A DNA stretch of 64,000 bases from Enterobacteria phage CHB7: the sequence record MK562504.1; one strand, written 5' to 3'. The position numbers and the translations under genes are program-made. This document shows, piece after piece, positions 1-64,000 of the stretch. The notes beneath the pieces are model-generated. The model searched no databases. It was not told the origin of the DNA and was given only the letters and a program-made list of their open reading frames with translations. How positions within the stretch are numbered: position 1 is the stretch's first letter; each line of letters begins with the position of its first letter.

Positions 1-257
1 TCAAAGACATAACCAACAAAGGCATCTACACCAACAGCTACTGAAGCCAGAGCCAGTTGACGGTTATTCAGAAGCAGTTCAACCTGTGAGCGAAATGCTG
101 ACTCATCAGAAATCTCTGCATTAACCTGATAAGATTCAGGAGTTACTTGTGAACTGAATGTATTGCTACGCATAACTATAGCAAGGCTTTCAACAGTGTT
201 CAGCATAAAGTTGCTATCAATACCTTTAGAGGCCAGCATTTCATTTACAGTAGTCAT
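1..257 (-). CDS. hypothetical protein, partial (N-terminal part; 3' end lies beyond window start)
   Basis: ATG at 255-257 on minus strand; frame open to position 3 (hand translation, no stop). Confidence 0.4.
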   Translation of the reverse strand, partial: MTTVNEMLASKGIDSNFMLNTVESLAIVMRSNTFSSQVTPESYQVNAEISDESAFRSQVELLLNNRQLALASVAVGVDAFVGYVF

Positions 258-258
258 A

Positions 259-681
259 TTAATTCTCTCTCATTTTGTTAAGTGTTTGTCGTGATAACTT
301 TAAGCTTTCTGTAGATGAAAAGTCAAGAACTTTTTCAGACCTTGGGAAGTAATGCCTATCCCATGAACTCTCTACATCGCTAATCAGTGTTGCTAGGTTA
401 TCTAAGTCTGTTCCGTTTTGCAACTTCTTTTTTAAAGAATCTATCAAGAAGAGTGTATCTTTTGCTTTACGCCTCTCAGCCGATATCTCCTTCATATGCT
501 CAAATACTGAACATTTCATTCTCTCATCGTAACCCTCGGAGAGTTCAATCTCATGTTGAACATCAACCATTCGACGATGATGGTAAGCGTATTCCTTTTG
601 AGCAGCAATGTCAAGTCCTTCCAACTTTTTTAAAGCTCTCATGAAGTCAGCTATGTCTGGGTGAACAAACATTCTCTGCAT
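259..681 (-). CDS. hypothetical protein
   Basis: 140 aa ORF in track; no recognised motif. Confidence 0.5.
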   Translation of the reverse strand: MQRMFVHPDIADFMRALKKLEGLDIAAQKEYAYHHRRMVDVQHEIELSEGYDERMKCSVFEHMKEISAERRKAKDTLFLIDSLKKKLQNGTDLDNLATLISDVESSWDRHYFPRSEKVLDFSSTESLKLSRQTLNKMREN

Positions 682-939
682 AATGCCCTCTTTTAAGTAT
701 CTATTAAACTTAATCTGTTTTCTTTACGTATTCTATACGTATAACTTTAAAGCTTCTTAAAAGCTATTAAAAATCTTTTAAGGGGTTTTAAAGAAACTGT
801 ATAGTTAATCTGTAAAGGGAGTCTTTTAAGTTAAAACCCACTTCGCAAAGATTAACACCTTGTCAAGTGAATTGTCAACTTGCTTTTTGAAACTTTTTGC
901 AGTAATGTATTGAGTCAATGATTTTGAGAGGGAGTAAAA

Positions 940-3639
940 ATGGAAAACGTAGATTTTGAAAACTTGCACTTGGTAGGTGATACCGAAACTGATGGGTTAC
1001 TCCTTGAGTTCACAAAAGCACACGTAATGGCATTTGCAGATTACAAAGATGACAGTGACGAACCTGCTGTGTGGGTCTTCACCGATGAACCTATTCTTGG
1101 TCACAAGTGTACCAAATACATCAAAGGTGGTCTTCGTGAAGGTGTAGAGTTTGCTCTTAAGGCAAAGCGTCTCTGCATTCATAACGGTCTGGGTTATGAC
1201 TGGTGGGTGTTCAATCACATTGCGCCGGACTTATGGAACTTTGACAATCCGAAGTGCAAACCTTGGGGAGACTTCTTTCAGGATTCTCTTATCCAGTCTC
1301 GTGTTCAGTGGATGGATAGACCTACACCGAAAGGTTACAAAGGTGCTCATGGTTTGGCTGCATGGGGTGCTCGTGTTGGTGTTCGTAAACCAGAGATTGA
1401 AGAGTGGGGCGTTTGGAATGCTGACATTCTGAACCGTGTTGTTGAGGATATTCGAATCAACGCCAAAACTAAACGTGCTCTTGATAACGAATACCTGAAG
1501 TTGAAGAAGTGTGGTGTAGACACTTACGAAACATACATGCGAGCTAAAGAAACATCTTTTTGGATGAGTCAGCAAGCTATCAACGGTTGGAAAGCTGATA
1601 TTGAACTTATGCAGTTCCATGTCAAAGAACTTGACAGAATGACTGATGAATTAGCTGCTGAAGTTGAGCCTCATCTACCACCGACTATTAAGACGAAAGG
1701 CAAAGTCACTGGCGAAGAGTTTGCAAAAGCTTGGAACGAGTATGTGGAGACATTTGGTGAAGCAGATGGTTTGAAGCGTATCACTAAGTATCCAAAAACC
1801 AAGTTCCGTCAGCAGGTTCGTAATGGTGAGATGCAGACTTACGCTATCAAACCTTTTGGTAAACCGACTACCAAGATTTTCAACATTGAGAAGCGTAACT
1901 GCTACACTCCAACTAACACGGTTACGGGAGAAGAGTACAAAGAAGGTTTTGTGGCAATGAAAGATGCTCGTGCAGTTTGTAACGAGTTGAATGCTGTGAT
2001 TGATAAGAAGTGTAAAGACTGGAAACCAGTTAAAACTGTGAAGACTGTGAAGTACTACAACAATCACGTAGTAAATCACTTTGAACTTGAGTCAAGCCGT
2101 TACACAGGTTTGATTGATGCGCCTTATACACCAATTGAGTTTGAAGTTTCACGCATGACTCAGGTTGCGGTTGTGAAGGATTATCTGAAAACTCTTGGCT
2201 GGATTCCTGATGACTGGAACTACAAGAAAGATTCTGATGGTCGTCCGGTGAAGGTTTGTCGCTTCAAAGACAACAAGAAGATGATTCGTAAACATCCGAA
2301 ATGGCAAGAGATGGTAGACCGTTGTGGGTTGAACTATGTTGAACATGAAGGTGTACAGTACATCGAACACAACTGGTCTGTGAAGAAGTACACAGATTTG
2401 CTTGAGCCTTGCTTGATTCGTACTTCACCGAAACTGACTGAATCATCTTACGATACGATTGAAGGGGAACTTGGACAGAAGATTGCGAAGTACTATACTT
2501 TGATGCACCGACGCAGAACTATCGAAAACTCAAAGGATGACGAAAAGGGTTGGTTAAACCAGATTCGTCCAGATGGTCGTTTGAGTGCTGGTGCAATGGT
2601 GTTTGGTACTTCAACTGGACGTATGACACAATATGGAATTGTGAACGTACCTTCTGGAGCTGCTGTTTACGGTGAACCGATGAGGGCAGTCTGGATTTGT
2701 GAAGAAGGAACAAACGTAGTTTCCGTTGATATGAACTCTGCACAGCTTGTTCTACTGTGTAACTTTATGGGTGATAAGGAGTTCACCAAAGCGGTAACTC
2801 AGGGTAAAGAAGAGATTGAGTTTATCCGTCAGGAAGACGGTAGATACTACTGTAAACACTTTGACGAATACCTGAATCCAGAAGTTGATAAGTATCTGCG
2901 TTACGACTCTGAAAATGACTTGTACGTAGTCTACTCAGGTACTGATGCTCATACACTGAACAGTATCTACTTCAGCTTGAACGAAGAACAAGATATCTTG
3001 ACTTGTCGTATGACTCAGGATGAAAATCTTCTTCACGAAATCAGTAAGGGTCGTAAGAAAGCTAAGAATGGTATCTATGCGTTACTGTTCGGTGCTGGTG
3101 ATGAGAAGTTTGCTAAGACGATTAAAGCTGCGACTACTCAGGAAGGTGCATTAACTAAACAGACTTACTTTGTGCGTTTGCCGAAGATTAAGAAACTGTT
3201 AGATGACTTGGAAGCTGACTTTAAAGCAACTAAGAAAGCACTCGAAGAAGTATTTGGTAAGACTGCTGCAATTGCTAAAGGTGGTTTTGTCAAGGTTGCT
3301 GGAGCATGGTTGTGGTGTAAGTCTCCACACAAACTGTTGAACTACTTGCTGATGGGTTCAGAGGCACAAGTTCAGAATGAAGCAATCAACCTTGCATGTC
3401 GTCGTATGATTGATGAAGGTTTGATGAAGTTGAACGGTCGTAAGCCAGCTATCGGTGCTCGTTTACTCTGTGCATATCACGATGAAACAAGTTGGGAATG
3501 TCCAGAGAGCATGACAGCAGAAGTTAAGGCTGTGACTGACTGGTACTACGGTCAAGCTTCTAAGAACTTAGGGCTTCGTAAAGAAACTCTGGTAACAGGG
3601 ACTGGTAAAGTTGGTAAGTCTTGGTATGAGGTGCATTGA
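940..3639 (+). CDS. DNA polymerase, family A (T7 gp5-like) with 3'-5' exonuclease domain
   Basis: 899 aa; exo motif DTETDGL near N-terminus; segments HNGLGYDW, AHGLAAWGARVG and APYTPIEF resemble T7 DNA polymerase; RBS GAGAGGGAG before ATG at 940. Confidence 0.9.
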   Translation: MENVDFENLHLVGDTETDGLLLEFTKAHVMAFADYKDDSDEPAVWVFTDEPILGHKCTKYIKGGLREGVEFALKAKRLCIHNGLGYDWWVFNHIAPDLWNFDNPKCKPWGDFFQDSLIQSRVQWMDRPTPKGYKGAHGLAAWGARVGVRKPEIEEWGVWNADILNRVVEDIRINAKTKRALDNEYLKLKKCGVDTYETYMRAKETSFWMSQQAINGWKADIELMQFHVKELDRMTDELAAEVEPHLPPTIKTKGKVTGEEFAKAWNEYVETFGEADGLKRITKYPKTKFRQQVRNGEMQTYAIKPFGKPTTKIFNIEKRNCYTPTNTVTGEEYKEGFVAMKDARAVCNELNAVIDKKCKDWKPVKTVKTVKYYNNHVVNHFELESSRYTGLIDAPYTPIEFEVSRMTQVAVVKDYLKTLGWIPDDWNYKKDSDGRPVKVCRFKDNKKMIRKHPKWQEMVDRCGLNYVEHEGVQYIEHNWSVKKYTDLLEPCLIRTSPKLTESSYDTIEGELGQKIAKYYTLMHRRRTIENSKDDEKGWLNQIRPDGRLSAGAMVFGTSTGRMTQYGIVNVPSGAAVYGEPMRAVWICEEGTNVVSVDMNSAQLVLLCNFMGDKEFTKAVTQGKEEIEFIRQEDGRYYCKHFDEYLNPEVDKYLRYDSENDLYVVYSGTDAHTLNSIYFSLNEEQDILTCRMTQDENLLHEISKGRKKAKNGIYALLFGAGDEKFAKTIKAATTQEGALTKQTYFVRLPKIKKLLDDLEADFKATKKALEEVFGKTAAIAKGGFVKVAGAWLWCKSPHKLLNYLLMGSEAQVQNEAINLACRRMIDEGLMKLNGRKPAIGARLLCAYHDETSWECPESMTAEVKAVTDWYYGQASKNLGLRKETLVTGTGKVGKSWYEVH

Positions 3640-4151
3640 TGCAAGATTGTGGTTTTACTCATGAGCAATTAAAATCATGGATTCACTACGACCCCTTAAC
3701 AGGGGTCTTAACTTGGATTGGTAGACCTCCTAACAGTGGTCGGGTGGTTATAGGCAGTCAAGCTGGGTCAATCAAAAGGACAAAATCTGGTGTGTATCTT
3801 CATACACAGATACTAGGTTACAGGACAGGGAATCACCGTATTGCTTGGTTCTGGATGACTGGAAAATGGCCTGATAAACATATTGACCATAAGGATGGAG
3901 ATGGTCTAAACAATGCTTGGGAGAATCTTAGAGAAGCCACGAAAGAGCAGAACATGGCTAACAGGAGACAACCTAGAACATCAAAGAGTTTAAAAGGCAC
4001 AAGTAGAAGCAAATCTGGAAAGTGGATTGCACAGATTAACCATAATGGAAAGACTAACCATATTGGCACATACATGACCGAGCAAGAAGCCCACGAAGCT
4101 TACTGTGAAGCTGCTATAAAACTCCACGGAGATTTTGCAAAACTTAGTTGA
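3639..4151 (+). CDS. HNH homing endonuclease with AP2-like DNA-binding domain
   Basis: IDHKDGDGLNNAWENLREATKEQN HNH core; C-terminal SGKWIAQINHNGKTNHIGTY AP2-like segment; ATG overlaps polymerase stop (TGATG). Confidence 0.8.
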   Translation: MQDCGFTHEQLKSWIHYDPLTGVLTWIGRPPNSGRVVIGSQAGSIKRTKSGVYLHTQILGYRTGNHRIAWFWMTGKWPDKHIDHKDGDGLNNAWENLREATKEQNMANRRQPRTSKSLKGTSRSKSGKWIAQINHNGKTNHIGTYMTEQEAHEAYCEAAIKLHGDFAKLS

Positions 4152-4176
4152 CAAGGTGCTCATGGAAGAGTACCTT
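4148..4176 (+). promoter_or_regulatory. candidate sigma70-like promoter (TTGACA-17-TACCTT)
   Basis: TTGACA at 4148-4153, weak -10 TACCTT at 4171-4176; upstream of 4204 ORF. Confidence 0.3.
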
Positions 4177-4203
4177 ATACTATATATTGTATAGGAGACT
4201 TGT

Positions 4204-4404
4204 ATGACTATTTCAGAAATTGAAGTTCAACTGCAATGTGCTGGATATTCTCAAAGTGAGATTGAGGCTATGTGCATCATCATTTGCAGTAGCCATAAGC
4301 ACCTCAAGCTTTCTAATGAAAATCTTTTCAAGGTTGATATTTTTATCGCTGGGGGCAAGATTATCAAGGATAAGACAGGCTACCTTAAAGGTGAACGTCT
4401 ATGA
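4204..4404 (+). CDS. hypothetical protein
   Basis: 66 aa ORF; RBS TAGGAGA upstream of ATG. Confidence 0.5.
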   Translation: MTISEIEVQLQCAGYSQSEIEAMCIIICSSHKHLKLSNENLFKVDIFIAGGKIIKDKTGYLKGERL

Positions 4405-4610
4405 GCCATCGTGGAAGAACTCATCTTGCCATGATGCAAGGGGCTTCAAAAGAGACTATCAAGAATCGGAAGAAAACTCTTTTTGACAGAATGAATAGAC
4501 TCATTGATAATGCAAGTCTACCTAACTCTGAAAAGGTTTTCTTGAAAGGGAATCTGAAGAGTATTGCACAGGAACTTATTGATATTGAACTTTGGAGACA
4601 CCAAAAATGA
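4401..4610 (+). CDS. hypothetical protein
   Basis: 69 aa ORF; start overlaps previous stop. Confidence 0.5.
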   Translation: MSHRGRTHLAMMQGASKETIKNRKKTLFDRMNRLIDNASLPNSEKVFLKGNLKSIAQELIDIELWRHQK

Positions 4611-4858
4611 GCAATAAAGAGCAAGAAGCTTTAGCAATCTTCAAGAGCGAAGACAAATCAATAGCTTTTGTCTCAGAGGCTTGGTGCAGAGATTTGGGGT
4701 ATGATTGGTATCTCTTCTTATGCGCTAAGAAAGATGTTAAGCCAGTTGATGAAACCCGATTCAAAGAACTGTATAATGTCTGCCAAGAGGGTTATGAAGA
4801 ACATTACAAAGGTTCTTTGAATCCTGTAAATTCAAAAGCTTCAGATTTATTTTATTGA
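4607..4858 (+). CDS. hypothetical protein
   Basis: ATG at 4607 overlaps preceding stop (ATGA); track ORF 4592-4858 trimmed to this ATG. Confidence 0.45.
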   Translation: MSNKEQEALAIFKSEDKSIAFVSEAWCRDLGYDWYLFLCAKKDVKPVDETRFKELYNVCQEGYEEHYKGSLNPVNSKASDLFY

Positions 4859-4868
4859 GAGGTTTAAA

Positions 4869-5114
4869 ATGTTAAAATTATTGATACCAGCTTTAGCAGT
4901 CCTACTGGTTGGGTGTAACCCTTCTTATGAGAATAAGGATGCTTCTTACAGACTTCCTCCAGAAATGCAAGACTGCAAGATTTATAAGCTTAATGGTGAT
5001 GCCATTAGCAGGGATGTTATTGTAGTTCGCTGCCCAAATTCTCAGACGACAACTTCTTACAAGTATGGGAAGAATAGTCAGTCACACGCCACAGTTTTTG
5101 ATGAGGGATATTGA
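4869..5114 (+). CDS. putative lipoprotein
   Basis: N-terminal MLKLLIPALAVLLVGC: signal peptide with lipobox LVGC. Confidence 0.5.
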   Translation: MLKLLIPALAVLLVGCNPSYENKDASYRLPPEMQDCKIYKLNGDAISRDVIVVRCPNSQTTTSYKYGKNSQSHATVFDEGY

Positions 5115-5115
5115 T

Positions 5116-5322
5116 ATGCAGGTTCTGGTAAACTTTATCTATAAGTATGAAAACATCTTCAGCACTATGACTGTAGCTCAACGCAATCCAGTTATTCCCC
5201 GAGAAGGGGAGACTGTTGAGATTAATGATTGGAACTACAGAGTTGAAGAGGTCAAGCATAAACTTAAAGATGGTTATGACCACCAAGTTGTAAATGTGTA
5301 TTTAAAAGGTAAGTGGCAATGA
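5116..5322 (+). CDS. hypothetical protein
   Basis: ATG at 5116 with GAGGGA RBS; track ORF 5065-5322 trimmed. Confidence 0.4.
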   Translation: MQVLVNFIYKYENIFSTMTVAQRNPVIPREGETVEINDWNYRVEEVKHKLKDGYDHQVVNVYLKGKWQ

Positions 5323-5561
5323 GTAGAGAAGACCAGTTAATTGATATGCAAAATGACAAAAATGAGGCAATATCCATAATCCCAATATTGTGGGGGCATG
5401 ACTGCACATATGGTAACTATCTGTGTGTTTGTGAAGACCGAAACATTGAACCCGTAAGCCGTGATGAGTATCAAAAACACTTAAAGGCTCTTGACAATTA
5501 CTTCACAGATAATAAATGCTCTCAGATTTCAAGTGAGGTCTTGCATGAAGATTTTTATTAA
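5319..5561 (+). CDS. hypothetical protein
   Basis: ATG at 5319 overlapping preceding stop; track ORF begins with GTG at 5313. Confidence 0.45.
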   Translation: MSREDQLIDMQNDKNEAISIIPILWGHDCTYGNYLCVCEDRNIEPVSRDEYQKHLKALDNYFTDNKCSQISSEVLHEDFY

Positions 5562-5642
5562 AGTTATTGATGAAGATTTTGGAGGGTGCTCTTGGCACTC
5601 ATTTTTCACAAAAGGTTGTCTAGCTTGTGAGGCACGTAATAA

Positions 5643-6746
5643 ATGACAATTCTGTACAAACAAAATAAAGATGGTTCTTTCAACGTCTGGTCATGCGTTG
5701 CTGTAGGTGACAAAGTGGTTACCACGTATGGCAAAGAAAATGGCAAGATGATGTTTGAAGAGTACACAGTAGAACCAAAAAACATCGGCAAAAAGAATGA
5801 GCGTAACGCTGAACAGCAAGCTCTCTTTGAAGTTGCTGCTAAATACAAGAAGCAGGTTGACCGTAAAGGCTATGCTTATTCAAAATCTGCTGCACAGGAA
5901 GTTGAGAAGGTTGGTGTACAGCTTGCACATGATGCTGCCAAGGTTAGTCATGCAAAGTATCTGAAGTTCCCTGCTGATGCTCAACCGAAACTTGATGGTG
6001 TTCGTTGCAGAATTTCTCGTCATCAGAGTATTGGTGGGACATTTACAGCTTATTCTCGTGAGAATACTGTTTACAATGTCCCTGAAGAGTTGATTCCAGA
6101 TTTACTCATGATGCTCAAACTCCATAAAGATGTTGATGAGTTTGACGGTGAGATTTATGCTCATGGTTGGGACTTGGAAGATATTGTATCAATGATTAAG
6201 AATGTTGACAATCCAGACCGTCACCTACTTAAATTCTACTGGTATGATATCTGTGATAATTCTAAAACTTGGCCTGAGCGTCGTGAAATAATTGATAACT
6301 CACCAATTGTTGAGCTAGGTGATGCTTGCAGGGTTGTACCTGTTCAAACTATCCGTGTTAACTCTTGGGAAGAGTTTGATAAAGCTCATGATAATTGGGT
6401 TAAGCTGAAGTTTGAAGGGGCAATGTACCGCTCCATTTCAGCAGACTCTTTCTATGAGTGTGGTCACCGTTCATACTTCCTAATTAAGCATAAGAAGATG
6501 CACACGGAAGAATTTAAAGTAACTGGTGTGAAGACTGATAAACGTGGTCATGGTAAGTTTGTTGTAGAGACACTTCCTAACGTCTTTGTTGATGTTTCAT
6601 GGAAAACTACCCATGAGAAGAAACAGTATCTTGCTGAACATCCTGAAGAATTTATCGGGAAACCTTTGACCGTTCAGTTCCAGAAGATGACTCGTAAGGG
6701 TTCTTTGCAGTTCCCTGTTGGTCTCGTTATACGAGATTATGAATAA
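5643..6746 (+). CDS. ATP-dependent DNA ligase
   Basis: Adenylation motif KxDGxR (PKLDGVRCRI); 367 aa. Confidence 0.8.
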   Translation: MTILYKQNKDGSFNVWSCVAVGDKVVTTYGKENGKMMFEEYTVEPKNIGKKNERNAEQQALFEVAAKYKKQVDRKGYAYSKSAAQEVEKVGVQLAHDAAKVSHAKYLKFPADAQPKLDGVRCRISRHQSIGGTFTAYSRENTVYNVPEELIPDLLMMLKLHKDVDEFDGEIYAHGWDLEDIVSMIKNVDNPDRHLLKFYWYDICDNSKTWPERREIIDNSPIVELGDACRVVPVQTIRVNSWEEFDKAHDNWVKLKFEGAMYRSISADSFYECGHRSYFLIKHKKMHTEEFKVTGVKTDKRGHGKFVVETLPNVFVDVSWKTTHEKKQYLAEHPEEFIGKPLTVQFQKMTRKGSLQFPVGLVIRDYE

Positions 6747-6752
6747 AATTTG

Positions 6753-6780
6753 TTGACATACCCTCTCCGGTAGTTATACT
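6753..6780 (+). promoter_or_regulatory. sigma70-like promoter TTGACA-16-TATACT
   Basis: TTGACA 6753-6758, TATACT 6775-6780; a 9 bp inverted repeat (TCCGGTAGT / ACTACCGGA) flanks the -10 and start region. Confidence 0.55.
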
Positions 6781-6830
6781 AGCAATATAAAATTTGATAT
6801 AGGAACTACCGGATGAGTTAGGAGAAGAAA

Positions 6831-7211
6831 ATGAAAAAGATTATGATAGGTGTCATTCTGGCAACTCTGAGTTTTGGTGCATCAGCTATGAAGATGCCTG
6901 AAGCAGACTTTAGCAAGGTCTCTATGGAGGCTTGTCAGATTGTTCGTAAAGTCGTAACAGATGCTGGAGAGTTGACTAAACCGTTATCTTCTCCAACCGT
7001 CATGGAAATGTCTGACCGTATCACTGATTACAATTATCGTGTGATGGCAGACTACTACGAAGCTGTTTCTGATGCTATGGTCACTCAGGATGTTGACTTG
7101 CTTGATGACAAAGACATTGAGAAGGTTGAAGATACTAAACGTGATATGATGGATGAAACGTTTAAAGGTGTTCATTACTTTGTTGAAAAGCGCACTTGTG
7201 TAGGTCTATGA
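6831..7211 (+). CDS. secreted/periplasmic hypothetical protein
   Basis: N-terminal MKKIMIGVILATLSFGASA signal-peptide-like; RBS AGGAGAAGAAA. Confidence 0.55.
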   Translation: MKKIMIGVILATLSFGASAMKMPEADFSKVSMEACQIVRKVVTDAGELTKPLSSPTVMEMSDRITDYNYRVMADYYEAVSDAMVTQDVDLLDDKDIEKVEDTKRDMMDETFKGVHYFVEKRTCVGL

Positions 7212-7212
7212 T

Positions 7213-7416
7213 ATGAAGAAGAATCGTTGCAGGAAGAACTATGGAGAAGTGCTTGACGACGAAGGTCATGTCATCTTCCGAGTTTACTGTGCAGATGACT
7301 CTGAAGTAGATAAAGCACTTGATGACTATATTAATGGTACTCGTGAAAACGTCAGAGCAACAAACATAGATTCATTGATTGACACTTCCAGAAAACGGAG
7401 GAAGAAAGATGAATGA
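7213..7416 (+). CDS. hypothetical protein
   Basis: 67 aa ORF with basic C-terminus. Confidence 0.45.
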   Translation: MKKNRCRKNYGEVLDDEGHVIFRVYCADDSEVDKALDDYINGTRENVRATNIDSLIDTSRKRRKKDE

Positions 7417-7708
7417 AGTCTTTGACCCTTACGCCCCACAAGATAAGTGGGAAGCTGATAGAGAGTATGAGATGGAAAGTTATATCTGTCCGATGGATGT
7501 AGACGAAATGAGAGAGTTCGTTGCATTCCGTTTTGAAAAAGAAATTGAGAAAAGAAAACTTTCTCAGGCACAAGTTGCAAAAATTTGTGATATCTCTCAA
7601 AGTCGTGTTTCCAACATTGTCAACGGTACTGGAAAGATTACCCTTGAATACATGTTGAAAGCTTGTGAAAAACTTGGTGTTAACTTCAACTTAAGGCTGT
7701 CGGATTAA
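7409..7708 (+). CDS. helix-turn-helix (XRE/Cro-like) DNA-binding protein
   Basis: C-terminal LSQAQVAKICDISQSRVSNIVNG HTH-like segment; ATG at 7409 with GGAGGAAG RBS. Confidence 0.55.
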   Translation: MNEVFDPYAPQDKWEADREYEMESYICPMDVDEMREFVAFRFEKEIEKRKLSQAQVAKICDISQSRVSNIVNGTGKITLEYMLKACEKLGVNFNLRLSD

Positions 7709-7709
7709 T

Positions 7710-8069
7710 ATGAAACGTGAAAATGCAATCTTCAAAGGTAACTTTGCAATTGGCTTCTACGGAAAACCTACTGAAACTGAGAAGCAGTATGGTAAATACC
7801 TCCTTGATGACCTGATTGATTATGTCCAAGAAGGGCTAATTAAACACTCTGAGAAGAATCGTGTGAAAGGTTATATGGCTGTAGGTTCAGCAATCTCTAA
7901 CATTAAACTGGAGACGACATGTGCAAAAGAAGTTAGAGACCACTTTATCCGAGACCTTCACAGTAACCTTGATGGTGTTGATGTTATGTGTGCTTGGCTT
8001 GATGTTGATGGTGCTAAGTATACAACTTTCGTATTTAAAAATGAGGATATCAAATGTCTCTTCCCGTAA
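7710..8069 (+). CDS. hypothetical protein
   Basis: 119 aa ORF. Confidence 0.5.
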   Translation: MKRENAIFKGNFAIGFYGKPTETEKQYGKYLLDDLIDYVQEGLIKHSEKNRVKGYMAVGSAISNIKLETTCAKEVRDHFIRDLHSNLDGVDVMCAWLDVDGAKYTTFVFKNEDIKCLFP

Positions 8070-8554
8070 AAATTGACTTGTTCTTTGGATACAATCTGAT
8101 GACAGGGTGTATGCTTAGTCTTCCAAAGTCTCCTTATCGTACTGAGAAGGGTGCTGTGAAACGTGCTGCACACTACAATAATGACTTAGGTCGTTTGCAG
8201 ACGATTTACAAGTGGCTTGAAGAAGATGGTCGAGTAAATGAGTACTTCCATCAGCTTCGTATGGCTAACGAAGAAAATAAGATGGGCTATGAACTGTTCC
8301 CACGTCTTTACAAAGTGACTTCACCAACTTCTCAAACTTGGAATGAGAAATCTATTGAGGGTTACAAAAAGGTCACAATGTCTCCGTTTAGTAGTGGTGC
8401 AGAGTTTGAGAAGCTACGTGAGATAATTTATCAGACTGTTGCAAAGCGTGTTGCAAAGGGTCTTTCTTATAATGAAAAGATTGACTGGAACACTCAAAAA
8501 GTTATACAATTCTTTGCATACGATAATGACAAACAAACTTTTGTAGAGGTTTAA
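8054..8554 (+). CDS. hypothetical protein
   Basis: 166 aa ORF; ATG 8054 with GAGGA RBS. Confidence 0.5.
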   Translation: MSLPVKIDLFFGYNLMTGCMLSLPKSPYRTEKGAVKRAAHYNNDLGRLQTIYKWLEEDGRVNEYFHQLRMANEENKMGYELFPRLYKVTSPTSQTWNEKSIEGYKKVTMSPFSSGAEFEKLREIIYQTVAKRVAKGLSYNEKIDWNTQKVIQFFAYDNDKQTFVEV

Positions 8555-8555
8555 C

Positions 8556-9074
8556 ATGAAGATTGGAAACAGCTTAACAGAGCCAGAAGCAATTCTGCTG
8601 AAGGGTGTTATCAAAGAGCACCTGAAAAATCGTAGACTCCAAGAAGGTACAATCCTGATTGAGACAAACTACGAAGCTGGAACGATTGAGTTTCTTGATG
8701 GAGATACTGGTGATGCACTTTGCCTTTTACCAACTCACCTCTTCACTACTGAGTTCCGAGATTCCAAATCAATCTCTGTGAAGCTGGTTCCAAGCATTGA
8801 GTTGTATGAAGGTACACAGTACCCACGTAGCTTCAAAGCCTTACTTAACATCTTCATAGATGATATTGTAGATTTGGTAAGGCCGGAAGCTGGTGAGTAT
8901 GTAATCACTGCTGAATGTCAGAATAGTAGCTACATCACTCTTGCTGGCAATCTTTCGACGATGAACTTCTTAGATTTCATCCCAAAGCACTTTGAGGACT
9001 TCCTTTCATCGTGTGGCGATGACCTTGATTTCATTGTAAAACTGGAACAAGAGTATAAGGTGAACAAGAAATGA
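8556..9074 (+). CDS. hypothetical protein
   Basis: 172 aa ORF. Confidence 0.5.
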   Translation: MKIGNSLTEPEAILLKGVIKEHLKNRRLQEGTILIETNYEAGTIEFLDGDTGDALCLLPTHLFTTEFRDSKSISVKLVPSIELYEGTQYPRSFKALLNIFIDDIVDLVRPEAGEYVITAECQNSSYITLAGNLSTMNFLDFIPKHFEDFLSSCGDDLDFIVKLEQEYKVNKK

Positions 9075-9340
9075 AAATCTTTAAAGTTGAACATTGTTAC
9101 ATGGAGAGTGGTGAGCCAATTCGTTGTCCTCATTGTGGTGGTACAGACTTCCAAGGTGAGGTTAAAGATATTGTCTCTGGTCATGTAGCAGAAGAGTATA
9201 CTCGTTGCCGTGGCTGTATGAATATTGTTTCATTTTGGGCTTATGGGAGTTATGAGCCACATCCACATATTATTTACCATCCAGTTAAAGTAGTGAAGAA
9301 CGTCATCAACTGGTTTATCATTAAAGGATTTTTCAAATGA
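9071..9340 (+). CDS. zinc-ribbon protein
   Basis: CPHCGG ... CRGC cysteine pairs. Confidence 0.5.
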   Translation: MKIFKVEHCYMESGEPIRCPHCGGTDFQGEVKDIVSGHVAEEYTRCRGCMNIVSFWAYGSYEPHPHIIYHPVKVVKNVINWFIIKGFFK

Positions 9341-9882
9341 TTCGTTTAGTATTTGCAAGTGGTCGTAAAGGTGAGTTTGGTACTCCTGATGGGATGCCTT
9401 GGGAACGCAACCGTGAAGACATGAAAGAGTTTAAAAAGCTGACTCAAAACCAGCTTGTAATCATGGGTAACGAGACTTTCAAGACTCTTGGACGTAAACC
9501 TTTACCAAATCGTGAGAACATGATTCTGTCAAACAACCTCCCGTATTACGGGATAGATTTTGATAATGATGGTTTTGTTATTGCAAAGGTTGACCCAGAT
9601 TCTTTCGGTGCATTCTTGAAAAAGATTGACAGTCAGATTGATGAAAATGTCTGCGTGATTGGTGGTGCAAACATCTTGAAAGCAGCTTTACCGTTTGCTG
9701 ATGAAGTTTACCACACAGTTATCTATGAAATTACTAAAGAGCCAACTGTGTATCTTCCTGAAGAGGGATTCTTTGAGTATTTACACGAGCCTGAACTATT
9801 TGCTAGAATACAGGCTAAACCTCTGGATGATAAATCTGGGTTGGTCAATTTCTATGTTCCACAAGTAAGAGGACGTTTCTGA
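9337..9882 (+). CDS. dihydrofolate reductase
   Basis: MIRLVFASGRKGEFGTPDGMPWERNREDMKEFK ... VIMGNETFKT: DHFR N-terminal signature. Confidence 0.85.
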   Translation: MIRLVFASGRKGEFGTPDGMPWERNREDMKEFKKLTQNQLVIMGNETFKTLGRKPLPNRENMILSNNLPYYGIDFDNDGFVIAKVDPDSFGAFLKKIDSQIDENVCVIGGANILKAALPFADEVYHTVIYEITKEPTVYLPEEGFFEYLHEPELFARIQAKPLDDKSGLVNFYVPQVRGRF

Positions 9883-9883
9883 T

Positions 9884-10780
9884 ATGTCACAAGCAGATGT
9901 AAGCTACAAAAATATTCTGAACCACGTTTTAACAGTTGGCGAGCAGCGTAAAACCCGAACTGGTTCTGTAATTTCAACGTTCTCACCCCCAGAGTTTCGT
10001 TTTGATATGCGTACTGGTTTTCCTTTACTAACCTCTAAACAGGTTCTGACCAGACAAGTTATCGGAGAAGCTTTATGGTTCTTGAATGGTGAGAATAAAC
10101 TTGGTCATCTTCGCTATCGTACTTGGGGAGAAAATGATGGAGAACGTTGGACAATTTGGACAAATGACTTCGAGCGATGGCTTAAAACAACGTATGCAAG
10201 TGAGCAAGATTGGCTTGATGATGCAGGTGGACGAATCTACGGTGTACAGTGGAGAGCCTCAGAAGGTCATGGTGGCGTTACAGTTGACCAGCTAGATAAT
10301 CTGATTACCAAGATGAAAAAGTCTCCTACAGACCGTTACATGCTGGTTAATGCTTGGAATGCTGCTGATATATCAGCTAATGCAATGGCTTTACCACCTT
10401 GTCATGTGCTTTTCCAGATTTACATCTCAAATACTGGTGAAGTTGATTTAAAATGGTATCAACGTTCTGTAGACAGCTTCTTAGGTTTACCATTTAACAT
10501 TGCATCTTATGGTTTTATCTTGGAAGTGCTTTGTAAGATGACTGGATACACACCTCGTTATCTGATTGGTACTTTTGGTGATACTCAGATTTATCAAAAC
10601 CATATGAATCAGGTATTCCAGCTTTTAGGTAATGAAGAGTTTCCTGCACCAAAGTTTGAGATTATCCAAGATTTGAAATGTCTGGATGACCTCAAACATA
10701 TGACTGCAAGTGACTTTATCGGTGGTTTCAAAGACTATCGACATGCTGGGAAGATTGAAGCTCCTTTGTCAGTAGGTTGA
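9884..10780 (+). CDS. thymidylate synthase
   Basis: Active-site ALPPCH and DSFLGLPFNIASY motifs; directly downstream of DHFR. Confidence 0.9.
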   Translation: MSQADVSYKNILNHVLTVGEQRKTRTGSVISTFSPPEFRFDMRTGFPLLTSKQVLTRQVIGEALWFLNGENKLGHLRYRTWGENDGERWTIWTNDFERWLKTTYASEQDWLDDAGGRIYGVQWRASEGHGGVTVDQLDNLITKMKKSPTDRYMLVNAWNAADISANAMALPPCHVLFQIYISNTGEVDLKWYQRSVDSFLGLPFNIASYGFILEVLCKMTGYTPRYLIGTFGDTQIYQNHMNQVFQLLGNEEFPAPKFEIIQDLKCLDDLKHMTASDFIGGFKDYRHAGKIEAPLSVG

Positions 10781-10786
10781 TAGATA

Positions 10787-10830
10787 CAAAAAAGGCTCCT
10801 TTTTACGGGAGCCTTAAACTTATTTTTTCT
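10787..10830. terminator. bidirectional rho-independent terminator
   Basis: Hairpin AGGCTCC (10793-10799) / GGAGCCT (10808-10814) flanked by A-run upstream and T-run downstream; sits between convergent genes. Confidence 0.6.
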
Positions 10831-11194
10831 TAGCGTTTTGAGTGTTCTGTTCAGTGATTGCTTGCAAAGCTGATACAGACTGTGCTAGGTTATTAACACT
10901 GTCAGAGAATTTATCAAGGGTTTTGGTCAACTTGGCGTTTTCACCCTTTACGTTCTCTAGCTGAACTTTCTGGTTCTCCATGCCTAATTGCAGGAGTTTC
11001 ATGTCAGACTGCAAATCACGAATAGCTGAATAGTTGCTTTTGTTGTAACTATCAAGCTGTTGTAACTTTGTCGAAACGGAAACTTCCTGCTTCCCACTAG
11101 ACACCTGCATTGTAGTGTACATACCAATTACACTGAAGATACCCACAACAATTGCACCAATGTTATTTTTGAAAGCATCCTCTAACCACTTCAT
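10820..11194 (-). CDS. membrane-anchored coiled-coil protein
   Basis: N-terminal hydrophobic helix IGAIVVGIFSVIGMY followed by heptad-rich region. Confidence 0.5.
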   Translation of the reverse strand: MKWLEDAFKNNIGAIVVGIFSVIGMYTTMQVSSGKQEVSVSTKLQQLDSYNKSNYSAIRDLQSDMKLLQLGMENQKVQLENVKGENAKLTKTLDKFSDSVNNLAQSVSALQAITEQNTQNAKKK

Positions 11195-11388
11195 TCTTTC
11201 TCCCCTTTAAAGGCTTTTTCCAAGTTGTTAACAAATTCATCATCAATAGGCGTATCTGTCTTACTCGCAAGGTATCTTGCAAGTCTGAAGAAGGCTTTCT
11301 CAATCATGTATTCACTCAGAAGGGAAAGTAGAAGTTTCCAGAGGAAGCTACCCAAGTTTTTTAAGAGGATTGCTAGGATAGTCGGCAT
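11191..11388 (-). CDS. small membrane protein
   Basis: 65 aa; N-terminal hydrophobic helix; overlaps downstream gene start. Confidence 0.4.
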   Translation of the reverse strand: MPTILAILLKNLGSFLWKLLLSLLSEYMIEKAFFRLARYLASKTDTPIDDEFVNNLEKAFKGEKE

Positions 11389-11467
11389 TATGTCACCTCA
11401 TCAGCCAAGATGGTGAGAATACCTATGAAAATATTAACACCATCTTAACATTTAGTCAACAAATTGA

Positions 11468-13813
11468 TTATGCCGTTCTAACCCAAGCCATCAATCTGAT
11501 AAACATATTTACAACACTGAATGCAGAACCAGAACCAGTACCACCAGTGTTACCACTCAATGTGTGGCTGTGAGCACCAATACCAACTGTATGCGTGTGA
11601 GCACCAGCGGAAGCAGCAGTACCACTAACTGAGTGGGTGTGAGCACCAGCGGAACCAGTGTTGATGTTCCCATAGTTGGTTTTAGAACCAGCACCAACAT
11701 AACCAGTATATTCACCATTCCACGTCTGGTGAGCAGCCATACCATGAACGTGAGCACCAGCGGAAGCAGCAGTACCTGAAACACCATGTGTGTGAGCACC
11801 AGTGCTGTTGGAGGTCTTAGTACCATAGTCGAAGCTTGATGTTGTCGCTGAGAAGCTATGGGTGTGTGAAGGGATGTTGCCTACAGCTAATGTCACAGTA
11901 TCTGCACCACCAGTAGTTTTAACATCTGAACCGTTTGCTGCACCGATTCTGACAGTTCTACCAACACCTTCATTTAGATACGTCCAAGTTAATCCCGGAA
12001 GGGTAGTGTTAGGGTTCTGGTTAGTTGCAAACCATGTTACAATACCAACTGGATAAATCTTCTTAAGGTCTGTAGAGTTAGTGATAGCAGCAGAAATTTT
12101 AGCATCAGTTTCTGCCTTAGTGTATGCACCTACATCTCCAGCAGATGGTTTATCAGTTGAGGTGTAAATCTTAGACCAATCTACCTCGAACCCAAAAGCG
12201 TCTCTTGAAGACCTGTAGAAGATACCACCATTTTTGTAGTTGAAACGCAACTGTGCAGAAGGGCATGAACCCTGTGCTTGGTAGAGTTGCAGAATCATCT
12301 GTGAACCACCACCAACAAGGACATTATACAGCCCTGACTTAGCATTCCAAGGAACTGCGTTAAAATCTGTTGAAGTATATGCACCAGTTGCACCAGCTAA
12401 CATAAATCTTGAGTTAGCAGCAGACTGTGTAAAGTATCGTGCATCAAAGTTACCCCAATCAGAAGGTTGAACCTGTCCAGTAATTGCCAAAGTTTTGTTT
12501 GCAGTGATTGTTGAGCCAAGTGTTAGCGTTGAACCATCCACATAGTTTGACAAAACAAGGTTGTTATTGTTGGCACTTCCATTACCCACATACCATCTCA
12601 TGGTTCCATCGGAATCAACACCTCTCAAGTAAAGAGCGGCCTGTTTTGTTGCATTTTTCAGCATCAAAGCTTCATTATCAGATGTGATATTTTGCTTTAC
12701 GCTGAAGTTGTTTGTTGCGTTAACTCTTGCCAAACTCGATAGTGTTCCGGCAGGAATAAATCTTGAATCAATATTAGTCCAGTCACTAGGTTGAACCTGT
12801 CCAGTAATTGCAAGACTCTTGTTAACTCTTACCATATTGTCAAGTAATACGTAGGTATCGTTTGAGATATTTGTTAAGACAACTGAGTTGCTACCATCTG
12901 CATAGTTACCTACAGCCCACTTCATAGAAGCATCTGTGTTCTGACCTTCAATATAAAGTGCTTTACCACTTGTCAAGTTCTTAAGAGTTAATCTTGCACC
13001 GTCACCAAGTAACGTTGTAGTCCCTCTGAAGGTGTTGTTTCCAGTAATCGTGTTAGCTGCTGCCAACTGAACAAATCTTTGGTCTGCTGCATCACGAGTA
13101 TAGAATCTTGCATCGAAGTTTGCAAAGTCTGAAGGAACAACCTGTCCAGTAACTTGAAGCTGTTTGTTAATCCCTACAGAGCCAGTGCCAAGAACAATAT
13201 TAGTGTTCTGTTTGGTGTTTGCAATAGTAACATCAGAACCAGAACTCAAGTTACCAATTGTGAATCTTACTGCATTTGCTGTATCACGACCTTCATAATA
13301 CAATGCAGCAGCCGCAGTGTTCTTTAAAGTTAAACCTGCATTGTCTGTCTGAAAAATCTGACTTGCTGTGAAGGTGTTTTGAGTTCCCTTGATAGCAAAC
13401 CTTGCATCATTCTCATCATTAGTTCTCATCCCAAGTTCATTAGGGGATGGCTTATTCAGAGTATGGTAAACTGTTGCATTTCTTGAAGCATCTGCAATAG
13501 TCAGTTTAAGACCATTTGCATTAAGCTTGAAAGTTTTTGCAGTGTCACCGAAGACAATTTCAGAGTTACCTGTTGGGTCAAGTAAATCTTTTCCTCCATA
13601 GGTAAGCTTGACAATCCCTAAATTACCTGTCATGGTTCCACCAACTAATTGCAGAAATCTTTCCAGCTTGAAAGATGCAAGGAAATCTGCATAAGTCATT
13701 CTACGGTCTTCATCACCTAACATCTCAGTTCTTTTCTTAACTCTGACATGTAATAGGTCATCAGAACGAATTTCGTTAATCGAGTTCAGTTCACTCAATT
13801 TAAATTCTGCCAT
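11468..13813 (-). CDS. tail fibre protein with C-terminal tail-collar-like HxH repeat domain
   Basis: 781 aa; C-terminal repeats of GAHTHSVSGTAASAGAHTH and terminal GSGSAF...MAWVRTA; RBS AAGAGG. Confidence 0.8.
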   Translation of the reverse strand: MAEFKLSELNSINEIRSDDLLHVRVKKRTEMLGDEDRRMTYADFLASFKLERFLQLVGGTMTGNLGIVKLTYGGKDLLDPTGNSEIVFGDTAKTFKLNANGLKLTIADASRNATVYHTLNKPSPNELGMRTNDENDARFAIKGTQNTFTASQIFQTDNAGLTLKNTAAAALYYEGRDTANAVRFTIGNLSSGSDVTIANTKQNTNIVLGTGSVGINKQLQVTGQVVPSDFANFDARFYTRDAADQRFVQLAAANTITGNNTFRGTTTLLGDGARLTLKNLTSGKALYIEGQNTDASMKWAVGNYADGSNSVVLTNISNDTYVLLDNMVRVNKSLAITGQVQPSDWTNIDSRFIPAGTLSSLARVNATNNFSVKQNITSDNEALMLKNATKQAALYLRGVDSDGTMRWYVGNGSANNNNLVLSNYVDGSTLTLGSTITANKTLAITGQVQPSDWGNFDARYFTQSAANSRFMLAGATGAYTSTDFNAVPWNAKSGLYNVLVGGGSQMILQLYQAQGSCPSAQLRFNYKNGGIFYRSSRDAFGFEVDWSKIYTSTDKPSAGDVGAYTKAETDAKISAAITNSTDLKKIYPVGIVTWFATNQNPNTTLPGLTWTYLNEGVGRTVRIGAANGSDVKTTGGADTVTLAVGNIPSHTHSFSATTSSFDYGTKTSNSTGAHTHGVSGTAASAGAHVHGMAAHQTWNGEYTGYVGAGSKTNYGNINTGSAGAHTHSVSGTAASAGAHTHTVGIGAHSHTLSGNTGGTGSGSAFSVVNMFIRLMAWVRTA

Positions 13814-13828
13814 TATACAATCCTCTTA

Positions 13829-13851
13829 AAAGGGGCTAAAAAGCCCCTGCA
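13829..13851 (-). terminator. intergenic hairpin (weak terminator/attenuator)
   Basis: AGGGGCT-AAAA-AGCCCCT hairpin followed by 4 U on the minus strand. Confidence 0.35.
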
Positions 13852-13855
13852 ATAA

Positions 13856-14497
13856 TTAAGCAGTTCTTTGCCATACATACAGTACGAAAGATGGCTGTTC
13901 AACGTTGAATGCCTGCCCAGAACCAGTTGACCCTGTTGTACCAGAGTGGGAATGTTCACCTGCTCCAGTGACAGATACAGACACATTGTGATTATGTGAA
14001 CCAATAGCCACTGTGTGACTGTGAGAGCCGATTGCCACTGTATGTGTATGAGCACCAGCATTAGCCGCAGTACCACTCACTGAGTGAGTATGGTTACCAG
14101 CAGCCTGAGTATCAGACCAGTAAGCCACTTTTGGTGTGTAGTCATCACCAGATGTGTAGATACCCCCACCACCAGAGTTAACCTCACCTTCTGGAACCTT
14201 GTGAGTGTGGTTACCAGCAGTTGCCGCAGTACCACTAACCGAGTGTGTGTGAGCACCAGCATTGCTGGTCGTCTTTGTACCATAGTCAAAGGTAGTTGAA
14301 GACTTAGTACCATAGTCAAATGCGCTGATAGACACACTAGTACCGTGTGAGTGACCACCGCCTGTAACATACACTGAGTGAGTGTGAGCAGGAATATTGT
14401 TTGCAGTCAAAGCCACAGTTTGGGAACCAAATGTGGAACCTGCTGGTCTAGCTGCACTGTCCACTAGTACCGTGTGAGTGACCACCGCCTGTAACAT
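13856..14497 (-). CDS. tail fibre, C-terminal portion (tail-collar HxH domain) of a gene split by a 127 bp duplication
   Basis: 213 aa ORF; shares the 42 aa block DSAARPAG...HSHGTS with the upstream ORF; no RBS before its ATG. Confidence 0.55.
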   Translation of the reverse strand: MLQAVVTHTVLVDSAARPAGSTFGSQTVALTANNIPAHTHSVYVTGGGHSHGTSVSISAFDYGTKSSTTFDYGTKTTSNAGAHTHSVSGTAATAGNHTHKVPEGEVNSGGGGIYTSGDDYTPKVAYWSDTQAAGNHTHSVSGTAANAGAHTHTVAIGSHSHTVAIGSHNHNVSVSVTGAGEHSHSGTTGSTGSGQAFNVEQPSFVLYVWQRTA

Positions 14498-14588
14498 ACA
14501 CTGAGTGAGTGTGAGCAGGAATATTGTTTGCAGTCAAAGCCACAGTTTGGGAACCAAATGTGGAACCTGCTGGTCTAGCTGCACTGTC
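14335..14588. repeat. perfect tandem duplication, 2 x 127 bp
   Basis: 14335-14461 and 14462-14588 are identical by direct reading; unit length is not a multiple of 3. Confidence 0.85.
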
Positions 14589-15167
14589 ATAACCCACAAG
14601 TGCTCTACCTTTTGATACTAGCTCCCAAGTACCTCCACAAATCAAGTAAGTGGATGGGTTAGCAGCATTCATAGACAAGTGAATAGTCCCAACTGGATAT
14701 GAAGCCTGAACAGCCCTGTATAGACTATTAACTGCTCTTGCTGTAGCATACTTATCAGCATCTTCATTATATGCGTTAGAAGCTAACCAGTTCTGCACAT
14801 TACCTAAACCGACTTGTGATTTAGTTGTGTTGTGAGGGTTATTCTTATCATTAATGTGAGCCTGAATAAGTTGGTTAACTTCATCAGAAGACATGATTTG
14901 CAAGTTTGCTCTTGCTTCAGCGACGTCAACGATATCTGATAGGTTGTTTGCAGCGACAAGCTGTAAAGCGTTTAATACGTTACCTAATTCAACCTGAACC
15001 TTTGTAACGCCGTGAGGGTTATTTCTCAATGATGCGTGTGGGTCAAGTAATTGTTCAAGTGTACACCTCTTATCCTCAATACCTTGTTTAAGGTGGAAGA
15101 TATCACTTAGCTCAATTGGTAACGATGCTTGAGGCAAGGCACTAATTTGAATTTCACCTACTGCCAT
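14448..15167 (-). CDS. tail fibre, N-terminal portion (truncated after the duplication junction)
   Basis: 239 aa; reads the first repeat copy in frame, then ends GQCS-stop inside the second copy. Confidence 0.55.
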   Translation of the reverse strand: MAVGEIQISALPQASLPIELSDIFHLKQGIEDKRCTLEQLLDPHASLRNNPHGVTKVQVELGNVLNALQLVAANNLSDIVDVAEARANLQIMSSDEVNQLIQAHINDKNNPHNTTKSQVGLGNVQNWLASNAYNEDADKYATARAVNSLYRAVQASYPVGTIHLSMNAANPSTYLICGGTWELVSKGRALVGYDSAARPAGSTFGSQTVALTANNIPAHTHSVYVTGGGHSHGTSGQCS

Positions 15168-15169
15168 TA

Positions 15170-15484
15170 TTAGCCTCCAATAAATTCATAAGTGTACTGG
15201 TTAGTTGTACTTGTTGGAGCAGTCCCTGTCACGGTATTAATAAGGCTCCATCCAGCCGATACTAAATCAGGTTGCTCGGTAGCAAAGCTTCTAACTTCAC
15301 CTACAATAGCTGTTGTCCCATTTGCCCTTTCCAACAAATAGTTTAAAATATAATTATACCACTGACGACCCATTGGCTCACCACGTAGTAAACCTGTTGC
15401 CTGAATCTCAGGAGGTGGTAACACTTTTAACTGGTTACCATCAGCGTCTACATCATCTGTAGCCCATCTTACTGCATCTGCCAT
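15170..15484 (-). CDS. tail/baseplate-associated hypothetical protein
   Basis: 104 aa ORF; position in baseplate module. Confidence 0.5.
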
Positions 15485-16341
15485 TATGAACTTCCTTCCT
15501 GTTGAGATTTATCTTTTCTGCCTTTGATGATTTGTGCAACTTCAGCCATTACACCATAACCACCACCTGCGACTGTTTCTTTACCGACGATAAAGTTGTC
15601 GTTACTGTTATTTGTCCTGCTCACATTCAAATAATCTTTTGAAGTGCTTCCAGCAGTTCTGTCAATCCTGAAATAGCCGTCTCTGATACCTGCGTCTGCC
15701 AAGCTACCTAATAAGTTAGCCTCAAGAGAACCACCTGTGTTATTAGTGACAAGACCTTTGTTGTTATCTGTTACAAACCAGTTATCTTTGTCATCAACAA
15801 TAGCTAAGGCTGAGTCAGCAACCTCTACAGGTGTCCAAGCAGTACCATTCAAAGTTACATCTCGTAAGATGACTGCTGAACCAATTGTTGTTGCAGCAAT
15901 CCTTGAAAGTGTGTATGCTGTATCTAGAACGTTATTTCTGGTATTAACACGAATAACAATACCACCAGTCATAGGTGTGATATGCTCAAACACCTGTGAA
16001 AAGGTAGCATTGTATAGTGTCATTACGGCATTTTGAAGAAACGCTGGAGTTGTGTCAGAACGTCTTAGGAAAATCTGGATATACAGCATTGCACGATATG
16101 TGTCATCATCAGCACCGAGTGGTCTTGGTACTTTAATCAAAGCTCCAATATTGTCTAATTGCTGACCAATAGCTGTACGGATATTACGTTCTGTATGCAT
16201 CTGCCAAGTAATATCCTCTAATAATTGTAACTCATCTGTAATAGATTTCAATAGGCTAGTGTAAATAAACTTTTCTTTGAATTGAGTTACAGTTCTTTCA
16301 TCCAATGTTTTGTAATAGACGTCTTCAATCTTTTCAAACAT
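15484..16341 (-). CDS. baseplate protein (gpI-like position)
   Basis: 285 aa; gene order downstream of J-like protein. Confidence 0.5.
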
Positions 16342-16343
16342 TG

Positions 16344-17812
16344 TTACTCCTTAGTGATAGTGTACTGGCTGCTTTCCCATACCGTATACTGGTCACCGTC
16401 AACTGTGATTCTTGCTGTGGTATACTGGTCATCTGATGGTGGTACTGCTTGGTTGTTTGAAAGGGCAACTTTGATTTCGTTGATTTCAATACCTTGAATA
16501 ACATCATAGATATAACCATAGATTCTGTTAGGAATCACATCATTACCAACTTTTAGGGTTCTGCCATAGTCATTAATACCCTGCACAATATTTTCATGAA
16601 TATCTGCTTCAGGGATTGTCAAACTTTCTTCATCATAAAGTGAGTAAGACACTTTCACGAATACATACTTTGGTGTTGGTCTACTAAAGTAAACATTGTG
16701 AGCCAAGTTTCCAAGGTCATATGCAGTACCAAAGATGGAACCATAAGCCCTAATACCAGCAGGTTTCGTATCCCAGATAGCTTGAGCAACGTTATCGTTC
16801 TGACCACCTACAACGACAATCTTGAAAGATTTCGGAGGAATACCATCAGGAGTTGTTGTCTCAGTATCGTTTTCAACACCTGAAGCATCTGACACACCCT
16901 GAACTCTCTTGACAGCAGCAACGATAGCATCTAAAGTACCTACACCAGTAACGGTTAAAGATTCTAGGTAACGTTGACGAAGTTCTGTATCAGTTTCTTC
17001 ATCACGTCCTGTTGTTAGGTCGTATCTGTTAAATACACTATCAAGACCATCTACAGTTGTTTCAATCTCAATCAGAGTTCCTGCCAAAGCTGGCATAGCA
17101 CCAACCTCTTCAGCGACTACATCATGAATTGTAGTAATCTTCGTAAAGCTTAAGAATGTCGTTGCAGTAACAACCATAGGGTTTGTTCTGGCAATGATAT
17201 CTCCTTCATCTTTGTAGATTCTTAGAGATGACCCATCATCAATAACTTCAGCTTTTGCAACAATACCACCATTAATAGCATCTGCAAGCTCATTGAGTAA
17301 AGTTGTGATAGTATCTGAAGAAGTTGGTTGATAAGAGAAAACAACGTTATCAATAATAATAACATAGTTTGCATCAGTACGTAAAGAGTTAACTTCTAAG
17401 ACCGCTTCAACACAGTAAGATGGTGTCAAGGTGAACGTAGATACTGGATAGAAAATATTACCAGCAGTACTTCTTAATCTTGTTGTTGCAGGAATTGAAG
17501 CACCAGTCGTACCAGTAAATTCAGCCTGACCTCTAGTAGCTTGAGCAACATATCTGTAGATTGCGTTTAAGGCTGTGATATCATCTAGGTTGAATCCTTC
17601 AGCTTTATCAATGGTGTTGCCATCATAAATCTCAGACAGAACTTCATGGGTATCTGCCAAAGCTCTTGCTACTGATGCTAAGAACAGACCTAACTGGCTG
17701 TCTTCAGATACGTCAAGGTTTGGGGAGATATCTCTTAAAAGTCTTGCTTTGATATTGTCAAAGATTTCTTGATATCTCAATGTTTGTAATCCTGTTGCGG
17801 TTAATCCAGCCA

Positions 17813-17813
<1 letters not shown>
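16344..17813 (-). CDS. baseplate J-like protein
   Basis: 489 aa; size and position typical of gpJ/gp6-like wedge protein (positional inference). Confidence 0.55.
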
Positions 17814-20969
<3,156 letters not shown>

Positions 20970-20970
<1 letters not shown>

Positions 20971-23213
20971 TATTCTTCCTCTGGGTAACTTGAGTTAAGA
21001 AGGATATCTTCTTGGTTCTTGTCCATGATATCAACCGTCTTAGTAGCAATCTGCTTACCATCCAGATTAAATGAGACATTCAGGGTCTGTTTAGTTTGCA
21101 TAGGGAAGCCAGAAGGTGTCATCATCATTGGGGTTTGGTTGAACTTATTGGCAAAGTTATTTAAAGACTCTGACAAGTTGTTCATGATAATATCCCAATT
21201 AGACATTCCATTATCAACAAAGCTACGATTACCTTGAGCATCTACAGAGTATTGCGCAAACTGTAGCTGTCCATTCTGGTCAAAGAACATCGGACGTTTA
21301 GGGTTGGTAATGCTTGATACAGCGTCTTCAAAAGGTTTTGGAAGGTTGACTTCGTTAAATCTACCATTATTCTTACTGTCTGTAGAACCAGACAACATCA
21401 ATGATGACCCGACTGTACCAAGAGCCATTCGGGTTGCTGTGACTCCTGCAACACCTGTAGCTGTTTCTGCTGCTGTAGCTGCACCACCTAAACCAAACTT
21501 CTGCATAATTTTTGCAAAGATACCTTCTTCAAAGATACTCTTAACAAATGCTACAGTACCACCAAAGATTTTTGCAACCTTGTTAATAGCAGCAATTGCA
21601 GCACCAATCATAGCAAAGGTTGAAACGAGTTCAGCAGAATCCTTGATAAGTTTCTGTTGACTTGCATCTAAATCCTTGTACCATGCCATTGCAGAGTAAT
21701 ATAGTGAAGATGTTCTGTACATGATATCTGTTACGAAATCAAGTAAGTTACCAGCACCTTTTAACAGGTAACCAATCACAGTCCCAAGTGCTTCAGCAGT
21801 ACCCATAGAACCTTGTAAGAACATTGCAATGGATTGTGAAAGTTGTGAAATACCATCGCTAGAGTTGTTAAACAATGCAACTAACATGTTATCCCACATA
21901 GACTTTGCTTGACCCATTGAGGTAGCTGTCTGCTTAGATACGGCATTCATGCCACCTGCTGCCTGTACCAACTCAGCCATCTTTTCAGATACCTTTGGCA
22001 GTACATCTTCAGCAAGAAGTTTACCGTCCTTCATCATCTTATCAAGTTCTTGTGGTGTCTTCCCGATAGCGTCAGCAAATAGCTGTACAGCACCTGCCAA
22101 ACGGTCACCTAACTGACCACGAAGTTCTTCAGCCTGAATCTTACCCTTAGAAGCCATCTGTTGGAAAGCAACCATGATACCTTTCAGGTCTTCGTCTGTT
22201 GCACCCCTGATACGGGAGAACATCGCAGCGTTCTTATAGAACTCCTGAGTTCCTTGGAATCCAAGAGCAGGTTGAGCACCAGCAGCAAAGTTTGAGTATT
22301 GCTTCATGGTGTCTGTGTAGTTCTGTCCAATCTGATGAGCGAATGATGCAGCGAACATTCTAGCTTGCTGTGTATCTGCTCCAAAGATAGCTGTTGAGGC
22401 TAACTGTGCAGACTGTCTTTTTACACCTGCATCAATCGTCTTCTGAGCCAGTTCCAAGGCTGCATAAGCTGAAACAAAACCACCAATCATCTGACGTAGA
22501 GATGAGTTAGCTCTTTCCTGAAGCCAAGCTGATTCTCTGACTGACTTGAGTCTAGCATTTTCTGCAATAACCCAACGCTTGGTAACGTCAATGAGCTTTT
22601 TGACTTCCATCTCATATTCACCGACTTTACCAGTTCCCTTATATTTGTTATAAAGACCCTGCAAGTTCCCTCTGAAGGAAGCTGCCATTTGGTTACCTTG
22701 TCCACCAATAGTTTCAAGGCGACGTGTCAGACCAGAATAGAAGTTGTTGTTGAACATTCTTTCCATCTGTCTCTGAGCAATATCAGGTCTTGCAGGTCTT
22801 GGGTTACCACTTCCACCAGTAGGAGGGAAGCCAGTACCACCTTTTCTACCGCCACGAACAGTGACTTTTCCATCAACTTTCAAAGCGTCTCTTAAAGCCT
22901 TGTTAATTTCCTTGGCAGTTTTTCTACCTTGAGTTTCCAGTCTTTTAAGAGATTTAACACCTTGTGAATCAAGGTTAAGGGAGTTGTTGAGTGCTTTATT
23001 GATTCTGCCCGAAGCAGTCTGAGCGTTTTTTACAATTCTGTTTAATGCTTCCTGTGAAGACTTATTAGGTTTCACATCAAAGGCTTTGTTGATATTACGT
23101 TCGATTCGTTGAGCAGACTGCATAGCCATCTTTTCAACTCTCTGCAAACCTTTAACAACCTTTTCACTGAAACCCAACTCCACAATAAAGCTGTCAACTG
23201 TATATTGTGCCAT
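20970..23213 (-). CDS. tail tape measure protein
   Basis: 747 aa; long helical, Ala/Gly-rich central region; downstream of chaperone pair. Confidence 0.8.
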
Positions 23214-23452
23214 TAAATTTTACCTGCCCTTCTAAGTTCGTTATAAGCAATTTCTTCTTTGTATGACCTCTGGATTTCTAAATATTGTCGCAGAGATAAT
23301 AAATCAGAGAAAGTCATTGAGAAGAGTTGGTCGAGTGTTTCTTTACACCCTTCCATACCGTAAATAGCAAGCACAAATTTCATCTCATCTGCTTCTTCAT
23401 AAGTTGCTTCTACAGCCCCATCAGTCAATGGGGTCTGCATAGCACTACTCAT
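23213..23452 (-). CDS. tail assembly chaperone, downstream frame
   Basis: 79 aa; its frame is open upstream into the preceding ORF in the -1 register. Confidence 0.45.
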   Translation of the reverse strand: MSSAMQTPLTDGAVEATYEEADEMKFVLAIYGMEGCKETLDQLFSMTFSDLLSLRQYLEIQRSYKEEIAYNELRRAGKI

Positions 23453-23454
23453 GC

Positions 23455-23865
23455 TTACTGAGAAGTTAGGCTTTTGAAAATGCTTGCTTCGAAAAAACTT
23501 CCGAAATTAGCCTCCAGAGCAAATGCCAAGAAGTCAATAAATTCACCGTAGTTTGCTTGGAAGTATTTATCTACGTTTAGAGGGAAGTCATCTACAGTTG
23601 CACCTTGGAATAGCAGAGCAGCCATTGAGTCAATATCGAGTTCATCAATACGGTCAAAGCAAGCTTCAACTAATTCTTTGAAAGGTACTGCTGTCACACT
23701 TTCTTCACCTTCTTTCTGCTCTTTCCCAGATAAACTTGAAAACATCTGAGCAATTGTCGGTACAACAACTTTACCGAGTTTCATCGACATTTTAATACCA
23801 TCTCTTGCACCCAGCAGGACAATATTCACTTTCTTACCATTAATAATTTTGCATTCTGTCTTCAT
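23455..23865 (-). CDS. tail assembly chaperone
   Basis: 136 aa acidic protein between tube and tape measure. Confidence 0.5.
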   Translation of the reverse strand: MKTECKIINGKKVNIVLLGARDGIKMSMKLGKVVVPTIAQMFSSLSGKEQKEGEESVTAVPFKELVEACFDRIDELDIDSMAALLFQGATVDDFPLNVDKYFQANYGEFIDFLAFALEANFGSFFEASIFKSLTSQ

Positions 23866-23945
23866 TGTGATTCCTTAAATTTCTTAGGTTCTATAAACGA
23901 AAAAAAGGGAAGACCTTTTACAGTCTCCCCCTTATTAGGATGTTC

Positions 23946-24392
23946 TTAAACACTTGACGCAGGAATCGTAGAAGTGTAGTCTAGCTTCTCACAACCAAAA
24001 ATCCAAGTTTTAGAGTTCTGGTCACGACCAAGTTCAATCTGTGGAAGTTCCTGCAACCATGCGTTAATACCAGTTGCCAGAACAGAGCCAGATGGGTCGT
24101 AGATTACGAAGTTAGAAGAGATATCTTCTTCAAGTTCCATGTCATCTTGTTTAGCTTGAATCGCAGAAAGCATCTGGTTAGAGAGTGAAGTCTGCATTAG
24201 CTCAATCTCAATAGTACCTGTCTTATCTGCGTTTCTTGTCAGAGCTACCTGACCACCTGCACCAACAACTGGTGTAACAAGTGGAGAAGTTCTCTGAAGA
24301 CGTAAGAATGAATCTGGAGCAAAGCCTTCGATGGCAATACCATTCCAGCTACATACAACGTCTTTAGGGGAATATTGCTGATACATAGCCAT
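23946..24392 (-). CDS. tail tube protein
   Basis: 148 aa immediately downstream of sheath-sized ORF. Confidence 0.55.
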   Translation of the reverse strand: MAMYQQYSPKDVVCSWNGIAIEGFAPDSFLRLQRTSPLVTPVVGAGGQVALTRNADKTGTIEIELMQTSLSNQMLSAIQAKQDDMELEEDISSNFVIYDPSGSVLATGINAWLQELPQIELGRDQNSKTWIFGCEKLDYTSTIPASSV

Positions 24393-24407
24393 TCCAATTT
24401 ACCTCTA

Positions 24408-25760
24408 TTATTCGTAAGCCACTGTACCTTTCAAGTCAACATCCAAGATAGCACCTGCTAAGATACCTGCGAAGGTAACATCTTTCAGGATACGAGCTTT
24501 CTTGTCTGCCAAAGCAACTTGAGAGGCTTTAGGAACATTAACTGTGTAAGATGACAGGAAGTTTCTGTTAACTGCTCTTTGCAGAGAGGTTTCAATGACC
24601 TGACGAATACGGGTAATACCTGTATCATCATAAGTAATCTTACCACCCTTCTGATTAATTAGCAAGTCTCTCAGAGAAGTTTTCAAGTCAGATTCTAGCC
24701 AGTCAACACCACGGATGATATCAATCCATTCACCACCAGAAGTGACACCTCTACGTACAACTGGAACACCACCATCAAGGTCGATGAAGTTGCAGTGACG
24801 TACATCCAAAGCGGATTTCTGAATGCTTGTCAGAGGTCTCTGGTTAGCTGGCTGAAGAGACGCTTCAACACCAGTCAACTGAGCATTACCCCAAGCAATT
24901 GAACCTGCATCATACGGAGCACCGTAAGCGATGTAAGCCATTTCTGGGTAATCATAGGTAGCAGTGTGATGCCACAAGCAGACTGTACGAGTGTACATGC
25001 TCTTGGCAAGCTGTGCAGGAACATCAGAAGCTGATTCTAGTTCGGTTCCTTGCAGGGCAGCTACATCTGCGTTTGCTGTGAAGAAAATCTTCTTACGAGC
25101 CTGAATTTCTGAAGCCATTGCCAAGATGAACTGAGAAGTTCTGTCTTCAGCAGAGATGAAGTACCAATCTGTAGAGTACGTCTCAATAGCAGCCAAAGCA
25201 CTTGCAGCAGTGTCAGAAGTTGTAGCAGCGATTGATACAGAGCTTGTAGTTGAGGTAACTTTTACAAAGTCATTGTCACCAGCTTTTGTAACAATCATGG
25301 TTGCGGAGCTACCAGTACCAGTTACGTTGATAGTAACATCATCTTTGATTGTTGGGTCAGCTTCAATCTGGTCTTTAAACTGCGTCAGAACAATCAGAGC
25401 AGTGTCATCAGCTTGTGCAGTGTATTGGTATGGCTGAGAAACGCCACCACCTACAGCAATCGTCAGAGAGTAATCTGTACTTTCAGCTACTTCATCAGGG
25501 ATTGACACTGTGTACTGCATAGCACGTCTACCAATATATAGCTGAGTTACTTTTGGAGTTTGGCTCCATAACTGTCTTGCAGCTTTATAAGCAGCAGAGT
25601 TTTCATCGAAATCTTCAGCAACTTCAGTCAGAGAGGTATAGCCACGAACCCTTTCTTCAAAGTTGTCAGTTGACGCTAAGAATAATGGTAGACCAAAACC
25701 TTCTCTCGTAGTTCCTGCGGTGTTCAATGTAATATCTACATTAACAATTGGATTCCACAT
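24408..25760 (-). CDS. tail sheath protein
   Basis: 450 aa upstream of tube/chaperone/tape-measure; positional and size inference. Confidence 0.6.
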   Translation of the reverse strand: MWNPIVNVDITLNTAGTTREGFGLPLFLASTDNFEERVRGYTSLTEVAEDFDENSAAYKAARQLWSQTPKVTQLYIGRRAMQYTVSIPDEVAESTDYSLTIAVGGGVSQPYQYTAQADDTALIVLTQFKDQIEADPTIKDDVTINVTGTGSSATMIVTKAGDNDFVKVTSTTSSVSIAATTSDTAASALAAIETYSTDWYFISAEDRTSQFILAMASEIQARKKIFFTANADVAALQGTELESASDVPAQLAKSMYTRTVCLWHHTATYDYPEMAYIAYGAPYDAGSIAWGNAQLTGVEASLQPANQRPLTSIQKSALDVRHCNFIDLDGGVPVVRRGVTSGGEWIDIIRGVDWLESDLKTSLRDLLINQKGGKITYDDTGITRIRQVIETSLQRAVNRNFLSSYTVNVPKASQVALADKKARILKDVTFAGILAGAILDVDLKGTVAYE

Positions 25761-26360
25761 TTATTTTACCCCTTTGGAGTCTACATCTAGATGGATAGTA
25801 TATTCTGGTGGCTCCTGTCCTTCCTCATAAACCAACTCACCATCAACGATAACGCGCTCAATAATACCACCACGTTCATCTTTCAAGACTGAGTTCATTA
25901 CAAGGGTTACAACAAGAGGTGCAGAATTTTCGAAATCTGTATTAAGATAAGTATAATCATTCGGGATAGCTCCAGTATCAAGCACCGTAGCACCTGTCTG
26001 TTCAAGCAATAAATCCCTTGTGGAACTCATCTCTAACCTTTGTTTTAGCTCCAGCATAATACTGTGAGCACCTTTACCATTTACAGTAATTAGTACGGGA
26101 ATCTGAAAAGCAATTCGATAGCAAACTACGTCATCTTCCACGAATTTATCAAGTAACCAACCATAAGGTGTTGTAGCATCTTGGCAGTATACTGTAATGA
26201 ATGGCTGGTCAGGTTTTAAACCTTTATCGTTAGAGTTGTCAGAGGGGTAAGCCCTAATAACGTTTGGTCTGTTATTCTTATCACGCGCTAATCGGTGACC
26301 AATAACATCTACCAAAGTTCTAACAATCCCTTTCTCAAGTTCTGCTGTTTCTAACTGCAT
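25761..26360 (-). CDS. neck/tail completion protein
   Basis: 199 aa; position between head and tail modules. Confidence 0.45.
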   Translation of the reverse strand: MQLETAELEKGIVRTLVDVIGHRLARDKNNRPNVIRAYPSDNSNDKGLKPDQPFITVYCQDATTPYGWLLDKFVEDDVVCYRIAFQIPVLITVNGKGAHSIMLELKQRLEMSSTRDLLLEQTGATVLDTGAIPNDYTYLNTDFENSAPLVVTLVMNSVLKDERGGIIERVIVDGELVYEEGQEPPEYTIHLDVDSKGVK

Positions 26361-26736
26361 TCATTTTATCCCTTCTAATAATGATATATTCATAATGGGA
26401 TGTGTAAGCTAATTGATTTGACCAGTCCATTGTCATAAATACTTCGTACTCGTGACCATCAATCATCACAATATCAGATTCAGTCCAATCAACATCATCA
26501 GATGTTCTCAACTTAGCTACAGTATAAAGGATTCTGGTATCAGTCAGACGAATACCTTCAGGTAAAACAATCTGTGTACCGTTCTTTACAGAACCCTTAA
26601 TATATGGCTGGATATTACCTTTGCAGTTAATCTCAACAATATCTTCTGAAGCTACCCAATCACCATCGTTATTGTAATAACCATCTTCAGATACTTTACG
26701 CTTAACTACAAAGCGGTGTCTGTTTAAGAGTCTCAT
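26335..26736 (-). CDS. head-tail joining protein
   Basis: 133 aa ORF. Confidence 0.45.
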   Translation of the reverse strand: MRLLNRHRFVVKRKVSEDGYYNNDGDWVASEDIVEINCKGNIQPYIKGSVKNGTQIVLPEGIRLTDTRILYTVAKLRTSDDVDWTESDIVMIDGHEYEVFMTMDWSNQLAYTSHYEYIIIRRDKMNAVRNSRT

Positions 26737-27215
26737 TTCTTAATACCCTTTTTAGTAGAAATTTCATAAGCAAGTTGGTCTCTTAAATCACCTGTCTCAA
26801 CAAGAGGTGCGTTAAAACCTTTTTTCTTGACTGTGGAAGGTGCGTTAGGAGGAAGGATAGCAGTATTACCGAAACCTCTTTTAATTGACTTCTGAGCACT
26901 CTTTGCAAATGCTTCCAAAGTATTTGTAGGGTCTACGTTAAGACTGTTAAGTTGCTTATAGAGATTCTTCTTAGTCTGCTCTAACAAGGTCTGTCTGTTT
27001 AGCATCATAGTGATTTCAAACAACCTACGATATACTTTACCAGAAGCTGAGGGAACCCCAATAACTTCGTGTAAGTACATTAAAGCAGGATAAGAAAAAC
27101 CAGAGCTATGTTGACCTTGTTCTTGAAAATACCCAACTTGAGCATTAGCCGTATGCAAGTTCTTCATAGCCCCGACTAATTTAGCTCTCGCGGGGTGAAT
27201 AACCCTTTTAACCAT
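26733..27215 (-). CDS. head-tail connector/completion protein
   Basis: 160 aa ORF. Confidence 0.45.
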   Translation of the reverse strand: MVKRVIHPARAKLVGAMKNLHTANAQVGYFQEQGQHSSGFSYPALMYLHEVIGVPSASGKVYRRLFEITMMLNRQTLLEQTKKNLYKQLNSLNVDPTNTLEAFAKSAQKSIKRGFGNTAILPPNAPSTVKKKGFNAPLVETGDLRDQLAYEISTKKGIKK

Positions 27216-27667
27216 TATTCATCTCGCTCGATAATAAATACGCCATTGACATTAGGGCAGAAGTCTCTACCATGATATCTAGCAGCATCGCCATATTCAG
27301 TATATTTCTTGACAGAGCAAGGATTCTGTTGACGCCTGATATCAATATCACACTGGCTAATCCCACCCGCATAAGGTAGACCAGACACTGAACTCTTAAT
27401 CAGGTCGTCGTAGACAGCTTTTAGAGACTTGAATCTGGAAGAGTTACGTAAGTAAACACCACCAACTTTCTCATCTCCCATCTTGGCTACTTGAAAGAGT
27501 AAATATTTAAGAGCTTTGATGGCTGCTTTCTTTTCGTCTTTACCAGATTCCACATAGAACCACTCTAGCACCGACTGTTCAATAAGAAGTTCATCGTTAT
27601 TGGTGTCGGTGCAGAGGATTCTTACTCTATCAAGAGGGTTATTGGCTGGGTCGCCTGTATAACACAT
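27215..27667 (-). CDS. hypothetical structural protein
   Basis: 150 aa ORF downstream of capsid gene. Confidence 0.45.
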   Translation of the reverse strand: MCYTGDPANNPLDRVRILCTDTNNDELLIEQSVLEWFYVESGKDEKKAAIKALKYLLFQVAKMGDEKVGGVYLRNSSRFKSLKAVYDDLIKSSVSGLPYAGGISQCDIDIRRQQNPCSVKKYTEYGDAARYHGRDFCPNVNGVFIIERDE

Positions 27668-27688
27668 TTATAACCCTCCTTTCAAGTT

Positions 27689-28801
27689 TTAGTCTTGTGG
27701 TGCAGCGTCAGAACGAACATCTACCAGCAACTGAGGACGTGTGCAGTATGGCAGCATGTAAGAGTGCGCTTCGAAGTCAATACCCTCATCACGGTCTTTT
27801 TCGTATTCGAATACGTACAGTTCCTGACCAAGAGTATTTGCGTAACCCATCTTAGGACATGGGCCATATGCAACTTCGAAGATGTTGTTAGCTTCACCCA
27901 ACATAGAAACGTTAGGGAACGCATGACCAACACCTACAGTGTTTGCTACTCCGTCGATGCTTACCAGAACGTGAGTCTTACCACGCTTATCTTGGAACTT
28001 ACCGTTGTACTGAACGAACTTCACACCACCGTAGTAGAATGTGTTCATGTGTGCCTGAACGCCATCAGTACCACCAGTTCTCAGAGAGCCAGTAATCTGC
28101 TGCCAAGCAAGTGGAGTCTGCTGTGCAAGGTATGCGTCACGAATCTTCGGATGCTTGATAAGCTTGCTGAAGAACAGACGGTCAACAACGATGTGAATTT
28201 CTTCACCGTTGATTACAGTACCAACTTTAGCTTCATCTTCCATGTGCATACGAAGTTCTTCGATAGCAGCGTCGATATCAGCGTTTGGATTGTCAAGGTC
28301 GAAGTAAACAGTCTTCTTCTCAACGTCGAACTGCTTGAACAGGTCAGCGTACAGAACACCGTTAGCGTCGATTACTTTACCCTTCAGAGCTTGCATGAAC
28401 AAGAACTCACGAGTAATATCGAACTTGGTACGAATCTTCATCAGCTTACGAGCACGAACGATAGCTTCAGTAGTCAGTTCGTTTGCAGTGCCTGGCTGAC
28501 GTACACCCTGAATTTCATCAGGAGTAATGCTTTCCACTTCCTTGAAGTACATCATTGGGAAGCTAATCTGCTTAACTCTTTCTGGAGCACTCGTCTCAGC
28601 TTTACGGCTGGTACGGTCTACTGCATCCAGTAAGCTAATGTCAGACTCAGTTAAATCCATAAGGAAAGTAGTCTGAGTAATTGGGGCAGAACGGAAAAGA
28701 CCCAAACCGGAAATATAACCGTAAGTATTTGGGATAGACTGGACTTCACCAGTCAGGTCAGCAAGGAAAAATCTGCTTTTTTCAGAATTAGTTAATGCCA
28801 T
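27689..28801 (-). CDS. major capsid protein (lambda gpE-like)
   Basis: 370 aa; follows decoration and protease genes in the lambda-like order. Confidence 0.75.
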   Translation of the reverse strand: MALTNSEKSRFFLADLTGEVQSIPNTYGYISGLGLFRSAPITQTTFLMDLTESDISLLDAVDRTSRKAETSAPERVKQISFPMMYFKEVESITPDEIQGVRQPGTANELTTEAIVRARKLMKIRTKFDITREFLFMQALKGKVIDANGVLYADLFKQFDVEKKTVYFDLDNPNADIDAAIEELRMHMEDEAKVGTVINGEEIHIVVDRLFFSKLIKHPKIRDAYLAQQTPLAWQQITGSLRTGGTDGVQAHMNTFYYGGVKFVQYNGKFQDKRGKTHVLVSIDGVANTVGVGHAFPNVSMLGEANNIFEVAYGPCPKMGYANTLGQELYVFEYEKDRDEGIDFEAHSYMLPYCTRPQLLVDVRSDAAPQD

Positions 28802-28831
28802 TATAAAATTCTCCAGAATGTCTTATTGTTA

Positions 28832-29209
28832 TTACAGGCCAGTTGGTACGAAATCAATGCCTTTTGCTGCAAGAGCAGTCTTAACAGCAGCAGCGTCAAC
28901 GCCATCAGCCAGAGTTAAGAGGTCTTTCAGTTCAGCATCACGGAAGATACCAACAACTTTCAACTGACCGTGGTAAGACAGTTGCAGGTCTGCGTAGAAG
29001 TTGACGATGCAAACAGAGTCAGCCTGAGCTTCTTCACCTGCTGCAACTTTGGTTCCATCAGCTTTCAGAACTTCACCTACACGGTATTCTGTAGAAGCGA
29101 CTGGAGCGTACTCTTTACGAGAGTGACCTGTTGGTGTAATCTGTTCCCAAAGAATGATATCATTCAGTGGTTCTCTGTTACCTAAGTGAGTAAAACCTTC
29201 ATATGCCAT
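28832..29209 (-). CDS. head decoration protein (gpD-like)
   Basis: 125 aa between protease/scaffold and capsid genes. Confidence 0.55.
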   Translation of the reverse strand: MAYEGFTHLGNREPLNDIILWEQITPTGHSRKEYAPVASTEYRVGEVLKADGTKVAAGEEAQADSVCIVNFYADLQLSYHGQLKVVGIFRDAELKDLLTLADGVDAAAVKTALAAKGIDFVPTGL

Positions 29210-29221
29210 TATTTGTGTTCC

Positions 29222-30574
29222 TTATTTGATAAGAGATTTCAAAGCATTCTGGAGAGCCAGTTTGCGTTGTTCTGCGGTGTCATCAGATGCGTTTTCAGAA
29301 GGTTTTTCTTCGTCAACCAGTTCTGCTTCACCGTCATTACCCATTTCTTCCATTGCGTTAGAGTGTTCCAGAACAGCACCAGCAGTTTCTTTCAGCTTAG
29401 TGATTTCGGAATCTTTCTCTGACAGTGCAGAAGCATGAGCCGCGATAGTTTCATTTAGTTTCTGGTTAGCACCTTCCATAGCATTCATAAAGAGAACACT
29501 CAGAGGGTTGTCAAGACCAGCGCCTAAGATAGCCTGAGCAGCTTCTGTTGCGTCAAACCCGAAAGCTTCAGCAGAAGCAGAAATCTTACCAGTCAGTTCA
29601 GACATAGTTTTTTCCTGTTCTTTTGCTTTCATCTGAGCAACCTGAGCGCGTAGAGCCTCTAGTTCTTGCTTTTCTTGTTCAGTCATTTCTTCACCTGAAT
29701 TGTTAACGTTTAAACTTACAGGAGCTTCATCAGAACCTTGTAAGTAATTTAAGAAATCATCTTGAGACATGATTGAATTAATTAAACCAAGTTCAAGAGC
29801 TTCCTGAGCAGAATAAACATTCGCCTCAGTATTCTTCACAGCTTCTTCGGAGATATTACGTGCATCAGCTACAAAACCTGTGAAGGTGTTATAGGTGTCA
29901 TTAATTCTCTGTTGAAGTCTTGTTTTGCTTTCTTCTGAGAGTGCTTGGAATGGGGAACCCAAACCTTTAAATTCACCAGCTTTAATAACGTTAATTGTAA
30001 CGCCATTCTTTTCAAATGCTTTAGTTAATTCTTGGTGAACCATAATTACACCGATTGAACCAACATCTGCATCCGGTGATGCAATTACTTCATCAGCAGA
30101 ACATGCAAGTGCATACGCAGCGGAACATGCGAACTCATCAACATATGCTACAATTTTCTTTTTGCCTCTGGAGGCTACGATGTGACGTGCTAATTCAAAA
30201 CAACCTGAAGCTTCACCACCACCAGAATCAACGTGCAGTACAATTGTCTTAATAGATTCATCTGCTAAAGCTTCGTCGAAGCCTCTGCGTAAACCCTCAT
30301 AAGAACTTAGACCACCAGTACACATTGCATCCATAAATGTCATACGATGTGTTAGGCCACCCATAATAGGGATAATAGCAATGTCGTCTTTAACTTTTAG
30401 AAGACTTCTTGCCTCACCTTTAGGTTTGTCGAAATTGACTGCTGCTTGAACTTCACCTAACAAGCGGTTATTTACATAAGTCGCTGCTGAGTGAGCTAGA
30501 GATTCAGTGGCTAGTAAAGGTTGGTTGAATAATCTATCAGCAAGTCTGAAGATATTCGAACTCATTTTACTCAC
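29222..30574 (-). CDS. prohead protease (S49/ClpP-like) fused to scaffold domain
   Basis: LHVDSGGGEASG and ACSAAYALACSAD serine-protease segments; C-terminal Glu/Lys-rich coiled-coil. Confidence 0.75.
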   Translation of the reverse strand: MSKMSSNIFRLADRLFNQPLLATESLAHSAATYVNNRLLGEVQAAVNFDKPKGEARSLLKVKDDIAIIPIMGGLTHRMTFMDAMCTGGLSSYEGLRRGFDEALADESIKTIVLHVDSGGGEASGCFELARHIVASRGKKKIVAYVDEFACSAAYALACSADEVIASPDADVGSIGVIMVHQELTKAFEKNGVTINVIKAGEFKGLGSPFQALSEESKTRLQQRINDTYNTFTGFVADARNISEEAVKNTEANVYSAQEALELGLINSIMSQDDFLNYLQGSDEAPVSLNVNNSGEEMTEQEKQELEALRAQVAQMKAKEQEKTMSELTGKISASAEAFGFDATEAAQAILGAGLDNPLSVLFMNAMEGANQKLNETIAAHASALSEKDSEITKLKETAGAVLEHSNAMEEMGNDGEAELVDEEKPSENASDDTAEQRKLALQNALKSLIK

Positions 30575-30575
30575 C

Positions 30576-30908
30576 CTATTTGTTTAAATCCACCGATACT
30601 GAAGCGATAACATAGATACCTTCTTCAGCAAAGAATTGAGGGCTGCTAAGAGCACCTGTTGCCACGCATTTATCGTTGGCATCCCATAGGCTATAGTGTG
30701 AGACCGTTGCAGAAGCTGGCACAGTGATATTAACTGTGTCTTCTGAGGCAATTAAGCCGTTGTTCGGTTCAGAGAAATAAATAGCCACTGGCTGAGTAAC
30801 CTTATTTGCTGTAGGGTCTGCCGTTGGGTCTACATTGTGTAAAACAATAGTCGTTGGGGTTAGCGTGGCGAGGATTTTATTCTTACCATCAATAGTTAAT
30901 GTTCCCAT
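30576..30908 (-). CDS. hypothetical head-associated protein
   Basis: 110 aa ORF. Confidence 0.45.
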   Translation of the reverse strand: MGTLTIDGKNKILATLTPTTIVLHNVDPTADPTANKVTQPVAIYFSEPNNGLIASEDTVNITVPASATVSHYSLWDANDKCVATGALSSPQFFAEEGIYVIASVSVDLNK

Positions 30909-31408
30909 TAATTGAACCTTACTTTCTGTTTAAGGACTGTTGAATGGTTACCAGATTCATCCACCACATTTACAATCATATCATATACTTTACCTTTGAC
31001 AAGTACTTTGTAATCATTTTGTGAAAAAATGTACTCAAGTCTGTTAGACTCTTTGTTTACTGTCATTGGAGATTGAAATGCTGTGTCAATGGTAATGAAC
31101 GCAGCTTCAACGCTATTAACGTTTATACGTTTATTCTCACAGTTATATAACTTTACACCCAAAAGGCATGAACTGTCAAATGGAATTTTAACAATTTCGC
31201 TACAATTGTTTGAAATAAACGAATTTCCGTTCATTGGAGCATCAAGTAACCTGCAAATAGTGAAAACGTTAGAGGTTCCACCATCACTTACATAACCTGA
31301 AAGGCTGACCCTTGAGCCAGCCTCTACAGATAACGTATCAGTAATAACCAGAACACCTCTATACGAATGCACTCGTGTAGCATTTGAAATAGAGATAACT
31401 TCAGCCAT
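30908..31408 (-). CDS. hypothetical head-associated protein
   Basis: 166 aa ORF. Confidence 0.45.
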   Translation of the reverse strand: MAEVISISNATRVHSYRGVLVITDTLSVEAGSRVSLSGYVSDGGTSNVFTICRLLDAPMNGNSFISNNCSEIVKIPFDSSCLLGVKLYNCENKRINVNSVEAAFITIDTAFQSPMTVNKESNRLEYIFSQNDYKVLVKGKVYDMIVNVVDESGNHSTVLKQKVRFN

Positions 31409-32883
31409 TATTTATTTGCCTTATTCGCTGTACTTGGGTCTTTTGCTGAAGGGGTCTTCGCAGTTCCCTCTCCGGCAGTCTTATAACCATCACCTGAACG
31501 ACTTTGAGTGTTAGGGGATAATTCTTCAGACACAGGTTGAGACTCATCAGCAGGTGGTAAGCCAATGTGTTCTCTAAGCTTGTTAGACAGTTCCTTATCA
31601 ACTTCCATAGCACCAACTGCAACGGTCTTCTGAATGTAAGCACCAATAGCTTCAAGGTCTGGAGTTTCAATATCGTCATAGACGATTTGAACGTGCTCTT
31701 CATCATCCCACATATTCAGGGCGTAAGTCTGTGCTACTAGGTCACGGTTAATTACGTTCTTGATTTGTTTCAGAAGAATATCTACAGACATTGCAAGTAA
31801 ACTTGTCTTAGAATCTGCTAAAGAGAATGAACCATATTTTGACTGACCCATTGCAAGAACATCTGACATAAACGCCATCATAATCTGCTTAGAATAACGG
31901 TCAATGATAGCTCCAGTATCATAAGCTTTTGCACCCTGTCTAGATACTAATGAGAACTCAAAGATATCCTCTTTAGTTTCTGGGTCGATGAATCTAGGCC
32001 AGATTAAACCTGCTCGGTCATTTGCAATCATATCATTAACTACAGACTTGCAGTATTCTACGAAAGCTTTCTTTTCAGGTTCAGCATTCTCATCCAGATA
32101 ATCAGGTGGCAAACCAATCTTTGGCATACCTACTAAGTCTCTGGAAACACCAACTGCTTCGTACTCTTCAATTTGGACTTTATATTTCCAAGGTACATAA
32201 GCATTAAGTAATGGTGAACGACCCTCTGGGTTACCATATTCATCATCATATTTGAACAGTAAGAATTTACTTCTTGGAAGTTTTCTTGTTAGTGGCTGTT
32301 CAGCCAGATTAATAGCTCCAGCAATGTGTGAAACGTTTCTCAGATTCTGTCTAACACCTGTTACTTTTCGATAGTCTGAATCGAAATACCACTTATCAAT
32401 GGTTGACTGGTTTCTGATAGGGAGTTTAGCCCAACCAATTAAACCATCATTATATCTTGAAGGGTATTTACCTTTATTACCCTGACGCTTCTTGTAAACT
32501 TTCTCATTCACACAGAATCCGTAAGTACAGAATGACATTACAGAGTTAATAAAGTCAGCCCAATCATGCTCCATGTCATCCATTAGAGAGTTAAAGAAGT
32601 CTGCTCGTTCAATCATCTTAGGGTCTTGTTCTTTTCCCTTCGGAGGAACAAATCTCCAGTTGACTTTTCTAACAAACATCTTAATAATGTTTACAGATGC
32701 CGCTACAGCAGGGTCACGCATCATCAGTTGGAAAGTCTTAATACTTTCTGGGAATCTTAAAGCTTGTCTAGGTTCTTCGTAGATTCTTCCACCACGAACC
32801 TTTAAACCAAGGCTCCCAACCTCACCCATTCTGAATGGAGGTAGGCTTTCTTGTGTTTCTGTAATTTCTGCCATTCTTCTCAC
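31408..32883 (-). CDS. portal protein
   Basis: 491 aa immediately downstream of terminase large subunit. Confidence 0.75.
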   Translation of the reverse strand: MRRMAEITETQESLPPFRMGEVGSLGLKVRGGRIYEEPRQALRFPESIKTFQLMMRDPAVAASVNIIKMFVRKVNWRFVPPKGKEQDPKMIERADFFNSLMDDMEHDWADFINSVMSFCTYGFCVNEKVYKKRQGNKGKYPSRYNDGLIGWAKLPIRNQSTIDKWYFDSDYRKVTGVRQNLRNVSHIAGAINLAEQPLTRKLPRSKFLLFKYDDEYGNPEGRSPLLNAYVPWKYKVQIEEYEAVGVSRDLVGMPKIGLPPDYLDENAEPEKKAFVEYCKSVVNDMIANDRAGLIWPRFIDPETKEDIFEFSLVSRQGAKAYDTGAIIDRYSKQIMMAFMSDVLAMGQSKYGSFSLADSKTSLLAMSVDILLKQIKNVINRDLVAQTYALNMWDDEEHVQIVYDDIETPDLEAIGAYIQKTVAVGAMEVDKELSNKLREHIGLPPADESQPVSEELSPNTQSRSGDGYKTAGEGTAKTPSAKDPSTANKANK

Positions 32884-32891
32884 CTGAATTG

Positions 32892-34508
32892 TTAACGTCT
32901 AAGCCCCTCATAAGGATTGCTTCTCACTAAATCAGTGTGAGTACCCATAGAAGGTGGCTTGAATAGTTTTACTTCGTTGAGACTGTTGAAAGCATCGCTT
33001 GTGGCATCCACTTGGTCATCCTTGGTTTTCCCATCCCCACAAAAACCTTCCAGTTCTTGGAAATAGGCTTCGTTCCAGCTACCTCTAACGATTTTTACCA
33101 ATCCTGCTTCAGAAGCAGCAGAGAAACCCGCAAAACGGGTAACTTTATCTTTATTGGTTGGTTTGGCTCTTGCACGATAACCTTTCTCGGCAAGTTTTCT
33201 GATAAGAGATGTTGCGTAGGATTTACCAGCAGCGCCTGGGTCTTGAGGAATAAAGATGCCAGTACGTTTGCCGTCGCTTTCAGCAGTCAAGTTAATTTGT
33301 GTCTCGACTCCAGAAGGTCTATCTCTAAATCTTACTACGTTCATGACATAATAGCAACCATCTTTTTTAGATTTAGCCATTCTAACACCTGCTGTCCAGT
33401 CAGGGTTAGGGTTAACTTCAGACGGTAAAGTAGCCGCTAAGTCCCATGCTCTAACGTCAAATACGTCAGGTGGAACTGAATCAACAATCTCACACCATTG
33501 TCTTTGCCAATAGTTAGAACCTTCTGCACGAGCTTTCCAGTTACCAAATCTCAAACGTGCAACGTTTACTGGAGTGTTGTTTTCCAGCTTACCACGATAC
33601 TTCGGTTCCAAGAAGTCAAGGATTGGGTTATCATCAATCGTACCAGAGATAAAGGTATATGTCTGAGGAATCTCCAGAGGGAACATTTCAAGAATCTTGT
33701 CTCTGTCCCAATCAGATACCATCACGCCATCATTCATTACATACCAACGAATACGACCACATTTCTCAGGGTCTGGATAACCTTCTTCGTCTAAGAATGG
33801 TTCTACCCAATCATAAATGAAGTGGTCTCTGTCTGGGTTCATGGAAATCTTCATGTAAGAGTCACCTTCAGCACCAGAACGCAAACGAGTTTGCAGGTAT
33901 GAAATCTGTGACGCAGAGAAGTGTGTACCTTCGTCAAAGTAAATTGCTGAGTATTCAATACCCTGATGACCTTCAGCGTGTTTTTCAAGTTCTAAGTAGG
34001 TAAACTTGATAGTAGCCCCAGAAGGGAATACGATAGTCATCTTCTGTTCATGTGGAACACCACCGAACTTACCAAAAAGCTTCTTCGCAGCAGGCCATAA
34101 ACCACCTTGTAACTGTGTCGTGTTTCGACGGAAGTATACAGCGTTGTAGTTAGGGTCTTCGATAAATCTGAGTGAATCCATCAGCAAAGCAGCAGTCTTA
34201 CCAGCACCAGCCGCACCACCATATAGAACTAAGTCAGCATTTGTGTTAAGAAATACTTCCTGAGAGCCGGGTTGTGGAGCTACATAGTTCTTATCAGTCA
34301 TAAGTTTGAAGATAAGTCTTACTTGGTCTGGAGTGTATCTTAATAAAGTCAGAATCTGAGTAGGAAGGAATTTAGAGGGGTCTTTACCAAATGACTTGAT
34401 AATATCTTTAACTTCATCAGAAAGCCCCAACTCTCCAGCTAGGACTTTCCTTACATCTTCCACTCGCTTCTGCTTAACAGCATTCAAATCCATTAAGCGC
34501 CTCCGCAA
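32892..34508 (-). CDS. terminase large subunit
   Basis: Walker A LYGGAAGAGKTAAL; 538 aa. Confidence 0.85.
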   Translation of the reverse strand: MRRRLMDLNAVKQKRVEDVRKVLAGELGLSDEVKDIIKSFGKDPSKFLPTQILTLLRYTPDQVRLIFKLMTDKNYVAPQPGSQEVFLNTNADLVLYGGAAGAGKTAALLMDSLRFIEDPNYNAVYFRRNTTQLQGGLWPAAKKLFGKFGGVPHEQKMTIVFPSGATIKFTYLELEKHAEGHQGIEYSAIYFDEGTHFSASQISYLQTRLRSGAEGDSYMKISMNPDRDHFIYDWVEPFLDEEGYPDPEKCGRIRWYVMNDGVMVSDWDRDKILEMFPLEIPQTYTFISGTIDDNPILDFLEPKYRGKLENNTPVNVARLRFGNWKARAEGSNYWQRQWCEIVDSVPPDVFDVRAWDLAATLPSEVNPNPDWTAGVRMAKSKKDGCYYVMNVVRFRDRPSGVETQINLTAESDGKRTGIFIPQDPGAAGKSYATSLIRKLAEKGYRARAKPTNKDKVTRFAGFSAASEAGLVKIVRGSWNEAYFQELEGFCGDGKTKDDQVDATSDAFNSLNEVKLFKPPSMGTHTDLVRSNPYEGLRR

Positions 34509-34514
34509 ATAGAA

Positions 34515-34715
34515 TTATTCGGCAGCAACTTCTTCGGCAGCTTTAACACCAAACTTTGCATCAACTGCATCTAACAGTTCATCCATATTGGTTTCTTTAA
34601 TATCTTTACCAGTTGCATTAGCCAGACGGTGAGCAACACTGATAATAGTGTTCTGCAACAGTTCTGCTCTTTTGTTTGCTTCATAAAGTTCTTTGTAAAC
34701 ATTAGTCTCGTTCAT
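34515..34715 (-). CDS. small hypothetical protein
   Basis: 66 aa ORF upstream of terminase. Confidence 0.4.
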   Translation of the reverse strand: MNETNVYKELYEANKRAELLQNTIISVAHRLANATGKDIKETNMDELLDAVDAKFGVKAAEEVAAE

Positions 34716-34936
34716 TGTATTTCTCCAAAAATAATAAGTGAATGGCTCTCCTGAAAAAAGACGGCGCAGAGACCGTCAAGGAGAAACCACAATGTATGCC
34801 AGAGACATACTGTATAAGTCTTCTTATAAAGTATACATCTGTAAAAAAGCCCTGTCTAAAAATACTCTTCGGTAGCGAAAGGAAGAATACTCGTAGCAGG
34901 GCGTTATTATTTTATTTTGAGAGAGAGTAAAATAAT

Positions 34937-35012
34937 TTGGAGCGTCGAAAGGGAGTTGAACCCTCATAATCCTGTTTTGCAGACAGGTACATAGCCATTT
35001 CTGTCATCGACG
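34937..35012 (-). tRNA. tRNA-Cys (GCA)
   Basis: Hand-folded cloverleaf; loop CUGCAAA; encoded CCA; U73. Confidence 0.7.
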
Positions 35013-35019
35013 CATTAAA

Positions 35020-35113
35020 TTGGAGGAAGATACCAGACTTGAACTGGTACGCCGATTTCTCGGTTACTGACAGTTTAGCAAACTGTTCCCTTACCTTTTA
35101 GGGTTAATCTTCC
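35020..35113 (-). tRNA. tRNA-Ser (GCU), long variable arm
   Basis: Anticodon stem ACAGT/ACTGT, loop TTGCTAA; variable-arm hairpin CCGA-GAAA-TCGG. Confidence 0.7.
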
Positions 35114-35115
35114 AA

Positions 35116-35850
35116 TTATTTGTTCAAGGCATCCTTCATTTCTGGAGTTGCGATTGAATCAATCACACCAGTTTTACAAGCATCATCAAACCAGTCTGGT
35201 AAGACACCTGCAAGGAAACCATTAATATTAGTTTTCAAGTAATCAGCAATTAACGCTGCTTCATCTGCAATCATCTTAGTGACCTCATTAGCATATGCAG
35301 TAATCTTAGCAATGCCCTGATTAATCGCTGTAACGGCTTGTGAGGCTAAGGAAGAGATAGTGTCTAGTCCTTTATCAATTGCATCTTTTAAGTCGCTTAG
35401 AACGCCATTCACAGTGTCTATGGAGGTGTTAATCAAATCCATAGCTTGTTGACCGTACTCTGTAGCTACTCCCATGATTCCACTAAACGGTGTACAACCA
35501 ACTTGCTCTCCTGCTGCACCCATAACGTTAGAGTAACCTTTAGCTACCTGCATACGTGATGAGAACTCATCTACAGATTTCTGACCGTATTGAGTCAGTG
35601 TGTTAGTTGTCGTTGTAGTGCTTCCAAGGCTCGTTGAGAAGCTACTTAACAAGGCTGTAGTCAAACCAGCAGCAATAAGTTTATCTTTTACTGTAGGGTC
35701 TGATACCGAGCTAATAGAGCTTACTAATGAAGTAGAAGCGGCAATTGTGCCACCAAGGATTGCTGCACCAGTAATAAGAGGGTTAGAAAACCCGTTACCG
35801 GATTTCAGGAGATTAAAAATCTCTTTACCTTGTTCTGTCATCTCTTTCAT
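35116..35850 (-). CDS. hypothetical protein
   Basis: 244 aa Ser/Thr/Ala-rich protein inside the tRNA region. Confidence 0.5.
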   Translation of the reverse strand: MKEMTEQGKEIFNLLKSGNGFSNPLITGAAILGGTIAASTSLVSSISSVSDPTVKDKLIAAGLTTALLSSFSTSLGSTTTTTNTLTQYGQKSVDEFSSRMQVAKGYSNVMGAAGEQVGCTPFSGIMGVATEYGQQAMDLINTSIDTVNGVLSDLKDAIDKGLDTISSLASQAVTAINQGIAKITAYANEVTKMIADEAALIADYLKTNINGFLAGVLPDWFDDACKTGVIDSIATPEMKDALNK

Positions 35851-35867
35851 TAAGCACCTTTTGAAAT

Positions 35868-35944
35868 TGGCGGGTTAGTGGGATTTGAACCCTCTTCTCA
35901 TGTTTTTCAGACATGCGCTTTAACCATATAAGCTACTTAACCCA
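35868..35944 (-). tRNA. tRNA-Phe (GAA)
   Basis: Loop CUGAAAA; 3' end ambiguous by about 2 nt. Confidence 0.6.
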
Positions 35945-35951
35945 TTAAATT

Positions 35952-36028
35952 TGGGGTGACCTACGGGAATCGAACCCGTATAGACCATGTTCACAGCATG
36001 GGTCATTATCCATTTATGATAAGGCCAC
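35952..36028 (-). tRNA. tRNA-His (GUG)
   Basis: Loop CUGUGAA; C73; perfect T stem. Confidence 0.65.
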
Positions 36029-36059
36029 ATGTAAGGACTCTCGTAAGAACCCTTAGAAG

Positions 36060-36135
36060 TGGCAGCAGCGTAAGGATTTGAACCTTAATCTTTCAGCTTC
36101 AGAGGCTGGAGCATTGCCAGTTATGCTACACTGCT
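36060..36135 (-). tRNA. tRNA-Gln (CUG)
   Basis: Loop CUCUGAA; G73. Confidence 0.55.
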
Positions 36136-36142
36136 ATTAATT

Positions 36143-36221
36143 TGGTACTCCATATCGGATTCGAACCGATACATAACACAGATTTTAAGTCTGGCCTCTC
36201 TGCCAATTGGAGTAATGGAGC
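36143..36221 (-). tRNA. tRNA with Leu anticodon UAA, standard length (short variable region)
   Basis: Loop CUUAAAA; A73; about 79 nt, no long variable arm. Confidence 0.5.
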
Positions 36222-36223
36222 AT

Positions 36224-36299
36224 TGGCGGGGGATGTTGGAATTGAACCAACTTCTTCGATTTCAAAGACCGAGGTTTTAACCTTGTAAACTAATCCCCT
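36224..36299 (-). tRNA. tRNA-Gln (UUG)
   Basis: Stem TCGGT/ATCGA, loop CUUUGAA; G73. Confidence 0.6.
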
Positions 36300-36307
36300 T
36301 TAAATCT

Positions 36308-36865
36308 TTACTTTCTTAGTGGATGAATAAAGAATGCCAACATAATTCTTTCCCTTGAAAATGCTCTTTCTTCTGGGACAACACTTTTAAGTTTCCAACC
36401 AACATAAATTCTCCAGTAAAATTGTTTACCAAAGATTTTAATTGACGGGATAAAAGCGAATAAACCCCAAGCATTACTGTTCCACATCAGGAGATAACCT
36501 GTCTGATTATCTTCAGGGTTAGAACTTACGTTGATATTACCTTTCCACTTAGTAACATCTTTTACATCTCTTCCTAATACATGGTAAGAGAAGTTATAAG
36601 CTTTGTTTCTCCAGAGCCATCCAACTCTCTGCATATAAACACCGAGCTTACCAATCTTTCGAATCTTAGCCCATCGTTCAACGTGACCTTTGTCACCATC
36701 AATTGGGTTGTCATAAGTTTCCATCCATCTGAATCCAAAAGGTAAGTGACCTTTCTTCTCACTGTAGAATGGAACCACAAATGGTGCTAAGATTACTGCT
36801 AAGATTGCTGCAAATGGCTCTAGCAAAGCTAGGAAAATCCATGAAGCATACTTCAAATATCTCAT
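36308..36865 (-). CDS. membrane protein, hypothetical
   Basis: ATG 36863-36865 with AGAGG RBS; N-terminal hydrophobic segment; track ORF extends upstream from TTG into tRNA-Arg. Confidence 0.5.
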   Translation of the reverse strand: MRYLKYASWIFLALLEPFAAILAVILAPFVVPFYSEKKGHLPFGFRWMETYDNPIDGDKGHVERWAKIRKIGKLGVYMQRVGWLWRNKAYNFSYHVLGRDVKDVTKWKGNINVSSNPEDNQTGYLLMWNSNAWGLFAFIPSIKIFGKQFYWRIYVGWKLKSVVPEERAFSRERIMLAFFIHPLRK

Positions 36866-36885
36866 TTTAAATAGCCTCTTTAAAT

Positions 36886-36962
36886 TGGTGCAGAATAAGG
36901 GATTCGAACCCCTAACAAACAACTTCGTAGGTTGCTGCTCTATCCGTTTGAACTAATTCTGC
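36886..36962 (-). tRNA. tRNA-Arg (ACG)
   Basis: Loop CUACGAA; perfect 7 bp acceptor GCAGAAT/ATTCTGC. Confidence 0.65.
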
Positions 36963-37124
36963 AATGTTCTTTTGAGATTCCTGTCTAGCTCTCTTCTTAT
37001 CTCTTCTGAGAAAGCGTCTACGATGGTCTGTACGCCATTTGTAGTAATCTTCCTCACCAGCGTGAGAAGCACAGCAACCACAACTTGCAATTTCAACTTT
37101 ACCGTGTCTACCATAAGGCTTCAT
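36912..37124 (-). CDS. small basic Cys-containing ORF overlapping tRNA-Arg (doubtful)
   Basis: ATG with AGGAG RBS right after the preceding tRNA; last 51 nt overlap tRNA-Arg. Confidence 0.3.
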   Translation of the reverse strand: MKPYGRHGKVEIASCGCCASHAGEEDYYKWRTDHRRRFLRRDKKRARQESQKNIAELVQTDRAATYEVVC

Positions 37125-37140
37125 AGGAATCTCCTAAAAT

Positions 37141-37218
37141 TGGTGTTCCAAGACGGATTCGAACCGTCACTAATACAAGGTTTGAGCTTGCATCCTCTGC
37201 CAATTGGGATACTGGAAC
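37141..37218 (-). tRNA. tRNA with Leu anticodon CAA, standard length (short variable region)
   Basis: Stem GCAAG/CTTGT, loop CUCAAAC; A73; D-arm similar to the UAA tRNA. Confidence 0.5.
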
Positions 37219-37220
37219 AT

Positions 37221-37295
37221 TGGTACTCGCTGAAGGACTTGAACCTTCTTCACCAACTTGTAAGGATGGGGCTTTACCATATAAACTAAGCGAGT
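37221..37295 (-). tRNA. tRNA-Val (UAC)
   Basis: Loop CUUACAA; A73. Confidence 0.6.
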
Positions 37296-37391
37296 ATGAA
37301 AAGAGGTCTGAAGTTGTGCCGCTAACTCAACTCCGTGGAATTTGTTACGGTCTTCAGTTGACTCAAGCGGTCTTTCACTCGACCTCTGAAA

Positions 37392-37468
37392 TGGTGCTGC
37401 TCACAGGACTCGAACCTGCATTTCCATCCTTACAAGGGATGTGTAATAGCCAATTATACGAAAGCAGC
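37392..37468 (-). tRNA. tRNA-Thr (UGU)
   Basis: Stem CATCC/GGATG, loop CUUGUAA; A73. Confidence 0.65.
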
Positions 37469-37474
37469 ATTGTT

Positions 37475-37549
37475 TGGAGCATCCAGAGGGAATCGAACCC
37501 TCAACCTCAGTTTGGAAGACTGTAATTTTCCCGTTTAAACTATGGATGC
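37475..37549 (-). tRNA. tRNA-Gly (UCC)
   Basis: Loop CUUCCAA; U73; perfect T stem. Confidence 0.65.
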
Positions 37550-37555
37550 ACTAAT

Positions 37556-37631
37556 TGGTGGAGAAGCAGGGAATTGAACCCTGTACTTAAGTTTGCAAAA
37601 CTTATGTTTTAACCATGTAAACTACATCCCC
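37556..37631 (-). tRNA. tRNA-Ala (UGC)
   Basis: Stem TAAGT/ACTTA, loop UUUGCAA; G3-U70 wobble pair; A73. Confidence 0.7.
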
Positions 37632-37637
37632 AATGTT

Positions 37638-37713
37638 TGGTACAGGTGGAGGGAATTGAACCCATCGTCTTACTGATTAAGAGTCAGCCGCATAACCATT
37701 TTGCTACACCTGC
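37638..37713 (-). tRNA. tRNA-Lys (CUU)
   Basis: Loop CUCUUAA; A73. Confidence 0.55.
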
Positions 37714-37720
37714 ATTAATT

Positions 37721-37798
37721 TGGTAGGAGACAAGGGATTCGAACCCTCAAACACCAACTTCTAAGGATGGTAGGTTTACCAATTACCGTCAATCTCCC
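37721..37798 (-). tRNA. tRNA with Leu anticodon UAG, standard length (short variable region)
   Basis: Loop CUUAGAA; A73; about 78 nt. Confidence 0.45.
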
Positions 37799-37866
37799 AT
37801 TAAATCTTTGTAGAGAACTGCTAAGACGCCAAAGCAACAATGGTATCAAATGCCTTAACAATTCTC

Positions 37867-37887
37867 TAAAAAGACCTAACTGGTCTT
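37867..37887 (-). terminator. hairpin downstream of nuclease gene (weak terminator)
   Basis: AAAGACC-loop-GGTCTTT followed by U-rich tail on the minus strand. Confidence 0.35.
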
Positions 37888-38026
37888 TGCATAGTCTTGT
37901 TTAATCCGGTGACTAGAACCTTTGGAGAGCTTGATATTATCTCTTCTCCGTGACACCTACTAGGTGCTTTGTTGTGCGTGTACGACAATACACGAGGGAA
38001 ACCGAACGCTGTACCAGAGCGTGGGC

Positions 38027-38368
38027 TTAAATCTTTAAGCTAAGTTCAGTCTTGGACTTGACATCTTTAGCTTTGTAGATGACGACTTTATCAAGTGGTT
38101 CAATGTAAACAGCTAAGTAATCAACTTGAGAGTTATCAAAATTCATTATTCTATTTTCATTCTTGTTAGAACGAACTCTTTTCAGTTGCACTCTCCAAAG
38201 TTCACCTCTTTTGACTGATGTTGATTTTACCTCAACAGTCTCAATCAAACCATCTTTGTGAACTAGAAAGTCATACTTTGCATTATCTGTAGCTGGTGAA
38301 TACACTTCATAACCTCTTTTGAGGAAAGCTAATTGTGTAGCAATTTCACCTACTGAACCTTTCTTCAT
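38027..38368 (-). CDS. PD-(D/E)XK nuclease-like protein embedded in tRNA cluster
   Basis: ATG 38366-38368 with AAGGTGGTGA RBS; YDFLVHKDGLIETVEVKS resembles a D...ExK nuclease core. Confidence 0.5.
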   Translation of the reverse strand: MKKGSVGEIATQLAFLKRGYEVYSPATDNAKYDFLVHKDGLIETVEVKSTSVKRGELWRVQLKRVRSNKNENRIMNFDNSQVDYLAVYIEPLDKVVIYKAKDVKSKTELSLKI

Positions 38369-38390
38369 AATCACCACCTTAAAATTATTT

Positions 38391-38477
38391 TGGCAGAGAG
38401 TGCAGGAGTTGAACCCGTACCGTTTCCAGCAGCACCAGTTTTCAAGGCTGGTTGGTCTCCGTTGACCGCCACTCTCT
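38391..38477 (-). tRNA. tRNA-Ser (UGA), long variable arm
   Basis: Loop CUUGAAA; perfect acceptor AGAGAGT/ACTCTCT; G73; 87 nt. Confidence 0.65.
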
Positions 38478-38490
38478 CCGAAACAATCTT

Positions 38491-38573
38491 TGGCATGGGA
38501 CGGAGGAATCGAACCCCTTTGAGTAAGTTTTGGAGGCTTACGCACATGCCTTAGTGTCTTAACATCGTCCCAT
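38491..38573 (-). tRNA. tRNA-Trp (CCA), atypical 83 nt with enlarged D region
   Basis: Anticodon hairpin GTAAG-(C)CUCCAAA(A)-CTTAC; perfect acceptor; G73; extra nt between acceptor and D stem. Confidence 0.45.
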
Positions 38574-38715
38574 ATATTATTTCGAAGCTTACCGTATTAT
38601 CACAACACTGTAAAGCCCCTTCTCAGATTATTTACATGTTCTGGAAAACATGAGATACAGACCACCTCCCTACAGGAAGACCCGCTTAGGTCGTCTAAGT
38701 AATCTGCTAACTATT

Positions 38716-38743
38716 TGGTAGCCAAGGTAGGAGTCGAACCTAC
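38716..38743 (-). pseudogene. tRNA 3' fragment (CCA + acceptor + T arm only)
   Basis: TGG-T-AGCCAAG followed by T arm GTAGG-AGTCGAA-CCTAC; no matching 5' acceptor strand found within 100 nt. Confidence 0.4.
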
Positions 38744-38842
38744 TTACTCTCGAAGGTAGCTAACCTTCAGTAACTTTCCGACTTTCGTACATCTGTTAAC
38801 ATGTATTCAGATGGCTTACTAGTGTTGTCTTGACCATTAAAC

Positions 38843-38919
38843 TGGCACACCCTACAGGACTCGAACCTGTAACTCAGTGCTTAGAAGGCACTTGCTCTAT
38901 CCAATTGAACTAAGGGTGC
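38843..38919 (-). tRNA. tRNA-Arg (UCU)
   Basis: Loop CUUCUAA; G73. Confidence 0.65.
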
Positions 38920-39170
38920 ATTCTTATCTTTAAAGGCTCTCTTAGAAAACCCTTAAAGATGCCCACATTATTAATCATACCGTGGGCGAGTACGCCAAAT
39001 TCTTTGATGAGGGGTTGGAAGACCTCACTGGTGTTTAGCCTATTAAGCTACTGCCAGAAAAACATTATCGTTTGCATTTATTTTAGTTTGCAAAAATAGA
39101 CGCTACGCTAACGAAAACTAAGGTTACTATAAAGTGGTCACATCTGAATGTCAACAACTTTATCGAATTT

Positions 39171-39246
39171 GGTAGTGGTAGCAGGAATCGAACCTGCGAT
39201 GTTCGGTTATCAGCCGAGTGTTATGACCGTCTTAACTATACCACCA
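39171..39246 (-). tRNA. tRNA-Ile (GAU)
   Basis: Loop CUGAUAA; A73. Confidence 0.6.
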
Positions 39247-39248
39247 TT

Positions 39249-39325
39249 GGAGGTTCAGATGGGATTCGAACCCACATTCATAGGGCTTATGAAACCCTTG
39301 CATTACCTTATCTGCGACTGAACCA
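39249..39325 (-). tRNA. tRNA with CAU anticodon (Met or Ile2)
   Basis: Stem AGGGT/GCCCT, loop UUCAUAA; U73. Confidence 0.55.
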
Positions 39326-39403
39326 TAATAAGTTGCCCTTTGGAGAAGAACTATTGAGTGGGTGTTTCCAGCCGCGCAGGTGTTCTTCAGTTAAGGGCTA
39401 ATT

Positions 39404-39479
39404 TGGTAGGAGTGGAGGGATTCGAACCCTTCGCCTGTCAGATTAAAAGTCTGCCGCATCACCATTCTGCTACACTCCC
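39404..39479 (-). tRNA. tRNA-Lys (UUU)
   Basis: Loop CUUUUAA; A73. Confidence 0.6.
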
Positions 39480-39735
39480 ATTGAATCATCTTTGCAGTAA
39501 CCTACGCAAACCTTGCTAAAGGGTTTGTAGAGTCATTTCCTATTAAGCTAATCTAGAATCATGCTAAGGAAATTCATCGGCACTCATGGGACGACATTTA
39601 GCTCCATAAGTCACTGCAAAGAGGATTACCAGACCGTTGTTTATCTTAAGTGCTCCCATTACACCAACACGCCGTAACGTGTGAAGGAATCGAACCTTCG
39701 CCTTTTCTTTACCAGAGAAATAGATTGTTTTATAC

Positions 39736-39765
39736 TTGCTGTAAACGGTCTTCTGTAAATTTGTT
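39736..39765. repeat. inter-tRNA spacer repeat (TGCTGTAAACGGTCTTCTG family), copy 1
   Basis: Same about 20 nt word recurs at 40281-40306 and 40440-40466; CCAGACC word recurs near 39639, 39787, 40238, 40395. Confidence 0.6.
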
Positions 39766-39906
39766 GAGCCAGACCAAGTTTTAAATTTTTCAAAATTAAA
39801 TTGGCTTGAAATTTTTTAAGTTGGCTTGCTGAATTTGGTCTTCTGCTCCTTTAAAGAACACTCGTAAGAACTCTTTAAGGGAGGGGCTAAAAAGCCCTCT
39901 CAAATT

Positions 39907-39984
39907 TGGCGGTTACGAAGGGATTCGAACCCTCATCATCTCCCGTGACAGGGGAGTATTTTAACCAGATTAAACTACATAACC
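39907..39984 (-). tRNA. tRNA-Asp (GUC)
   Basis: Perfect stem CTCCC/GGGAG, loop CUGUCAC; G73. Confidence 0.7.
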
Positions 39985-39990
39985 TTTATT

Positions 39991-40078
39991 TGGTGCGCCG
40001 TGAAGGAGTCGAACCTACCGAGTCATAATGACAAGTGATTTACAGTCACCACCGCTTCCATCTACGGGATAACGACGC
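39991..40078 (-). tRNA. tRNA-Tyr (GUA), long variable arm
   Basis: Loop CUGUAAA; 88 nt; A73. Confidence 0.6.
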
Positions 40079-40148
40079 ATTTTATTCCATTCAGGCTAAG
40101 GACTTGCACCTTACAAATCGGTGAGCATTACGCTTCTCTCCCAAATCT

Positions 40149-40225
40149 TGGCGGTGAGTTAGGGATTCGAACCCTATGCCATTCGGTTAACAGCCGACCG
40201 CACATGCCTTATGTGCTTCCTCACC
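40149..40225 (-). tRNA. tRNA-Asn (GUU)
   Basis: Loop CUGUUAA; G73; perfect T stem. Confidence 0.65.
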
Positions 40226-40306
40226 ATGTTTAGTATTGCCAGACCGTATCTTTTCATTTTTCCTATAAAAATTTTTGAGATTGCTGTAAACGGTCTTCTG
40301 CAAATT

Positions 40307-40383
40307 TGGAGGCGGGTGCAGGAGTCGAACCTGCCGATACCATGCTAATGAGACATGTGAGACGCCCTTTCTCTATACCCGCG
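40307..40383 (-). tRNA. tRNA with CAU anticodon, unpaired 1-72 (C-C)
   Basis: Loop CUCAUUA; first acceptor pair is a C-C mismatch; U73. Confidence 0.5.
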
Positions 40384-40466
40384 AACTTTTATGACCAGAC
40401 CAAACTTTTAAGTTTTCTATGCGCGAAAAGTAAAGTTGTTTGCTGTACTTGGTCTTCTGTCAAATT

Positions 40467-40541
40467 TGGAGTCGTAGACGGGATTCGAACCCGCGAGCAA
40501 CTGATTGAAGGTCAGGTGGCTAACCATTTGCCTTCTACGAC
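40467..40541 (-). tRNA. tRNA-Glu (UUC), tentative
   Basis: Stem CTGA/TCAG, loop CCUUCAA (C at position 33 is unusual); perfect acceptor. Confidence 0.45.
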
Positions 40542-40548
40542 ATTAATT

Positions 40549-40625
40549 TGGTCTCCGTTGAAGGGATTGAACCTTCGACCTCACCGCCCCAAACGGCGCA
40601 CTCTACCAAACTGAGCTAAACGGAG
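40549..40625 (-). tRNA. tRNA-Pro (UGG)
   Basis: Loop UUUGGGG; C1-G72; A73; perfect acceptor. Confidence 0.7.
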
Positions 40626-40744
40626 ATAATCTTTTCAAACTCTATGTAACCACTTTAACATTATTTTTTAGTGGTTGTCAAGAACTTTTTTAAAATATTT
40701 TTCAGTATCTTAGAAAAACTCTCGATTTCGTTTCTATGTAGAAC

Positions 40745-40773
40745 ATATTAAAGGGTATCGAGCAGATTGTCAA
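40745..40773 (-). promoter_or_regulatory. sigma70 consensus-like promoter (TTGACA-17-TAATAT) reading into the tRNA cluster
   Basis: Minus-sense TTGACA (40768-40773) and TAATAT (40745-40750), 17 bp spacer inside a GGGTAT/ATACCC palindrome. Confidence 0.6.
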
Positions 40774-40791
40774 TACCCTTTTTAAAACTTT

Positions 40792-42207
40792 TTACCAGAT
40801 GTAACGGTCAATCATTACTGCTTTGAGCATTACGCTGATTGGGTCAAACTTCTCACCACCAAGCAGAGCTTTTAAAGTGGCTGGAGAGAACCCTGATACC
40901 ATTGCTACCCCATTATCCTTAACAGACACTTCGCAAGTACCATTACGGTTTGCTAAGTACCAGAATACCAGTTGTGGCATTTCGTATCCAGCTTTTTCAT
41001 ACTTACTGCGAATTGCTTCGAAGTTTGTATGGCCATCTGCACCGTCAACCTGATTGAACTCCATATCAGAGAAGATAATAAGCTTACTTGGCATTGCTGC
41101 CTGAGTCAAGCCATTTCTTACACCGATTTCAAGAATACGGTCAAATGCTGCTTGCAGGTTTGTTGAACCATACTCAACCTTGTTCATTACCTGACGCATA
41201 CGAGTCTGCAAATCACCACTCAGAGTAATAAAGTGAGGTCTTGTGGAGTAAACCATTAACTCATCTTTAAAGCACCCTGTATTGCGTTCTGAGACGTATA
41301 ACGCCAAAGACAGGCCAATATCAAGAGCAGTTACAGAACCAAATGTCTGCCAAGTCATAGACGCTGATACATCTGACATACACAGAATGTTTTCACCTTC
41401 TGCCATCCAGTTTGGTAATGCTTTCCACTGTTCGTTTGCAACACTTGCTTTACCATGATTAACGGACTTCAGAATATCGTATGGGTACACAGCACCAGCA
41501 TTAATCTTGGCCTCACCTTTGGATAAAGCTTCAACGTAAGCTGCATAACGTTCACCGTCTTTCTTGCTGAACAGCTTTTGATAACGTGCAGCAGCCAGTG
41601 AAGGAATCTTGCTGTAGTCAATCTCACCAAAGTTATTTGTAGAGATTTTCTGTTCAACGGTATCAGACAAAGCTGATAACAGTGTACGGTATTCTTTCTC
41701 ACTCAGGCTTGCAAACTTACAGAAACGTTTTACAAACTGTTTGTGTCGTGGTTTTACTCGTGGTAACCACTTAGCCGCTAAACCTGCTGTATCAGGGTCT
41801 AACAAGGCTGCTTCTAAATGCTTGAAAGCATCTGTCTCATAACGAGTACCTACGAAGATTTTGAAGTCATCGAAACGACCTAATTCAGAAATCTTATCCA
41901 TGATACGAAGAACTTGGAAAGAATCCAGAATGTTATCTTCGATTGCTTGTAAGAGGACAGTTCGGAAAGCTTTACGCTCACCCATACCTTCTCGTACATC
42001 TCGCATATGCAGTAAAATACGAACTGCTACATCAACATCCTCACGCAAAGCTTTGTAGAACAAGTCTGGGAGAATCTCTACATTGCCACGGCTTGAGCCA
42101 GCAGCTTTATAGAAGTCTACCAAGGCAGACATTGATGATGTATGGTTAACAGCACCATTTTCAGTTCGCCCTGCATGGAGGTGCGAATGTTTAAATAAAT
42201 CGCTCAT
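40792..42207 (-). CDS. vWA-domain protein with MIDAS motif (DUF2828/TROVE-like?)
   Basis: 471 aa; DxSxS MIDAS motif in LCMSDVSASM; N-terminal RTENGAV segment; purine-rich RBS. Confidence 0.6.
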   Translation of the reverse strand: MSDLFKHSHLHAGRTENGAVNHTSSMSALVDFYKAAGSSRGNVEILPDLFYKALREDVDVAVRILLHMRDVREGMGERKAFRTVLLQAIEDNILDSFQVLRIMDKISELGRFDDFKIFVGTRYETDAFKHLEAALLDPDTAGLAAKWLPRVKPRHKQFVKRFCKFASLSEKEYRTLLSALSDTVEQKISTNNFGEIDYSKIPSLAAARYQKLFSKKDGERYAAYVEALSKGEAKINAGAVYPYDILKSVNHGKASVANEQWKALPNWMAEGENILCMSDVSASMTWQTFGSVTALDIGLSLALYVSERNTGCFKDELMVYSTRPHFITLSGDLQTRMRQVMNKVEYGSTNLQAAFDRILEIGVRNGLTQAAMPSKLIIFSDMEFNQVDGADGHTNFEAIRSKYEKAGYEMPQLVFWYLANRNGTCEVSVKDNGVAMVSGFSPATLKALLGGEKFDPISVMLKAVMIDRYIW

Positions 42208-42287
42208 ATTTTACTCTCTTCTCTCATTTATTGTTTGATGTGACAGACTTTAGAACATCTTCGTAGAGCCTGTCAACATCTTTTAAA

Positions 42288-42659
42288 TTATTTTTTCAGA
42301 GCCGCTACAGCAGAGAACGTTGGTTTGTTCTCTTGTGGTTTATCTCCACCCTTCTCACCCTCTTTCTTGGTGTCTGCTGCAATGGCTTTCATCTCACCTG
42401 CTGAGTGAGTCATGATAGTTTTTCCAGCTTCCATCATTGACTTCAGGTTTACGTCATCAGCCGTCAAACCAAACTCTGCAAGTTTTACAGGGTCTCTGGT
42501 AACAATCGCCTCAAACAACTTTGCAGCATACTCTGCTGAGTTGTCAATGGTTAATTGGGCTTTTACAAGAGAACTTTTGTTACGTGAGCCTTTTGGTCTT
42601 CCAGATGGGTTACCGGACTGGCCTTTCTTGAATTGGCCTTTGTTTGTACGTTTTGTCAT
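42288..42659 (-). CDS. DNA-binding protein with GRPKG motif (possible small terminase subunit)
   Basis: N-terminal KGQSGNPSGRPKGSRNK basic AT-hook-like segment. Confidence 0.45.
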   Translation of the reverse strand: MTKRTNKGQFKKGQSGNPSGRPKGSRNKSSLVKAQLTIDNSAEYAAKLFEAIVTRDPVKLAEFGLTADDVNLKSMMEAGKTIMTHSAGEMKAIAADTKKEGEKGGDKPQENKPTFSAVAALKK

Positions 42660-42833
42660 TCAGTCTCCTTCTAAGACTTCTTAAAAGGCTTTTAAGATAA
42701 GAGATAGATATCCAGAAAGATATCTGTTTAAATAGCCTTTTTAGAAGAGTCTTTTAAGTAATCTTCTAAGTGTTTTATTAGGCTACAGCTTGTCAAGTCA
42801 TTTGTCAACAACTTTTTTCAGTTGCAATAGTTC

Positions 42834-42862
42834 TTGACTTGTTGTATGGATTACTGTACCAT
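42834..42862 (+). promoter_or_regulatory. sigma70-like promoter TTGACT-17-TACCAT
   Basis: TTGACT 42834-42839, TACCAT 42857-42862; heads the plus-strand block starting at about 42908. Confidence 0.45.
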
Positions 42863-42907
42863 CTTACTTAAAGCTGTAGGTCTGCCTTTATCTACAAAGG
42901 AGACTTA

Positions 42908-43069
42908 ATGAGAAAATCTAATAAACCGAAGAAAGGTAATAATACCAATCACTGTAAGGAATCAAAAAGGGTAGAATCAATCTACTATTCGTCCTCTGAA
43001 ATTGGTCTGTACCTGTTCTTTCAAAATTACAGAAGACAAGAGGATTATTTATGTGTAGTTCACAATTAG
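42908..43069 (+). CDS. small ORF (53 aa), doubtful
   Basis: ATG preceded by AAGGAG at 6 nt; not in track (under 60 aa); overlaps next ORF. Confidence 0.25.
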   Translation: MRKSNKPKKGNNTNHCKESKRVESIYYSSSEIGLYLFFQNYRRQEDYLCVVHN

Positions 43070-43284
43070 AAATCACAGATATTATTGAGTTGTATCAGAC
43101 TGCAAAGAATCATGGCTATATAACTTCTATTGGGAAGAATAGTCACTATGATGCTCTAACTGGAATGTATTTCAGGGCTGTAGCTCAATCTAGTGAACAG
43201 CATTTAATGGTTTCTTCCAGTGAGTTTGCTTCGTTTCTCTATTGCAGCAAAATTATAAATCGTAGGAGAACTGATAAATGTTAA
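43051..43284 (+). CDS. hypothetical protein
   Basis: 77 aa; AAGAGG RBS. Confidence 0.4.
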   Translation: MCSSQLEITDIIELYQTAKNHGYITSIGKNSHYDALTGMYFRAVAQSSEQHLMVSSSEFASFLYCSKIINRRRTDKC

Positions 43285-43868
43285 CCGTAAGTTTTAATTA
43301 TAATAGTGATGGCTCTGTATCCGTCACTTCACCTTATGCAAATGACCTCTTAAAAGAGTTGGTTAATCAGTGTGGAAGAGGTATGCACTACGTACCTGAC
43401 ACTTTTAAACAGAAGACAATTGCAAATAACCTGATGCGTGTGACGGTATGTAATGTGAACCCTTCATACGACCTAAGCGAAGAATGTCCATATTCCTTGA
43501 TGGCTCTTGGTGCAGAAAGTAAGTTTAAACTTGTCTGTCACGACGCTGAAACCTTCCTAAAGGTCTTCTCAAATCTTATCCATAATGACAAGTACACTTA
43601 TGTTGATGGCTCTGTATCATTCTACCCAGCAAACTACACATGCGTTCTTGTGGACAATATGAGAAGTGGTGGCATGACACCTACAGATATCTCGTTTGAT
43701 GTGAACACTACACCAGACGCAACTCCAAGCAATGATTTCGACATGGATTACGCACTTGCTTTGAGTAAGAAATCTGAGTTCATTGAGTATGTCAATGGAT
43801 TCGGCTTTAAGTTTGATGAGACTATGAATCTCAAAAAGCTTAAAAACCTGCTTAAGACTAAAGCTTAA
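43278..43868 (+). CDS. hypothetical protein
   Basis: 196 aa ORF. Confidence 0.5.
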   Translation: MLTVSFNYNSDGSVSVTSPYANDLLKELVNQCGRGMHYVPDTFKQKTIANNLMRVTVCNVNPSYDLSEECPYSLMALGAESKFKLVCHDAETFLKVFSNLIHNDKYTYVDGSVSFYPANYTCVLVDNMRSGGMTPTDISFDVNTTPDATPSNDFDMDYALALSKKSEFIEYVNGFGFKFDETMNLKKLKNLLKTKA

Positions 43869-43913
43869 GTATTTCGGGGCGAAAGCCCCTTTTTAATTAT
43901 TTAAGGATAGATA

Positions 43914-44288
43914 ATGAAGGCGAAGAGTGGAAAAGACTTTTACTGCTTCCTACAATCCTATGTACAAACAATTGAAGAAGGTGAGAGATATAATCTTAAT
44001 GATGTTCTCCCAACTCCTTTAACGTGGCGTACTAGTCAATGGCCTGAAACGGATATCCCACCAACCACTGCAACCTTCAAATACACTCCTAAAATTGACC
44101 TACCAGATTCTGAAGAATTACTCTACCCAATGTTCCACATTGTCGGTCTAGGTACTTTCCTTATGGATATTCAGTATGTGATGGGTAAGGGATATAAAAT
44201 TGAAGGTGTAGTTCTTGGTGATGTCTCTCCACAACACAAAGGCTACTTCAGATTAAATGCAAGATTAGAGGCTAATAAAAATGATTAA
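43914..44288 (+). CDS. hypothetical protein, paralog of N-terminal domain of the next gene
   Basis: Shares ...FLMDIQYV... core with N-terminus of 44281-45165 (...FFMDLQYA...). Confidence 0.5.
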   Translation: MKAKSGKDFYCFLQSYVQTIEEGERYNLNDVLPTPLTWRTSQWPETDIPPTTATFKYTPKIDLPDSEELLYPMFHIVGLGTFLMDIQYVMGKGYKIEGVVLGDVSPQHKGYFRLNARLEANKND

Positions 44289-45165
44289 GGCAAAAACATA
44301 TCCAGACTTCAAAGAGTTCGTTAAAGGCTTTATTGCGAACGTTAAAGCTGGTAAAAGATATGACTTCAGAACATATCAAGAAGCAATTCTCCCACTGACT
44401 TACAGTTCGCCTTGGCCTGAAGCAGATATTGCAGAGGTGACCAACTTTGCTTATGAGCCAGCATATACAGTCCCATTCAGTCCAGAACTTCTTTACAGTG
44501 TTGGTGCTCAAATGAGAACTGCTGATTTCTTCATGGATTTGCAGTATGCAATCATCAACGGTAAAGATGTTGATACGGTTTACTGTGAATGGCTTGCAAG
44601 AGTTAAACCTTTCTCAATGCTGAACGCAAAACTGAAAGATTCTGTAGTTCCTCCAGTAATCACTACACAGCCAACTAACCAGACTGTTAATGAAGGTGGT
44701 ACGTTGACTCTGAGTGTTGTTGCAACTGGTGCTACAGGTTATCAATGGAAGAAAGGTGCAAGTAACATCTCCGGTGCAACGTCTGCAACTTACACAAAAA
44801 CAAACGTAGTCCCTGCTGATGCTGGTTCTTACACTTGTGTAGTAACTGGTGAAGGTGGTGCAACTGTAACGTCAAACGCTGCAACTGTGACGGTGAATGC
44901 TTTACCAGTAATCACTACACAGCCACAAAACGTTGAAATCACTGAAGGTGACACTCTTGAGTTGAGCATTGTGGCTACTGGAGCAACTGGTTACCAGTGG
45001 AAGAAAGGTGCTGACAACATCTCTGGAGCAACTTCAGCAACTTACACAAAAGAGAATGCAACAACTGCTGACGATGCCGGAACGTACACTTGCGTAGTTA
45101 CTGGTGCAGGTGGTTCTGTAACGTCAAACGCAGCTACTGTTGTGGTTAACGAAGTAGGAGGTTAA
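44281..45165 (+). CDS. protein with two tandem Ig-like domains
   Basis: Two about 80 aa repeats (PVITTQP...GATGYQWKKGA.NISGATSATYTK...AG.YTCVVTG.GG..TSNAATV.VN) with the G-x-Y-x-C Ig-like signature. Confidence 0.6.
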   Translation: MIKAKTYPDFKEFVKGFIANVKAGKRYDFRTYQEAILPLTYSSPWPEADIAEVTNFAYEPAYTVPFSPELLYSVGAQMRTADFFMDLQYAIINGKDVDTVYCEWLARVKPFSMLNAKLKDSVVPPVITTQPTNQTVNEGGTLTLSVVATGATGYQWKKGASNISGATSATYTKTNVVPADAGSYTCVVTGEGGATVTSNAATVTVNALPVITTQPQNVEITEGDTLELSIVATGATGYQWKKGADNISGATSATYTKENATTADDAGTYTCVVTGAGGSVTSNAATVVVNEVGG

Positions 45166-45167
45166 TA

Positions 45168-45632
45168 ATGCAACTCTCTGATAAGGGGCTTGCAGCAATT
45201 AAGTTTTTTGAAGGGCTTCGTCTAGAAGCCTATAGAGACTCTGCTGGAATCCCAACAATCGGGTACGGTACAATCCGTATTGGTGGCAAGCCTGTTACGA
45301 TGGGTATGAAGATTACTGCTTCACAAGCTGAACAGTATCTGCTTGCAGATGTTGAAAGCTATGTTGGGGCGGTAAACAAAGCTATCAAGGTTCCAACCTC
45401 TCAAAATGAGTTTGATGCTCTCGTTGTAGAAACTTACAACATTGGTATCACAGCCATGAGAGACTCAACTTTCATCAAGCGTCATAATGCTGGTAACAAA
45501 GCTGGCTGTGCTGAAGCTATGCAGTGGTGGAACAAGGTAACGGTCAATGGTAAGAAAGAAGTTTCTAAGGGTCTGCAAAACAGACGTCGCTTAGAAGCAA
45601 AAATTTATCTTGACGCTGTTTATCCGAAATAG
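45168..45632 (+). CDS. endolysin, T4-type lysozyme (GH24)
   Basis: KFFEGLRLEAYRDSAGIPTIGYG segment (catalytic E..D..T pattern); strong RBS AGGAGG. Confidence 0.85.
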   Translation: MQLSDKGLAAIKFFEGLRLEAYRDSAGIPTIGYGTIRIGGKPVTMGMKITASQAEQYLLADVESYVGAVNKAIKVPTSQNEFDALVVETYNIGITAMRDSTFIKRHNAGNKAGCAEAMQWWNKVTVNGKKEVSKGLQNRRRLEAKIYLDAVYPK

Positions 45633-45640
45633 TAGATTTA

Positions 45641-45668
45641 GAGGCTCCTTCGGGAGCCTTTTTTATTT
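45641..45668 (+). terminator. rho-independent terminator
   Basis: AGGCTCC-TTCG-GGAGCCT hairpin followed by TTTTTTATTT. Confidence 0.7.
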
Positions 45669-45670
45669 CT

Positions 45671-46081
45671 ATGGAGAAAACTATGAAGATTTGGGCTAGT
45701 GATGTTGGAACTTTCAAATACACCCGTAGTGGTATGAAGGTTCGTATCAGTGGAAGCAAGGTTGTAACGTTAGGCGACAAGGTTTACAGCAAGTTTATCA
45801 TTGAGGTAATTGAACGCTCTCCTATCACGATTGCCAACAATGCTTTCTATGTAGGGAGTATGTACAACGTGGATGGTGAAGGTCTGTTCAGTCCACTTGG
45901 TGAGAGTGGTTTAGACATTATTTCAGAACACCCCTTGACAAGAGAACAACTTTCCGGTTACTATAAAAGCCTACTTGAGAAGCAGAAAGCTTTGCATCAG
46001 GGTGAGGCTAATTACCACAACAACCAGTGCATTAAGCTTCTGGACAAGATTGAAAAAGCTGAGAGAGGTTATTATGAATAA
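45671..46081 (+). CDS. hypothetical protein
   Basis: 136 aa ORF. Confidence 0.5.
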   Translation: MEKTMKIWASDVGTFKYTRSGMKVRISGSKVVTLGDKVYSKFIIEVIERSPITIANNAFYVGSMYNVDGEGLFSPLGESGLDIISEHPLTREQLSGYYKSLLEKQKALHQGEANYHNNQCIKLLDKIEKAERGYYE

Positions 46082-46469
46082 AGAGATTCCTGTAAAAGTT
46101 GACACATCTCGTCACAACACGGTTGACCCCAACAAAGGGCTGGTTGATTGTGTGATTTTCCAGACTAATGGAAACCTTAGTCTTCGTTTTCTGAAAACTG
46201 GCAATACACTACGTCGTGTTCGTGATGACCAAGATGGTTGTCCTGTGTTTGGTTGGTATGATGTAGAGTTTCCATTCTACGCCATCCACTATCCAGATGG
46301 TCAGGAAGATTGGACTACCAAATCAATCTTTGATGAACTGAATGGTATTCCTGTAGAGCAGGAAGTTGAGAAGGAGCCTGTAGAGCTAACCTTCACTTTT
46401 GTCACTGAAGAAAAAGTTGGTGACATTTCTGTTACCGAAGCTATTCAGGTCACACAGGTAATTCGCTAA
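46074..46469 (+). CDS. hypothetical protein
   Basis: ATG 46074 with GAGAGAGG RBS; track ORF 45975-46469 trimmed. Confidence 0.5.
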   Translation: MNKEIPVKVDTSRHNTVDPNKGLVDCVIFQTNGNLSLRFLKTGNTLRRVRDDQDGCPVFGWYDVEFPFYAIHYPDGQEDWTTKSIFDELNGIPVEQEVEKEPVELTFTFVTEEKVGDISVTEAIQVTQVIR

Positions 46470-46762
46470 TGAGTCGTTTACAGGTTGTCTTTCCGATTTG
46501 TGACTTTGTTCTTGAACGAGAGTTCGACCTGTACGAAGAAATAACCGACGACATGACTTGGAGTGTCGTTGAAGAGGCTATCAAGAAACTTTATGGTGGC
46601 CTCTTAAATCCCGCCAACAAGAAACTCACCACTAAGCAGGTGTCTGAACCGTACACTACGTATGATGCCTCAAAGACACCTTTTGAGAACACCTGCTTCG
46701 AGTTACTTATTGGTGGCAACAAAGTTAACTATTTCTTTGTCAGGGAATACCGTGATGACTAA
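46469..46762 (+). CDS. hypothetical protein
   Basis: 97 aa ORF. Confidence 0.5.
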   Translation: MSRLQVVFPICDFVLEREFDLYEEITDDMTWSVVEEAIKKLYGGLLNPANKKLTTKQVSEPYTTYDASKTPFENTCFELLIGGNKVNYFFVREYRDD

Positions 46763-47099
46763 GTTACACGTTGTTGTTTACAAGAGCTTTGCGGATATGC
46801 AGAATGCTTTGACTTCACAAGTTGACAAGCACCGTTCAAGGCTCTTTATCATGTGTGATTTAGGAGATTACCAGCATCCTAAAGAGTTTAAATACAAAGA
46901 TGGTGTCAGAGTCTTACAGTTTGAGGATAGCGTAACAGTTTTCGTCAAGCATGACCTTCCAGCAAAACACATAGGCATGTTGGAGTACTACATTTACCGC
47001 CATACAAACATGCGTGGTGATAACATCAAGATTTCTTCTTTAGAGGTCTTTGAAACTCCTAACACACAACTTAAAAAATATTTAGTGAGGAAACTATAA
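46755..47099 (+). CDS. hypothetical protein
   Basis: ATG 46755 overlapping upstream stop; track ORF 46662-47099 trimmed. Confidence 0.45.
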   Translation: MTKLHVVVYKSFADMQNALTSQVDKHRSRLFIMCDLGDYQHPKEFKYKDGVRVLQFEDSVTVFVKHDLPAKHIGMLEYYIYRHTNMRGDNIKISSLEVFETPNTQLKKYLVRKL

Positions 47100-47689
47100 T
47101 GTCTGAAGAAGTAAAGCCAGAGAATCAAGAAGAGTTTATGCCACAAGTTACCCTTGTACAACACTTTGGTAACATTGAAGGTATTCTTGCAGCATTCCAA
47201 CCAACTGTTAACTCACCTGCAAAGGTTTGTACAGTGACGATGAACGTTAACAACATCTCTGCATGTGTTATCGAAGAAGTCCAGTACTTCAAGTATAACG
47301 ACAAAGAGGTTGATGCAGCACTTTTGAAGTATCGTGCAACCCTTGACAAAGATATTAACCATCGTGACGTAGTTTCACTGTTTGGTGACCTGCACAAGCT
47401 GCTTGAAAAGGTTCTGAAGCGTACATACTACATGAATAGTGGTGCAATTATCACTACGTACATCTCTCCTTGCATTACTGAACCAGTTTTGACAGATGAT
47501 GCACAGTTCTACGTGACTGCTGCTTCAAGCCCTGATTGGTGGATGAAAAACAATGCACTGAAGACTGTAGTTGAAGCTATTCGTGAGCATATTCCTGGGT
47601 TTAGCCCTTGGCGTGGTGCTAAAGATGACTTTATCTCTATGCTTGAGAACGAACGAAACAGGCGTAGTGCATTACTGCCTAAAAAATAA
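47099..47689 (+). CDS. hypothetical protein
   Basis: 196 aa ORF. Confidence 0.5.
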   Translation: MSEEVKPENQEEFMPQVTLVQHFGNIEGILAAFQPTVNSPAKVCTVTMNVNNISACVIEEVQYFKYNDKEVDAALLKYRATLDKDINHRDVVSLFGDLHKLLEKVLKRTYYMNSGAIITTYISPCITEPVLTDDAQFYVTAASSPDWWMKNNALKTVVEAIREHIPGFSPWRGAKDDFISMLENERNRRSALLPKK

Positions 47690-47767
47690 TCTTGACAGCA
47701 GTATACAGATTTCTATATGATGGGGCTACTCAAGGGTAGTCCCTTTTTCATATGCGAGGAAAGTAAA

Positions 47768-48454
47768 ATGAAAGTACAAAAAGGTGATGTAATAATTATC
47801 CATGTCACTAACAGACATAGATTTGCAATAGCTGGTGCTGACACAGTTCATGCAGATGTAACATTTGTCTCAGACACTGGAAGAGTATACTTTAAACCAA
47901 GAGCAAACATGAAATTCATGGTCAACAATGTTGAACAGAGGATTTACGCAGGTCAAGTTTACTCAACTGATGATTTTCACAGAGGTATGTTCACTGGAGC
48001 ATGGAAAGACGCTCTGATGCTAAATCTGAGTGTTGTGCAAGATAAGAAAATTGAAGACTCCAAAGATACAGGCAAAGCAGCTACATTAAGTGTTGAAGAC
48101 ATACCTAAGCATGACTACGGGGCAGCACGTTTCACAACTAAGGCAGATGATAATGATGAAGCTTCAGTAGTGGTTGACAAAGCTAAAGATTTCTTTAAAA
48201 CTTTCTCTTCAGGAAGCCAACATCACCACTATTTCAACCCTCAGACAAAACTTAACTCAATGCTGAAAAGTAAGTGTGAAGATGCTAAGAAGTTGGCTGA
48301 AGAGGTTTACGAGGCTTCTTGTGCAGCAAGTGAAGTGGTTGAAGAGAATCAGTTTGAAAGGGTAATTCGCATTATGATGAAAGCTGGTTTAACACCTTAT
48401 CAAATTGCTGAAGAGATTCAACGTCAGTTCTACAACGCTATGGTGAAAGAATGA
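47768..48454 (+). CDS. hypothetical protein
   Basis: ATG 47768 with GAGGAAA RBS; track ORF 47717-48454 trimmed. Confidence 0.5.
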   Translation: MKVQKGDVIIIHVTNRHRFAIAGADTVHADVTFVSDTGRVYFKPRANMKFMVNNVEQRIYAGQVYSTDDFHRGMFTGAWKDALMLNLSVVQDKKIEDSKDTGKAATLSVEDIPKHDYGAARFTTKADDNDEASVVVDKAKDFFKTFSSGSQHHHYFNPQTKLNSMLKSKCEDAKKLAEEVYEASCAASEVVEENQFERVIRIMMKAGLTPYQIAEEIQRQFYNAMVKE

Positions 48455-48672
48455 AAAAATTTACAACACTTGGTGAGTACTGGATGCTTGCTGCTACAGA
48501 ATCCTACAGGAAAGCCAAAAAGACTAAACAGTGTTATGGTAAGAAAGCGGAAGGTGATATTCTGTACTGCACTGTGCATGATGGGATGCCTCATGTTACA
48601 CCAAGAGGTAAAGCTTTCAAACGTCTGATGGATATTGAGTGGAATGCTCGTTTAGAGAGGGTAGTAAAATGA
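48451..48672 (+). CDS. hypothetical protein
   Basis: 73 aa ORF. Confidence 0.45.
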   Translation: MKKFTTLGEYWMLAATESYRKAKKTKQCYGKKAEGDILYCTVHDGMPHVTPRGKAFKRLMDIEWNARLERVVK

Positions 48673-49175
48673 TTTACGAAGATAGCCGTGATGTGATTTC
48701 TTTTCAGCAGTCTAACCATCATGTATCTCTGAAGATTACTAAGCCAAATGGTGAAGCAGGTGTTATCTCCCACTTCGGAGGTGATAATTGGTTTGGTACA
48801 GGGTGCTTTGAAGGTTACAGCAAAGAATATCTGAAAGCATTCTACCGAGATTTTATTAATGACTACAACGAACTTGTTCAAGCAAAGAACGATTGCACAA
48901 GCAGTGAGTATAAAGCCAGAGGTTGGGCTGGAACTATCCTGATGCTTGGCATTTTCCTTCTGATGATTTGTGTAATCTCCTTTATGGGTTTTTACAACCA
49001 AGAATTAACCCTTAATCAAACTGAGAAGAAACTTGGTGAACTCTGGTTCTTGTATGTACTTCCAATTGCTGGTATGATTGCTGCCTATTGGAGAATGAAG
49101 GTTCATAAGAAACGACTTGTGGACGCTGAGAATAAATTTGAAGAGGTAAGTAAAGAATGCAACCTAAGATTTTAG
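48669..49175 (+). CDS. membrane protein (two predicted TM helices)
   Basis: Hydrophobic segments GWAGTILMLGIFLLMICVISFMGFY and LWFLYVLPIAGMIAAYW; ATG 48669. Confidence 0.5.
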   Translation: MIYEDSRDVISFQQSNHHVSLKITKPNGEAGVISHFGGDNWFGTGCFEGYSKEYLKAFYRDFINDYNELVQAKNDCTSSEYKARGWAGTILMLGIFLLMICVISFMGFYNQELTLNQTEKKLGELWFLYVLPIAGMIAAYWRMKVHKKRLVDAENKFEEVSKECNLRF

Positions 49176-49249
49176 CTGTATGTATCCGTTATGCAATTGC
49201 TGATATGATTAATCAGGCAATCCTGAAAGACGCTTATAAGGAGTGATAA

Positions 49250-49477
49250 ATGATTATGACACCTACCCATCCATTCGGCTTTAGCTCTCTGAATGAACTG
49301 AAAGAGTACCTTGATAAGAACTACTACAATGAACAACCTGTAACGGTTCTTAAAGCTGACCTTTCAAAACTTCTGGACATTGCTATTGAAGCTACTGTAG
49401 AATCCAAACCAGAAGTTGAGAAGAAAGCTGAAAAGAATACGAAGAAGACTGAAAAGAAATCTGAGGATTCTGAGTAA
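49250..49477 (+). CDS. hypothetical protein
   Basis: 75 aa; RBS AAGGAG. Confidence 0.5.
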   Translation: MIMTPTHPFGFSSLNELKEYLDKNYYNEQPVTVLKADLSKLLDIAIEATVESKPEVEKKAEKNTKKTEKKSEDSE

Positions 49478-49529
49478 AATCTTGAAGGGGTTACTTGATA
49501 GCCCCTCTTAACCAAACAAGGTAGCGAAA

Positions 49530-49943
49530 ATGAAACATTTAGTTGGAAAAGTTCTGAATGTCAAACACATATTGACTGGCGAGCATATAACATCTGTCAA
49601 GGTTCAGAAAGTAAATGATGATGCTAACTACCCAATCTTCTGCACTGTCATTGAAGATTTCATGGTTGATGGTTTCCATTATGCAGAAGGTGAGTACTTG
49701 ACGTTTGATAAAGAAGGTAAGTGGCGTGGCAAAAACCATTCAGAGGTAAGTGATTTTGACATGGTTCTTGATATTACATCAGGTGATTCTAAGACTGTTG
49801 AAATTCTGATGAGTGATTATGAAGAACAAGTTATGAAGGTTGCTGTAGATGTTGATATGGCTGCTGAACTACTTGTACCACATCTGAAATCTGGTAAACT
49901 CTCTTTGGAAACTTTTGAGAAGATTGTTAAAGGTAAACTATGA
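49530..49943 (+). CDS. hypothetical protein
   Basis: 137 aa ORF. Confidence 0.5.
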   Translation: MKHLVGKVLNVKHILTGEHITSVKVQKVNDDANYPIFCTVIEDFMVDGFHYAEGEYLTFDKEGKWRGKNHSEVSDFDMVLDITSGDSKTVEILMSDYEEQVMKVAVDVDMAAELLVPHLKSGKLSLETFEKIVKGKL

Positions 49944-50404
49944 AACTTAAAGAAATCGTTCGTAAAGCAATGCTGGACAACTCCACCAAGGATGAGATGT
50001 ACAAAGAAATCTGTGATAAGTTGAACTGTTCAAGACATGCTGCAAAGGTTCTTGTATCAAGTTTTATCTGGGAGTGTTCAGAGGCTTACATGAACTATGT
50101 AGCTTTTGAAAGTTCTCACTTGACAGGTGACAAACAAGCTGGTGAAGATTTGAAAGAGCCAAAAGAGAAACCACCTGTGAAATTAGGTGATATCTACACG
50201 CTTAAAAATTTTCAGACTGGAATTGAGGTTGCCAGAGGTACTGTAGAGCACGTCTTCAAAGATGGTACTTACACTATTCAGATTTTTAAATACATCCCTG
50301 AATACACTCATCTTTGTGGGCTTACTTTCTTGGTAACAAGGGATGACTTTATCAGAAACAGTCCAAATAAATTCGCAGTACCACTTTATGAAGTAGTTCG
50401 GTGA
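49940..50404 (+). CDS. hypothetical protein
   Basis: 154 aa ORF. Confidence 0.5.
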   Translation: MKLKEIVRKAMLDNSTKDEMYKEICDKLNCSRHAAKVLVSSFIWECSEAYMNYVAFESSHLTGDKQAGEDLKEPKEKPPVKLGDIYTLKNFQTGIEVARGTVEHVFKDGTYTIQIFKYIPEYTHLCGLTFLVTRDDFIRNSPNKFAVPLYEVVR

Positions 50405-51021
50405 AGACTATGCTAATCACTGAACAGCATTGGGAAATGATAAAGTTTACTGTAAAGACACTGAAAGGGTTTGGTATGACTAAAGAATTTGAGTTAGAGA
50501 GAAAGTACTTGGTACTAAGTTTGGAAGATATTGACAACTATCTTTCACCGGAATGTAGAGACCAGCTTCAACAAATTGTAATGTCACTGAGACATTCAAG
50601 AGAGTTTGTAGATGGTAAAGAGCCACTAAAAGGTATCTTTGTTAAGGAGTCTTATCCGTTCTATAAAGACACTTTGCAGAAACTTGAAATGTATGTTAAA
50701 CAGCAGAACCGTAAAGAGTTCACTATGGTTTCTCTTGGTGGACAACAAATGCTTGTGATGGAAGATATCAACCCTAAACGAGTTAACAGAGGTGTTTGTA
50801 TCAAGGTCACAGGTAAAGAAGAGTTCATTGATGCTACGTACCTAAGCCACATCTTTGAAGGTGGAAGTGCAGTATTGAACCTGAATGAATATCACATCAG
50901 TTCACATCCAATTAAGGGTGACCAGATAATGCTTCAGGTAAGAGAACGTCACAATGGATTCACACACTTCTTCCAGACGACTAAGACCTCGTTGAGAGCA
51001 ATGCTCAAAGAAGTGATGTAA
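50401..51021 (+). CDS. hypothetical protein
   Basis: 206 aa ORF; last gene of plus block. Confidence 0.5.
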   Translation: MKTMLITEQHWEMIKFTVKTLKGFGMTKEFELERKYLVLSLEDIDNYLSPECRDQLQQIVMSLRHSREFVDGKEPLKGIFVKESYPFYKDTLQKLEMYVKQQNRKEFTMVSLGGQQMLVMEDINPKRVNRGVCIKVTGKEEFIDATYLSHIFEGGSAVLNLNEYHISSHPIKGDQIMLQVRERHNGFTHFFQTTKTSLRAMLKEVM

Positions 51022-51027
51022 AGCTAT

Positions 51028-51058
51028 ACAGCCCCTTTATTGGGGCTTTTTTATTTTC
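51028..51058 (+). terminator. rho-independent terminator
   Basis: AGCCCC-TTTATT-GGGGCT hairpin followed by TTTTTTATTTT. Confidence 0.7.
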
Positions 51059-51139
51059 TTATAAAATTTGGATTCACTCCGTTCATCTTGGGTCACCATA
51101 TCATGTGATAAAATATCTACCCTTCTTAGTAGCCTACTT

Positions 51140-51400
51140 AATCTTACTCTCTATATAGTTATATAGTACTATATAGTATCTTAGTCCCTTAGCAGTGAGT
51201 CTCTATAGCCCTCTGTATAACCCTTCTAAATAGCCCTCTATAAAGCCCTCTAATCAATCCTCTTCCAAACCTATACAATCACCTTAACCATCTCTTCATA
51301 GCCCCTTAGAAGCCCCTATACCCATCTTAATCTCTAGGTAAATGATAGTACCCTCTATAGGGTGTTCACTAGGTTCTACTAATCCTCTATATAGACTGTT
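51140..51400. repeat. cluster of short TATAG-containing repeats (CTCTATAG / CCCTCTATAA / TATATAGTA)
   Basis: Three tandem TATATAGTA units at 51150-51180; GAGTCTCTATAGCCC, CCCTCTATAAAGCCC, CCCTCTATAGGGTG, CCTCTATATAGACTG further on. Confidence 0.6.
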
Positions 51401-51699
51401 TTAGCTAACTAAACAGGTATCACCTTCTAAGGCTTATCCTACAAGGTCTAACACGGTACTAACAAGGTATCTTATAAGCCTGTATTTACCTGTTTTATAC
51501 AGAATACTATATAGATATTTATGCAATTCTTTAGTATTTCGTTTAGAAATATCTAAACTCATAAATTTTTATAAAATAGAACTGTCAAGTCACTTTTTAG
51601 GTGTTATGAAGGAACTCAAAAATATCTGTCTAGGATGTATATCTGCTTGGTAGCCCTTAACATCGCCCTTACAAGTCCTTTGCAAAATCTTAAAATATC

Positions 51700-52210
51700 A
51701 TTAACAATTTCTTAACAACTCTCTCAAGCTCTTAACATCTCTTCAGAGTTCTTAACAGATTCTTAACAGGACTAACAAGGGTGTAACAAGTTTCTAACAA
51801 GTGCTACATAGTCTTTACAGAATCTTAACAGATTGCTAACAAGTGCTAATTAGTTAATTTTAAAGGGTTATTTTGTTAAGATAATTAACAAGTTCCTAAC
51901 AAGTGTTTAACCTTTTTAACAAGCTGTTAACATGGTCACTATCTCTGGTCTTATCGTTCCCTTACCTTCTTAGTGATTCTCTAAACATCCTCTTAAAAGC
52001 TCTCTATAGCTCTATACAGCCTCTTTATAGCCCCTTGTAAGGTAACTATAGCCCAAGTAACTACAAAGGGTTTTATAGGGCTTTCTAGGGGCTTTAAAGG
52101 GTATGCCAAAGAGTCTAACAAGAGTTTAACAAGGTCTTAACAATGATTTAACATACCCCTAACAAGGGTAACTATGCAGGAGTTGTTAAGAATTTGTTAA
52201 GAAAATGTTA
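51700..52210. repeat. iteron-like array of more than 20 TAACA(A/G) words
   Basis: Direct copies at about 10-12 bp spacing over 51701-51924 (CTTAACA, CTAACAAG, GTAACAAG); second cluster 52105-52155; inverted copies (TTGTTAAG) 52173-52205. Confidence 0.7.
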
Positions 52211-52225
52211 AGGGGGCTAGCATAT

Positions 52226-52291
52226 ACGTAACTTTTAAGCCCCTTTTACGTAACTTCATAGCCCCTTTTACGTAACTTTTAAGCTACTTTT
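52226..52291. repeat. 3 x 22 bp tandem repeat (ACGTAACTTTTAAGCCCCTTTT family)
   Basis: Units 52226-52247, 52248-52269, 52270-52291 with 2-4 substitutions each. Confidence 0.7.
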
Positions 52292-52327
52292 AAGCCCCTA
52301 TAACATACTTTTTAGTGACTATCAATA

Positions 52328-52670
52328 GGATTCGATAGAGTCCTATCTTATAGGGGATTGTTTAGATATTCACAAGATACTAGCCAGCATATAAGCTTAT
52401 ACCCTTATAAGATTCTTTTAAGGCTCTAGGAAGCTCTATAAAGGGCTTTAAAGAGTGGGTTAATATGATTGGTTAAGTTGAGATGATAAGCCGTTATAGA
52501 GCGTTATAGAGCGTTTAAGGGATTGCCCTTCCCTTTCGGGTTATGGGCTTATATTTAAGGGATTGGTAACAATACCAATTAGTTGATTTGATAAGAGAAT
52601 ATAGAGTAAACTATAGAGTTATTGTTCTAAATGTCTGGAAAGGGATTGTATAAGGATTCGATAGAGTCCT
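52328..52670. repeat. dispersed 17 bp repeat GGATTCGATAGAGTCCT (2 copies)
   Basis: Copies at 52328-52344 and 52654-52670; near-palindromic core. Confidence 0.6.
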
Positions 52671-52684
52671 GTCTCATAGACGTT

Positions 52685-52707
52685 AAAAAGCCCCATTTAA
52701 GGGGCTG
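52685..52707 (-). terminator. rho-independent terminator ending the small-gene array
   Basis: Minus-sense AGCCCC-TTAAAT-GGGGCT followed by TTTTT. Confidence 0.6.
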
Positions 52708-52747
52708 TTAAGGTATCTGGGGCTATTTGCCCCGATGCGGCGTCTTA

Positions 52748-52999
52748 TTAGTCATTGAAGCCGTTTTTGTTGTAGTAAAGAGTGATAATAGAATCACCCC
52801 AATAGTAAGTTGTAACGCCGTATTTTAAGACTTCCTGTTTTGTTTCTTTCCAGAAATTTTCTGACGGTTGATAGTCCTGAATAGTTGCTTTCAGACACAT
52901 TTCAATCATTCCGAAAGCATCACCAGTGCCTACCATGTCAAATTTAACATCTAAAACGTGAAAACCAAAGTTGTTAACAGTTGCGCGGATAGTTGCCAT
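52748..52999 (-). CDS. array gene 1, hypothetical
   Basis: 83 aa; preceded by type A cassette (GNRA hairpin + GGAGA RBS). Confidence 0.5.
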   Translation of the reverse strand: MATIRATVNNFGFHVLDVKFDMVGTGDAFGMIEMCLKATIQDYQPSENFWKETKQEVLKYGVTTYYWGDSIITLYYNKNGFND

Positions 53000-53064
53000 T
53001 TTTAGAATCTCCAGTTTAGGATTTTTGTTTAGTGGGGAAGTTTCCCTCCCCGTTGATAAGTACT

Positions 53065-53592
53065 TTACAGACTTTCGATTAACTGGTCAAGCCCTTTTTG
53101 CATATCTTTTAAGGATTTTTCATGTAATTTTATCATGTCGTTGATTGCTTGCCCTAACTGAAGAGAATAATCACCGTCTTTTGTTTCACTTGTATAGATG
53201 TTCTCTACATCATACAGATTAAAAGGATTGCACCCTGTACCCATTGCCTGAGTCCCAAAAGCCAACGGCATGATATACAAATTAAGAGACTTTATAGAGC
53301 GCTCATAAGCCATTTTATAGCGGTTAATCTCTTCTTTTGATGACTTGATGCAATGCTCGTAAAGTTCTGCAACTATAGCCATAAAATCCGGTAAAATCAT
53401 TGCAACTGCTTTCATAAAATTGTTTGCTGTTACAAGTTTTACATTTGGGCGATGAATGTAATATTTTTTATCACTTCCCTTTGTGATGACTGCAAAGAGT
53501 TTAGCATTACAACGGAATTCGAAAGTGTCTTTTACTGGTTTGGTCATTACGTCTTTTGAGCGGATAGTGTTAATTGCAGTGAACTTATTCAT
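53065..53592 (-). CDS. array gene 2, hypothetical
   Basis: 175 aa; stop codon embedded in conserved GTAAAGTACTT word. Confidence 0.5.
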   Translation of the reverse strand: MNKFTAINTIRSKDVMTKPVKDTFEFRCNAKLFAVITKGSDKKYYIHRPNVKLVTANNFMKAVAMILPDFMAIVAELYEHCIKSSKEEINRYKMAYERSIKSLNLYIMPLAFGTQAMGTGCNPFNLYDVENIYTSETKDGDYSLQLGQAINDMIKLHEKSLKDMQKGLDQLIESL

Positions 53593-53596
53593 CTTG

Positions 53597-53692
53597 ATTC
53601 TCCAGTTTAGGATTTTTGTTTAATGGGGAAGTTTCCCTCCCCGTTGATAAGTACTTTACTTGTTTTGATTTGCCTTTGCAAGCTTTTTATTG
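53597..53692. repeat. about 95 bp near-identical dispersed repeat (type A cassette + flank), copy 1
   Basis: Near-identical to 57052-57147; includes the 3' end of array gene 3. Confidence 0.7.
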
Positions 53693-53793
53693 AAAAAATA
53701 ATCTTGAATCTCACTTGCTATCAGCAGACCAAAAGGAATAACCACTGATACAATCATGCCACACAGAATAGGGTTTTTAATTACTTCCATCAT
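53656..53793 (-). CDS. array gene 3, small membrane peptide (45 aa)
   Basis: ATG with cassette RBS; hydrophobic ILCGMIVSVVIPFGLLIA; below track length cut-off. Confidence 0.4.
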   Translation of the reverse strand: MMEVIKNPILCGMIVSVVIPFGLLIASEIQDYFFNKKLAKANQNK

Positions 53794-53991
53794 TTTAGAA
53801 TCTCCAGTTTAGGAAAGCGTTATTGCTTGAGATAAACTATATAGACTTTGATGAGTCATTGCAAGTAATTCTTAAGCTTATCTATAAAGAATCTTTTAAG
53901 TGATTCCTTTTAGATAAACCCCCTCGAACAAAGTTACCAATGTCAAGGGGTATTGTCAAGATAATTTTTAATGTTTTTTGTAAGTCATTGA

Positions 53992-54333
53992 TTAGCTTAT
54001 AAAGATTTTTTCAGGCTTGACATAGGTTAATCTCTGTGATTTTAGTAAGTCACTCCAGATTAATCCCGCTATGTGACTATAACCCTTTTCACGTAGTTGT
54101 TTCATTGTCTCCGCTCTAGTTTCAAAGCGGCTTGCGTAGTATTCAGTGTTAAGGGTTGTTTTGTTTCCTTCGTTATCTGTATGCACAATTTGCATCACTT
54201 GAAAGGGGCTTACATCTTCTCCCCTGTTCCATTGCTCAAAGTACTTGAGACACTGCATAGGTTTCATTTTGTCGTTAACTTGGGTAGACCATGACGAATT
54301 TTCTTTATCAGTGATAATTGTTACATAGGCCAT
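53992..54333 (-). CDS. array gene 4, hypothetical
   Basis: 113 aa. Confidence 0.5.
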   Translation of the reverse strand: MAYVTIITDKENSSWSTQVNDKMKPMQCLKYFEQWNRGEDVSPFQVMQIVHTDNEGNKTTLNTEYYASRFETRAETMKQLREKGYSHIAGLIWSDLLKSQRLTYVKPEKIFIS

Positions 54334-54384
54334 TTTCAGATTCTCCAGTTTAGGATTGTTGGTAAAGCTCTTTATCTGGGGCTT

Positions 54385-54413
54385 AAGATACTAGCTTTTA
54401 AACCCCATGTAAA
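54385..54413 (-). promoter_or_regulatory. cassette type B promoter (TTTACA-17-TATCTT) overlapping a 9 bp stem hairpin
   Basis: Minus-sense TTTACA 54408-54413, -10 54385-54390; hairpin GGGGTTTAA/TTAAGCCCC spans spacer and -10. Confidence 0.5.
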
Positions 54414-54418
54414 GCACT

Positions 54419-54616
54419 TTAATAAATTCTATCCATCAGATTATTCACGGCCATAATTGCATTATCTTTGAAGTGTGGATGACTGCTATTCTGTGAGAAT
54501 AGTATTTCTCCATTGTATACTATTTTTAGGTCTATCTTTGAACCTTCCATGTTAAGGTTACACTCTACACCTTTTAAACACCACAAGGTAGAAAGTTTTT
54601 GCATCAGTGATAACAT
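54419..54616 (-). CDS. array gene 5, hypothetical
   Basis: 65 aa. Confidence 0.45.
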   Translation of the reverse strand: MLSLMQKLSTLWCLKGVECNLNMEGSKIDLKIVYNGEILFSQNSSHPHFKDNAIMAVNNLMDRIY

Positions 54617-54666
54617 TTTAGATTCTCCAGTTTAGGATTGTTGGTAAAGCTCTTTATCTGGGGCTT

Positions 54667-54695
54667 ATCTTATCTAACTATAAACCCCATGTAAA
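54667..54695 (-). promoter_or_regulatory. cassette type B promoter (TTTACA-17-TAAGAT)
   Basis: Minus-sense TTTACA 54690-54695, TAAGAT 54667-54672; stem GGGGTTTAT/ATAAGCCCC keeps pairing through base changes relative to the 54385 copy. Confidence 0.5.
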
Positions 54696-54707
54696 GCACT
54701 TTATTAG

Positions 54708-54929
54708 TTATTTGTAGTAATAATATGTAAACTCATTTATCAGGCTTCCATCCTCATCATTATACTGCTTATGACTAGCCAGATAACCGCCATTAGCTAG
54801 AATTTCATCAATCAACTTTTTAGCGTCATCGTTGGGAATCCTAACAGGTTTACTAAACGGCTGTAAATAGGTACGACGAACATTTGAGAATTTAAAATCA
54901 ATGGTTTTTACGTTAAGAACTTGCAACAT
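54708..54929 (-). CDS. array gene 6, hypothetical
   Basis: ATG 54927-54929 placed directly after the cassette RBS; track ORF extends from TTG at 55007. Confidence 0.45.
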   Translation of the reverse strand: MLQVLNVKTIDFKFSNVRRTYLQPFSKPVRIPNDDAKKLIDEILANGGYLASHKQYNDEDGSLINEFTYYYYK

Positions 54930-55007
54930 TTTTTGAATCTCCAGTTTAGGATTGTTGGGATGTTTCCCGTTGATGAATACTTTACTTTCTTGCGTTTTCA
55001 GTGCCAA

Positions 55008-55238
55008 CTACTTTTCTATAAGAATCTCATATTCACCATTCACACTATCAAAGTAAATACCTTCATCATCTTCTGACTTATAGTAACATTGGATATCATC
55101 CGATGTTGGGTAGTCTTGCCTTGCTATCTGACAGGCAACAATAGCATTATTTTCGCTACCTGTAAACTCTTCTAAACCTTTAAAGTCACATTGTGAACCA
55201 TTGCAGATAGATAAGATAAGATAGATTGTTGTAAGCAT
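55008..55238 (-). CDS. array gene 7, small secreted/lipoprotein-like protein
   Basis: N-terminal MLTTIYLILSIC hydrophobic leader; 76 aa. Confidence 0.45.
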   Translation of the reverse strand: MLTTIYLILSICNGSQCDFKGLEEFTGSENNAIVACQIARQDYPTSDDIQCYYKSEDDEGIYFDSVNGEYEILIEK

Positions 55239-55301
55239 CTTTTAAGCCTCTTGTAAGCCCCTATGCGGGGCTTTTCTAGTGAACTGGTATGATTTTATGG
55301 T

Positions 55302-55859
55302 TTATGCTGTTAAGTCGCTTATAGCCGTTTCTGTTACGTTGAATTGCATTGTGTCAAAGATATCACAATATACATTGCTCATCTCATCGCTACGTTGGAT
55401 TATTGTCACAATGTTGCGTAATTCATCCGGTATATAACCCAAGTTCCTATTATTCAGGTTAGGGACAAAGAAAGGCGCATACATAGCATTAAATTCAGTT
55501 GTGTAAACCTTTTTAATCCATTCTTTATCGAAATACTCTGTAAAGCTTGCTACGTCGCTCATATTTTCACAACTCCAATCATCTTGCAACTCTTCGTCTG
55601 GTATGTCAAGCTCTAAAATAACTATTTTTTGCGACTTCATTTGATAAGCCGCTGTGACACTTGCACTATCAAGAGCATTTTTAATACCCTCATCCGTGAC
55701 TTGTTCGTTGTCCATTTCTTCAACGTCATAGAACTTGCTTACAGGGTAGACATAAAAACATCCATCCATATCTGAGCAATTCCAAGCGCCTGATGGCTTA
55801 TCGCCACCATTTAACAGGTTTACAAAGTTTTCTTGAGTAGTACCGTGAAAGCATTTCAT
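55302..55859 (-). CDS. array gene 8, hypothetical
   Basis: 185 aa. Confidence 0.5.
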   Translation of the reverse strand: MKCFHGTTQENFVNLLNGGDKPSGAWNCSDMDGCFYVYPVSKFYDVEEMDNEQVTDEGIKNALDSASVTAAYQMKSQKIVILELDIPDEELQDDWSCENMSDVASFTEYFDKEWIKKVYTTEFNAMYAPFFVPNLNNRNLGYIPDELRNIVTIIQRSDEMSNVYCDIFDTMQFNVTETAISDLTA

Positions 55860-55909
55860 TTTAGATTCTCCAGTTTAGGATTGTTGGTAAAATTCTTTAT
55901 CTGGGGCTT

Positions 55910-55938
55910 ATCTTATCGAACTATAAACCCCATGTAAA
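55910..55938 (-). promoter_or_regulatory. cassette type B promoter (TTTACA-17-TAAGAT)
   Basis: Minus-sense TTTACA 55933-55938, TAAGAT 55910-55915. Confidence 0.5.
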
Positions 55939-55943
55939 GCATT

Positions 55944-56192
55944 TTATTTAGTTTTCTTTGTAAAGATTAGTTTAACTGCAACAGTGGGCAACTCTTCAAT
56001 ACTTGTGAACAAAGTCACCTTTTGAGTCTTGACATTATAGCCATTTTTTGCAGCGTATGCCGTAAACCGATTCACAATATAGCTGTAAGTTTTTGCCGTA
56101 TTATCTGGCATATGGTATAAATAGGGCTTGCCTAAATTTTGTGGTTGTGTTAATAGTCGGCAAGTGTCTGGAACGTTTAAGTAATTCAGCAT
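55944..56192 (-). CDS. array gene 9, hypothetical
   Basis: 82 aa. Confidence 0.45.
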   Translation of the reverse strand: MLNYLNVPDTCRLLTQPQNLGKPYLYHMPDNTAKTYSYIVNRFTAYAAKNGYNVKTQKVTLFTSIEELPTVAVKLIFTKKTK

Positions 56193-56280
56193 TTTAGAAT
56201 CTCCAGTTTAGGATTTTTGGGGCTTGCTTACCTCGTTGATGAGTACTTTAATCTATCTAAAAATCATTGTCAAACTATTT

Positions 56281-56682
56281 TTAAAGTTCTGCGTAAATTA
56301 CATCACAGATATCTTGAAAATCTTGCTTTGTCAAGTTGCGCTGTAACCAAGTTGCGAAAAAGTCAGCAATTGCAAAATTTGCATCGAACTCAATAGATAG
56401 CCACACTTTAACAGCAAATCGGAACATTTTCAAGTCTAGTTCTTTATTCATAACTTTTGATTTGGCTAACATGTCAGCCATTTCATATTGTGCGCCATCA
56501 AGTGTACTACCATTTGCAACGTTTGCAAGTGAATTTTTAATGTTTTCTACATCTAAAATCACTCCCTGAATTTTACCGATAATGTTATGCAATGTTTCAT
56601 CAGGTGCGGTTGATGTAATGGCATTGATGCGGTTTACAGTCAAACGTGCTTTCAGGATTGCAACTTCTTTATTGTTAGCCAT
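56281..56682 (-). CDS. array gene 10, hypothetical
   Basis: 133 aa. Confidence 0.5.
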   Translation of the reverse strand: MANNKEVAILKARLTVNRINAITSTAPDETLHNIIGKIQGVILDVENIKNSLANVANGSTLDGAQYEMADMLAKSKVMNKELDLKMFRFAVKVWLSIEFDANFAIADFFATWLQRNLTKQDFQDICDVIYAEL

Positions 56683-56735
56683 TTTTAATACTCCAGTTTA
56701 GGTTGGTTGTTTGGTAAATCTCTTTATCTGGGGCT

Positions 56736-56764
56736 ATCTTATCAGCCTGATAACCCCATGTAAA
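56736..56764 (-). promoter_or_regulatory. cassette type B promoter (TTTACA-17-TAAGAT)
   Basis: Minus-sense TTTACA 56759-56764, TAAGAT 56736-56741. Confidence 0.5.
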
Positions 56765-56772
56765 GCAATTTA

Positions 56773-57045
56773 TTAAACTAAGTGTAATTTTTTACCGTTA
56801 ACAATGATGTAACTTACGCCGCTATTACTATAAACATCTTGATAAATTCTGCGTAACTTGCCCAAATAACGTACTTTCCAAGACGTTGGAATCTTTTTTC
56901 CATAGCCCGTAGCAGTTTTTTGAAGCCCTGCCAGTTGCCAATCTAAGATATGTTGTTCTGCTTGCAACTCTTCAAAGTTTAAAACCCCGTCAATGTAAAC
57001 TTTTAAGGTAACGTTTAAGGTACGGCCATTGTTAGTGGTATACAT
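56773..57045 (-). CDS. array gene 11, hypothetical
   Basis: 90 aa. Confidence 0.45.
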   Translation of the reverse strand: MYTTNNGRTLNVTLKVYIDGVLNFEELQAEQHILDWQLAGLQKTATGYGKKIPTSWKVRYLGKLRRIYQDVYSNSGVSYIIVNGKKLHLV

Positions 57046-57051
57046 GTTTTG

Positions 57052-57147
57052 ATTCTCCAGTTTAGGATTTTTGTTTAGTGGGGAAGTTTCCCTCCCCGTT
57101 GATAAGTACTTTACTTGTTTTGATTTGCCTTTGCAAGCTTATTTTTA
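57052..57147. repeat. about 95 bp near-identical dispersed repeat (type A cassette + flank), copy 2
   Basis: Matches 53597-53692, including a remnant of the array gene 3 3' end. Confidence 0.7.
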
Positions 57148-57474
57148 AGAATTTTTTCTTTTGTTTATTTCTTGTGCAACAACTGGATAATAGTCTGTTA
57201 AATCAGCCACTTGCAATGACTCTAACAGTACATTATAATCATTGATTAGTTCAAAATCACCAGATAAAACATCATTGATTTGGTATGTTTTAGCCTTAAA
57301 TCTGAAGCTCATCTCTAAACGTTGCAATTGTGTACCATCTAAACGCTCTAAAAAGCCCCTGACAAGGTTTATTTTAACTTCCTTAGTGGTTATCTCATTT
57401 ACTTTGTTTAGCGCCTTATAAGCCTTGTAAAGCGCTACAATTGAGACCAGCAAAGCAACACCAGAGATTAACAT
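57145..57474 (-). CDS. array gene 12, membrane-anchored hypothetical
   Basis: N-terminal MLISGVALLVSIVALY hydrophobic helix. Confidence 0.5.
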   Translation of the reverse strand: MLISGVALLVSIVALYKAYKALNKVNEITTKEVKINLVRGFLERLDGTQLQRLEMSFRFKAKTYQINDVLSGDFELINDYNVLLESLQVADLTDYYPVVAQEINKRKNS

Positions 57475-57764
57475 TATGATTTCCCCTTGTGAAATAATTT
57501 ACCAGTATGACTAATTTCAAAAGAGTCTATCATGTCTTTTGTAGACTTAACAGAACTTTTATTAGTGTTATCATAAATATCAACCTGAAGCAAAGGTTTT
57601 TTGTATTCTTTACAAAAGTTCCATACACAAATAACAACTTCTTTACCATTGATTTTTCCATGATACCATTCCGTAATATCATGAGTTCGGCGCATAGATT
57701 CTATGAAGTTGATATCTTGTAATAGTTTACTGAGTTTAGAACGTACATGAGCGGCAATAAACAT
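57474..57764 (-). CDS. array gene 13, hypothetical
   Basis: 96 aa; stop overlaps gene 12 start. Confidence 0.5.
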   Translation of the reverse strand: MFIAAHVRSKLSKLLQDINFIESMRRTHDITEWYHGKINGKEVVICVWNFCKEYKKPLLQVDIYDNTNKSSVKSTKDMIDSFEISHTGKLFHKGKS

Positions 57765-57805
57765 TTTAGAATCTCCAGTTTAGGAAAGCTCTTTATCTGG
57801 GGCTT

Positions 57806-57835
57806 ATGGTATCAAGCTTTTAAGCCCCTTGTAAA
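57806..57835 (-). promoter_or_regulatory. cassette type B promoter variant (TTTACA-18-TACCAT)
   Basis: Minus-sense TTTACA 57830-57835, TACCAT 57806-57811. Confidence 0.4.
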
Positions 57836-57840
57836 GTACT

Positions 57841-58002
57841 TTATGAAATAATTTTTATAACTTCTTTTAGTGTGATGTTTTCGCCATTTGTCAAGGCTAA
57901 ACATTTGTTACCAGTGCATGACAAGTAACTAAATGAGACTTTACCAGTTTTAGAAAATCCGTCAAGCCCTTTGTAAGTAATGATAGAGTTTTCTTTTATC
58001 AT
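57841..58002 (-). CDS. array gene 14, small hypothetical (53 aa)
   Basis: ATG 58000-58002; stop directly follows GTAAAGTACT word; below track cut-off. Confidence 0.35.
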   Translation of the reverse strand: MIKENSIITYKGLDGFSKTGKVSFSYLSCTGNKCLALTNGENITLKEVIKIIS

Positions 58003-58013
58003 TTGTCAAGCCC

Positions 58014-58220
58014 TTAAACATCATAATAATAAATTGCAGTATGTCTAATATGCTTTCTTGTGTGAATTGTCAAGTAACAATCTGATTTGATTGATGTATT
58101 TACATACGTATCATAATCTTTCTCTGATATACGTTGCCACACATCACAAATTAGCATATAAAAACGACGATGTTTTGTTTCAGTATTATCTACAATCATT
58201 AATTCACGTTGATATAACAT
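58014..58220 (-). CDS. array gene 15, hypothetical
   Basis: 68 aa; first gene after the array leader. Confidence 0.45.
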   Translation of the reverse strand: MLYQRELMIVDNTETKHRRFYMLICDVWQRISEKDYDTYVNTSIKSDCYLTIHTRKHIRHTAIYYYDV

Positions 58221-58418
58221 TTTTGAATCTCCAGTTTAGGAAGTGGGCTTGATTGCCCGTCTGATGCAAATACTAAATAACTTTGTTTTGCAGGTCAAGC
58301 AAATTTTTAAAAATATTTTCAGGAATTGCCAGAGAGGAACGGGCACACGACTACCACAAAACATAGCACAAATCAAGAATTATTTTTCAGTTCTCTACAG
58401 ATTTTTCTCTTGACTTTT

Positions 58419-58454
58419 GGGGAGAGGGGGAGTAAGAGGGGGAGAGGGGCAGGG
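58419..58454 (+). repeat. G-tract (GGGG-N3-GGGGG-N6-GGGGG-N3-GGGG-N2-GGG)
   Basis: Five G-runs within 36 nt in an otherwise AT-rich leader. Confidence 0.6.
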
Positions 58455-58471
58455 ATGGCTCTATCTACCTA

Positions 58472-58647
58472 CCTGCACAATTCTAAAATGATTTTTCTTG
58501 CCCGACACTCGCCGGGACTGCACGTTTTGAAAATGAAAAAACTCTTTGGAGTCCACCTGCACAAATTGAAAATGAATTTTCCCTTTGGAGTTCAAAATTT
58601 TCTCTACAGATTTCTGTCCAGACTTTTACCTGCACAATTCTAAAATA
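58472..58647. repeat. 3 dispersed direct repeats CCTGCACAATTCTAAAAT(G/A)
   Basis: Copies at 58472-58490, 58556-58574, 58629-58647; contain the reverse complement of the cassette word CATTTTAGAAT. Confidence 0.6.
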
Positions 58648-58690
58648 AAAAAGCCCTCCTTACCTGAAAAACTTACCAGATAAGAAAGGC
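58641..58690 (-). terminator. rho-independent terminator (10 bp stem, 18 nt loop)
   Basis: Minus-sense GCCTTTCTTA / TAAGGAGGGC stem followed by TTTTTTATTTT. Confidence 0.55.
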
Positions 58691-58721
58691 TTAGCCTATT
58701 GTGAATATGCTACAGAGTCTC

Positions 58722-59504
58722 TTAGTTCTTTGCAGCTAAGAACTTGATATTAGCAATGCCTACAATTGCTTCAGCATCTTTCTCATTTGCTGCAAGAATG
58801 TACACATCAGGTTCACTTCCAAATGTCACTGCACGTTGCATACTACCTTTCAACGGCGGGGTAACTTGAGCGTTACTTAGAGACATTCTCTCAACCGGAG
58901 GGTTACTCCGATGTACCTTGTTCTTACGATGCCTGAAGAGGGTAACTCCATCTTCGTTGACAACGGCTACACCTGCAAAGTATTGTGGCTCACTGTGATT
59001 ACCCCATGTTGACAGAGTATTAAACATTGCCTCTTCAAACACGTAAAGGTAAACATCAACATCTTTCAGGATGTGATTCATAATCACCACAACAGCTTTC
59101 GGGTCAAGTCCACCAATCCCTGCACCAATCATTGGAAGACCAACTTTCTTCAGTTGATTTACTTTGCAGTACTGGTTAAGACTCAACAAAGCACTCTCAA
59201 GAGCATCGTAACGGGCATCTTTACCAGTCTTCAACTGAGTATACAGGTTAGCAATACGTCCTTGTTTAAGACGTGCTACAGAGAGTTTACCAAGCAGTTT
59301 CTGGCAAGGTTTATGCTCTCTTCCTCCTGCTACACGGTAGACTTCAGCATCGGTTTCATAGGCTTTTGGGTAGCCTTTAGAAATCTTATCAGCAATACCT
59401 GCACCCATCAGGTTCATGCAGTTACAACCGTGACCGATGATATCAAACTTACCTTTTTCAAAGTCTGCGAAGATATCACCTTTGATGACTTTTACAATAC
59501 CCAT
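58722..59504 (-). CDS. macro-domain protein (TARG1/DarG-like ADP-ribosyl hydrolase fold) with C-terminal unknown domain
   Basis: N-terminal KGDIFADF...DIIGHGCNCMNLMGAGIA and later GLPMIGAGIGGLDP match macro-domain signatures; 260 aa. Confidence 0.65.
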   Translation of the reverse strand: MGIVKVIKGDIFADFEKGKFDIIGHGCNCMNLMGAGIADKISKGYPKAYETDAEVYRVAGGREHKPCQKLLGKLSVARLKQGRIANLYTQLKTGKDARYDALESALLSLNQYCKVNQLKKVGLPMIGAGIGGLDPKAVVVIMNHILKDVDVYLYVFEEAMFNTLSTWGNHSEPQYFAGVAVVNEDGVTLFRHRKNKVHRSNPPVERMSLSNAQVTPPLKGSMQRAVTFGSEPDVYILAANEKDAEAIVGIANIKFLAAKN

Positions 59505-59505
59505 C

Positions 59506-59724
59506 TTACCATTTCTCCCATGATTCTTTATCTTTAGAAGGCTTCACACGCTGTCCTTCATGGTCTACCCAGATTCCACCACAACCTTCACAGAGTGTTG
59601 GCATAGCGTAACCAGCTTTGAACTCTTCTTCAGAGATAAGACCTTTTAAGTCTCCTGTGTCACGTCCAAACAGTTCGATGGAACAGTCTTTGCAGAAATC
59701 AGCCATTTTCTTTACCTTTTTCAA
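59506..59724 (-). CDS. zinc-ribbon protein
   Basis: CKDC ... CEGC cysteine pairs. Confidence 0.45.
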   Translation of the reverse strand: MKKVKKMADFCKDCSIELFGRDTGDLKGLISEEEFKAGYAMPTLCEGCGGIWVDHEGQRVKPSKDKESWEKW

Positions 59725-60025
59725 AGAGAACTTTCTCTGTCAACTCGTACAAGTCTACATGCTCTATGCCAGCAATGTCAATACCAAGTTTAGTATAACG
59801 CTCTTTGATATCTTTCTCATTCATCCAGATAAGACACCAATGATTCCTGACAGACTCTTCGAGTTTATCTACACAATCATGAAAGGTTGGTGTGTCACCT
59901 CTTGTACCAACCATTGCCACAACACCATAAAGGAACTCACCGTTACCATGTGTGACTTGAGCTACACCAATATCTTTTTCACTGTCTTGGATGACAGCTA
60001 CAAAGGTTTTACCGTTCAATTCCAT
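59699..60025 (-). CDS. hypothetical protein
   Basis: 108 aa ORF. Confidence 0.45.
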   Translation of the reverse strand: MELNGKTFVAVIQDSEKDIGVAQVTHGNGEFLYGVVAMVGTRGDTPTFHDCVDKLEESVRNHWCLIWMNEKDIKERYTKLGIDIAGIEHVDLYELTEKVLFEKGKENG

Positions 60026-60183
60026 CAGAGATTACCTCTTCAATTTGTTGCAGAACTGATTCTGAAGTCTCTTCCCACATCATCATACTGTCAATATCAC
60101 CACAACAGCTTTCTCCAGCAACGTTGTAACGTGCTTGACCATATTCTTTGATGAGTTCAATCAACTTCTCTTTGTTTGACATG

Positions 60184-60453
60184 CTACTTCCTCGTTTTGA
60201 GAACTGCCATAATTTCTTTGGTATCTTCTAAGAACCATGTGTAGTGATTCTCTTTGATTTCTGGATGAGTGTCAATCTTTAATTTGCAATCTCTTCCAGT
60301 ATCTTTCAACTGCGTTGTGATACCCTTCATAAAGATATGACACATCACATCATCCATAACCATCGGCATAAAGTCAATTCGCATGTAAGTATCTTTTGGT
60401 CTTGGAAGAAGTAAATAACCTTCTGTATAGAACAGTTCTGTCTCTTGACTCAT
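60184..60453 (-). CDS. hypothetical protein
   Basis: 89 aa ORF. Confidence 0.45.
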   Translation of the reverse strand: MSQETELFYTEGYLLLPRPKDTYMRIDFMPMVMDDVMCHIFMKGITTQLKDTGRDCKLKIDTHPEIKENHYTWFLEDTKEIMAVLKTRK

Positions 60454-60719
60454 TGCTGCTTATTCCCTAACAAAATCATATCAATCAAATTATTGGCTTT
60501 CATCGTACATTGATAGTACCCATCACGATAAAATTCAAGGGCTTGTGACAAGTCTGTGCCTGTATTACCCTTGACAACATAGCGTGCTTCTTCTTGAGTG
60601 TACTTATCACTTTCACTTACTTGGGAGTTTTTGAACGTAGAGTTCACTTTGTTCATTGAACACCCTGACATAAGTATCAGTAGCACAAATGTTATAAAAC
60701 TCTGGCTTAGTCTTTTCAT
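60450..60719 (-). CDS. lipoprotein (possible o-spanin)
   Basis: Signal peptide with lipobox LMSGC; AAGAGG RBS; start lies inside the upstream membrane-protein gene in a different frame. Confidence 0.5.
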   Translation of the reverse strand: MKRLSQSFITFVLLILMSGCSMNKVNSTFKNSQVSESDKYTQEEARYVVKGNTGTDLSQALEFYRDGYYQCTMKANNLIDMILLGNKQQ

Positions 60720-60960
60720 ATGTCAATACCTCTTTTGTGTGTTTGTTTTTAGCAAGCACATCTTTCAAATCATTTTTGTAATTGGAGCTAAGATTTGCTA
60801 AACCTTCTTGGTAAGCATCCTTAGCAACGCTTATAAGCTTCTGGTTAGTCAACTCTGTCTGAGTAACTTGGTAATCCTTGTAAGAATAACCTCCCCAGAC
60901 ACCTACACCAATCAGAAAAACAACTATGAAAGCTGCTTGACAGAACTCTTTAAATGTCAT
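60613..60960 (-). CDS. membrane-anchored periplasmic protein (possible i-spanin)
   Basis: N-terminal TM helix AAFIVVFLIGVGVWGG; strong AGGAGA RBS. Confidence 0.5.
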   Translation of the reverse strand: MTFKEFCQAAFIVVFLIGVGVWGGYSYKDYQVTQTELTNQKLISVAKDAYQEGLANLSSNYKNDLKDVLAKNKHTKEVLTYEKTKPEFYNICATDTYVRVFNEQSELYVQKLPSK

Positions 60961-60978
60961 TTGTTAATCTCCTAAAAC

Positions 60979-61001
60979 GAAAAAGGCTCCCGAAGGAGCC
61001 T
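60979..61001 (-). terminator. rho-independent terminator
   Basis: Minus-sense AGGCTCC-TTCG-GGAGCCT followed by TTTTTCGTTTT. Confidence 0.65.
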
Positions 61002-61012
61002 GTATCATAACC

Positions 61013-61477
61013 TTAACCGAGGACTTTAGCAAGGACATTTGCAGCCATCGTTGAAGCTTTTGCAGCAGCAGCTACGCCAGCCTTGATAGTGCTATCCTTA
61101 ATGGCAGATACCGTTGCAGCATCAGTAAAGAGATACGTGGTAGTTTGTGAACCACTTGTAAAGGAAAGCATAAGAGCAGTTTCCAGATTGAAAGAACGGT
61201 ACGGAGCACCGGACTGTACAATTCCTTTAGCACCTAACTCTGAAGCCATACCCATATCATAGATGGTCATCAGGTTTTCTTTATGTGCTGTAGTAGAACC
61301 GACACCTTTAACGTGTTTTGAAACGTTCAGCAGAGCACGATATTCACGGATATCACCATCAGCTTTTACGTTGACAGCACGAAAGATTTTGCCATCAAAG
61401 TTACTTTTAATGATATCACGAACAACCTGTGATTTGTTTGCTGATGCGTCGATAGCTACTGTAATAATGTTTTGCAT
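61013..61477 (-). CDS. hypothetical protein
   Basis: 154 aa ORF. Confidence 0.5.
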   Translation of the reverse strand: MQNIITVAIDASANKSQVVRDIIKSNFDGKIFRAVNVKADGDIREYRALLNVSKHVKGVGSTTAHKENLMTIYDMGMASELGAKGIVQSGAPYRSFNLETALMLSFTSGSQTTTYLFTDAATVSAIKDSTIKAGVAAAAKASTMAANVLAKVLG

Positions 61478-61489
61478 GATTTCTCTCTC

Positions 61490-62185
61490 TTAGTGTTTGA
61501 TAAGCATTGTGTTAATGTCTGGAAGGATTCGTTTAACCTTCTCAACATTCCTTACTGTATCTTCTATAAAGCATACTACCTCATAGTACGGAAGAATGCA
61601 AGACTGAATCATACGAACTTTCAAACTTTCTGCACTGATTCTGTTTGAACCAAAACCACGCATAAAAAGCATGTAGTCAGTCACAATATGTTTGTCAATA
61701 AACAAATGAGTTGGTACACGTTGAGACTCACCACGGGCAGTTAAAACACCAATTGCAGCACTCTTATGAATGCCTGAGATGATGTTAAAGATGTACGTAG
61801 GTTGAGCATCAACTGACTCAATCAAGTTTGTATACTGTGATAAAGTGCCATCTTCCAGATACGTTGAATTTGTTGGCTTATCAAACTTAGTGAGAACACC
61901 ATCAATATCTGTTAAAACCATTGGCTTTTTCATATCAAGGTCTTTTGCAACCAAGATTAAGCTGTCACGTTTAACGGCTACTGACTTACCTGTTTGAAGG
62001 TCTGTACAGAGAACTGTTTCAGCAGGTGAATGAAAATCTTTGAAGTCACACTCAACAGCCCTTGCAGTATCTGCAAAATCCTCTTTCATAAGGTCTGTCC
62101 AGCTTGCAGCACTGATATCTATAGCCAGAGGATTGATATCGTAAGCGTGACAAAATACCTTATCCAATTGTTTTAATTCGCTCAT
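61490..62185 (-). CDS. HAD-family phosphatase-like protein
   Basis: MVLTDIDGVLTKF matches HAD motif I (DxDG); ATG at 62183-62185 preferred over track TTG start. Confidence 0.5.
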   Translation of the reverse strand: MSELKQLDKVFCHAYDINPLAIDISAASWTDLMKEDFADTARAVECDFKDFHSPAETVLCTDLQTGKSVAVKRDSLILVAKDLDMKKPMVLTDIDGVLTKFDKPTNSTYLEDGTLSQYTNLIESVDAQPTYIFNIISGIHKSAAIGVLTARGESQRVPTHLFIDKHIVTDYMLFMRGFGSNRISAESLKVRMIQSCILPYYEVVCFIEDTVRNVEKVKRILPDINTMLIKH

Positions 62186-62711
62186 GTTTAACCTTTTTGA
62201 TGTTTGTTGCAAACTCACATTGAGCAAGCACCTTCATGTTATTGTACACATCTTGAGAGTATTGTCTAGCTTTTGGAATGCGGTATGAGTATCCTGCATT
62301 ATATGAAGCTAAGACACGCTGTAAAGAGTATTTCCCATTAGGATTACCATGAACCTTAGTCCAGAACTGAAGCTCTTTGTGTGTCTCCTTTGCAGCATAA
62401 TCGAAGTCTCTGATAAGTTTCTTCTTAGCTACGTTTGGGCTAACTTTGTTACGCTTTACAACAGTCTTCAAGTGATTCTGGAACAACCCATAATCGTGAG
62501 TCTTTTTATTTTCAAGACGAAGACCTAACTCTGACTCTTGTAAGGCTATAGCGGCTAAGGTTAATCCCCAACCTTTACCCATCTCTTTCTCACCGTAGTG
62601 ATAAGCTTTAAGCATGTTTGTTTTCTGACTGATGGATAATTCTGGACAGTCTGAAGCGACTGCCAAATGTGCTGTTAAGAATAAGCACAAACCTAAAATG
62701 AACTTCTTCAT
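62160..62711 (-). CDS. secreted lytic transglycosylase (SLT-domain) protein
   Basis: Signal peptide; catalytic-type QESELG and later YGLFQ, ASYNAG motifs; strong AGGAGA RBS. Confidence 0.65.
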   Translation of the reverse strand: MKKFILGLCLFLTAHLAVASDCPELSISQKTNMLKAYHYGEKEMGKGWGLTLAAIALQESELGLRLENKKTHDYGLFQNHLKTVVKRNKVSPNVAKKKLIRDFDYAAKETHKELQFWTKVHGNPNGKYSLQRVLASYNAGYSYRIPKARQYSQDVYNNMKVLAQCEFATNIKKVKHERIKTIG

Positions 62712-62770
62712 TGGTTCTCCTGTTTAGTTCAACATGCAAGCAATTATACACTACTCTGCACAAAACACAA

Positions 62771-62797
62771 ATAAAAAAGGCTGCCGAAGCAGCCCTT
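62771..62797 (-). terminator. rho-independent terminator
   Basis: Minus-sense GGGCTGC-TTCG-GCAGCCT followed by TTTTTTATTTG. Confidence 0.7.
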
Positions 62798-62811
62798 TAA
62801 GAATTTACTTA

Positions 62812-63921
62812 TTAGATTTCACGTTTACGTTGAGAAATCAGTTCACCAGCAGTGCCTACAACAACATGCAGTGCTTCAGATTTGCCATCCCACTCTTTGA
62901 CAACCTGACGCTGACCATTCACGATTGCTGCAACTTCATAACGAGAAGCTCGCATTTTCATATCTTGATAGTCAGTTGGTACAGATACAACGTCTCGTGG
63001 ATGTACACGAACTTTCAGGATAGTATCACCAGAGAAGCTACGTACATAATCCCAAGCACCAACATGCAGACCTTGAGAGCAAGTTACTGTACGGTCATTA
63101 TCAACCATCCAGCGTGGCATCTCTACAACGTTACCCAAATCATTAGGAACTTTGCAGGTACGGGAGTCAAACAGCTTACCACCACGAGTTGTAACTTTCT
63201 TCCAACCGATGATATAACCTTCTTCATCAATCTCAACGTCAAGGTGAGATACAAAGCCCCAAAGTTGTTCTACAGAATCTTTGGATGGGTTTTCCATCAG
63301 TTTTTCGAAGAATGCAACCAGACGTTTAAAGCCATCATCACCAACTTTCATCATATCCAGAATACGGTCTACCAGAGTGGAACGCATTTGAACAGCACCG
63401 TAGTACAGGTTATCGCCTTTGATGGTGATTGCACCCTGAGTGAAGTTCTCGATAGACTTACGAATGTTCATCAGTTCGAAAGCTTTCTTGTACTCACCAC
63501 CTACAACAGCCATCACGATTTCTTTGTAGTTTGGATGGGTAGACTCAACGATTTCAGAATCTGCACCGAAAGTCATGATAACAGAATCACCAGTAATCAT
63601 GTACTCAATCTGGTTACCGTTCTGCATTGCTTCGTGCAGTTGGTTAACAGGTTCTTTCTTCACTGCCTCTTTAACAGCCTTGGCAACTGGCTTAGTAGCC
63701 GTTTTCTTAGCAGACTTTGCAATCTGTTTCAGAGTCTGTTTAGCTGGCTTGGAAGTTGCTTTCTTAGCACCTTTCAGGGTTGCTTCGTGACGTTCTACAG
63801 CACGACCAACGGAACGAGTAGAAGTATTATACTTCATTGCAATGGCAGTTTTGGTCAGTTTACCTTCCTGAACCAGTGCATAGATTTCTGCGTCGATTTG
63901 TGCTTTAGTTTTAGTAGTCAT
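62812..63921 (-). CDS. hypothetical protein with N-terminal HTH-like segment and Lys/Ala-rich linker
   Basis: 369 aa; MKYNTSTRSVGRAVERH then KKATSKPAKQ... basic linker. Confidence 0.5.
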   Translation of the reverse strand: MTTKTKAQIDAEIYALVQEGKLTKTAIAMKYNTSTRSVGRAVERHEATLKGAKKATSKPAKQTLKQIAKSAKKTATKPVAKAVKEAVKKEPVNQLHEAMQNGNQIEYMITGDSVIMTFGADSEIVESTHPNYKEIVMAVVGGEYKKAFELMNIRKSIENFTQGAITIKGDNLYYGAVQMRSTLVDRILDMMKVGDDGFKRLVAFFEKLMENPSKDSVEQLWGFVSHLDVEIDEEGYIIGWKKVTTRGGKLFDSRTCKVPNDLGNVVEMPRWMVDNDRTVTCSQGLHVGAWDYVRSFSGDTILKVRVHPRDVVSVPTDYQDMKMRASRYEVAAIVNGQRQVVKEWDGKSEALHVVVGTAGELISQRKREI

Positions 63922-63964
63922 CTTATTACTCTCTCTTGTTAGTTAATATTACTTAGTGGTTCGT

Positions 63965-63993
63965 ATTCTAAGGGGCTTTGCAGCCCCTGTCAA
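63965..63993 (-). promoter_or_regulatory. sigma70 consensus-like promoter (TTGACA-17-TAGAAT) with hairpin-forming spacer
   Basis: Minus-sense TTGACA 63988-63993, TAGAAT 63965-63970; spacer GGGGCTGCAAAGCCCCT is a perfect hairpin. Confidence 0.6.
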
Positions 63994-64000
63994 ACTATTT

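What the first reader, a model, noticed from the sequence alone, without database searches (positions are those of the whole stretch)
38491..39700. Atypical 83 nt tRNA-Trp, a tRNA 3' half and decayed tRNA-like copies in the cluster
The CCA-anticodon tRNA at 38491-38573 has a perfect acceptor and T arm but about 8 extra nt between acceptor and D stem, and a 5 bp anticodon stem closed by a C-A pair. 38716-38743 holds only CCA + acceptor + T arm with no partner 5' strand. 39563-39670 resembles a degraded copy of the Trp gene (shared CATGGGACG...TCTTAA...CCCAT). A T-arm-like hairpin sits alone at 39683-39699. The cluster is evidently evolving by duplication and decay; the tRNA-like fragments could also be structured ncRNAs such as Y-RNA-like tRNA mimics.
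Basis: seen in the sequence. Interest (0 to 1): 0.4.

Follow-up and report, generated by a model that had tools for sequence, protein, structure and literature searches.

The report
Conserved odd tRNA-like RNAs, not decay
This stretch of a FelixO1-like phage's tRNA operon holds conserved, specially shaped tRNA-related RNAs rather than decaying tRNA copies: an odd tRNA-Trp, a 120-nt tRNA-like RNA, a Y RNA next to the phage's Ro60-like gene, and a tmRNA-like tag template.

Summary
The window is a Felixounavirus-type phage (96% to Escherichia phage EcSzw-2), with its tRNA operon on the minus strand.

- **Trp element, 38491-38573:** real. It is a conserved non-canonical tRNA(CCA) with a 10-nt acceptor-to-D connector and a 9-nt anticodon loop. 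All four stems covary: 99.2% of cells paired, 8 pairs changed on both sides. It supplies the only amino acid missing from the phage's tRNA set. ARAGORN and Rfam both miss it.
- **"3' half":** this is the 3' part of a 120-nt tRNA-like RNA (38716-38835). Its 5' acceptor strand lies about 93 nt upstream.
- **"Decayed Trp copy":** not above chance.
- **"Lone T arm":** this is the T arm of a 135-nt YrlA-type Y RNA (39625-39759), ordered V hairpin, T arm, capped acceptor-like hairpin, D arm, all inside a terminal stem. It lies 1 kb downstream of a DUF2828 protein, on the same strand. That protein's AlphaFold model matches Ro60 over its full length.
  - Full-length homologues of the RNA sit just downstream of DUF2828 genes in five divergent phage contigs.
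  - 20 of 29 pairs covary.
- **tmRNA-like tag template, about 38921-39119:** also inside the interval. It encodes ANDNVFLAVA followed by two stops and is found in 622 phage records. No attached tRNA-like domain was found.

The duplication-and-decay reading is not supported. The Y-RNA idea holds for one element. All functions are inferred.

The parts
38491..38573 (-). Non-canonical tRNA(CCA), probable tRNA-Trp, 83 nt. Acceptor stem 38567-38573 / 38495-38501. 10-nt connector GAUGUUAAGA 38557-38566. D stem CAC/GUG 38554-38556 / 38543-38545. Anticodon stem 38537-38541 / 38523-38527. 9-nt loop 38528-38536 with CCA at 38531-38533. T stem 38514-38517 / 38503-38506. G73 at 38494. CCA end 38491-38493.
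   Evidence: Sequence. Not called by ARAGORN or Rfam. Alignments A1/A4/A6. Covariation: 99.2% paired, 8 pairs with changes on both sides, 0/500 shuffles, none in slid controls.
38574..38715 (-). Spacer S1, 142 nt and non-coding. It is 98.5% identical to FelixO1, whereas the flanking Trp tRNA is about 84%. It contains the hairpin CAUGUU-UUCCAG-AACAUG, an AGAC-GACC...GGU-GGUCUG stem, and a weak promoter-like TTTACA/TTGACA-17-TAAGCT near its 3' end.
   Evidence: blastn identities. Alignment of 23 variants. Fold z = -2.6. Weak promoter match. Function not resolved.
38716..38835 (-). 120-nt tRNA-like RNA. Acceptor stem GGUCAAG (38829-38835) / CUUGGCU (38720-38726). T arm GUAGG-UUCGACU-CCUAC (38727-38743). 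A73 plus an encoded CCA (38716-38719). Two internal hairpins replace the D and anticodon arms: CAUCUG...CAGAUG and GAAGGU-UAGCU-ACCUUC.
   Evidence: MFE and RNAalifold pair the two ends. Five E. coli/Shigella/Citrobacter phage copies keep the stems, with compensatory changes in both internal hairpins and U3.G70 <-> U3-A70. The Yersinia phage P778 copy (L008:2233-2345) has a re-paired acceptor GGUCUGU/GCAGACC, the same UAGCU loop and no encoded CCA.
38843..38919 (-). Canonical tRNA-Arg(UCU). It lies between the tag-template RNA and the 120-nt tRNA-like RNA.
   Evidence: ARAGORN, Rfam 61.8 bits.
38921..39119 (-). About 200-nt tmRNA-like tag-template RNA.
- Conserved 5' block AGUUUUCGU at the predicted transcription start (~39119).
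- Resume-like GCA at 39075; tag ANDNVFLAVA 39046-39075.
- UAA UAG 39040-39045, in the loop of helix 39054-39057 / 39028-39031.
- Hairpin 39023-39027 / 39008-39012.
- Pseudoknot 39015-39018 with 38995-38998.
- Hairpin 38982-38986 / 38962-38966.
- Terminal 16-bp hairpin at about 38925-38960.
   Evidence: Rfam tmRNA_permuted 38.6 bits (GA 47), with the tag aligned to the model's tag. tmRNA RF00023 local match on REP10. 622 phage records. 16 tag peptides AN[DE]xx[FY]LA(A)VA with third-position and stop-to-stop changes. Covariation including the pseudoknot. No tmRNA called by ARAGORN.
39126..39154 (-). Sigma-70-type promoter TTGACA-17-TATAGT (11 of 12 matches) in front of the tag-template RNA.
   Evidence: Consensus scan. 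Conserved in most relatives and replaced in FelixO1-type genomes that carry an HNH gene insertion.
39625..39759 (-). YrlA-type Y RNA candidate, 135 nt.
- Terminal stem AGACCGUU 39744-39751 / AACGGUCU 39631-39638.
- Conserved UACAGCAA 39735-39742.
- V hairpin 39716-39720 / 39704-39708.
- T arm 39683-39699.
- Capped acceptor-like (AS) hairpin 39676-39682 / 39667-39673.
- D arm GUGU-AAUGGGA-GCAC 39650-39664.
   Evidence: Alignments A8/A10. Pair counts. Model R2 finds full-length homologues next to DUF2828 genes in L096, L098, L100, L101 and L102. 95.8% paired, 20/29 pairs with changes on both sides. Rfam tRNA partial hit at 39683-39736. Rfam YrlA 40.9 bits on homologue L096:7707-7815.
39769..39845 (-). 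Short stem-only relative E1 (CAGAAGACCAAAUUCAGCAA ... CUUGGUCUGG), without a tRNA-like module. YrlB-like.
   Evidence: Seen in sequence. The stem differs from E2 by compensatory changes. Not reported by R2 with default filters.
40235..40304 (-). Short stem-only relative E3 (CAGAAGACCGUUUACAGCAA ... ACGGUCUGG).
   Evidence: R2 48.0 bits, E 2.8e-7.
40391..40463 (-). Short stem-only relative E4 (CAGAAGACCAAGUACAGCAA ... UUUGGUCUGG).
   Evidence: R2 33.3 bits, E 3.8e-4.
40792..42207 (-). Ro60-like protein gene (471 aa; Pfam DUF2828 + DUF7788; PHROG 850 'RNA-binding protein'), directly upstream of the tRNA operon on the same strand.
   Evidence: Pfam. PHROGs. AlphaFold2 pLDDT 88.7. The top 12 Foldseek PDB hits are all Ro60/TROVE, E 2e-9 to 1.5e-6, TM up to 0.65. 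The Bas63 gp130 homologue was reported as Ro60-like and as a counter to Ppl defence.

Best explanation
The interval is part of the minus-strand tRNA operon of a FelixO1-like (Ounavirinae) phage. It holds a set of conserved, purpose-built tRNA-related RNAs, not decaying gene copies.

**(a) 38491-38573: the phage's tRNA-Trp in a non-canonical shape.**
- Shown: conservation, pairing and the invariant CCA anticodon.
- Inferred: it is processed, charged by TrpRS and decodes UGG. The odd D domain and 9-nt loop may serve to escape a host tRNA-directed nuclease or to tune decoding.

**(b) 38716-38835: a 120-nt RNA that keeps only the acceptor/T-arm 'minihelix' and the CCA end of a tRNA.**
- Shown: the fold, with compensatory changes seen by eye.
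- Inferred: it is cut out by RNase P and the 3' processing enzymes. Its role is unknown.

**(c) 39625-39759: a Y RNA of the YrlA type.**
- A terminal stem encloses a circularly permuted tRNA-like module: V hairpin, T arm, capped acceptor-like hairpin, D arm.
- Three shorter stem-only copies (E1, E3, E4) share the conserved AGA-stem-U-N-N-CAGCAA ... stem-UCUG core.
- Shown: structure, covariation, and repeated same-strand adjacency to DUF2828 genes whose product is predicted to fold like Ro60.
- Inferred: these RNAs bind the phage Ro60-like protein through the conserved stem, forming an RNP. That RNP would act on structured RNAs or tRNAs during infection, including the reported counter-defence role of the Bas63 homologue.

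**(d) About 38921-39119: a promoter-driven, about 200-nt RNA resembling the messenger part of tmRNA.**
- Shown: coding-type conservation of the tag frame and covarying helices, including a pseudoknot.
- Inferred: ribosomes can resume on it during trans-translation. The partner that would deliver it is unknown.
For: **Phage identity and tRNA set**
- 304 related phage records; best match EcSzw-2 at 96%.
- 24 ARAGORN tRNAs, plus Glu and Tyr from Rfam, cover 19 amino acids. Only Trp is missing.

**(a) Trp tRNA**
- 13 distinct sequences from Felixounavirus, Mooglevirus, Suspvirus and Yersinia/Pectobacterium phages.
- 99.2% of cells paired, 8 pairs changed on both sides, 0/500 shuffles reach the score, no covariation in slid controls.
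- Connector GAUGUUAAGA, U33, CCA, A37 and G73 are invariant.

**(b) 120-nt RNA**
- The ends pair in both MFE and RNAalifold.
- Compensatory changes in both internal hairpins.
- The acceptor stem is re-paired in Yersinia phage P778.

**(c) Y RNA**
- Order V-T-AS-D inside a terminal stem, as described for YrlA.
- The AS hairpin has three unrelated sequences that all pair.
- Model R2 finds full-length copies 0.3-1.5 kb downstream of DUF2828 genes, on the same strand, in L096 (two copies), L098, L100, L101 (two copies) and L102, with E 1e-8 to 1e-15.
- 95.8% paired, 20/29 pairs changed on both sides, score 0.372 versus 0.105 shuffled and at most 0.088 slid.
- Rfam's own YrlA model scores 40.9 bits on L096:7707-7815.
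- The protein model (pLDDT 88.7) matches Ro60 structures over its full length.
- An independent report describes Bas63 gp130 as Ro60-like and located upstream of the tRNAs.

**(d) Tag-template RNA:**
Against: - No expression, processing, aminoacylation or binding data exist for any of these RNAs. Everything functional is inferred.
- **Trp tRNA:** Rfam tRNA gives no hit at E<=10. A 10-nt connector, a 3-bp D stem, a 4-bp T stem and a 9-nt loop may be incompatible with TrpRS, EF-Tu or the ribosome. The REP10 copy has a G.A mismatch in the acceptor stem. Erwinia Ounavirinae carry a normal tRNA-Trp instead.
- **Y RNA:**
  - Rfam YrlA finds nothing in the window.
  - The GNCGAAN0-1G Ro-binding motif of YrlA is absent.
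  - The A11 alignment was fitted to the model, so its pair counts lean towards the structure.
  - One close lineage (L099) has only the short copies, and three DUF2828 contigs (L095, L103, L104) have none within the fetched flanks.
  - The protein is a Ro60 look-alike by predicted fold only (13-16% identity).
- **120-nt RNA:** only six sequences, and most relatives carry a different 82-nt element at this site.
- **Tag RNA:** below Rfam's gathering score, and no tRNA-like domain was found.
Confidence: 0.7

Rival explanations
1. Duplication and decay. The odd Trp gene, the '3' half', the Trp-like stretch and the lone T arm are pseudogenes and fragments left by tRNA gene turnover. They have no function of their own.
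For: - tRNA finders reject all of them.
- The cluster is clearly fluid. Homing endonuclease genes (PD-(D/E)XK here, HNH in FelixO1) are inserted between tRNAs.
- The site of the 120-nt RNA holds a different 82-nt element in most relatives.
- A T-AS-D module could have arisen from two adjacent tRNAs.
Against: - Decay predicts loss of pairing. Instead 99.2% (Trp) and 95.8% (Y-like) of cells pair, with many changes on both sides.
- The unpaired connector and the D/T loops are invariant across genera.
- The Y-like RNA recurs next to DUF2828 genes in phages whose proteins are only 46-57% identical.
- The supposed degraded Trp copy is not above chance.
Confidence: 0.05
2. Processing scaffolds only. 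The conserved hairpins and tRNA-like pieces in the spacers are cis signals (RNase P, RNase E or RNase III sites, punctuation, terminators or promoters). They ensure correct maturation of the neighbouring tRNAs from the polycistronic transcript. They are not trans-acting RNAs and have no link to the Ro60-like protein.
For: - All elements lie between tRNAs in one operon.
- Acceptor/T-arm minihelices are RNase P substrates (established knowledge).
- Several other spacer hairpins also covary without any obvious trans function, for example the CUUUAAAG hairpins.
- The short stem-only copies follow tRNA 3' ends closely.
- L099 lacks the tRNA-like module.
Against: - Processing signals do not need a complete D arm with A14, G18, G19 and A21 together with a T loop UUCGAUU placed to interact with it.
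- They also do not need a conserved CAGCAA motif.
- In L096, L101 and L102 the Y-like RNAs sit directly after the DUF2828 gene and before the first tRNA.
- Rfam YrlA partially recognises one of them.
Confidence: 0.15
3. The 83-nt CCA element is a tRNA mimic rather than a decoder. It keeps TrpRS and anticodon features to act as a decoy, for example by soaking up a host anticodon nuclease or tRNA-binding defence protein. Alternatively it is a further ligand of the Ro60-like RNP. It is not used on the ribosome.
For: - Non-canonical connector, D stem, T stem and 9-nt loop.
- The invariant single-stranded GAUGUUAAGA looks like a binding site.
- A UUAAGA motif also follows the D arm of the Y-like RNA.
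- No tRNA model accepts it.
Against: - It fills exactly the one gap in an otherwise complete 20-amino-acid set.
- It keeps U33, CCA, A37, G73, A1-U72 and an encoded CCA end. The assignment of these as E. coli TrpRS identity elements is from established knowledge.
- Related Erwinia phages carry a normal tRNA-Trp, suggesting the function is needed.
Confidence: 0.2

Closest known systems
YrlA (Y RNA-like A; Rfam RF02553), the tRNA-mimicking Y RNA bound by bacterial Ro60 (Rsr). Described for Salmonella, Mycobacterium and 22 phages by Chen et al. 2014 (PMC4201824).
   Same: - Same topology: the 5' and 3' ends form a stem enclosing a V hairpin, a T arm, an acceptor-like stem-loop and a D arm.
- tRNA-like D- and T-loop nucleotides.
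- Encoded within a few kb of a Ro60-type protein gene, on the same strand.
- Accompanied by shorter YrlB-like RNAs that share the stem.
   Different: - The partner protein is DUF2828/DUF7788. It is Ro60-like only by predicted fold (13-16% identity) and is not annotated as TROVE.
- The GNCGAAN0-1G motif is absent, replaced by AGA-stem-U-N-N-CAGCAA ... UCUG.
- The Rfam model does not reach threshold (no hit in the window; 40.9 versus 69 bits on a homologue).
- The RNA is embedded in a tRNA operon downstream of the protein gene.
Bacterial tRNA-Trp (E. coli trpT type)
   Same: A1-U72, G73, anticodon loop core CUCCAAA, 7-bp acceptor stem, T loop UUCGAUU, GG in the D loop, encoded CCA. Comparison with E. 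coli tRNA-Trp is from knowledge.
   Different: - 10 nt instead of 2 between the acceptor and D stems.
- 3-bp D stem.
- 26-44 Watson-Crick pair with a 31.39 mismatch (C.A or C.C), giving a 9-nt open loop.
- 4-bp T stem plus an A.C mismatch.
- Rejected by ARAGORN and Rfam.
tmRNA (SsrA), including two-piece/permuted forms (Rfam RF00023, RF04321)
   Same: - Resume-type GCA preceded by AUAAAU.
- 10-11-codon tag AN[DE]xx[FY]LA(A)VA, resembling E. coli ANDENYALAA and the alpha-proteobacterial ...AVAA tags.
- Stop codons in the loop of a helix-5-like stem, followed by a pseudoknot.
- A UUUCG block resembling the TLD D-loop analogue.
   Different: - No acceptor/T-arm domain joined to it.
- The predicted 5' end starts at AGUUUUCGU, with no acceptor strand.
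- ARAGORN finds no tmRNA in 59 diverse copies.
- Below Rfam gathering scores (38.6 and 15.3 versus 47).
- About 200 nt.
- Phage-borne and widespread in enterobacterial phages. A 2014 census listed phage ssrA only in mycobacteriophages and Bacillus phage G.
Stable 'species 1 and 2' RNAs (rnaC, rnaD) of the phage T4 tRNA cluster. Recalled from memory, not tested here.
   Same: Small stable RNAs of unknown function, encoded among phage tRNA genes and matured with them. This is a possible analogue of the 120-nt tRNA-like RNA.
   Different: No sequence or structure comparison was made. The resemblance is a lead only.

Membership tests
Canonical tRNA (Rfam RF00005 / ARAGORN) - for 38491-38573 | Recognised by tRNA covariance model or gene finder at threshold | tested here: not met
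   No ARAGORN call. No RF00005 hit even at E<=10.
Canonical tRNA - for 38491-38573 | Four-arm cloverleaf maintained by compensatory change | tested here: met
   Acceptor, D, anticodon and T stems all covary. 99.2% paired, 8 pairs changed on both sides.
Canonical tRNA - for 38491-38573 | Two-nucleotide connector (positions 8-9), 7-nt anticodon loop, 5-bp T stem | tested here: not met
   10-nt connector; 9-nt loop (31.39 is C.A or C.C in all variants); 4 bp plus A.C in the T stem.
tRNA-Trp identity (E. coli type) | Anticodon CCA, discriminator G73, A1-U72 (identity set from established knowledge) | tested here: met
   CCA and G73 are invariant. A1-U72 is present in 8 of 13 distinct sequences; the others have G.U or G-C. 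The window's called tRNAs cover 19 amino acids, leaving only Trp.
tRNA-Trp identity | Aminoacylation by TrpRS and use in decoding | not testable with these tools
   Needs charging assays or charged-tRNA sequencing.
YrlA-type Y RNA - for 39625-39759 | Encoded within about 4 kb of a Ro60 orthologue, on the same strand | tested here: met
   The gene ends at 40792 and the RNA starts at 39759, same strand. The same arrangement is seen in L096, L098, L100, L101 and L102. The protein is Ro60-like by predicted fold only.
YrlA-type Y RNA | Terminal stem enclosing V, T, acceptor-like (AS) and D stem-loops in that order, with tRNA-like T and D loops | tested here: met
   compared with the description. 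D loop AAUGGnA, T loop UUCGAUU.
YrlA-type Y RNA | GNCGAAN0-1G motif near the 5' end (putative Rsr-binding site) | tested here: not met
   The 5' region reads CAGAAGACCGUUUACAGCAAG. The family-wide conserved motif is CAGCAA after the stem.
YrlA-type Y RNA | Rfam RF02553 gathering score (69 bits) | tested here: not met
   No hit on 39600-39780 at E<=10. 40.9 bits on homologue L096:7707-7815.
YrlA-type Y RNA | Physical binding to the Ro60 protein | not testable with these tools
   Needs RIP/CLIP or gel shift with the DUF2828 protein.
Ro60 / TROVE + vWA proteins - for 40792-42207 | HEAT-repeat ring plus vWA domain fold | tested here: met
   AF2 pLDDT 88.7, pTM 0.88. The top 12 Foldseek PDB hits are all Ro60/TROVE over about 510-545 aligned columns. 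Sequence searches against PDB find nothing. Pfam assigns DUF2828 + DUF7788, not TROVE.
tmRNA - for about 38921-39119 | Tag reading frame with an alanine resume codon, a hydrophobic C-terminus and a stop, under coding constraint | tested here: met
   ANDNVFLAVA plus UAA UAG. 16 peptide variants, third-position and stop-to-stop changes, and the alternative AUG frame is not conserved.
tmRNA | tRNA-like domain (acceptor stem with G3.U70, T arm, CCA) formed by the ends of the same RNA or by a paired second piece | tested here: not met
   None was found by ARAGORN or Rfam in the window, HK620, ChubbyThor or 59 representatives. The conserved block starts at the predicted TSS. A trans partner cannot be excluded.
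tmRNA | Rfam gathering score (47 bits) | tested here: not met
   RF04321 38.6 bits, partly owed to the tRNA-Ile T arm. RF00023 15.3 bits on REP10.

The most novel reading that the evidence does not exclude
The about 200-nt tag-template RNA (about 38921-39119) would be a previously undescribed, widespread class of phage RNA. It would be a tmRNA-derived 'coding piece' without its own tRNA-like domain, carried by Ounavirinae, lambdoid (HK620), Ackermannviridae, N4-like and T5-like phages.

In this reading it lets the phage take over trans-translation. Stalled ribosomes would resume on the phage template and add AN(D/E)xx(F/Y)LAVA instead of the host ...ALAA degron.

It might work together with the non-canonical tRNA-like RNAs encoded next to it, acting as an acceptor piece:
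- the 120-nt RNA here;
- the D-armless G3.U70/A73 'tRNA' in FelixO1;
- the UGUGGUG/CACCACA stem in lambdoid phages.

On this reading the whole interval, together with the Ro60-like RNP and its Y RNAs, is a phage toolkit of tRNA mimics aimed at host translation-surveillance and tRNA-directed defence.
Probability: 0.25. Interest if true: 0.9.

Novelty: new variant of a known kind. Interest (0 to 1): 0.7.

Why it matters
1. **A named RNA candidate for a phage counter-defence protein.** The Bas63 homologue (gp130) of the Ro60-like protein was reported to counter the Ppl defence system. Its authors only guessed that some neighbouring 'tRNA genes' might be Y RNAs. This work gives a concrete candidate with exact coordinates, a conserved core motif, and homologues in several phage lineages. 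Binding and deletion experiments become straightforward.
2. **Gene finders miss a conserved phage tRNA.** With the non-canonical tRNA-Trp, FelixO1-like phages carry tRNAs for all 20 amino acids. The invariant 10-nt connector and 9-nt anticodon loop form a natural variant of tRNA architecture whose compatibility with TrpRS, EF-Tu and the ribosome can be tested.
3. **An unannotated tmRNA-like RNA in model phages.** The tag-template RNA, present in 622 deposited phage genomes including HK620, appears unannotated. If functional, it would link phages to ribosome rescue in a new way.

Tried and rejected
- **Group I intron in the tRNA cluster**, prompted by the PD-(D/E)XK PDDEXK_5 endonuclease ORF at 38027-38371. 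No Intron_gpI hit at E<=10. Dropped.
- **Intron or split gene as the explanation of the '3' half'.** 120 nt is too small for a group I intron, and the ends pair as an ordinary acceptor stem.
- **The 39563-39670 'degraded Trp copy'.** Local alignment is no better than 4.6% of shuffles.
- **Spacer stems CAGAAGACC...GGUCUGG as sigma-70 promoters (TTTACA-17-TATAGG).** The hexamers are not kept between copies or in the Yersinia phage.
- **A small protein in S1.** Only a 7-codon ORF, which is frameshifted in L064.
- **Sequence searches of the DUF2828 protein against PDB.** No hits. Only the fold search worked.
- **tRNA-Ile T arm as the acceptor piece of a permuted tmRNA**, as aligned by Rfam. The promoter lies between them, and relatives with an HNH insertion keep only the part downstream of UAGUUUUCG.
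- **A generic search for an acceptor/T-arm partner downstream of the tag.** Too permissive. The phiEa104 hit is the neighbouring tRNA-Leu, and the FelixO1-type GCGUACU/AGUAUGC pairing may be chance.
- **Complementarity between the 120-nt RNA linker ACGAAAGU and the tag RNA 5' GUUUUCGU** (8 bp, 2 G.U). Roughly p = 0.03, found post hoc, and absent from the FelixO1-type 82-nt element. Not relied on.
- **An H-type pseudoknot in the Trp D domain (AUG 9-11 with CAU 28-30).** Always pairable, but only one-sided changes. Left as a possibility.
- **First IMG/VR pattern for the tag.** It had the wrong spacing and found nothing.


Full report
**What the window is.** The region matches 304 phage records. 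The best match is Escherichia phage EcSzw-2 (96.2%), followed by Felixounavirus, Mooglevirus and Suspvirus genomes.

The finding lies inside a minus-strand tRNA operon (34938-40625). ARAGORN tRNAs. Rfam adds tRNA-Glu (40470-40541, 53.7 bits) and a weak tRNA-Tyr (39996-40076, 22.8 bits). Together these cover 19 amino acids, and only Trp is missing.

The gene directly upstream on the same strand (40792-42207) is DUF2828 + DUF7788.

**The 83-nt CCA element (38491-38573, minus strand).**
- acceptor AUGGGAC/GUCCCAU, G73 and an encoded CCA;
- connector GAUGUUAAGA of 10 nt rather than 2;
- D stem CAC/GUG with loop UAAGGCAU;
- anticodon stem GUAAG/CUUAC with loop CCUCCAAAA;
- T stem GGGG/CCUC plus an A.C mismatch, so the T arm is not perfect.

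Neither ARAGORN nor Rfam tRNA at E<=10 reports it, and none of the relatives I inspected annotates it.

It is nevertheless conserved. A model built from 8 copies finds 34 copies at 94-112 bits, whereas ordinary tRNAs score below 41. The 13 distinct sequences include Yersinia phage P778 and Pectobacterium phage Arno18.

Pair counts:
- 99.2% of cells paired.
- 8 of 19 pairs changed on both sides. Examples are the anticodon stem GUAAG/CUUAC, AACGG/CCGUU and GUAGG/CCUAC; the D stem CAC/GUG and CUC/GAG; acceptor A-U,U-A versus G-C,C-G; and T stem G-C versus U-A.
- 0/500 shuffles reach the score.
- There is no change on both sides in any slid control.

Positions 31/39 are C.A or C.C in every variant, so the loop is effectively 9 nt. 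The connector, U33, CCA, A37 and G73 never vary.

A possible extra helix (AUG 9-11 with CAU 28-30, which would make an H-type pseudoknot with the D stem) is always pairable but shows only one-sided changes.

More distant copies exist. L100:8009-8088 has a shorter, different connector, and L098:10254-10337 is poorly paired. Erwinia phage phiEa104 (Kolesnikvirus) instead carries a canonical tRNA-Trp.

I conclude this is a functional RNA and most likely the phage's tRNA-Trp. A1-U72, G73 and CCA are the E. coli TrpRS identity set (my knowledge, not tested here). Charging and decoding are inferred.

**The '3' half' (38716-38743).** The T arm, CUUGGCU and ACCA are there. However, the folding programs pair CUUGGCU with GGUCAAG at 38829-38835. 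The element is therefore a 120-nt tRNA-like RNA (38716-38835; exact ends) that starts 7 nt after tRNA-Arg(UCU).

Five phage copies keep the acceptor stem (U3.G70 in the window, U3-A70 elsewhere). They show compensatory changes in both internal hairpins: C-G to U-A in the first, and GAAGGU/ACCUUC to GAAGGG/CCCUUC in the second.

Yersinia phage P778 has a copy after its own tRNA-Arg(UCU). Its acceptor stem is re-paired (GGUCUGU/GCAGACC), it has the same UAGCU loop on a different stem (AUGGG/CCCAU), and it has no encoded CCA.

In most Felixounaviruses the homologous site, immediately upstream of the same S1 spacer, holds something else. It is an 82-nt 'tRNA-OTHER' with a 7-bp acceptor stem, no D arm, a UCU anticodon arm that covaries between REP10 and VpaE1, a 23-nt variable region, G3.U70 and A73. 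Those genomes lack the canonical tRNA-Arg(UCU) at this place.

The role of the 120-nt RNA is unknown. What it keeps is exactly the part of a tRNA that RNase P and the CCA enzyme recognise (established knowledge).

**The 'decayed Trp copy' (39563-39670).** The only real similarity is the 9-mer CGUCCCAUG. 4.6% of shuffles and 9% of same-size windows of this genome score as well. The 'AUGGGAG...UUAAGA' part belongs to the D arm of the element described next. The stretch beyond 39600 is not even conserved in FelixO1-type relatives.

**The 'lone T arm' (39683-39699) is part of a YrlA-type Y RNA.** The 427-nt Asp-Lys spacer is conserved at 87-99% across the family.

Reading the minus strand, the elements come in this order:
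1. 8-bp stem strand AGACCGUU;
2. UACAGCAA;
3. hairpin UUUCU-CUGGUAA-AGAAA;
4. T arm GAAGG-UUCGAUU-CCUUC;
5. directly after it, capped hairpin ACACG-UUACGG-CGUGU;
6. UG;
7. D arm GUGU-AAUGGGA-GCAC (A14, G18, G19 and A21 in place);
8. UUAAGAUAAAC;
9. closing strand AACGGUCU.

The capped hairpin has three unrelated sequences in relatives (ACACG/CGUGU, CUCGGC/GUCGAG, CCUUC/GAAGG), and all of them pair.

This order, V-T-AS-D inside a stem made by the two ends, is the one Chen et al. (2014) describe for YrlA, the tRNA-mimicking Y RNA bound by bacterial Ro60. They found YrlA within 4 kb of the Ro60 gene and on the same strand.

Rfam's tRNA model sees only positions 9-63 here (31.3 bits). Rfam's YrlA model sees nothing.

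**The neighbouring protein is Ro60-like.**
- PHROGs calls it 'RNA-binding protein'.
- Sequence searches against PDB find nothing.
- An AlphaFold2 model from a 35-sequence alignment has pLDDT 88.7.
- Its 12 best Foldseek PDB matches are all Ro60/TROVE proteins: Thermus phage phiLo Ro60, Xenopus and human Ro60, and Deinococcus Rsr. They have E 2e-9 to 1.5e-6, TM up to 0.65 and full-length alignments, and are followed only by vWA domains.

A 2024 preprint reached the same view for the Bas63 homologue gp130. It showed that gp130 counters the Ppl defence system and speculated that some downstream 'tRNA genes' might be Y RNAs, without naming any.

**Independent test of the link.** I fetched contigs encoding DUF2828 proteins that are 41-63% identical to the window's. 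I searched them with a model (R2) built only from Felixounavirus-type copies.

| Contig | Full-length hits (bits) | Position relative to the DUF2828 gene |
|---|---|---|
| L098 | 72.6 | same strand, downstream |
| L100 | 84.7 | same strand, downstream |
| L096 | 62.1 and 54.1 | starting 240 nt after the gene |
| L101 | 60.5 and 52.1 | starting 270 nt after the gene |
| L102 | 50.5 | 280 nt after the gene |

Rfam's own YrlA model scores 40.9 bits on L096:7707-7815, below its 69-bit threshold but the best non-tRNA family there.

On the combined alignment, 95.8% of cells pair and 20 of 29 pairs show changes on both sides in all five helices. The score is 0.372, against 0.105 for shuffles (0/500) and at most 0.088 for slid partners. 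That alignment was fitted to the model, so the counts lean towards the structure. The location of the hits is independent evidence.

The family-wide conserved core is AGA-stem-U-N-N-CAGCAA ... stem-UCUG.

Shorter copies with this core but no tRNA-like module occur at:
- window 40235-40304 and 40391-40463;
- window 39769-39845 (by eye);
- the Yersinia phage, with compensatory stems GGACUGU/ACAGUCC;
- L099, which has only short copies.

These resemble YrlB. No copy was found within the fetched flanks of L095, L103 or L104.

Membership in YrlA proper is not claimed. The GNCGAA motif is absent, and the Rfam threshold is not met.

**A tmRNA-like tag template in the same interval.** A relaxed Rfam scan gave tmRNA_permuted at 39043-39228 (38.6 bits, gathering score 47). 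Part of that score comes from the tRNA-Ile T arm. The model's tag region, however, aligns to AAAUAAAU GCA AAC GAU AAU GUU UUU CUG GCA GUA GCU UAA UAG, which reads ANDNVFLAVA-stop-stop (39075-39040). The standard tmRNA model also aligns locally, and co-linearly, on REP10.

A strong promoter, TTGACA-17-TATAGT at 39154-39126, places the start near 39119. That is exactly where conservation begins (AGUUUUCGU).

The element is not confined to this family. 622 phage records match, including HK620 (in the late leader between pR'/qut and S), Ackermannviridae, N4-like and T5-like phages, and Erwinia Ounavirinae.

Evidence for coding constraint in the tag frame:
- Tags from diverse copies are ANDNVFLAVA, ANEEMYLAVA, ANDNAYLAVA, ANDAQFLAVA and others, 16 peptides in all.
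- Variation is concentrated at third codon positions.
- Stops interchange among TAA, TAG and TGA.
- The overlapping AUG frame is not conserved.

On a structure-blind MAFFT alignment of 14 diverse copies, a hand-drawn structure gave 91.6% of cells paired. The structure has the stop codons in a helix-5-like loop, then a hairpin, a pseudoknot and a second hairpin. 13 of 22 pairs changed on both sides, including 4/4 in the pseudoknot (CCAA/UUGG, CCGA/UCGG, CCAG/CUGG). The score was 0.400, against 0.149 for shuffles and at most 0.123 for slid partners.

No tRNA-like domain is attached. ARAGORN finds no tmRNA in the window, in HK620, in ChubbyThor or in 59 representatives.

Non-canonical tRNA-like elements do lie nearby in several lineages:
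- the 120-nt RNA here;
- the G3.U70/A73 82-nt element in FelixO1-type phages;
- a UGUGGUG/CACCACA stem with a covarying hairpin in lambdoid phages;
- a tRNA-like element upstream in ChubbyThor.

I could not show that any of them pairs with the tag RNA.

A 2014 census listed phage ssrA only in mycobacteriophages and Bacillus phage G. My literature searches found no description of this element, but the library is incomplete.

**Overall.** Items 1 and 4 exist, item 2 is mis-delimited, and item 3 is chance.

The duplication-and-decay interpretation is not supported.

Mechanisms are inferred from anatomy, conservation and neighbourhood. No expression or binding data were available.

Noticed in passing
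window 38921-39154 (minus strand); homologues L105:1150-1350 (HK620), L106:1150-1350 (ChubbyThor), L107:2480-2680 (phiEa104): A promoter-driven, about 200-nt RNA carries a tmRNA-like tag frame (ANDNVFLAVA, UAA UAG). The stops lie in a helix loop, followed by a covarying pseudoknot. It is present in 622 phage records from many families. No attached tRNA-like domain was found, it scores below Rfam thresholds, and it is unannotated in every record inspected.
   Followed up: partly
L002:1453-1534 (REP10), L001:1453-1534 (VpaE1), L003:1559-1640 (FelixO1): Most Felixounaviruses carry, in place of tRNA-Arg(UCU) plus the 120-nt RNA, an 82-nt D-armless 'tRNA-OTHER'. It has a UCU anticodon arm (which covaries), a 23-nt variable region, G3.U70 and A73 (the alanine/tmRNA identity marks) and an encoded CCA.
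   Followed up: partly
window 38574-38715: Spacer S1 is 98.5% identical to FelixO1, while the adjacent Trp tRNA is about 84%. It has a conserved hairpin (CAUGUU...AACAUG), an AGAC..GUCUG stem resembling the Y-like core, and a weak promoter-like site. In the Yersinia and Pectobacterium phages a conserved 37-41-codon ORF occupies this position instead (L008:2368-2493, L009:2379-2492).
   Followed up: partly
window 38027-38371 (minus strand); L003:638-1123, 1611-2003, 2921-3334: Homing-type endonuclease genes sit between tRNA genes: a PD-(D/E)XK (PDDEXK_5) ORF in the window and three HNH genes in FelixO1. Homology between genomes breaks at these points. This explains why relatives differ in which tRNA-like element they carry.
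   Followed up: no
window 39996-40082 and 40470-40541 (minus strand): The window's tRNA-Tyr(GUA) scores only 22.8 bits, has a U.U mismatch in its T stem, and is missed by ARAGORN, although relatives' copies are called. tRNA-Glu(UUC) is also missed by ARAGORN but scores 53.7 bits in Rfam.
   Followed up: no
window 38925-38960 and 39852-39885 (minus strand): Very stable hairpins built around CUUUAAAG (fold z = -4.3 for 38920-39060). They show compensatory changes between relatives, or are replaced outright by a different hairpin. They may be processing or termination signals within the operon.
   Followed up: partly
window 39539-39550 (minus strand): A second copy of UAGCUUAAUAGG (the 3' end of the tag plus its stop codons) lies about 500 nt upstream in the Asp-Lys spacer. 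The frame before it (HDSRLA) is not tag-like, and the stretch is absent from FelixO1-type relatives.
   Followed up: no
L106:951-1029 (ChubbyThor); L105:1428-1520 (HK620): Non-canonical tRNA-like elements lie next to the tag RNA in unrelated phages. ChubbyThor has GGCGAGG...GUGUG-GUUCGAUUC-CACAC-CCUCGCC-A with no anticodon arm, about 130 nt upstream. Lambdoid phages have UGUGGUG...GCCGG-9 nt-CCGGC-CACCACA about 200 nt downstream; the hairpin covaries and there is no conserved CCA.
   Followed up: partly
window 38557-38562 and 39643-39648 (minus strand): The hexamer UUAAGA occurs in the invariant connector just 5' of the Trp D stem, and again just 3' of the D arm of the Y-like RNA. This may be a shared protein contact or chance.
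   Followed up: no
L101:3231-3305 and 1817-1891; L100:5607-5681: In distant DUF2828-encoding phage contigs ARAGORN calls a tRNA with a CUA (amber-reading) anticodon, and tRNAs with two-base 'anticodons'. These are further unusual tRNAs next to Ro60-like genes.
   Followed up: no

What the first reader, a model, noticed from the sequence alone, without database searches (positions are those of the whole stretch)
39630..40470. Repeated 70-80 nt spacer modules between tRNA genes
The spacers before several tRNAs carry the same composite element: CCAGACC-N8-TTTT, then about 35 nt later TTGCTGTAAACGGTCTTCTG(C/T)AAATTTGG ending exactly at the tRNA CCA. Copies occur at 39736-39765, 40281-40306 and 40440-40466. 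In the precursor RNA the GACCG and CGGTC parts can pair. Likely processing or 3'-trailer modules co-duplicated with tRNA genes.
Basis: seen in the sequence. Interest (0 to 1): 0.35.

Follow-up and report, generated by a model that had tools for sequence, protein, structure and literature searches.

The report
Phage Y-RNA-like genes between tRNAs
The repeated "spacers" between tRNA genes of this Felix-O1-like phage are four small structured RNA genes, one containing a rearranged tRNA-like domain, and they look like the missing RNA partners (Y RNAs) of the Ro60-like protein encoded just upstream.

Summary
The repeat is real, but it lies on the minus strand (the tRNA strand) and has four copies, not three. 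In RNA sense each copy is 5'-NNNC|AGA|AGACCNN-(N1-3)-(A/U)CAGCAA...NNGGUCU|G|GNNN-3'. That is a 4-bp outer helix, an invariant AGA/G internal loop, a 7-bp inner helix and an ACAGCAA-type motif.

Both helices covary between paralogues and across about 30 Ounavirinae genomes (99.7% paired, 0 of 500 shuffles). Three copies are 68-83-nt hairpins. The fourth (133 nt) encloses a stem-loop, a T arm, a covarying 7-bp acceptor-like hairpin and a D arm, which is the domain order of bacterial YrlA Y RNAs.

The gene directly upstream on the same strand (471 aa, DUF2828+DUF7788) folds like Ro60: the top 12 PDB hits are all Ro60/Rsr. Stem-plus-ACAGCAA modules also sit on the coding strand beside DUF2828 genes in nine other phage lineages. 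Their hosts include Yersinia, Campylobacter, Mycobacterium, Listeria, Staphylococcus, Enterococcus, Ralstonia and Sinorhizobium.

A sister phage lacks the gene at the syntenic site and also lacks the modules.

Best reading: these are Y-RNA-like partners of a divergent Ro60. They are co-transcribed with the tRNAs and probably released by tRNA processing. Binding has not been tested. This is a new variant of a known kind.

The parts
40392..40462 (-). Module A, a short Y-like hairpin RNA of 71 nt between tRNA-Glu and tRNA-Met. P1a is UGAC (40462-40459) paired with GUCA (40395-40392). The internal loop is AGA (40458-40456) opposite G (40396). P1b is AGACCAA (40455-40449) paired with UUGGUCU (40403-40397). 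The ACAGCAA motif is at 40446-40440.
   Evidence: Sequence. The MFE fold gives P1a, the loop and P1b. The module sits at the same site in about 30 genomes. Stem covariation is shown.
40236..40303 (-). Module B, a short Y-like hairpin RNA of 68 nt between tRNA-Met and tRNA-Asn. P1a is UUGC (40303-40300) paired with GCAA (40239-40236). The loop is AGA opposite G (40240). P1b is AGACCGU (40296-40290) paired with ACGGUCU (40247-40241). ACAGCAA is at 40287-40281. An inner hairpin is AUUUUU-AUAGG-AAAAAU.
   Evidence: MFE -14.3 kcal/mol, z -2.5. The inner hairpin is kept with a different sequence (CUUUU/AAAAG) in other Felixounaviruses.
39766..39848 (-). Module C1, a short Y-like hairpin RNA of 83 nt downstream of tRNA-Asp and a GC hairpin. 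P1a is GAGC (39848-39845) paired with GCUC (39769-39766). The loop is AGA opposite G (39770). P1b is AGACCAA (39841-39835) paired with UUGGUCU (39777-39771). The motif UCAGCAA is at 39832-39826.
   Evidence: (family D10). In Mooglevirus P1a changes to GGAGC/GUUCC and stays paired.
39626..39758 (-). Module C2, a YrlA-like RNA of 133 nt. P1a is UUAC (39758-39755) paired with GUAA (39629-39626). The loop is AGA opposite G (39630). P1b is AGACCGU (39751-39745) paired with ACGGUCU (39637-39631). ACAGCAA is at 39742-39736. It encloses a rearranged tRNA-like domain.
   Evidence: RNAalifold on 14 sequences independently predicts all helices. The pair counts give 97.4% paired cells and 0 of 500 shuffles reaching that value. 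The Rfam tRNA model matches 39683-39736 only over model positions 9-63.
39704..39720 (-). C2 'V'/anticodon-like stem-loop UUUCU-CUGGUAA-AGAAA.
   Evidence: The loop is not conserved among relatives (CUGGUAA, CCGGUAA, C-GGUAA, CUAUGAA, and a different arm in the Michonne type). It is therefore not a decoding anticodon.
39683..39699 (-). C2 T arm GAAGG-UUCGAUU-CCUUC.
   Evidence: Identical in 13 of 14 aligned sequences; one (L138) has a single mismatch in the closing pair. It matches the Rfam tRNA T arm.
39667..39682 (-). C2 acceptor-like hairpin (AS): ACACGUU-AC-GGCGUGU. The 3' acceptor strand comes before the 5' acceptor strand.
   Evidence: Three sequence types all keep pairing: ACACGUU/GGCGUGU, ACUCGGC/GUCGAGU and ACCCUUC/GAAGGGU. 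Three of the 7 pairs show changes on both sides (helix 4).
39650..39666 (-). C2 U8-G9 followed by the D arm GUGU-AAUGGGA-GCAC.
   Evidence: The stems are invariant and only one loop base varies. It is a canonical tRNA D arm with GG in the loop.
40792..42207 (-). Gene for a 471-aa Ro60-like protein with an N-terminal helical repeat domain and a C-terminal vWA domain carrying a MIDAS motif. It lies directly upstream of the tRNA/Y-like RNA array on the same strand.
   Evidence: Pfam DUF2828 (6.5e-29) and DUF7788 (6.2e-42). D279, S281 and S283 are invariant. The AF2 model has pLDDT 90. The top 12 Foldseek PDB hits are all Ro60/Rsr/TROVE, with E from 8e-9 to 2e-6 and TM up to 0.66.
40652..40773 (-). 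Two sigma-70-like promoters between the Ro60-like gene and tRNA-Pro: TTGACA-17-TAATAT at 40773-40745 and TTGACA-18-TAAAGT with a TG extension at 40681-40652. They are the likely start of the tRNA plus Y-like RNA transcript.
   Evidence: No promoter-like site lies on the minus strand inside the modules.
40467..40541 (-). tRNA-Glu(UUC). ARAGORN missed it. Its CCA is 4 nt upstream of P1a of module A.
   Evidence: Rfam tRNA, 53.7 bits. Annotated as tRNA-Glu in SUSP2 and REP7.

Best explanation
The four modules are genes for small non-coding RNAs of the Y-RNA type. They are transcribed with the phage tRNAs from the two promoters just downstream of the Ro60-like gene. They are probably released by the enzymes that mature the flanking tRNAs, namely cleavage after CCA and RNase P at the next tRNA.

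Each RNA closes its 5' and 3' ends into a bipartite stem: P1a, an invariant AGA/G internal loop, then P1b. An (A/U)CAGCAA motif follows. I propose that this stem and motif form the docking site for the adjacent 471-aa Ro60-like protein.

Three RNAs (A, B, C1) are simple hairpins resembling YrlB or Yrn2. The fourth (C2) carries a tRNA-like domain in the YrlA order: V arm, T arm, closed acceptor stem, D arm.

The resulting RNPs would act in RNA or tRNA surveillance, or in countering host defence, during infection. The tRNA mimic could recruit tRNA-binding factors or act as a decoy for them.

Shown here:
- the repeat;
- the RNA-level, strand-specific structure with covariation;
- the Ro60 fold of the neighbouring protein;
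- the co-occurrence of gene and RNA motif across phage lineages;
- their joint absence in a sister phage.

Inferred:
- physical binding between protein and RNAs;
- the processing route;
- the biological role.
For: 1. Structure. P1a and P1b are paired in 99.7% of cells in 30 distinct stems. Five of 11 pairs have changes on both sides (61 cells), 0 of 500 shuffles reach the observed values, and slid controls give 21-45% pairing. All four RNAs fold into this stem as their MFE structure.

2. C2. RNAalifold predicts the outer stem and the V, T, AS and D helices without guidance. The AS helix exists in three sequence versions that are all paired. G-U pairs (D stem U-G in 14 of 14; AS G-U or U-G in 12 of 14) work only in the minus-strand transcript.

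3. Conservation. The four modules sit at fixed sites in about 30 Ounavirinae loci.

4. Protein. MIDAS residues are invariant. The model has pLDDT 90. The top 12 PDB matches are all Ro60, Rsr or phage phiLo Ro60.

5. Match to the known design. YrlA is described as 5' strand-V-T-AS-D-3' strand, encoded within 4 kb of Ro60 on the same strand and accompanied by hairpin-type Y RNAs. D. radiodurans Y RNAs are co-transcribed with a tRNA (PMC4201824).

6. Other lineages. Stem plus ACAGCAA modules lie beside DUF2828 genes, on the coding strand:
- Yersinia phage P778: 3 modules;
- a 143-kb phage: 5 modules, of which 3 have T arm, AS and D arm;
- Campylobacter NCTC12673: 2 modules;
- mycobacteriophage MiniLon: 3 modules, one YrlA-like;
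- Listeria LMTA-57: 3 modules;
- Staphylococcus SEP9: 3 modules;
- Ralstonia RSP15: 2 modules;
- Enterococcus EF5: 1 module;
- Sinorhizobium phiM12: 3 modules by a permissive scan (6-bp stem, [ACT]CAGCAA); 2 meet the stricter criteria.
A uniform scan of 11 loci gives 29 sense-strand modules, 1 antisense, and a mean of 2.1 (maximum 7) in shuffles.

7. Negative controls. Erwinia phage phiEa104 keeps the DUF5681 gene (60% identity) and the tRNA array. It lacks the Ro60-like gene at that site and has no modules. The phage T5 tRNA array has none.

Against: - No binding, expression or processing data exist for these RNAs.
- The canonical Ro-binding motif GNCGAAN0-1G is absent, and no Rfam family other than a partial tRNA match is found.
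- The protein matches no TROVE or Ro60 entry by sequence in Pfam or PDB. Its Ro60 likeness rests on a predicted fold with TM 0.45-0.66.
- Thermodynamic z-scores of the AT-rich hairpins are weak (-0.5 to -2.5).
- Much of the covariation is between paralogues and between a few clades, so the number of independent events is smaller than the cell counts suggest.
- tRNA genes also accompany DUF2828 genes in most loci. An association with tRNA arrays rather than with the protein is not fully excluded; it is countered only by two control arrays.
- Vibrio phage Va3 shows only the motif in the gene's 5' leader and no clear module.
Confidence: 0.75

Rival explanations
1. The modules are structured RNAs that function independently of the Ro60-like protein. 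They could be decoys for host tRNA-directed nucleases, processing or stability elements for the polycistronic tRNA transcript, or trans-acting small RNAs. On this view their position next to the gene reflects only a shared link with tRNA clusters.
For: The modules are embedded in a tRNA array, and DUF2828 genes sit in or next to tRNA clusters in most sampled lineages. C2 mimics a tRNA. No binding data exist.
Against: The same short motif and stem design persist next to the gene in phages of Gram-negative, Gram-positive, actinobacterial and Campylobacter hosts, and the DUF2828 gene is the only protein gene those loci share. In SEP9, MiniLon and Listeria the modules abut the gene rather than tRNAs. 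Two tRNA arrays without the gene (phiEa104, T5) have no modules. The motif also appears in the gene's own 5' leader in phiM12 and Va3, as expected for a recognition element of that protein.
Confidence: 0.12
2. The modules are tRNA 3'-trailer or processing cassettes that were duplicated together with tRNA genes. The pairing only guides RNase cleavage.
For: Modules A and B start 4 nt after a tRNA CCA and end 8-10 nt before the next tRNA. The halves pair.
Against: The flanking tRNAs are unrelated (Glu, Met, Asn, Asp), and C1 and C2 are not flanked by tRNAs. Most tRNA junctions in the same array are 2-10 nt long and have no module. C2 holds a conserved tRNA-like domain of about 90 nt, which is unnecessary for a cleavage guide. 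Homologous designs occur away from tRNAs in other phages.
Confidence: 0.07
3. The modules are DNA-level elements. They could be inverted-repeat recombination or shuffling cassettes like the T4 PeSL elements, miniature mobile elements, or operator sites for a DNA-binding protein.
For: The arms are inverted repeats with variable interiors, repeated four times within 0.84 kb. HNH homing endonuclease genes are inserted nearby in some relatives.
Against: The modules sit at fixed positions in about 30 genomes, with four copies recovered wherever the stored locus covers the whole region (two or three in Moogle and Michonne under the strict pattern). No minus-strand promoter lies inside them. The helices contain G-U pairs that are C-A on the other strand. 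All modules in all lineages share the strand of the neighbouring gene, 29 sense against 1 antisense. The HNH insertions lie outside the modules.
Confidence: 0.04
4. The modules are decaying tRNA pseudogenes, remnants of a tRNA-Thr(GGU) duplication, with no present function.
For: The array contains other degenerate tRNAs: a pseudo-Tyr at 39988-40076 and a degenerate T arm at 40098-40112. One annotation pipeline called a 131-nt 'tRNA-Thr GGT' over C1/C2 in REP7.
Against: The rearranged order, with positions 27-73 before positions 1-26 and both breakpoints at 26/27, recurs in unrelated lineages with unrelated sequences (L148 three times, MiniLon). Compensatory changes keep AS, P1a and P1b paired. 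The T and D arms are essentially invariant while the surrounding loops drift.
Confidence: 0.02

Closest known systems
Bacterial and phage YrlA/YrlB Y RNAs with Ro60 (Rsr), as in Salmonella, M. smegmatis and mycobacteriophages (Chen et al. 2014, PMC4201824)
   Same: Several small RNAs are encoded within a few kb of a Ro60-fold protein on the same strand. Their 5' and 3' ends form a stem with an internal loop next to a short conserved single-stranded motif. One RNA has a tRNA-like domain in the order V arm, T arm, closed acceptor stem, D arm. The others are long hairpins. As for D. radiodurans Yrn1/Yrn2, they are co-transcribed with a tRNA.
   Different: The protein belongs to a different sequence family (DUF2828+DUF7788, with no TROVE hit). 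The conserved motif is (A/U)CAGCAA 3' of the inner helix rather than GNCGAAN0-1G. The V element looks like a full anticodon arm. The RNAs are interleaved with a 24-plus-gene tRNA array. No Rfam or published covariance model detects them.
Thermus phage phiLo Ro60 with Yrl1/Yrl2 (PMC12135203; PDB 9KOP, 9L5Y)
   Same: A phage-encoded Ro60 has two adjacent Y-like RNAs of stem-bulge-stem design. The protein is among the top structural matches. A role in subverting host RNA metabolism or defence has been proposed for it.
   Different: phiLo Ro60 is recognisable as Ro60, its RNAs carry the CGAA motif, and they lie upstream of the gene. Binding and PNPase recruitment were shown there and have not been tested here.
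Bas63 (Felixounavirus) gp130 (PhageMaP preprint, 10.1101/2024.10.10.617714)
   Different: That work named no RNA. It suggested that some annotated tRNAs might be Y RNAs. Here the candidates are the unannotated inter-tRNA spacers. Orthology to gp130 is inferred from synteny and was not checked on the Bas63 record.
Circularly permuted tRNA genes (Cyanidioschyzon merolae and others) and two-piece permuted tmRNA
   Same: In C2 and its analogues the 3' part of a tRNA (positions 27-73) precedes the 5' part (positions 1-26), joined by a short linker at the acceptor end.
   Different: The anticodon loop is not conserved, no CCA is encoded and no bulge-helix-bulge splice motif is present. The termini are held by the Y-type stem. 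The resemblance to permuted genes comes from my own knowledge and was not tested further.
T4-type PeSL (promoter-early stem-loop) cassettes
   Same: These are short repeated stem-loop modules in a plastic region of a phage genome.
   Different: The modules contain no promoter, have fixed positions, and show strand-specific RNA-level covariation. The PeSL comparison comes from my own knowledge.

Membership tests
Bacterial/phage Y RNA (YrlA/YrlB class, Chen et al. 2014) | Encoded within about 4 kb of a Ro60 orthologue and on the same strand | tested here: met
   The modules lie 0.33-1.17 kb downstream of the 471-aa gene on the same strand. The protein is Ro60-like by fold but not by sequence family.
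Bacterial/phage Y RNA (YrlA/YrlB class, Chen et al. 2014) | The 5' and 3' ends pair into a stem interrupted by an internal loop or bulge | tested here: met
   P1a (4 bp), an AGA/G loop and P1b (7 bp). Pairing is 99.7%, 5 of 11 pairs covary and 0 of 500 shuffles reach the observed values. This is also the MFE fold of all four modules.
Bacterial/phage Y RNA (YrlA/YrlB class, Chen et al. 2014) | Conserved GNCGAAN0-1G (CGAA) motif in the 5' strand or bulge | tested here: not met
   The 5' region is NNNCAGAAGACCNN(N)1-3(A/U)CAGCAA and contains no GNCGAA. A different motif, ACAGCAA, is conserved across lineages instead.
Bacterial/phage Y RNA (YrlA/YrlB class, Chen et al. 2014) | At least one RNA has a tRNA-like domain ordered V, T arm, closed acceptor-like stem, D arm | tested here: met
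   C2 has this order. The same holds in L148 (three times) and MiniLon.
Bacterial/phage Y RNA (YrlA/YrlB class, Chen et al. 2014) | Bound by the Ro60 protein; carries tRNA-type modifications; cleaved by RNase P when the acceptor stem has 7 bp | not testable with these tools
   This needs RIP or EMSA, modification mapping and RNase P assays.
Bacterial/phage Y RNA (YrlA/YrlB class, Chen et al. 2014) | Detected by curated RNA family models | tested here: not met
   Rfam 15 at E<=10 on 39560-39900 and E<=1 on 34000-41500 returns only a partial tRNA match (31.3 bits, model positions 9-63) and chance-level hits.
Ro60 / TROVE-vWA protein family (the neighbouring gene) | Sequence match to the TROVE domain or to solved Ro60 proteins | tested here: not met
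   Pfam gives DUF2828 and DUF7788 only. phmmer and a 40-sequence profile against PDB sequences find no Ro60.
Ro60 / TROVE-vWA protein family (the neighbouring gene) | Helical-repeat domain followed by a vWA domain, with the overall Ro60 fold | tested here: met
   The AF2 model has pLDDT 90 and pTM 0.89. Foldseek ranks 1-12 are all Ro60, Rsr or TROVE structures, with probability 1.00 and TM up to 0.66 over about 530 columns. The next hits are isolated vWA domains.
Ro60 / TROVE-vWA protein family (the neighbouring gene) | MIDAS motif (DxSxS plus T and D) in the vWA domain | tested here: met
   D279, S281, S283, T349 and D381 are invariant in 40 homologues down to 40% identity.
Functional (decoding) tRNA or permuted tRNA gene | Conserved anticodon loop with U33 and a fixed anticodon; encoded or addable CCA at a free 3' acceptor end | tested here: not met
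   The loop varies (CUGGUAA, CCGGUAA, C-GGUAA, CUAUGAA) and the arm is replaced in the Michonne type. The acceptor stem is closed by a 2-8-nt linker and no CCA is encoded.
tRNA 3' trailer / processing spacer | Always attached to a tRNA 3' end, with no structure conserved beyond what cleavage needs | tested here: not met
   C1 and C2 are not attached to tRNAs. A conserved 133-nt multi-helix structure is present. Most junctions in the array have no module.
PeSL-like promoter stem-loop cassette | An early promoter within the repeated unit | tested here: not met
   No sigma-70-like site lies on the minus strand inside 39626-40462. Candidate hexamers are not conserved between copies (sequence).

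The most novel reading that the evidence does not exclude
The stem-plus-ACAGCAA RNAs define an unrecognised, phage-wide class of Y RNAs. They would be dedicated to the DUF2828-type Ro60 paralogue, which is present in 709 of 50,697 phage records across phages of Proteobacteria, Campylobacter, Firmicutes and Actinobacteria. Their RNPs, some carrying a rearranged tRNA mimic, would be the active anti-defence agents behind the reported gp130-versus-Ppl phenotype. On this reading many 'spacers' in phage tRNA clusters are really Y-RNA genes.
Probability: 0.45. Interest if true: 0.78.

Novelty: new variant of a known kind. Interest (0 to 1): 0.62.

Why it matters
Ro60-Y RNA particles are conserved from bacteria to humans, but their roles in bacteria and phages are poorly understood. 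A recent screen found that the Felix-O1-type Ro60-like protein counters an anti-phage defence system, but its RNA partners were unknown.

Naming four concrete candidate RNAs gives a recognisable signature: a bipartite stem, an AGA/G loop and an ACAGCAA motif. That signature also occurs next to homologous genes in many unrelated phages, which makes the system directly testable by pull-downs, motif mutants and module deletions.

It also suggests a simple rule for finding such RNAs in several hundred phage genomes. It shows that parts of phage 'tRNA clusters', and some calls of pseudo-tRNA or tRNA with intron, are a different class of RNA gene.

Tried and rejected
1. T5-like origin. I first guessed this from the 24 tRNAs. 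It is wrong: the window is an Ounavirinae (Suspvirus/Felixounavirus-like) genome, 98.8% identical to Salmonella phage PC79-13 over this region.

2. Promoters inside the modules (TTTACA-17-TATAGG in B). The hexamers are not conserved between copies and were not found by the scan.

3. Terminators. None lie on the minus strand within the modules.

4. Rfam. There are no Y RNA or other family hits, only a partial tRNA match.

5. Sequence searches of the protein against PDB, both single-sequence and profile. They found nothing useful.

6. Literature search for DUF2828. It returned only plant and incidental papers.

7. HNH homing-endonuclease insertions as the cause of the repeats. In mistaenkt the HNH gene lies between tRNA-Asn and tRNA-Asp, outside the modules.

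8. The annotated 131-nt 'tRNA-Thr(GGT)' in REP7. This is a mis-parse spanning parts of C1 and C2.

9. A functional split or permuted tRNA-Thr. Rejected because the anticodon loop is not conserved.

10. A first permissive stem and motif scan gave mostly noise. It was replaced by a stricter scan with antisense and shuffle controls.

11. The supplementary tables of Chen et al. 2014 listing phages with YrlA are not held. I could not check whether any DUF2828 phage was covered there.
Full report
**Context.** All 24 tRNA genes that ARAGORN finds in the window lie on the minus strand between 34938 and 40625. The region is 98.8% identical to Salmonella phage PC79-13 and 96-97% to Escherichia phages SUSP2 and phiSUSP1. 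It also matches more than 230 other Felix-O1-like myoviruses of the subfamily Ounavirinae. The finding must therefore be read as reverse complement.

**Observation.**
- The repeat finder returns four copies of the 28-nt unit, not three: 39736-39763, 39826-39853, 40281-40308 and 40440-40467 (family D10).
- GGTCTGG occurs four times on the minus strand in 39629-40401, once downstream of each unit.
- CAGAAGACCRW with up to one mismatch has 13 matches against 4.2 expected, and four of the five exact ones are here.
- The exact 20-mer CAGAAGACCGTTTACAGCAA occurs in IMG/VR only in 29 stretches, nearly all from contigs of about 87 kb (Ounavirinae size) and a few from shorter fragments.
- The AAAUU after CCA is shared by most tRNAs of the array (family D1), so it is not part of the module.
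- Only modules A and B directly follow a tRNA. C1 follows a hairpin after tRNA-Asp, and C2 follows C1.

**Anatomy.** The four modules occupy these minus-strand coordinates: A 40462-40392, B 40303-40236, C1 39848-39766 and C2 39758-39626. They share one design:

5'-NNNC | AGA | AGACCNN - N(1-3) - (A/U)CAGCAA ... NNGGUCU | G | GNNN-3'

- The outer helix P1a has 4 bp and differs between paralogues while staying paired: UGAC/GUCA in A, UUGC/GCAA or UUAC/GUAA in B, GAGC/GCUC in C1 (GGAGC/GUUCC in Mooglevirus), and UUAC/GUAA in C2.
- The internal loop, AGA opposite G, is invariant.
- The inner helix P1b has five invariant pairs (AGACC/GGUCU) and two covarying pairs (GU/AC or AA/UU).
- On 30 distinct stems, 99.7% of cells are paired, 5 of 11 pairs show changes on both sides (61 cells), no shuffle out of 500 reaches this, and sliding the partner gives 21-45% pairing.
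- RNAfold gives this closing stem as the MFE structure for all four RNAs. The z-scores are modest for such AT-rich sequences.
- In about 30 Ounavirinae loci the modules sit at the same sites with similar lengths: A 65-73 nt, B 60-66, C1 73-77 and C2 122-132, measured between the arms. Four copies are recovered wherever the stored locus covers the whole region.
- The interiors drift but keep small inner hairpins. In B, for example, AUUUUU/AAAAAU in some genomes corresponds to CUUUU/AAAAG in others.

**Module C2.** Between the stem strands lie, in order:
- a stem-loop, UUUCU-CUGGUAA-AGAAA;
- a canonical T arm, GAAGG-UUCGAUU-CCUUC;
- a hairpin made of a 3' acceptor strand followed by a 5' acceptor strand, ACACGUU-AC-GGCGUGU;
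- U8 and G9;
- a canonical D arm, GUGU-AAUGGGA-GCAC.

The Rfam tRNA model matches only positions 9-63. RNAalifold on 14 distinct sequences predicts every one of these helices on its own. The acceptor-like helix exists in three versions that are all paired: ACACGUU/GGCGUGU, ACUCGGC/GUCGAGU and ACCCUUC/GAAGGGU. The T and D arms are essentially invariant.

The 'anticodon' loop is not conserved, so this is not a decoder. One pipeline's 131-nt 'tRNA-Thr(GGT)' in phage REP7 is a mis-parse of this region. The G-U pairs in these helices would be C-A on the other strand, so the structure exists only in the minus-strand RNA.

**The neighbouring gene.** Directly upstream on the same strand is a 471-aa ORF (40792-42207). 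Two strong sigma-70-like promoters separate it from tRNA-Pro.
- Pfam assigns DUF2828 and DUF7788.
- Sequence searches against PDB find nothing.
- A 40-sequence alignment shows an invariant DxSxS...T...D MIDAS signature.
- The AlphaFold model (pLDDT 90, pTM 0.89) has as its top twelve Foldseek matches only Ro60 proteins: Xenopus and human Ro60, D. radiodurans Rsr and Thermus phage phiLo Ro60. E-values run from 8e-9 to 2e-6 and TM-scores reach 0.66 over the full length. Isolated vWA domains follow.

**Comparison with Y RNAs.** Chen et al. (PMC4201824) describe bacterial and phage Y RNAs with these features:
- They are encoded within 4 kb of Ro60 on the same strand.
- YrlA has a terminal stem enclosing a V stem-loop, a T arm, a closed acceptor-like stem and a D arm.
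- The companion RNAs are long hairpins.
- In D. radiodurans they are co-transcribed with a tRNA.
- In M. smegmatis YrlA a 7-bp acceptor stem allows RNase P cleavage.

C2 has exactly this order, and A, B and C1 match the hairpin type. The canonical motif GNCGAAN0-1G is missing. Here the conserved element is (A/U)CAGCAA just 3' of P1b.

**Test in other lineages.** The protein family occurs in 709 of 50,697 phage records. These include mycobacteriophages, where it is annotated 'Ro-like RNA binding protein'. I examined nine other lineages that carry such modules, plus Vibrio phage Va3.
- Yersinia phage P778: three modules with P1b GGACUGU/ACAGUCC, GGAUUC/GAAUCC and GGACUC/GAGUCC. Each is followed by UUACAGCAA or AUUCAGCAA.
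- A 143-kb phage: five modules with GAAGNN-type stems, all followed by ACAGCAA (one by CCGCAA). Three enclose a T arm, a 7-8-bp acceptor hairpin, UA and a D arm. An unpermuted tRNA-like gene there carries the same hairpin and motif in the anticodon position.
- Campylobacter NCTC12673: two modules.
- Mycobacteriophage MiniLon: three modules, one YrlA-like.
- Listeria LMTA-57: three modules, with an RtcB ligase gene 1.3 kb away.
- Staphylococcus SEP9: three modules.
- Ralstonia RSP15: two modules.
- Enterococcus EF5: one module.
- Sinorhizobium phiM12: three modules by the permissive scan, of which two meet the stricter criteria. One lies in the gene's 5' leader.
- Vibrio Va3: only the motif, 25 nt before the start codon.

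A uniform scan required a stem of at least 7 bp within 0-3 nt of [AU]CAGCAA and a partner strand within 170 nt. On about 7 kb around each of 11 genes it gives 29 sense-strand hits, 1 antisense hit and a mean of 2.1 (maximum 7) in 100 dinucleotide shuffles. A few sense hits fall inside coding sequence and are probably chance.

**Controls.** Erwinia phage phiEa104 belongs to a sister genus. It keeps the upstream DUF5681 gene (60% identity) and a homologous tRNA array. It has no Ro60-like gene at that site or within 14 kb and no module in the array. The phage T5 tRNA array has none either. In the whole 64-kb window the scan finds the four modules plus four scattered hits on 128 kb of strand.

**Mechanism.** This part is inferred. 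The RNAs are made as part of the polycistronic tRNA transcript. They are freed by cleavage after the upstream CCA and by RNase P at the downstream tRNA. They are then bound by the Ro60-like protein through the bipartite stem and ACAGCAA. By analogy with known Ro60 RNPs, the RNA would tether the protein to, or gate its access to, other RNAs or nucleases. The tRNA mimic in C2 may engage tRNA-binding enzymes or host tRNA-directed defences. The recurrent linkage of the gene with tRNA clusters and with RtcB in the Listeria phage points to tRNA-related surveillance or repair.

**Verdict.** The 'trailer co-duplicated with tRNAs' reading is only partly right. The best-supported explanation is a set of Y-RNA-like genes serving a divergent Ro60 (confidence 0.75). 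This is a new variant of a known kind. It differs from described Y RNAs in protein family, recognition motif and genomic setting, and it appears to be widespread in phages.

Noticed in passing
window 39481-39625 (minus strand), between module C2 and tRNA-Lys(UUU): A conserved element of about 145 nt exists in two very different sequence versions of nearly equal length (142-146 nt) among Ounavirinae. RNAalifold gives a terminal stem of about 19 bp with compensatory changes and a 3' hairpin whose loop reads CUUUAGCAAG or CUUAAGCAAG. It has no Rfam hit and may be a fifth non-coding RNA of the same locus.
   Followed up: partly
L148 7563-7692 (143-kb phage, downstream of its DUF2828 gene): An unpermuted tRNA-like gene has an acceptor stem, a D arm, a T arm and a GCCA end. 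In the anticodon position it carries the hairpin AACUUC-UUAGA-GAAGUU followed by UUACAGCA. It looks like a normal-order counterpart of the YrlA-like modules and hints at how they arose.
   Followed up: no
L149 2464-2480 (Vibrio phage Va3) and L153 2896-2930 (Sinorhizobium phage phiM12): The ACAGCAA motif lies in the 5' leader of the DUF2828 gene itself, within a 35-nt hairpin in phiM12. This would fit autoregulation by the protein.
   Followed up: no
window 40467-40541 and 39988-40076 (minus strand): ARAGORN misses tRNA-Glu(UUC), which scores 53.7 bits with the Rfam tRNA model, and a degenerate tRNA-Tyr(GUA) scoring 22.8 bits. A decayed T arm, AAGGTGCAAGTCCTT, lies at 40098-40112 in the Asn-Tyr spacer.
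   Followed up: partly
window 37296-37391 (minus strand), spacer between tRNA-Thr and tRNA-Val: This 96-nt spacer contains CTGAAGACCGT, one mismatch from the module arm. It has no ACAGCAA and no 3' partner, but it has its own long-range pairing AGAGGTC...GACCTCT followed by a U-rich tract (UUUUCAUA).
   Followed up: no
window 39043-39228 (minus strand): The Rfam permuted tmRNA model (RF04321) scores 38.6 bits, below its gathering score of 47. The match overlaps tRNA-Ile and the promoter-bearing spacer downstream of it, and is probably driven by the tRNA part.
   Followed up: no
L124 7278-7300 (Erwinia phage phiEa104, after tRNA-Ala): The sequence TAATGGTCTGGTCAAAT is identical over 10 nt to the 3' arm of module A (GGTCTGGTCA), in a phage that lacks both the modules and the Ro60-like gene. 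It could be a relic of a lost module or a coincidence.
   Followed up: no
L002 6733-7161 and 8965-9417 (phage mistaenkt); also DE7, nataliec and Meda: HNH homing-endonuclease genes are inserted at variable places in the tRNA array of some relatives. In mistaenkt one takes the place of the pseudo-tRNA-Tyr between tRNA-Asn and tRNA-Asp. None disrupts a module.
   Followed up: partly
L152 5308-6455 (Listeria phage LMTA-57): An RtcB-type 'tRNA-splicing ligase' gene lies 1.3 kb downstream of the DUF2828 gene and its three modules. This recalls the rsr-yrlBA-rtcBA operon of Salmonella.
   Followed up: no

What the first reader, a model, noticed from the sequence alone, without database searches (positions are those of the whole stretch)
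40745..42207. vWA/MIDAS protein encoded directly upstream of the tRNA cluster and its consensus promoter
The 471 aa protein has a DxSxS MIDAS motif and an N-terminal region reminiscent of DUF2828/TROVE-type proteins. Ro60/Rsr-type TROVE+vWA proteins bind tRNA-like Y RNAs that are often encoded next to tRNA clusters in phages. A near-perfect TTGACA-17-TAATAT promoter immediately downstream drives the tRNA array, which also contains tRNA-like fragments. The pairing of an RNA-binding-type protein with tRNA-like RNAs is worth testing, but the family assignment is from memory of motifs only.
Basis: inference. Interest (0 to 1): 0.5.

Follow-up and report, generated by a model that had tools for sequence, protein, structure and literature searches.

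The report
Phage Ro60-like protein and Y-like RNAs
The gene encodes a ring-shaped Ro60-type RNA-binding protein of a Felix-O1-like phage, and the tRNA gene array just downstream contains four previously unannotated small RNAs (one a rearranged tRNA look-alike) that are its probable partners, a pairing that recurs next to this protein family in many unrelated phages.

Summary

Those RNAs were never located. I found four modules on the gene's strand inside the array, all sharing a bulged closing stem and the single-stranded motif UUACAGCAA. One (39762..39621) encloses a circularly permuted tRNA-like domain, as in YrlA. Three are short.

Covariance models show the same RNAs beside DUF2828 homologues in diverse phages, with strong covariation and always on the gene's strand. 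The short form has the signature of Dictyostelium Class I RNAs.

Binding and function are inferred, not shown. Verdict: a new variant of the known Ro60-Y RNA kind.

The parts
40792..42207 (-). Gene for a 471-aa Ro60-like protein: an N-terminal helical (HEAT-like) ring, aa ~1-265 (DUF2828), and a C-terminal vWA domain with a complete MIDAS, aa ~274-455 (DUF7788).
   Evidence: It is 89% identical over 471/471 aa to Bas63 gp130.
42247..42276 (-). Promoter-like site TTGACA-18-TAAAGT, 40 nt upstream of the protein gene.
   Evidence: This is a consensus match only; its conservation was not examined.
40745..40781 (-). Promoter-like site P1 (TTGACA-17-TAATAT, 40773..40745), overlapping a 12-bp inverted repeat (40781..40750) directly after the stop codon.
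   Evidence: Hexamers invariant in 23 distinct relatives while the spacer varies. Function not tested. The repeat never varies, so it gives no covariation evidence.
40652..40681 (-). Promoter-like site P2 (TTGACA-18-TAAAGT with a TG extension), 26 nt upstream of tRNA-Pro, followed by the same TACATAGA as P1.
40387..40466 (-). Short Y-like RNA module a, between tRNA-Glu and tRNA-Met. Closing stem GACA/AGA/AGACCAA...UUGGUCU/G/GUC, then single-stranded GUACAGCAA and an A/U-rich loop.
   Evidence: R1 37.9 bits, R2 37.6 bits. Weak Rfam Dicty_Class_I_RNA match.
40231..40307 (-). Short Y-like RNA module b, between tRNA-Met and tRNA-Asn. Same stem, with UUUACAGCAA.
   Evidence: (fold z = -2.5). R1 57.2 bits, R2 41.7 bits. 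Rfam Dicty_Class_I_RNA 26.6 bits at 40240-40295.
39761..39852 (-). Short Y-like RNA module c. Outer stem GAGC/GCUC, AGA/G internal loop, inner stem AGACCAA/UUGGUCU, and AUUCAGCAA.
   Evidence: R2 30.2 bits with filters off.
39621..39762 (-). YrlA-like RNA module d. It has the same closing stem and UUUACAGCAA as a-c, but these enclose a circularly permuted tRNA-like domain. In order: V-arm, T-arm GAAGGUUCGAUUCCUUC, a 7-bp acceptor-like hairpin, U-G, and D-arm GUGU-AAUGGGA-GCAC.
   Evidence: 97% of cells paired against 43-52% with partners slid; three compensatory pairs in the acceptor-like stem. R1 166 bits. R2, built without any Felixounavirus sequence, scores 109.2 bits, E = 2.4e-22, the top hit in 662 kb.
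34938..40625 (-). tRNA array (25 tRNA genes) in which the four RNA modules are embedded. Flanking tRNA processing would release the modules.
   Evidence: Release by tRNA processing is inferred.

Best explanation
The gene encodes a compact Ro60-type protein: a helical ring closed by a vWA/MIDAS domain. The adjacent tRNA operon encodes its probable RNA partners, one YrlA-like RNA with a permuted tRNA-like domain and three short stem RNAs.

Proposed mechanism:
1. The array is transcribed from the conserved promoter-like sites P1 and P2.
2. RNase P and the 3' trimming enzymes that mature the flanking tRNAs release the ~65-140-nt modules.
3. The protein recognises what all four modules and their counterparts in other phages share: the bulged stem joining the 5' and 3' ends (5'-AAG.../...CUG-3') and the adjacent single-stranded UUACAGCAA.
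4. By analogy with Rsr-YrlA-PNPase in bacteria and phiRo60-Yrl-PNPase in Thermus phage phiLo, the RNP gates or tethers a host exoribonuclease, or another RNA-handling enzyme. The tRNA-like domain of module d would serve as the handle. This would help keep phage tRNAs and transcripts functional during infection and against host defences.

What is shown here: the fold, the RNA family and its covariation, and the linkage of gene, RNAs and tRNAs across phages.
What is shown by others: the orthologue counters the ppl defence.
What is inferred: binding, processing and the downstream effector.
For: Protein:
- Pfam DUF2828 + DUF7788.
- AlphaFold2 pLDDT 90.1, pTM 0.89.
- The 12 best Foldseek PDB hits are all Ro60.
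- MIDAS residues invariant.

RNAs in the window:
- The 19-nt motif AGAAGACCNNNTNCAGCAA occurs 4 times, all within 1.2 kb downstream of the gene on its strand, against 0 expected.
- Modules a-c are present in all 27 Felixounavirus-type loci examined, and d is intact in 26 of 27.
- RNAalifold independently finds my structure for d.

Across phages:
- A model built from d alone finds full-length relatives next to homologues only 38-51% identical. These include the loci where Rfam's own YrlA model gives sub-threshold hits: Klebsiella phage FBKp34, 39.6 bits, and Mycobacterium phage MiniLon, 37.7 bits.
- On 22 such hits (21 distinct rows; two are tandem-tRNA false positives), 93% of cells pair against 42-47% with partners slid. 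30 of 33 pairs show compensatory changes, and 0 of 500 shuffles reach the observed score.
- 23 of 86 diverse loci have a hit >=45 bits that does not overlap a tRNA; 43 of the 86 loci retain a long or short candidate after the final curation (45 before it).
- All 114 hits at E<0.1 lie on the gene's strand.
- The nearest hit is within 400 nt of the gene in 34 of 43 loci.
- 29 of 29 short modules have a perfect 6-bp stem, with 25 different stem sequences. A control with the 3' part shuffled gives a mean of 7.3 and a maximum of 13.
- 37 of 86 loci have tRNAs within 3 kb: 177 tRNAs on the same strand, none opposite.

Precedent:
- YrlA RNAs lie within 4 kb of Ro60, on the same strand, in >250 bacteria and phages (PMC4201824).
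- phiLo Ro60 binds two Yrl RNAs and attenuates PNPase (PMC12135203).
- Bas63 gp130 is Ro60-like and counters ppl (PMC11482910).
Against: - There are no binding, expression or processing data for this phage.
- Pfam TROVE is not matched.
- Rfam YrlA gives no hit in the window even at E<=10 on a 341-nt stretch.
- The CGAA / GNCGAAN0-1G motif used to define YrlA and Yrl RNAs is not conserved here. GGCGAAGG precedes the T-arm, but it reads GGAGAAGG in several relatives.
- Bas63 gp130 expressed alone, from a plasmid or from the T7 genome, restores plaquing on the ppl strain. The protein therefore has at least one activity that needs no phage RNA.
- 43 of 86 diverse loci show no Y-like RNA within 3 kb at the sensitivity used, and long forms occur only where tRNAs are also nearby.
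- One relative (L026) has lost the 3' half of module d through recombination with a tRNA T-arm.
- The alignments used for covariation were fitted to the model, which inflates pairing somewhat.
Confidence: 0.78

Rival explanations
1. The protein is an anti-defence factor that acts on its own, through its vWA/MIDAS surface or by binding host nucleic acid. On this view the neighbouring RNAs are not its ligands, and the clustering reflects only that early or accessory genes and tRNA genes share one genomic region.
Against: The RNAs track the gene and not merely tRNAs. 11 loci with no tRNA within 3 kb still carry a short module. The nearest module lies within 150 nt of the gene in 20 of 43 loci, always on the same strand. 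The whole-protein fold is Ro60, an RNA-binding ring, and not an isolated vWA domain. In every Ro60 system studied, partner RNAs are encoded beside the gene. The two views are compatible, since Ro60 also works free of Y RNA.
Confidence: 0.14
2. The modules are not functional RNAs in their own right. Instead they would be spacer or processing hairpins of the tRNA precursor, or decaying tRNA remnants. Module d would be a scrambled pseudo-tRNA left by recombination in the array.
For: They sit exactly between tRNA genes. Arrays of this phage group do recombine: L026 shows a T-arm fusion, and the tRNA-Tyr-like sequence at 39996-40076 scores below threshold. Thermodynamic z-scores for d (-0.6), a (-1.4) and c (+1.0) are unremarkable.
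Against: A decaying remnant would not keep a 7-bp acceptor-like stem through three different stem sequences. It would also not keep canonical T- and D-loops and an invariant single-stranded 9-mer across phages of proteobacteria, Firmicutes and actinobacteria. A processing hairpin would not need an invariant unpaired CAGCAA. In many loci the modules occur without flanking tRNAs.
Confidence: 0.05
3. The RNAs are the active agents: decoys or sponges for host tRNA-directed enzymes such as anticodon nucleases, modification enzymes or PNPase. The protein would only stabilise or chaperone them.
For: Module d keeps the tRNA elbow (T-loop UUCGAUU; D-loop with GG), which tRNA-recognising enzymes read. 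YrlA RNAs are substrates of tRNA-modifying enzymes. Phage tRNA arrays are thought to counter tRNA-targeting defences (references 60-61 of that paper).
Against: The three short modules lack any tRNA-like part, yet they are the most widespread form. The protein alone has a phenotype. This is a variant of the main explanation and not an exclusive alternative.
Confidence: 0.03

Closest known systems
Bas63 (Escherichia phage JohannRWettstein, MZ501086) gp130
   Same: Orthologue: 89% identity over all 471 aa, with the same position between a DUF5681 gene and tRNA-Pro. It has been reported as structurally Ro60-like and as a counter of the ppl defence. The authors speculated that some neighbouring 'tRNAs' are Y RNAs.
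   Different: The RNAs were not identified there. In Bas63 the YrlA-like RNA (record 82770-82916; 125.8 bits with R2) lies under two antisense 'hypothetical protein' CDSs, bas63_0137 and bas63_0138, so it is annotated as protein-coding on the wrong strand.
Bacterial Ro60 (Rsr) with YrlA/YrlB, e.g. the Salmonella rsr-yrlBA-rtcBA operon; Deinococcus Rsr-Y RNA-PNPase
   Same: A ring plus vWA/MIDAS protein. RNAs are encoded within a few kb on the same strand. There is one long RNA with a T-arm / acceptor-like stem / D-arm module and one or more short RNAs, and the ends are joined by a stem.
   Different: The protein is ~60 aa shorter and does not match Pfam TROVE. The RNAs fail Rfam YrlA. They carry UUACAGCAA instead of GNCGAAN0-1G, often have an extra V-arm, and are embedded in a tRNA operon rather than placed beside RNA-repair genes. 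The Listeria phage homologue, however, does sit 1.3 kb from an RtcB gene.
Thermus phage phiLo phiRo60 with Yrl1/Yrl2 (PDB 9kop, 9l5y)
   Different: phiRo60 is deposited as a TROVE-domain protein (9l5y_B molecule name). Its RNAs lie upstream, were picked by their CGAA motif and have no tRNA-like domain. Sequence identity to the window protein is 13-15%.
Dictyostelium Class I RNAs (Rfam RF01414)
   Same: A short covarying stem joins the ends, and the conserved motif (consensus CUUACAGCAAU) lies directly 3' of the 5' stem strand. The RNAs start AAG and end CUG(U), have an A/U-rich variable loop and are ~60 nt long. RF01414 is the only non-tRNA Rfam family that hits these modules in more than one locus: the window, L002 and L004.
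   Different: All scores are below Rfam's gathering score (26.6 against 41.5 bits). The spacing between the conserved G and the motif differs by one nucleotide. Class I RNAs are eukaryotic, made from DUSE promoters and reported as unique to Dictyostelia. Their known direct binder is an RRM protein. Whether dictyostelids have a DUF2828 protein could not be tested here.
Mycobacteriophage 'Ro-like RNA binding protein' (e.g. MiniLon gp57)
   Same: It has the same Pfam architecture, DUF2828 + DUF7788, and 34% identity over the full length. A YrlA-like RNA lies about 95 nt (R2 match; ~140 nt for the Rfam YrlA match) downstream on the same strand (Rfam 37.7 bits, R2 84.8 bits).
   Different: There is a single RNA and only one tRNA 1.2 kb upstream, and no short modules were detected.

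Membership tests
Pfam DUF2828 / DUF7788 (PIRSF 'vWA, UCP015417'-type proteins) | Match to PF11443 and PF25043 above their gathering scores | tested here: met
   101.4 bits (cut-off 29) and 143.8 bits (cut-off 27.1). PHROG 850 at 2e-177.
Ro60 / TROVE proteins | Match to the Pfam TROVE domain (PF05731) | tested here: not met
   Not listed at E<=1 for this protein or for four distant homologues. No PDB sequence match at E<=10 for the single protein; the family profile gives only a chance-level match to ribosomal protein S21 (E 0.18) and none to Ro60.
Ro60 / TROVE proteins | Architecture: an alpha-helical repeat ring followed by a vWA domain, superposable as a whole on solved Ro60 | tested here: met
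Ro60 / TROVE proteins | Complete MIDAS motif (DxSxS...T...D) in the vWA domain | tested here: met
   D279, S281, S283, T349 and D381 are invariant in 41 homologues.
Ro60 / TROVE proteins | Binds Y RNA on the ring surface and single-stranded RNA ends in the central hole | not testable with these tools
   Needs EMSA, CLIP or a structure.
YrlA (Rfam RF02553; Chen et al. 2014) | Encoded within 4 kb of the Ro60 gene on the same strand | tested here: met
   Module d starts 1030 nt downstream of the stop codon on the - strand.
YrlA (Rfam RF02553; Chen et al. 2014) | tRNA-like domain in permuted order: T-arm, acceptor-like stem-loop, D-arm, closed by a stem that joins the RNA ends | tested here: met
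   The T-loop is UUCGAUU and the D-loop AAUGGGA, preceded by U-G. The 7-bp acceptor-like stem has three compensatory pairs.
YrlA (Rfam RF02553; Chen et al. 2014) | Score at or above Rfam's gathering score (69 bits) | tested here: not met
   No YrlA hit at E<=10 on window 39560-39900. Related RNAs in L002 and L001 reach 39.6 and 37.7 bits.
YrlA (Rfam RF02553; Chen et al. 2014) | Conserved GNCGAAN0-1G near the 5' end (putative Ro60 site) | tested here: not met
   The conserved element here is UUACAGCAA. GGCGAAGG before the T-arm reads GGAGAAGG in four of the 12 aligned relatives and GAGAGAAGG in two more.
Dictyostelium Class I RNA (Rfam RF01414) | ~6-bp covarying stem joining the ends, plus a conserved 11-nt motif next to the 5' stem strand | tested here: met
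   Rfam consensus GaUcuC-CUUACAGCAAU...GagAuC-UG, compared with the phage logo wAGr..U.yuUACAGCAAa. 29 of 29 stems are perfect, with 25 distinct sequences.
Dictyostelium Class I RNA (Rfam RF01414) | Score at or above Rfam's gathering score (41.5 bits) | tested here: not met
   Best scores are 26.6 bits (window b), 29.6 (L004) and 25.2 (L002).
Dictyostelium Class I RNA (Rfam RF01414) | Conserved ends: AAG at the start and CUGU at the 3' end | tested here: inconclusive
   All four window modules have AAG and end CUGG. Of 29 short modules, 24 end CUG, 10 of them CUGU. The true RNA ends are unknown.

The most novel reading that the evidence does not exclude
The short phage RNAs and the Dictyostelium Class I RNAs may be one RNA family: the cognate 'Y RNAs' of DUF2828-type Ro60 paralogues. 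That protein family is also present in giant viruses of protists and in plants. If so, the abundant Class I RNAs would work as partners of a Ro60-like ring protein. These RNAs have been reported as unique to Dictyostelia and have had no known mechanism for 20 years. One candidate partner is the uncharacterised pull-down protein DDB_G0281243. Phages would then carry the same RNP module inside their tRNA operons.
Probability: 0.3. Interest if true: 0.9.

Novelty: new variant of a known kind. Interest (0 to 1): 0.62.

Why it matters
Ro60-Y RNA particles are a conserved RNA-surveillance device, still poorly understood, found from bacteria to humans. Here the partner RNAs of a widespread phage Ro60 subfamily are pinned down to the nucleotide. 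This subfamily has more than 2,700 database homologues and occurs in 709 phage records, including Felix O1-like, Listeria, Staphylococcus, Enterococcus, Campylobacter, Vibrio and mycobacterial phages.

This makes three things directly testable:
- how an experimentally validated anti-defence protein (Bas63 gp130) works;
- why the gene sits in phage tRNA clusters;
- what the conserved UUACAGCAA element does.

The work also corrects annotation, because in Bas63 the RNAs are annotated as antisense ORFs. Finally, it offers an unexpected lead on the function of Dictyostelium Class I RNAs.

Tried and rejected
- Sequence searches against PDB chains, with the single protein and with a 41-sequence profile, gave no Ro60 match. 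NCBIfam gave nothing meaningful.
- Rfam gave no Y_RNA or YrlA hit in the window at E<=1 over 10 kb, nor at E<=10 over 341 nt. The window RNA is not a member of Rfam YrlA as currently built.
- An Rfam 'tmRNA_permuted' hit at 39043-39228 starts inside tRNA-Ile. I treated it as an artefact of a tRNA 3' half plus D-arm-like sequence downstream, and did not pursue it.
- I tested whether T4's unexplained stable RNAs rnaC and rnaD, which also lie in a tRNA cluster, belong to the family. They do not. R2 hits only tandem tRNAs there (up to 42.6 bits) and a T-arm piece of rnaC (13.5 bits). This shows that tandem tRNAs are the model's false-positive class. I therefore counted only hits >=45 bits that do not overlap ARAGORN tRNAs.
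- I tried to test whether Dictyostelium encodes a DUF2828 protein. The AlphaFold-database fold library was unavailable. DDB_G0281243 occurs in only one held paper, with no domain information. Avesson 2011 is not held.
- The supplements of Chen 2014 and of the PhageMaP preprint are not held. I could therefore not check which phages were in Chen's list, or whether knock-outs of bas63_0137 and bas63_0138 have a ppl phenotype.
- The inverted repeat over P1 was considered as a terminator of the protein gene. It has no U-tract and never varies, so there is no evidence either way.
Full report
**1. The observation.** Window 40792..42207 (- strand) is a 471-aa ORF. DVSAS lies at residues 279-283. In an alignment of 41 homologues down to 41% identity, D279, S281, S283, T349 and D381 are invariant, so the MIDAS motif is complete.

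Downstream on the same strand lie 24 ARAGORN tRNAs between 34938 and 40625, plus a tRNA-Glu at 40470-40541 that only Rfam detects.

Promoter-like matches are no more frequent than chance in this A+T-rich region (17 found, 17.5 expected). What supports this site is that both hexamers and a downstream TACATAGA are invariant in 23 distinct relatives while the spacer between them varies. A second site of the same design lies at 40681..40652, just before tRNA-Pro, and a third at 42276..42247 precedes the protein gene.

**2. Where the window comes from.** The 3 kb around the gene is 96-98% identical to Salmonella phage PC79-13 and to Escherichia phages mistaenkt, phiSUSP1 and SUSP2. It is 80-90% identical to about 245 Felixounavirus records. 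RefSeq annotates the orthologues as 'RNA-binding protein', and others as 'vWFA protein' or 'DUF2828 domain-containing protein'.

**3. The protein.** Pfam gives DUF7788, the vWA part (6.2e-42), and DUF2828 (6.5e-29). TROVE is not matched at E<=1. PHROG 850, 'RNA-binding protein', matches end to end. Sequence searches of the PDB find no Ro60 match.

An AlphaFold2 model built on the 41-sequence alignment is confident: pLDDT 90.1, pTM 0.89, and no segment below 50.
- With Foldseek, the 12 best PDB matches are all Ro60: Thermus phage phiLo, Xenopus, human and Deinococcus Rsr. E-values run from 4e-8 to 1.5e-5 with full-length alignments. Proteins that share only the vWA domain begin at E = 4e-3.

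The protein is therefore a compact Ro60-type ring plus vWA, and a member of Pfam DUF2828 rather than TROVE.

Against predicted viral structures, the same fold appears in other phages and in giant viruses of protists: Pithovirus LCPAC304 (TM 0.87), Marseillevirus, CroV, ChoanoV1 and Bodo saltans virus. Phage proteins annotated as TROVE or Ro-like match more weakly.

**4. What was already known.** The PhageMaP preprint (PMC11482910) reports several things about Bas63 gp130. Deleting it makes the phage sensitive to the ppl defence. The protein alone, from a plasmid or inserted into T7, rescues T7 on ppl. It resembles Ro60 structurally. [quoted passage not shown]

Bas63 gp130 is 89% identical to the window protein over all 471 residues and sits in the same place.

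Other precedents:
- Chen et al. 2014 found YrlA RNAs within 4 kb of TROVE-annotated Ro60 genes in 254 bacteria and 22 phages.
- phiLo Ro60 binds two adjacent Yrl RNAs and attenuates host PNPase.
- Iyer et al. note TROVE proteins in jumbo phages as an RNA-repair platform with a tRNA-like partner.

**5. The RNAs in the window.** Reading the gaps of the array on the - strand, after a repeat search, showed four copies of one design. The copies are a (40466..40387), b (40307..40231), c (39852..39761) and d (39762..39621). Each has three elements:
- a 4-bp outer helix;
- an AGA/G internal loop;
- a 7-8-bp inner helix (AGACCR.../...YGGUCU), followed at once on the 5' side by single-stranded (U)UWCAGCAA.

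The 19-nt core AGAAGACCNNNTNCAGCAA occurs four times in 64 kb, all here, against an expectation of 0.

In a, b and c the loop is 30-50 nt of A/U-rich sequence. In d it holds a complete tRNA-like domain in permuted order:
- a 5-bp arm with a 7-nt loop;
- AGGCG;
- a T-arm, GAAGG-UUCGAUU-CCUUC;
- a 7-bp acceptor-like hairpin;
- U-G;
- a D-arm, GUGU-AAUGGGA-GCAC.

This is the YrlA plan. RNAfold reproduces it as the minimum-energy structure.

**6. Conservation in close relatives.** In 26 Felixounavirus-type loci from IMG/VR, modules a-c are always present and d is intact in all but one. The exception is L026, where d is fused to a tRNA T-arm.

Twelve distinct versions of d give 97% paired cells, against 43-52% when partners are slid. 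The acceptor-like stem occurs as three different sequences that all pair, giving three pairs with double changes. RNAalifold independently predicts the same structure.

**7. The family beyond Felixounaviruses.** Homologues of the protein occur in 709 phage records. These include phages of Mycobacterium ('Ro-like RNA binding protein'), Listeria, Staphylococcus, Enterococcus, Bacillus, Campylobacter, Vibrio, Aeromonas, Klebsiella, Pseudomonas and Ralstonia. Annotated neighbourhoods show the gene inside or beside tRNA clusters on the same strand in Klebsiella FBKp34, Pseudomonas Astolliot, Ralstonia RSP15, Enterococcus EF5, Bacillus Nate and Campylobacter NCTC12673.

Across 86 diverse loci (11 isolates and 75 metagenomic), 37 have at least one tRNA within 3 kb: 177 tRNAs on the gene's strand and none opposite.

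Rfam's own YrlA model gives sub-threshold hits directly downstream of the gene in Mycobacterium phage MiniLon (37.7 bits) and Klebsiella phage FBKp34 (39.6 bits, full length, between the gene and its tRNA array).

A covariance model built only from module d (R1) finds those same two RNAs and many more. On 22 matches from non-Felixounavirus loci (21 distinct rows; two are tandem-tRNA false positives):
- 93% of cells pair, against 42-47% with partners slid;
- 30 of 33 pairs show compensatory changes;
- none of 500 shuffles reaches the observed score.

The caveat is that this alignment was fitted to the model.

A second model, built only from 18 non-Felixounavirus matches (R2), gives its best score in 662 kb to window module d: 109.2 bits, E = 2.4e-22. 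It also finds a, b and, with filters off, c.

After excluding matches that overlap tRNAs:
- 23 of 86 loci have a full-length RNA at >=45 bits;
- 43 of the 86 loci retain some long or short candidate after the final curation (45 before it);
- all 114 matches at E<0.1 are on the gene's strand;
- the nearest match lies within 400 nt of the gene in 34 of 43 loci.

Eleven loci without any nearby tRNA still have a short module, so the RNA-gene link does not depend on tRNA arrays. Long forms, however, occur only where tRNAs are also present.

**8. The short form and Dictyostelium.** I examined 29 short modules, from 23 diverse phage loci plus the window. All contain CAGCA, and their logo is wAGr..U.yuUACAGCAAa. 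All 29 have a perfect 6-bp stem between the 5' strand next to the motif and the 3' end, using 25 different stem sequences. A control with the 3' part shuffled gives a mean of 7.3 and a maximum of 13. Twenty-four end in CUG, ten of them CUGU.

The only non-tRNA Rfam family that hits these modules in more than one locus is Dicty_Class_I_RNA. It hits window b and a, two modules in L002 and two in L004, at 16.6-29.6 bits, always below the gathering score of 41.5. Its consensus is GaUcuC-CUUACAGCAAU...GagAuC-UG.

Kjellin et al. 2021 describe Class I RNAs as follows:
- 42-65 nt long;
- a 6-bp covarying stem joining the ends;
- a conserved 11-nt motif next to the 5' strand;
- ends AAG and CUGU;
- a variable loop;
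- unknown mechanism;
- 'unique to dictyostelid social amoebas'.

The resemblance is close: only the spacing between the conserved G and the motif differs, by one nucleotide. I could not test whether dictyostelids encode a DUF2828 protein. I therefore report this as a lead and not as a finding.

**9. Mechanism.**
- Shown here: a Ro60-type fold, a structured RNA family with two forms, and their tight, strand-specific linkage to the gene and to tRNA genes across distant phages.
- Shown by others: the orthologue counters ppl and can do so without phage RNAs, and a phage Ro60 binds its neighbouring Y-like RNAs and modulates PNPase.
- Inferred: the array transcript is cut by tRNA-maturation enzymes, releasing the modules. 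The ring binds the shared stem/UUACAGCAA element. The RNP then tethers or gates a host RNA enzyme, with the tRNA-like domain of d as the handle.

The rival explanations are listed with their tests: a protein that acts alone, spacers or pseudo-tRNAs, and RNA decoys. None accounts as well for covariation together with linkage.

**10. Verdict.** The protein family and the idea were already known. The specific RNAs, their breadth across phages, their distinct recognition motif and the Class I resemblance appear to be new: no held paper pairs YrlA or Y RNA with Felixounaviruses apart from the PhageMaP speculation. I file it as a new variant of the Ro60-Y RNA kind. It works like YrlA/YrlB, but it is not a member of Rfam YrlA or of Pfam TROVE as these are currently defined.

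Noticed in passing
L113 22749-23023 (Bas63 record 82748-83022): Two small antisense 'hypothetical protein' CDSs, bas63_0137 and bas63_0138, lie over the YrlA-like RNA (R2 125.8 bits at L113 22771-22917). They are probably misannotations of an RNA gene on the other strand.
   Followed up: partly
window 39480-39625 (- strand): About 140 nt between module d and tRNA-Lys fold into a very stable structure: a 12-bp closing stem CUUUGCAGUGAC/GUUACUGCAAAG with inner hairpins (alifold -42.7 kcal/mol). It is present in only 6 of 27 related loci, with a few compensatory changes. No family is assigned.
   Followed up: partly
window 38920-39169 (- strand): This 250-nt gap after tRNA-Ile holds the best promoter match of the region (TTGACA-17-TATAGT, 11/12, 39154..39126). 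It also contains D-arm-like sequence (GUAGCUUAAUAGGCU). Rfam gives weak permuted-tmRNA and alpha-tmRNA matches that start inside tRNA-Ile.
   Followed up: no
window 38478-38842 (- strand): Two tRNA 3'-half-like elements (T-arm plus acceptor strand plus CCA) that ARAGORN does not call as tRNAs...GUAGGUUCGACUCCUACCUUGGCUACCA and ...GGGGUUCGAUUCCUCCGUCCCAUGCCA. They may be degenerate or interrupted tRNAs.
   Followed up: no
window 40470-40541 (- strand): tRNA-Glu(UUC) is found by Rfam (53.7 bits) but missed by ARAGORN. Read by eye, its anticodon loop is CCUUCAA, with C instead of the near-universal U at position 33.
   Followed up: no
window 39996-40076 (- strand): A tRNA-Tyr(GUA)-like sequence scores only 22.8 bits, below Rfam's threshold. 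It is annotated tRNA-Tyr in Bas63 and 'tRNA-Pseudo-GTA' in PC79-13, so it may be decaying in this lineage.
   Followed up: no
window 38027-38368 (- strand): A 113-aa PD-(D/E)XK endonuclease (PF11645, 3e-17) is inserted in the tRNA array, probably a mobile or homing-type gene. The gene upstream of the Ro60-like gene (42288-42659) is DUF5681.
   Followed up: partly
L006 928-1479 (Listeria phage LMTA-57): A ROOL RNA match (88.5 bits, just under the gathering score of 99.1) and an unannotated tRNA lie about 1-1.7 kb upstream of the DUF2828 homologue. An RtcB RNA ligase gene lies 1.3 kb downstream. This echoes the Salmonella rsr-yrlBA-rtcBA arrangement.
   Followed up: no
L026 5457-5600 (SP116-like Salmonella phage contig): Module d is truncated. 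Its T-arm is fused to the 3' part of a tRNA, apparently by recombination between T-arms, so the YrlA-like RNA can be lost in nature.
   Followed up: partly
window, whole: The octamer TWCAGCAA occurs 23 times in the window against 8.4 expected (0 of 100 shuffles reach this count). Only four copies are in the RNA modules. The rest lie scattered across the window on both strands and were not examined.
   Followed up: no
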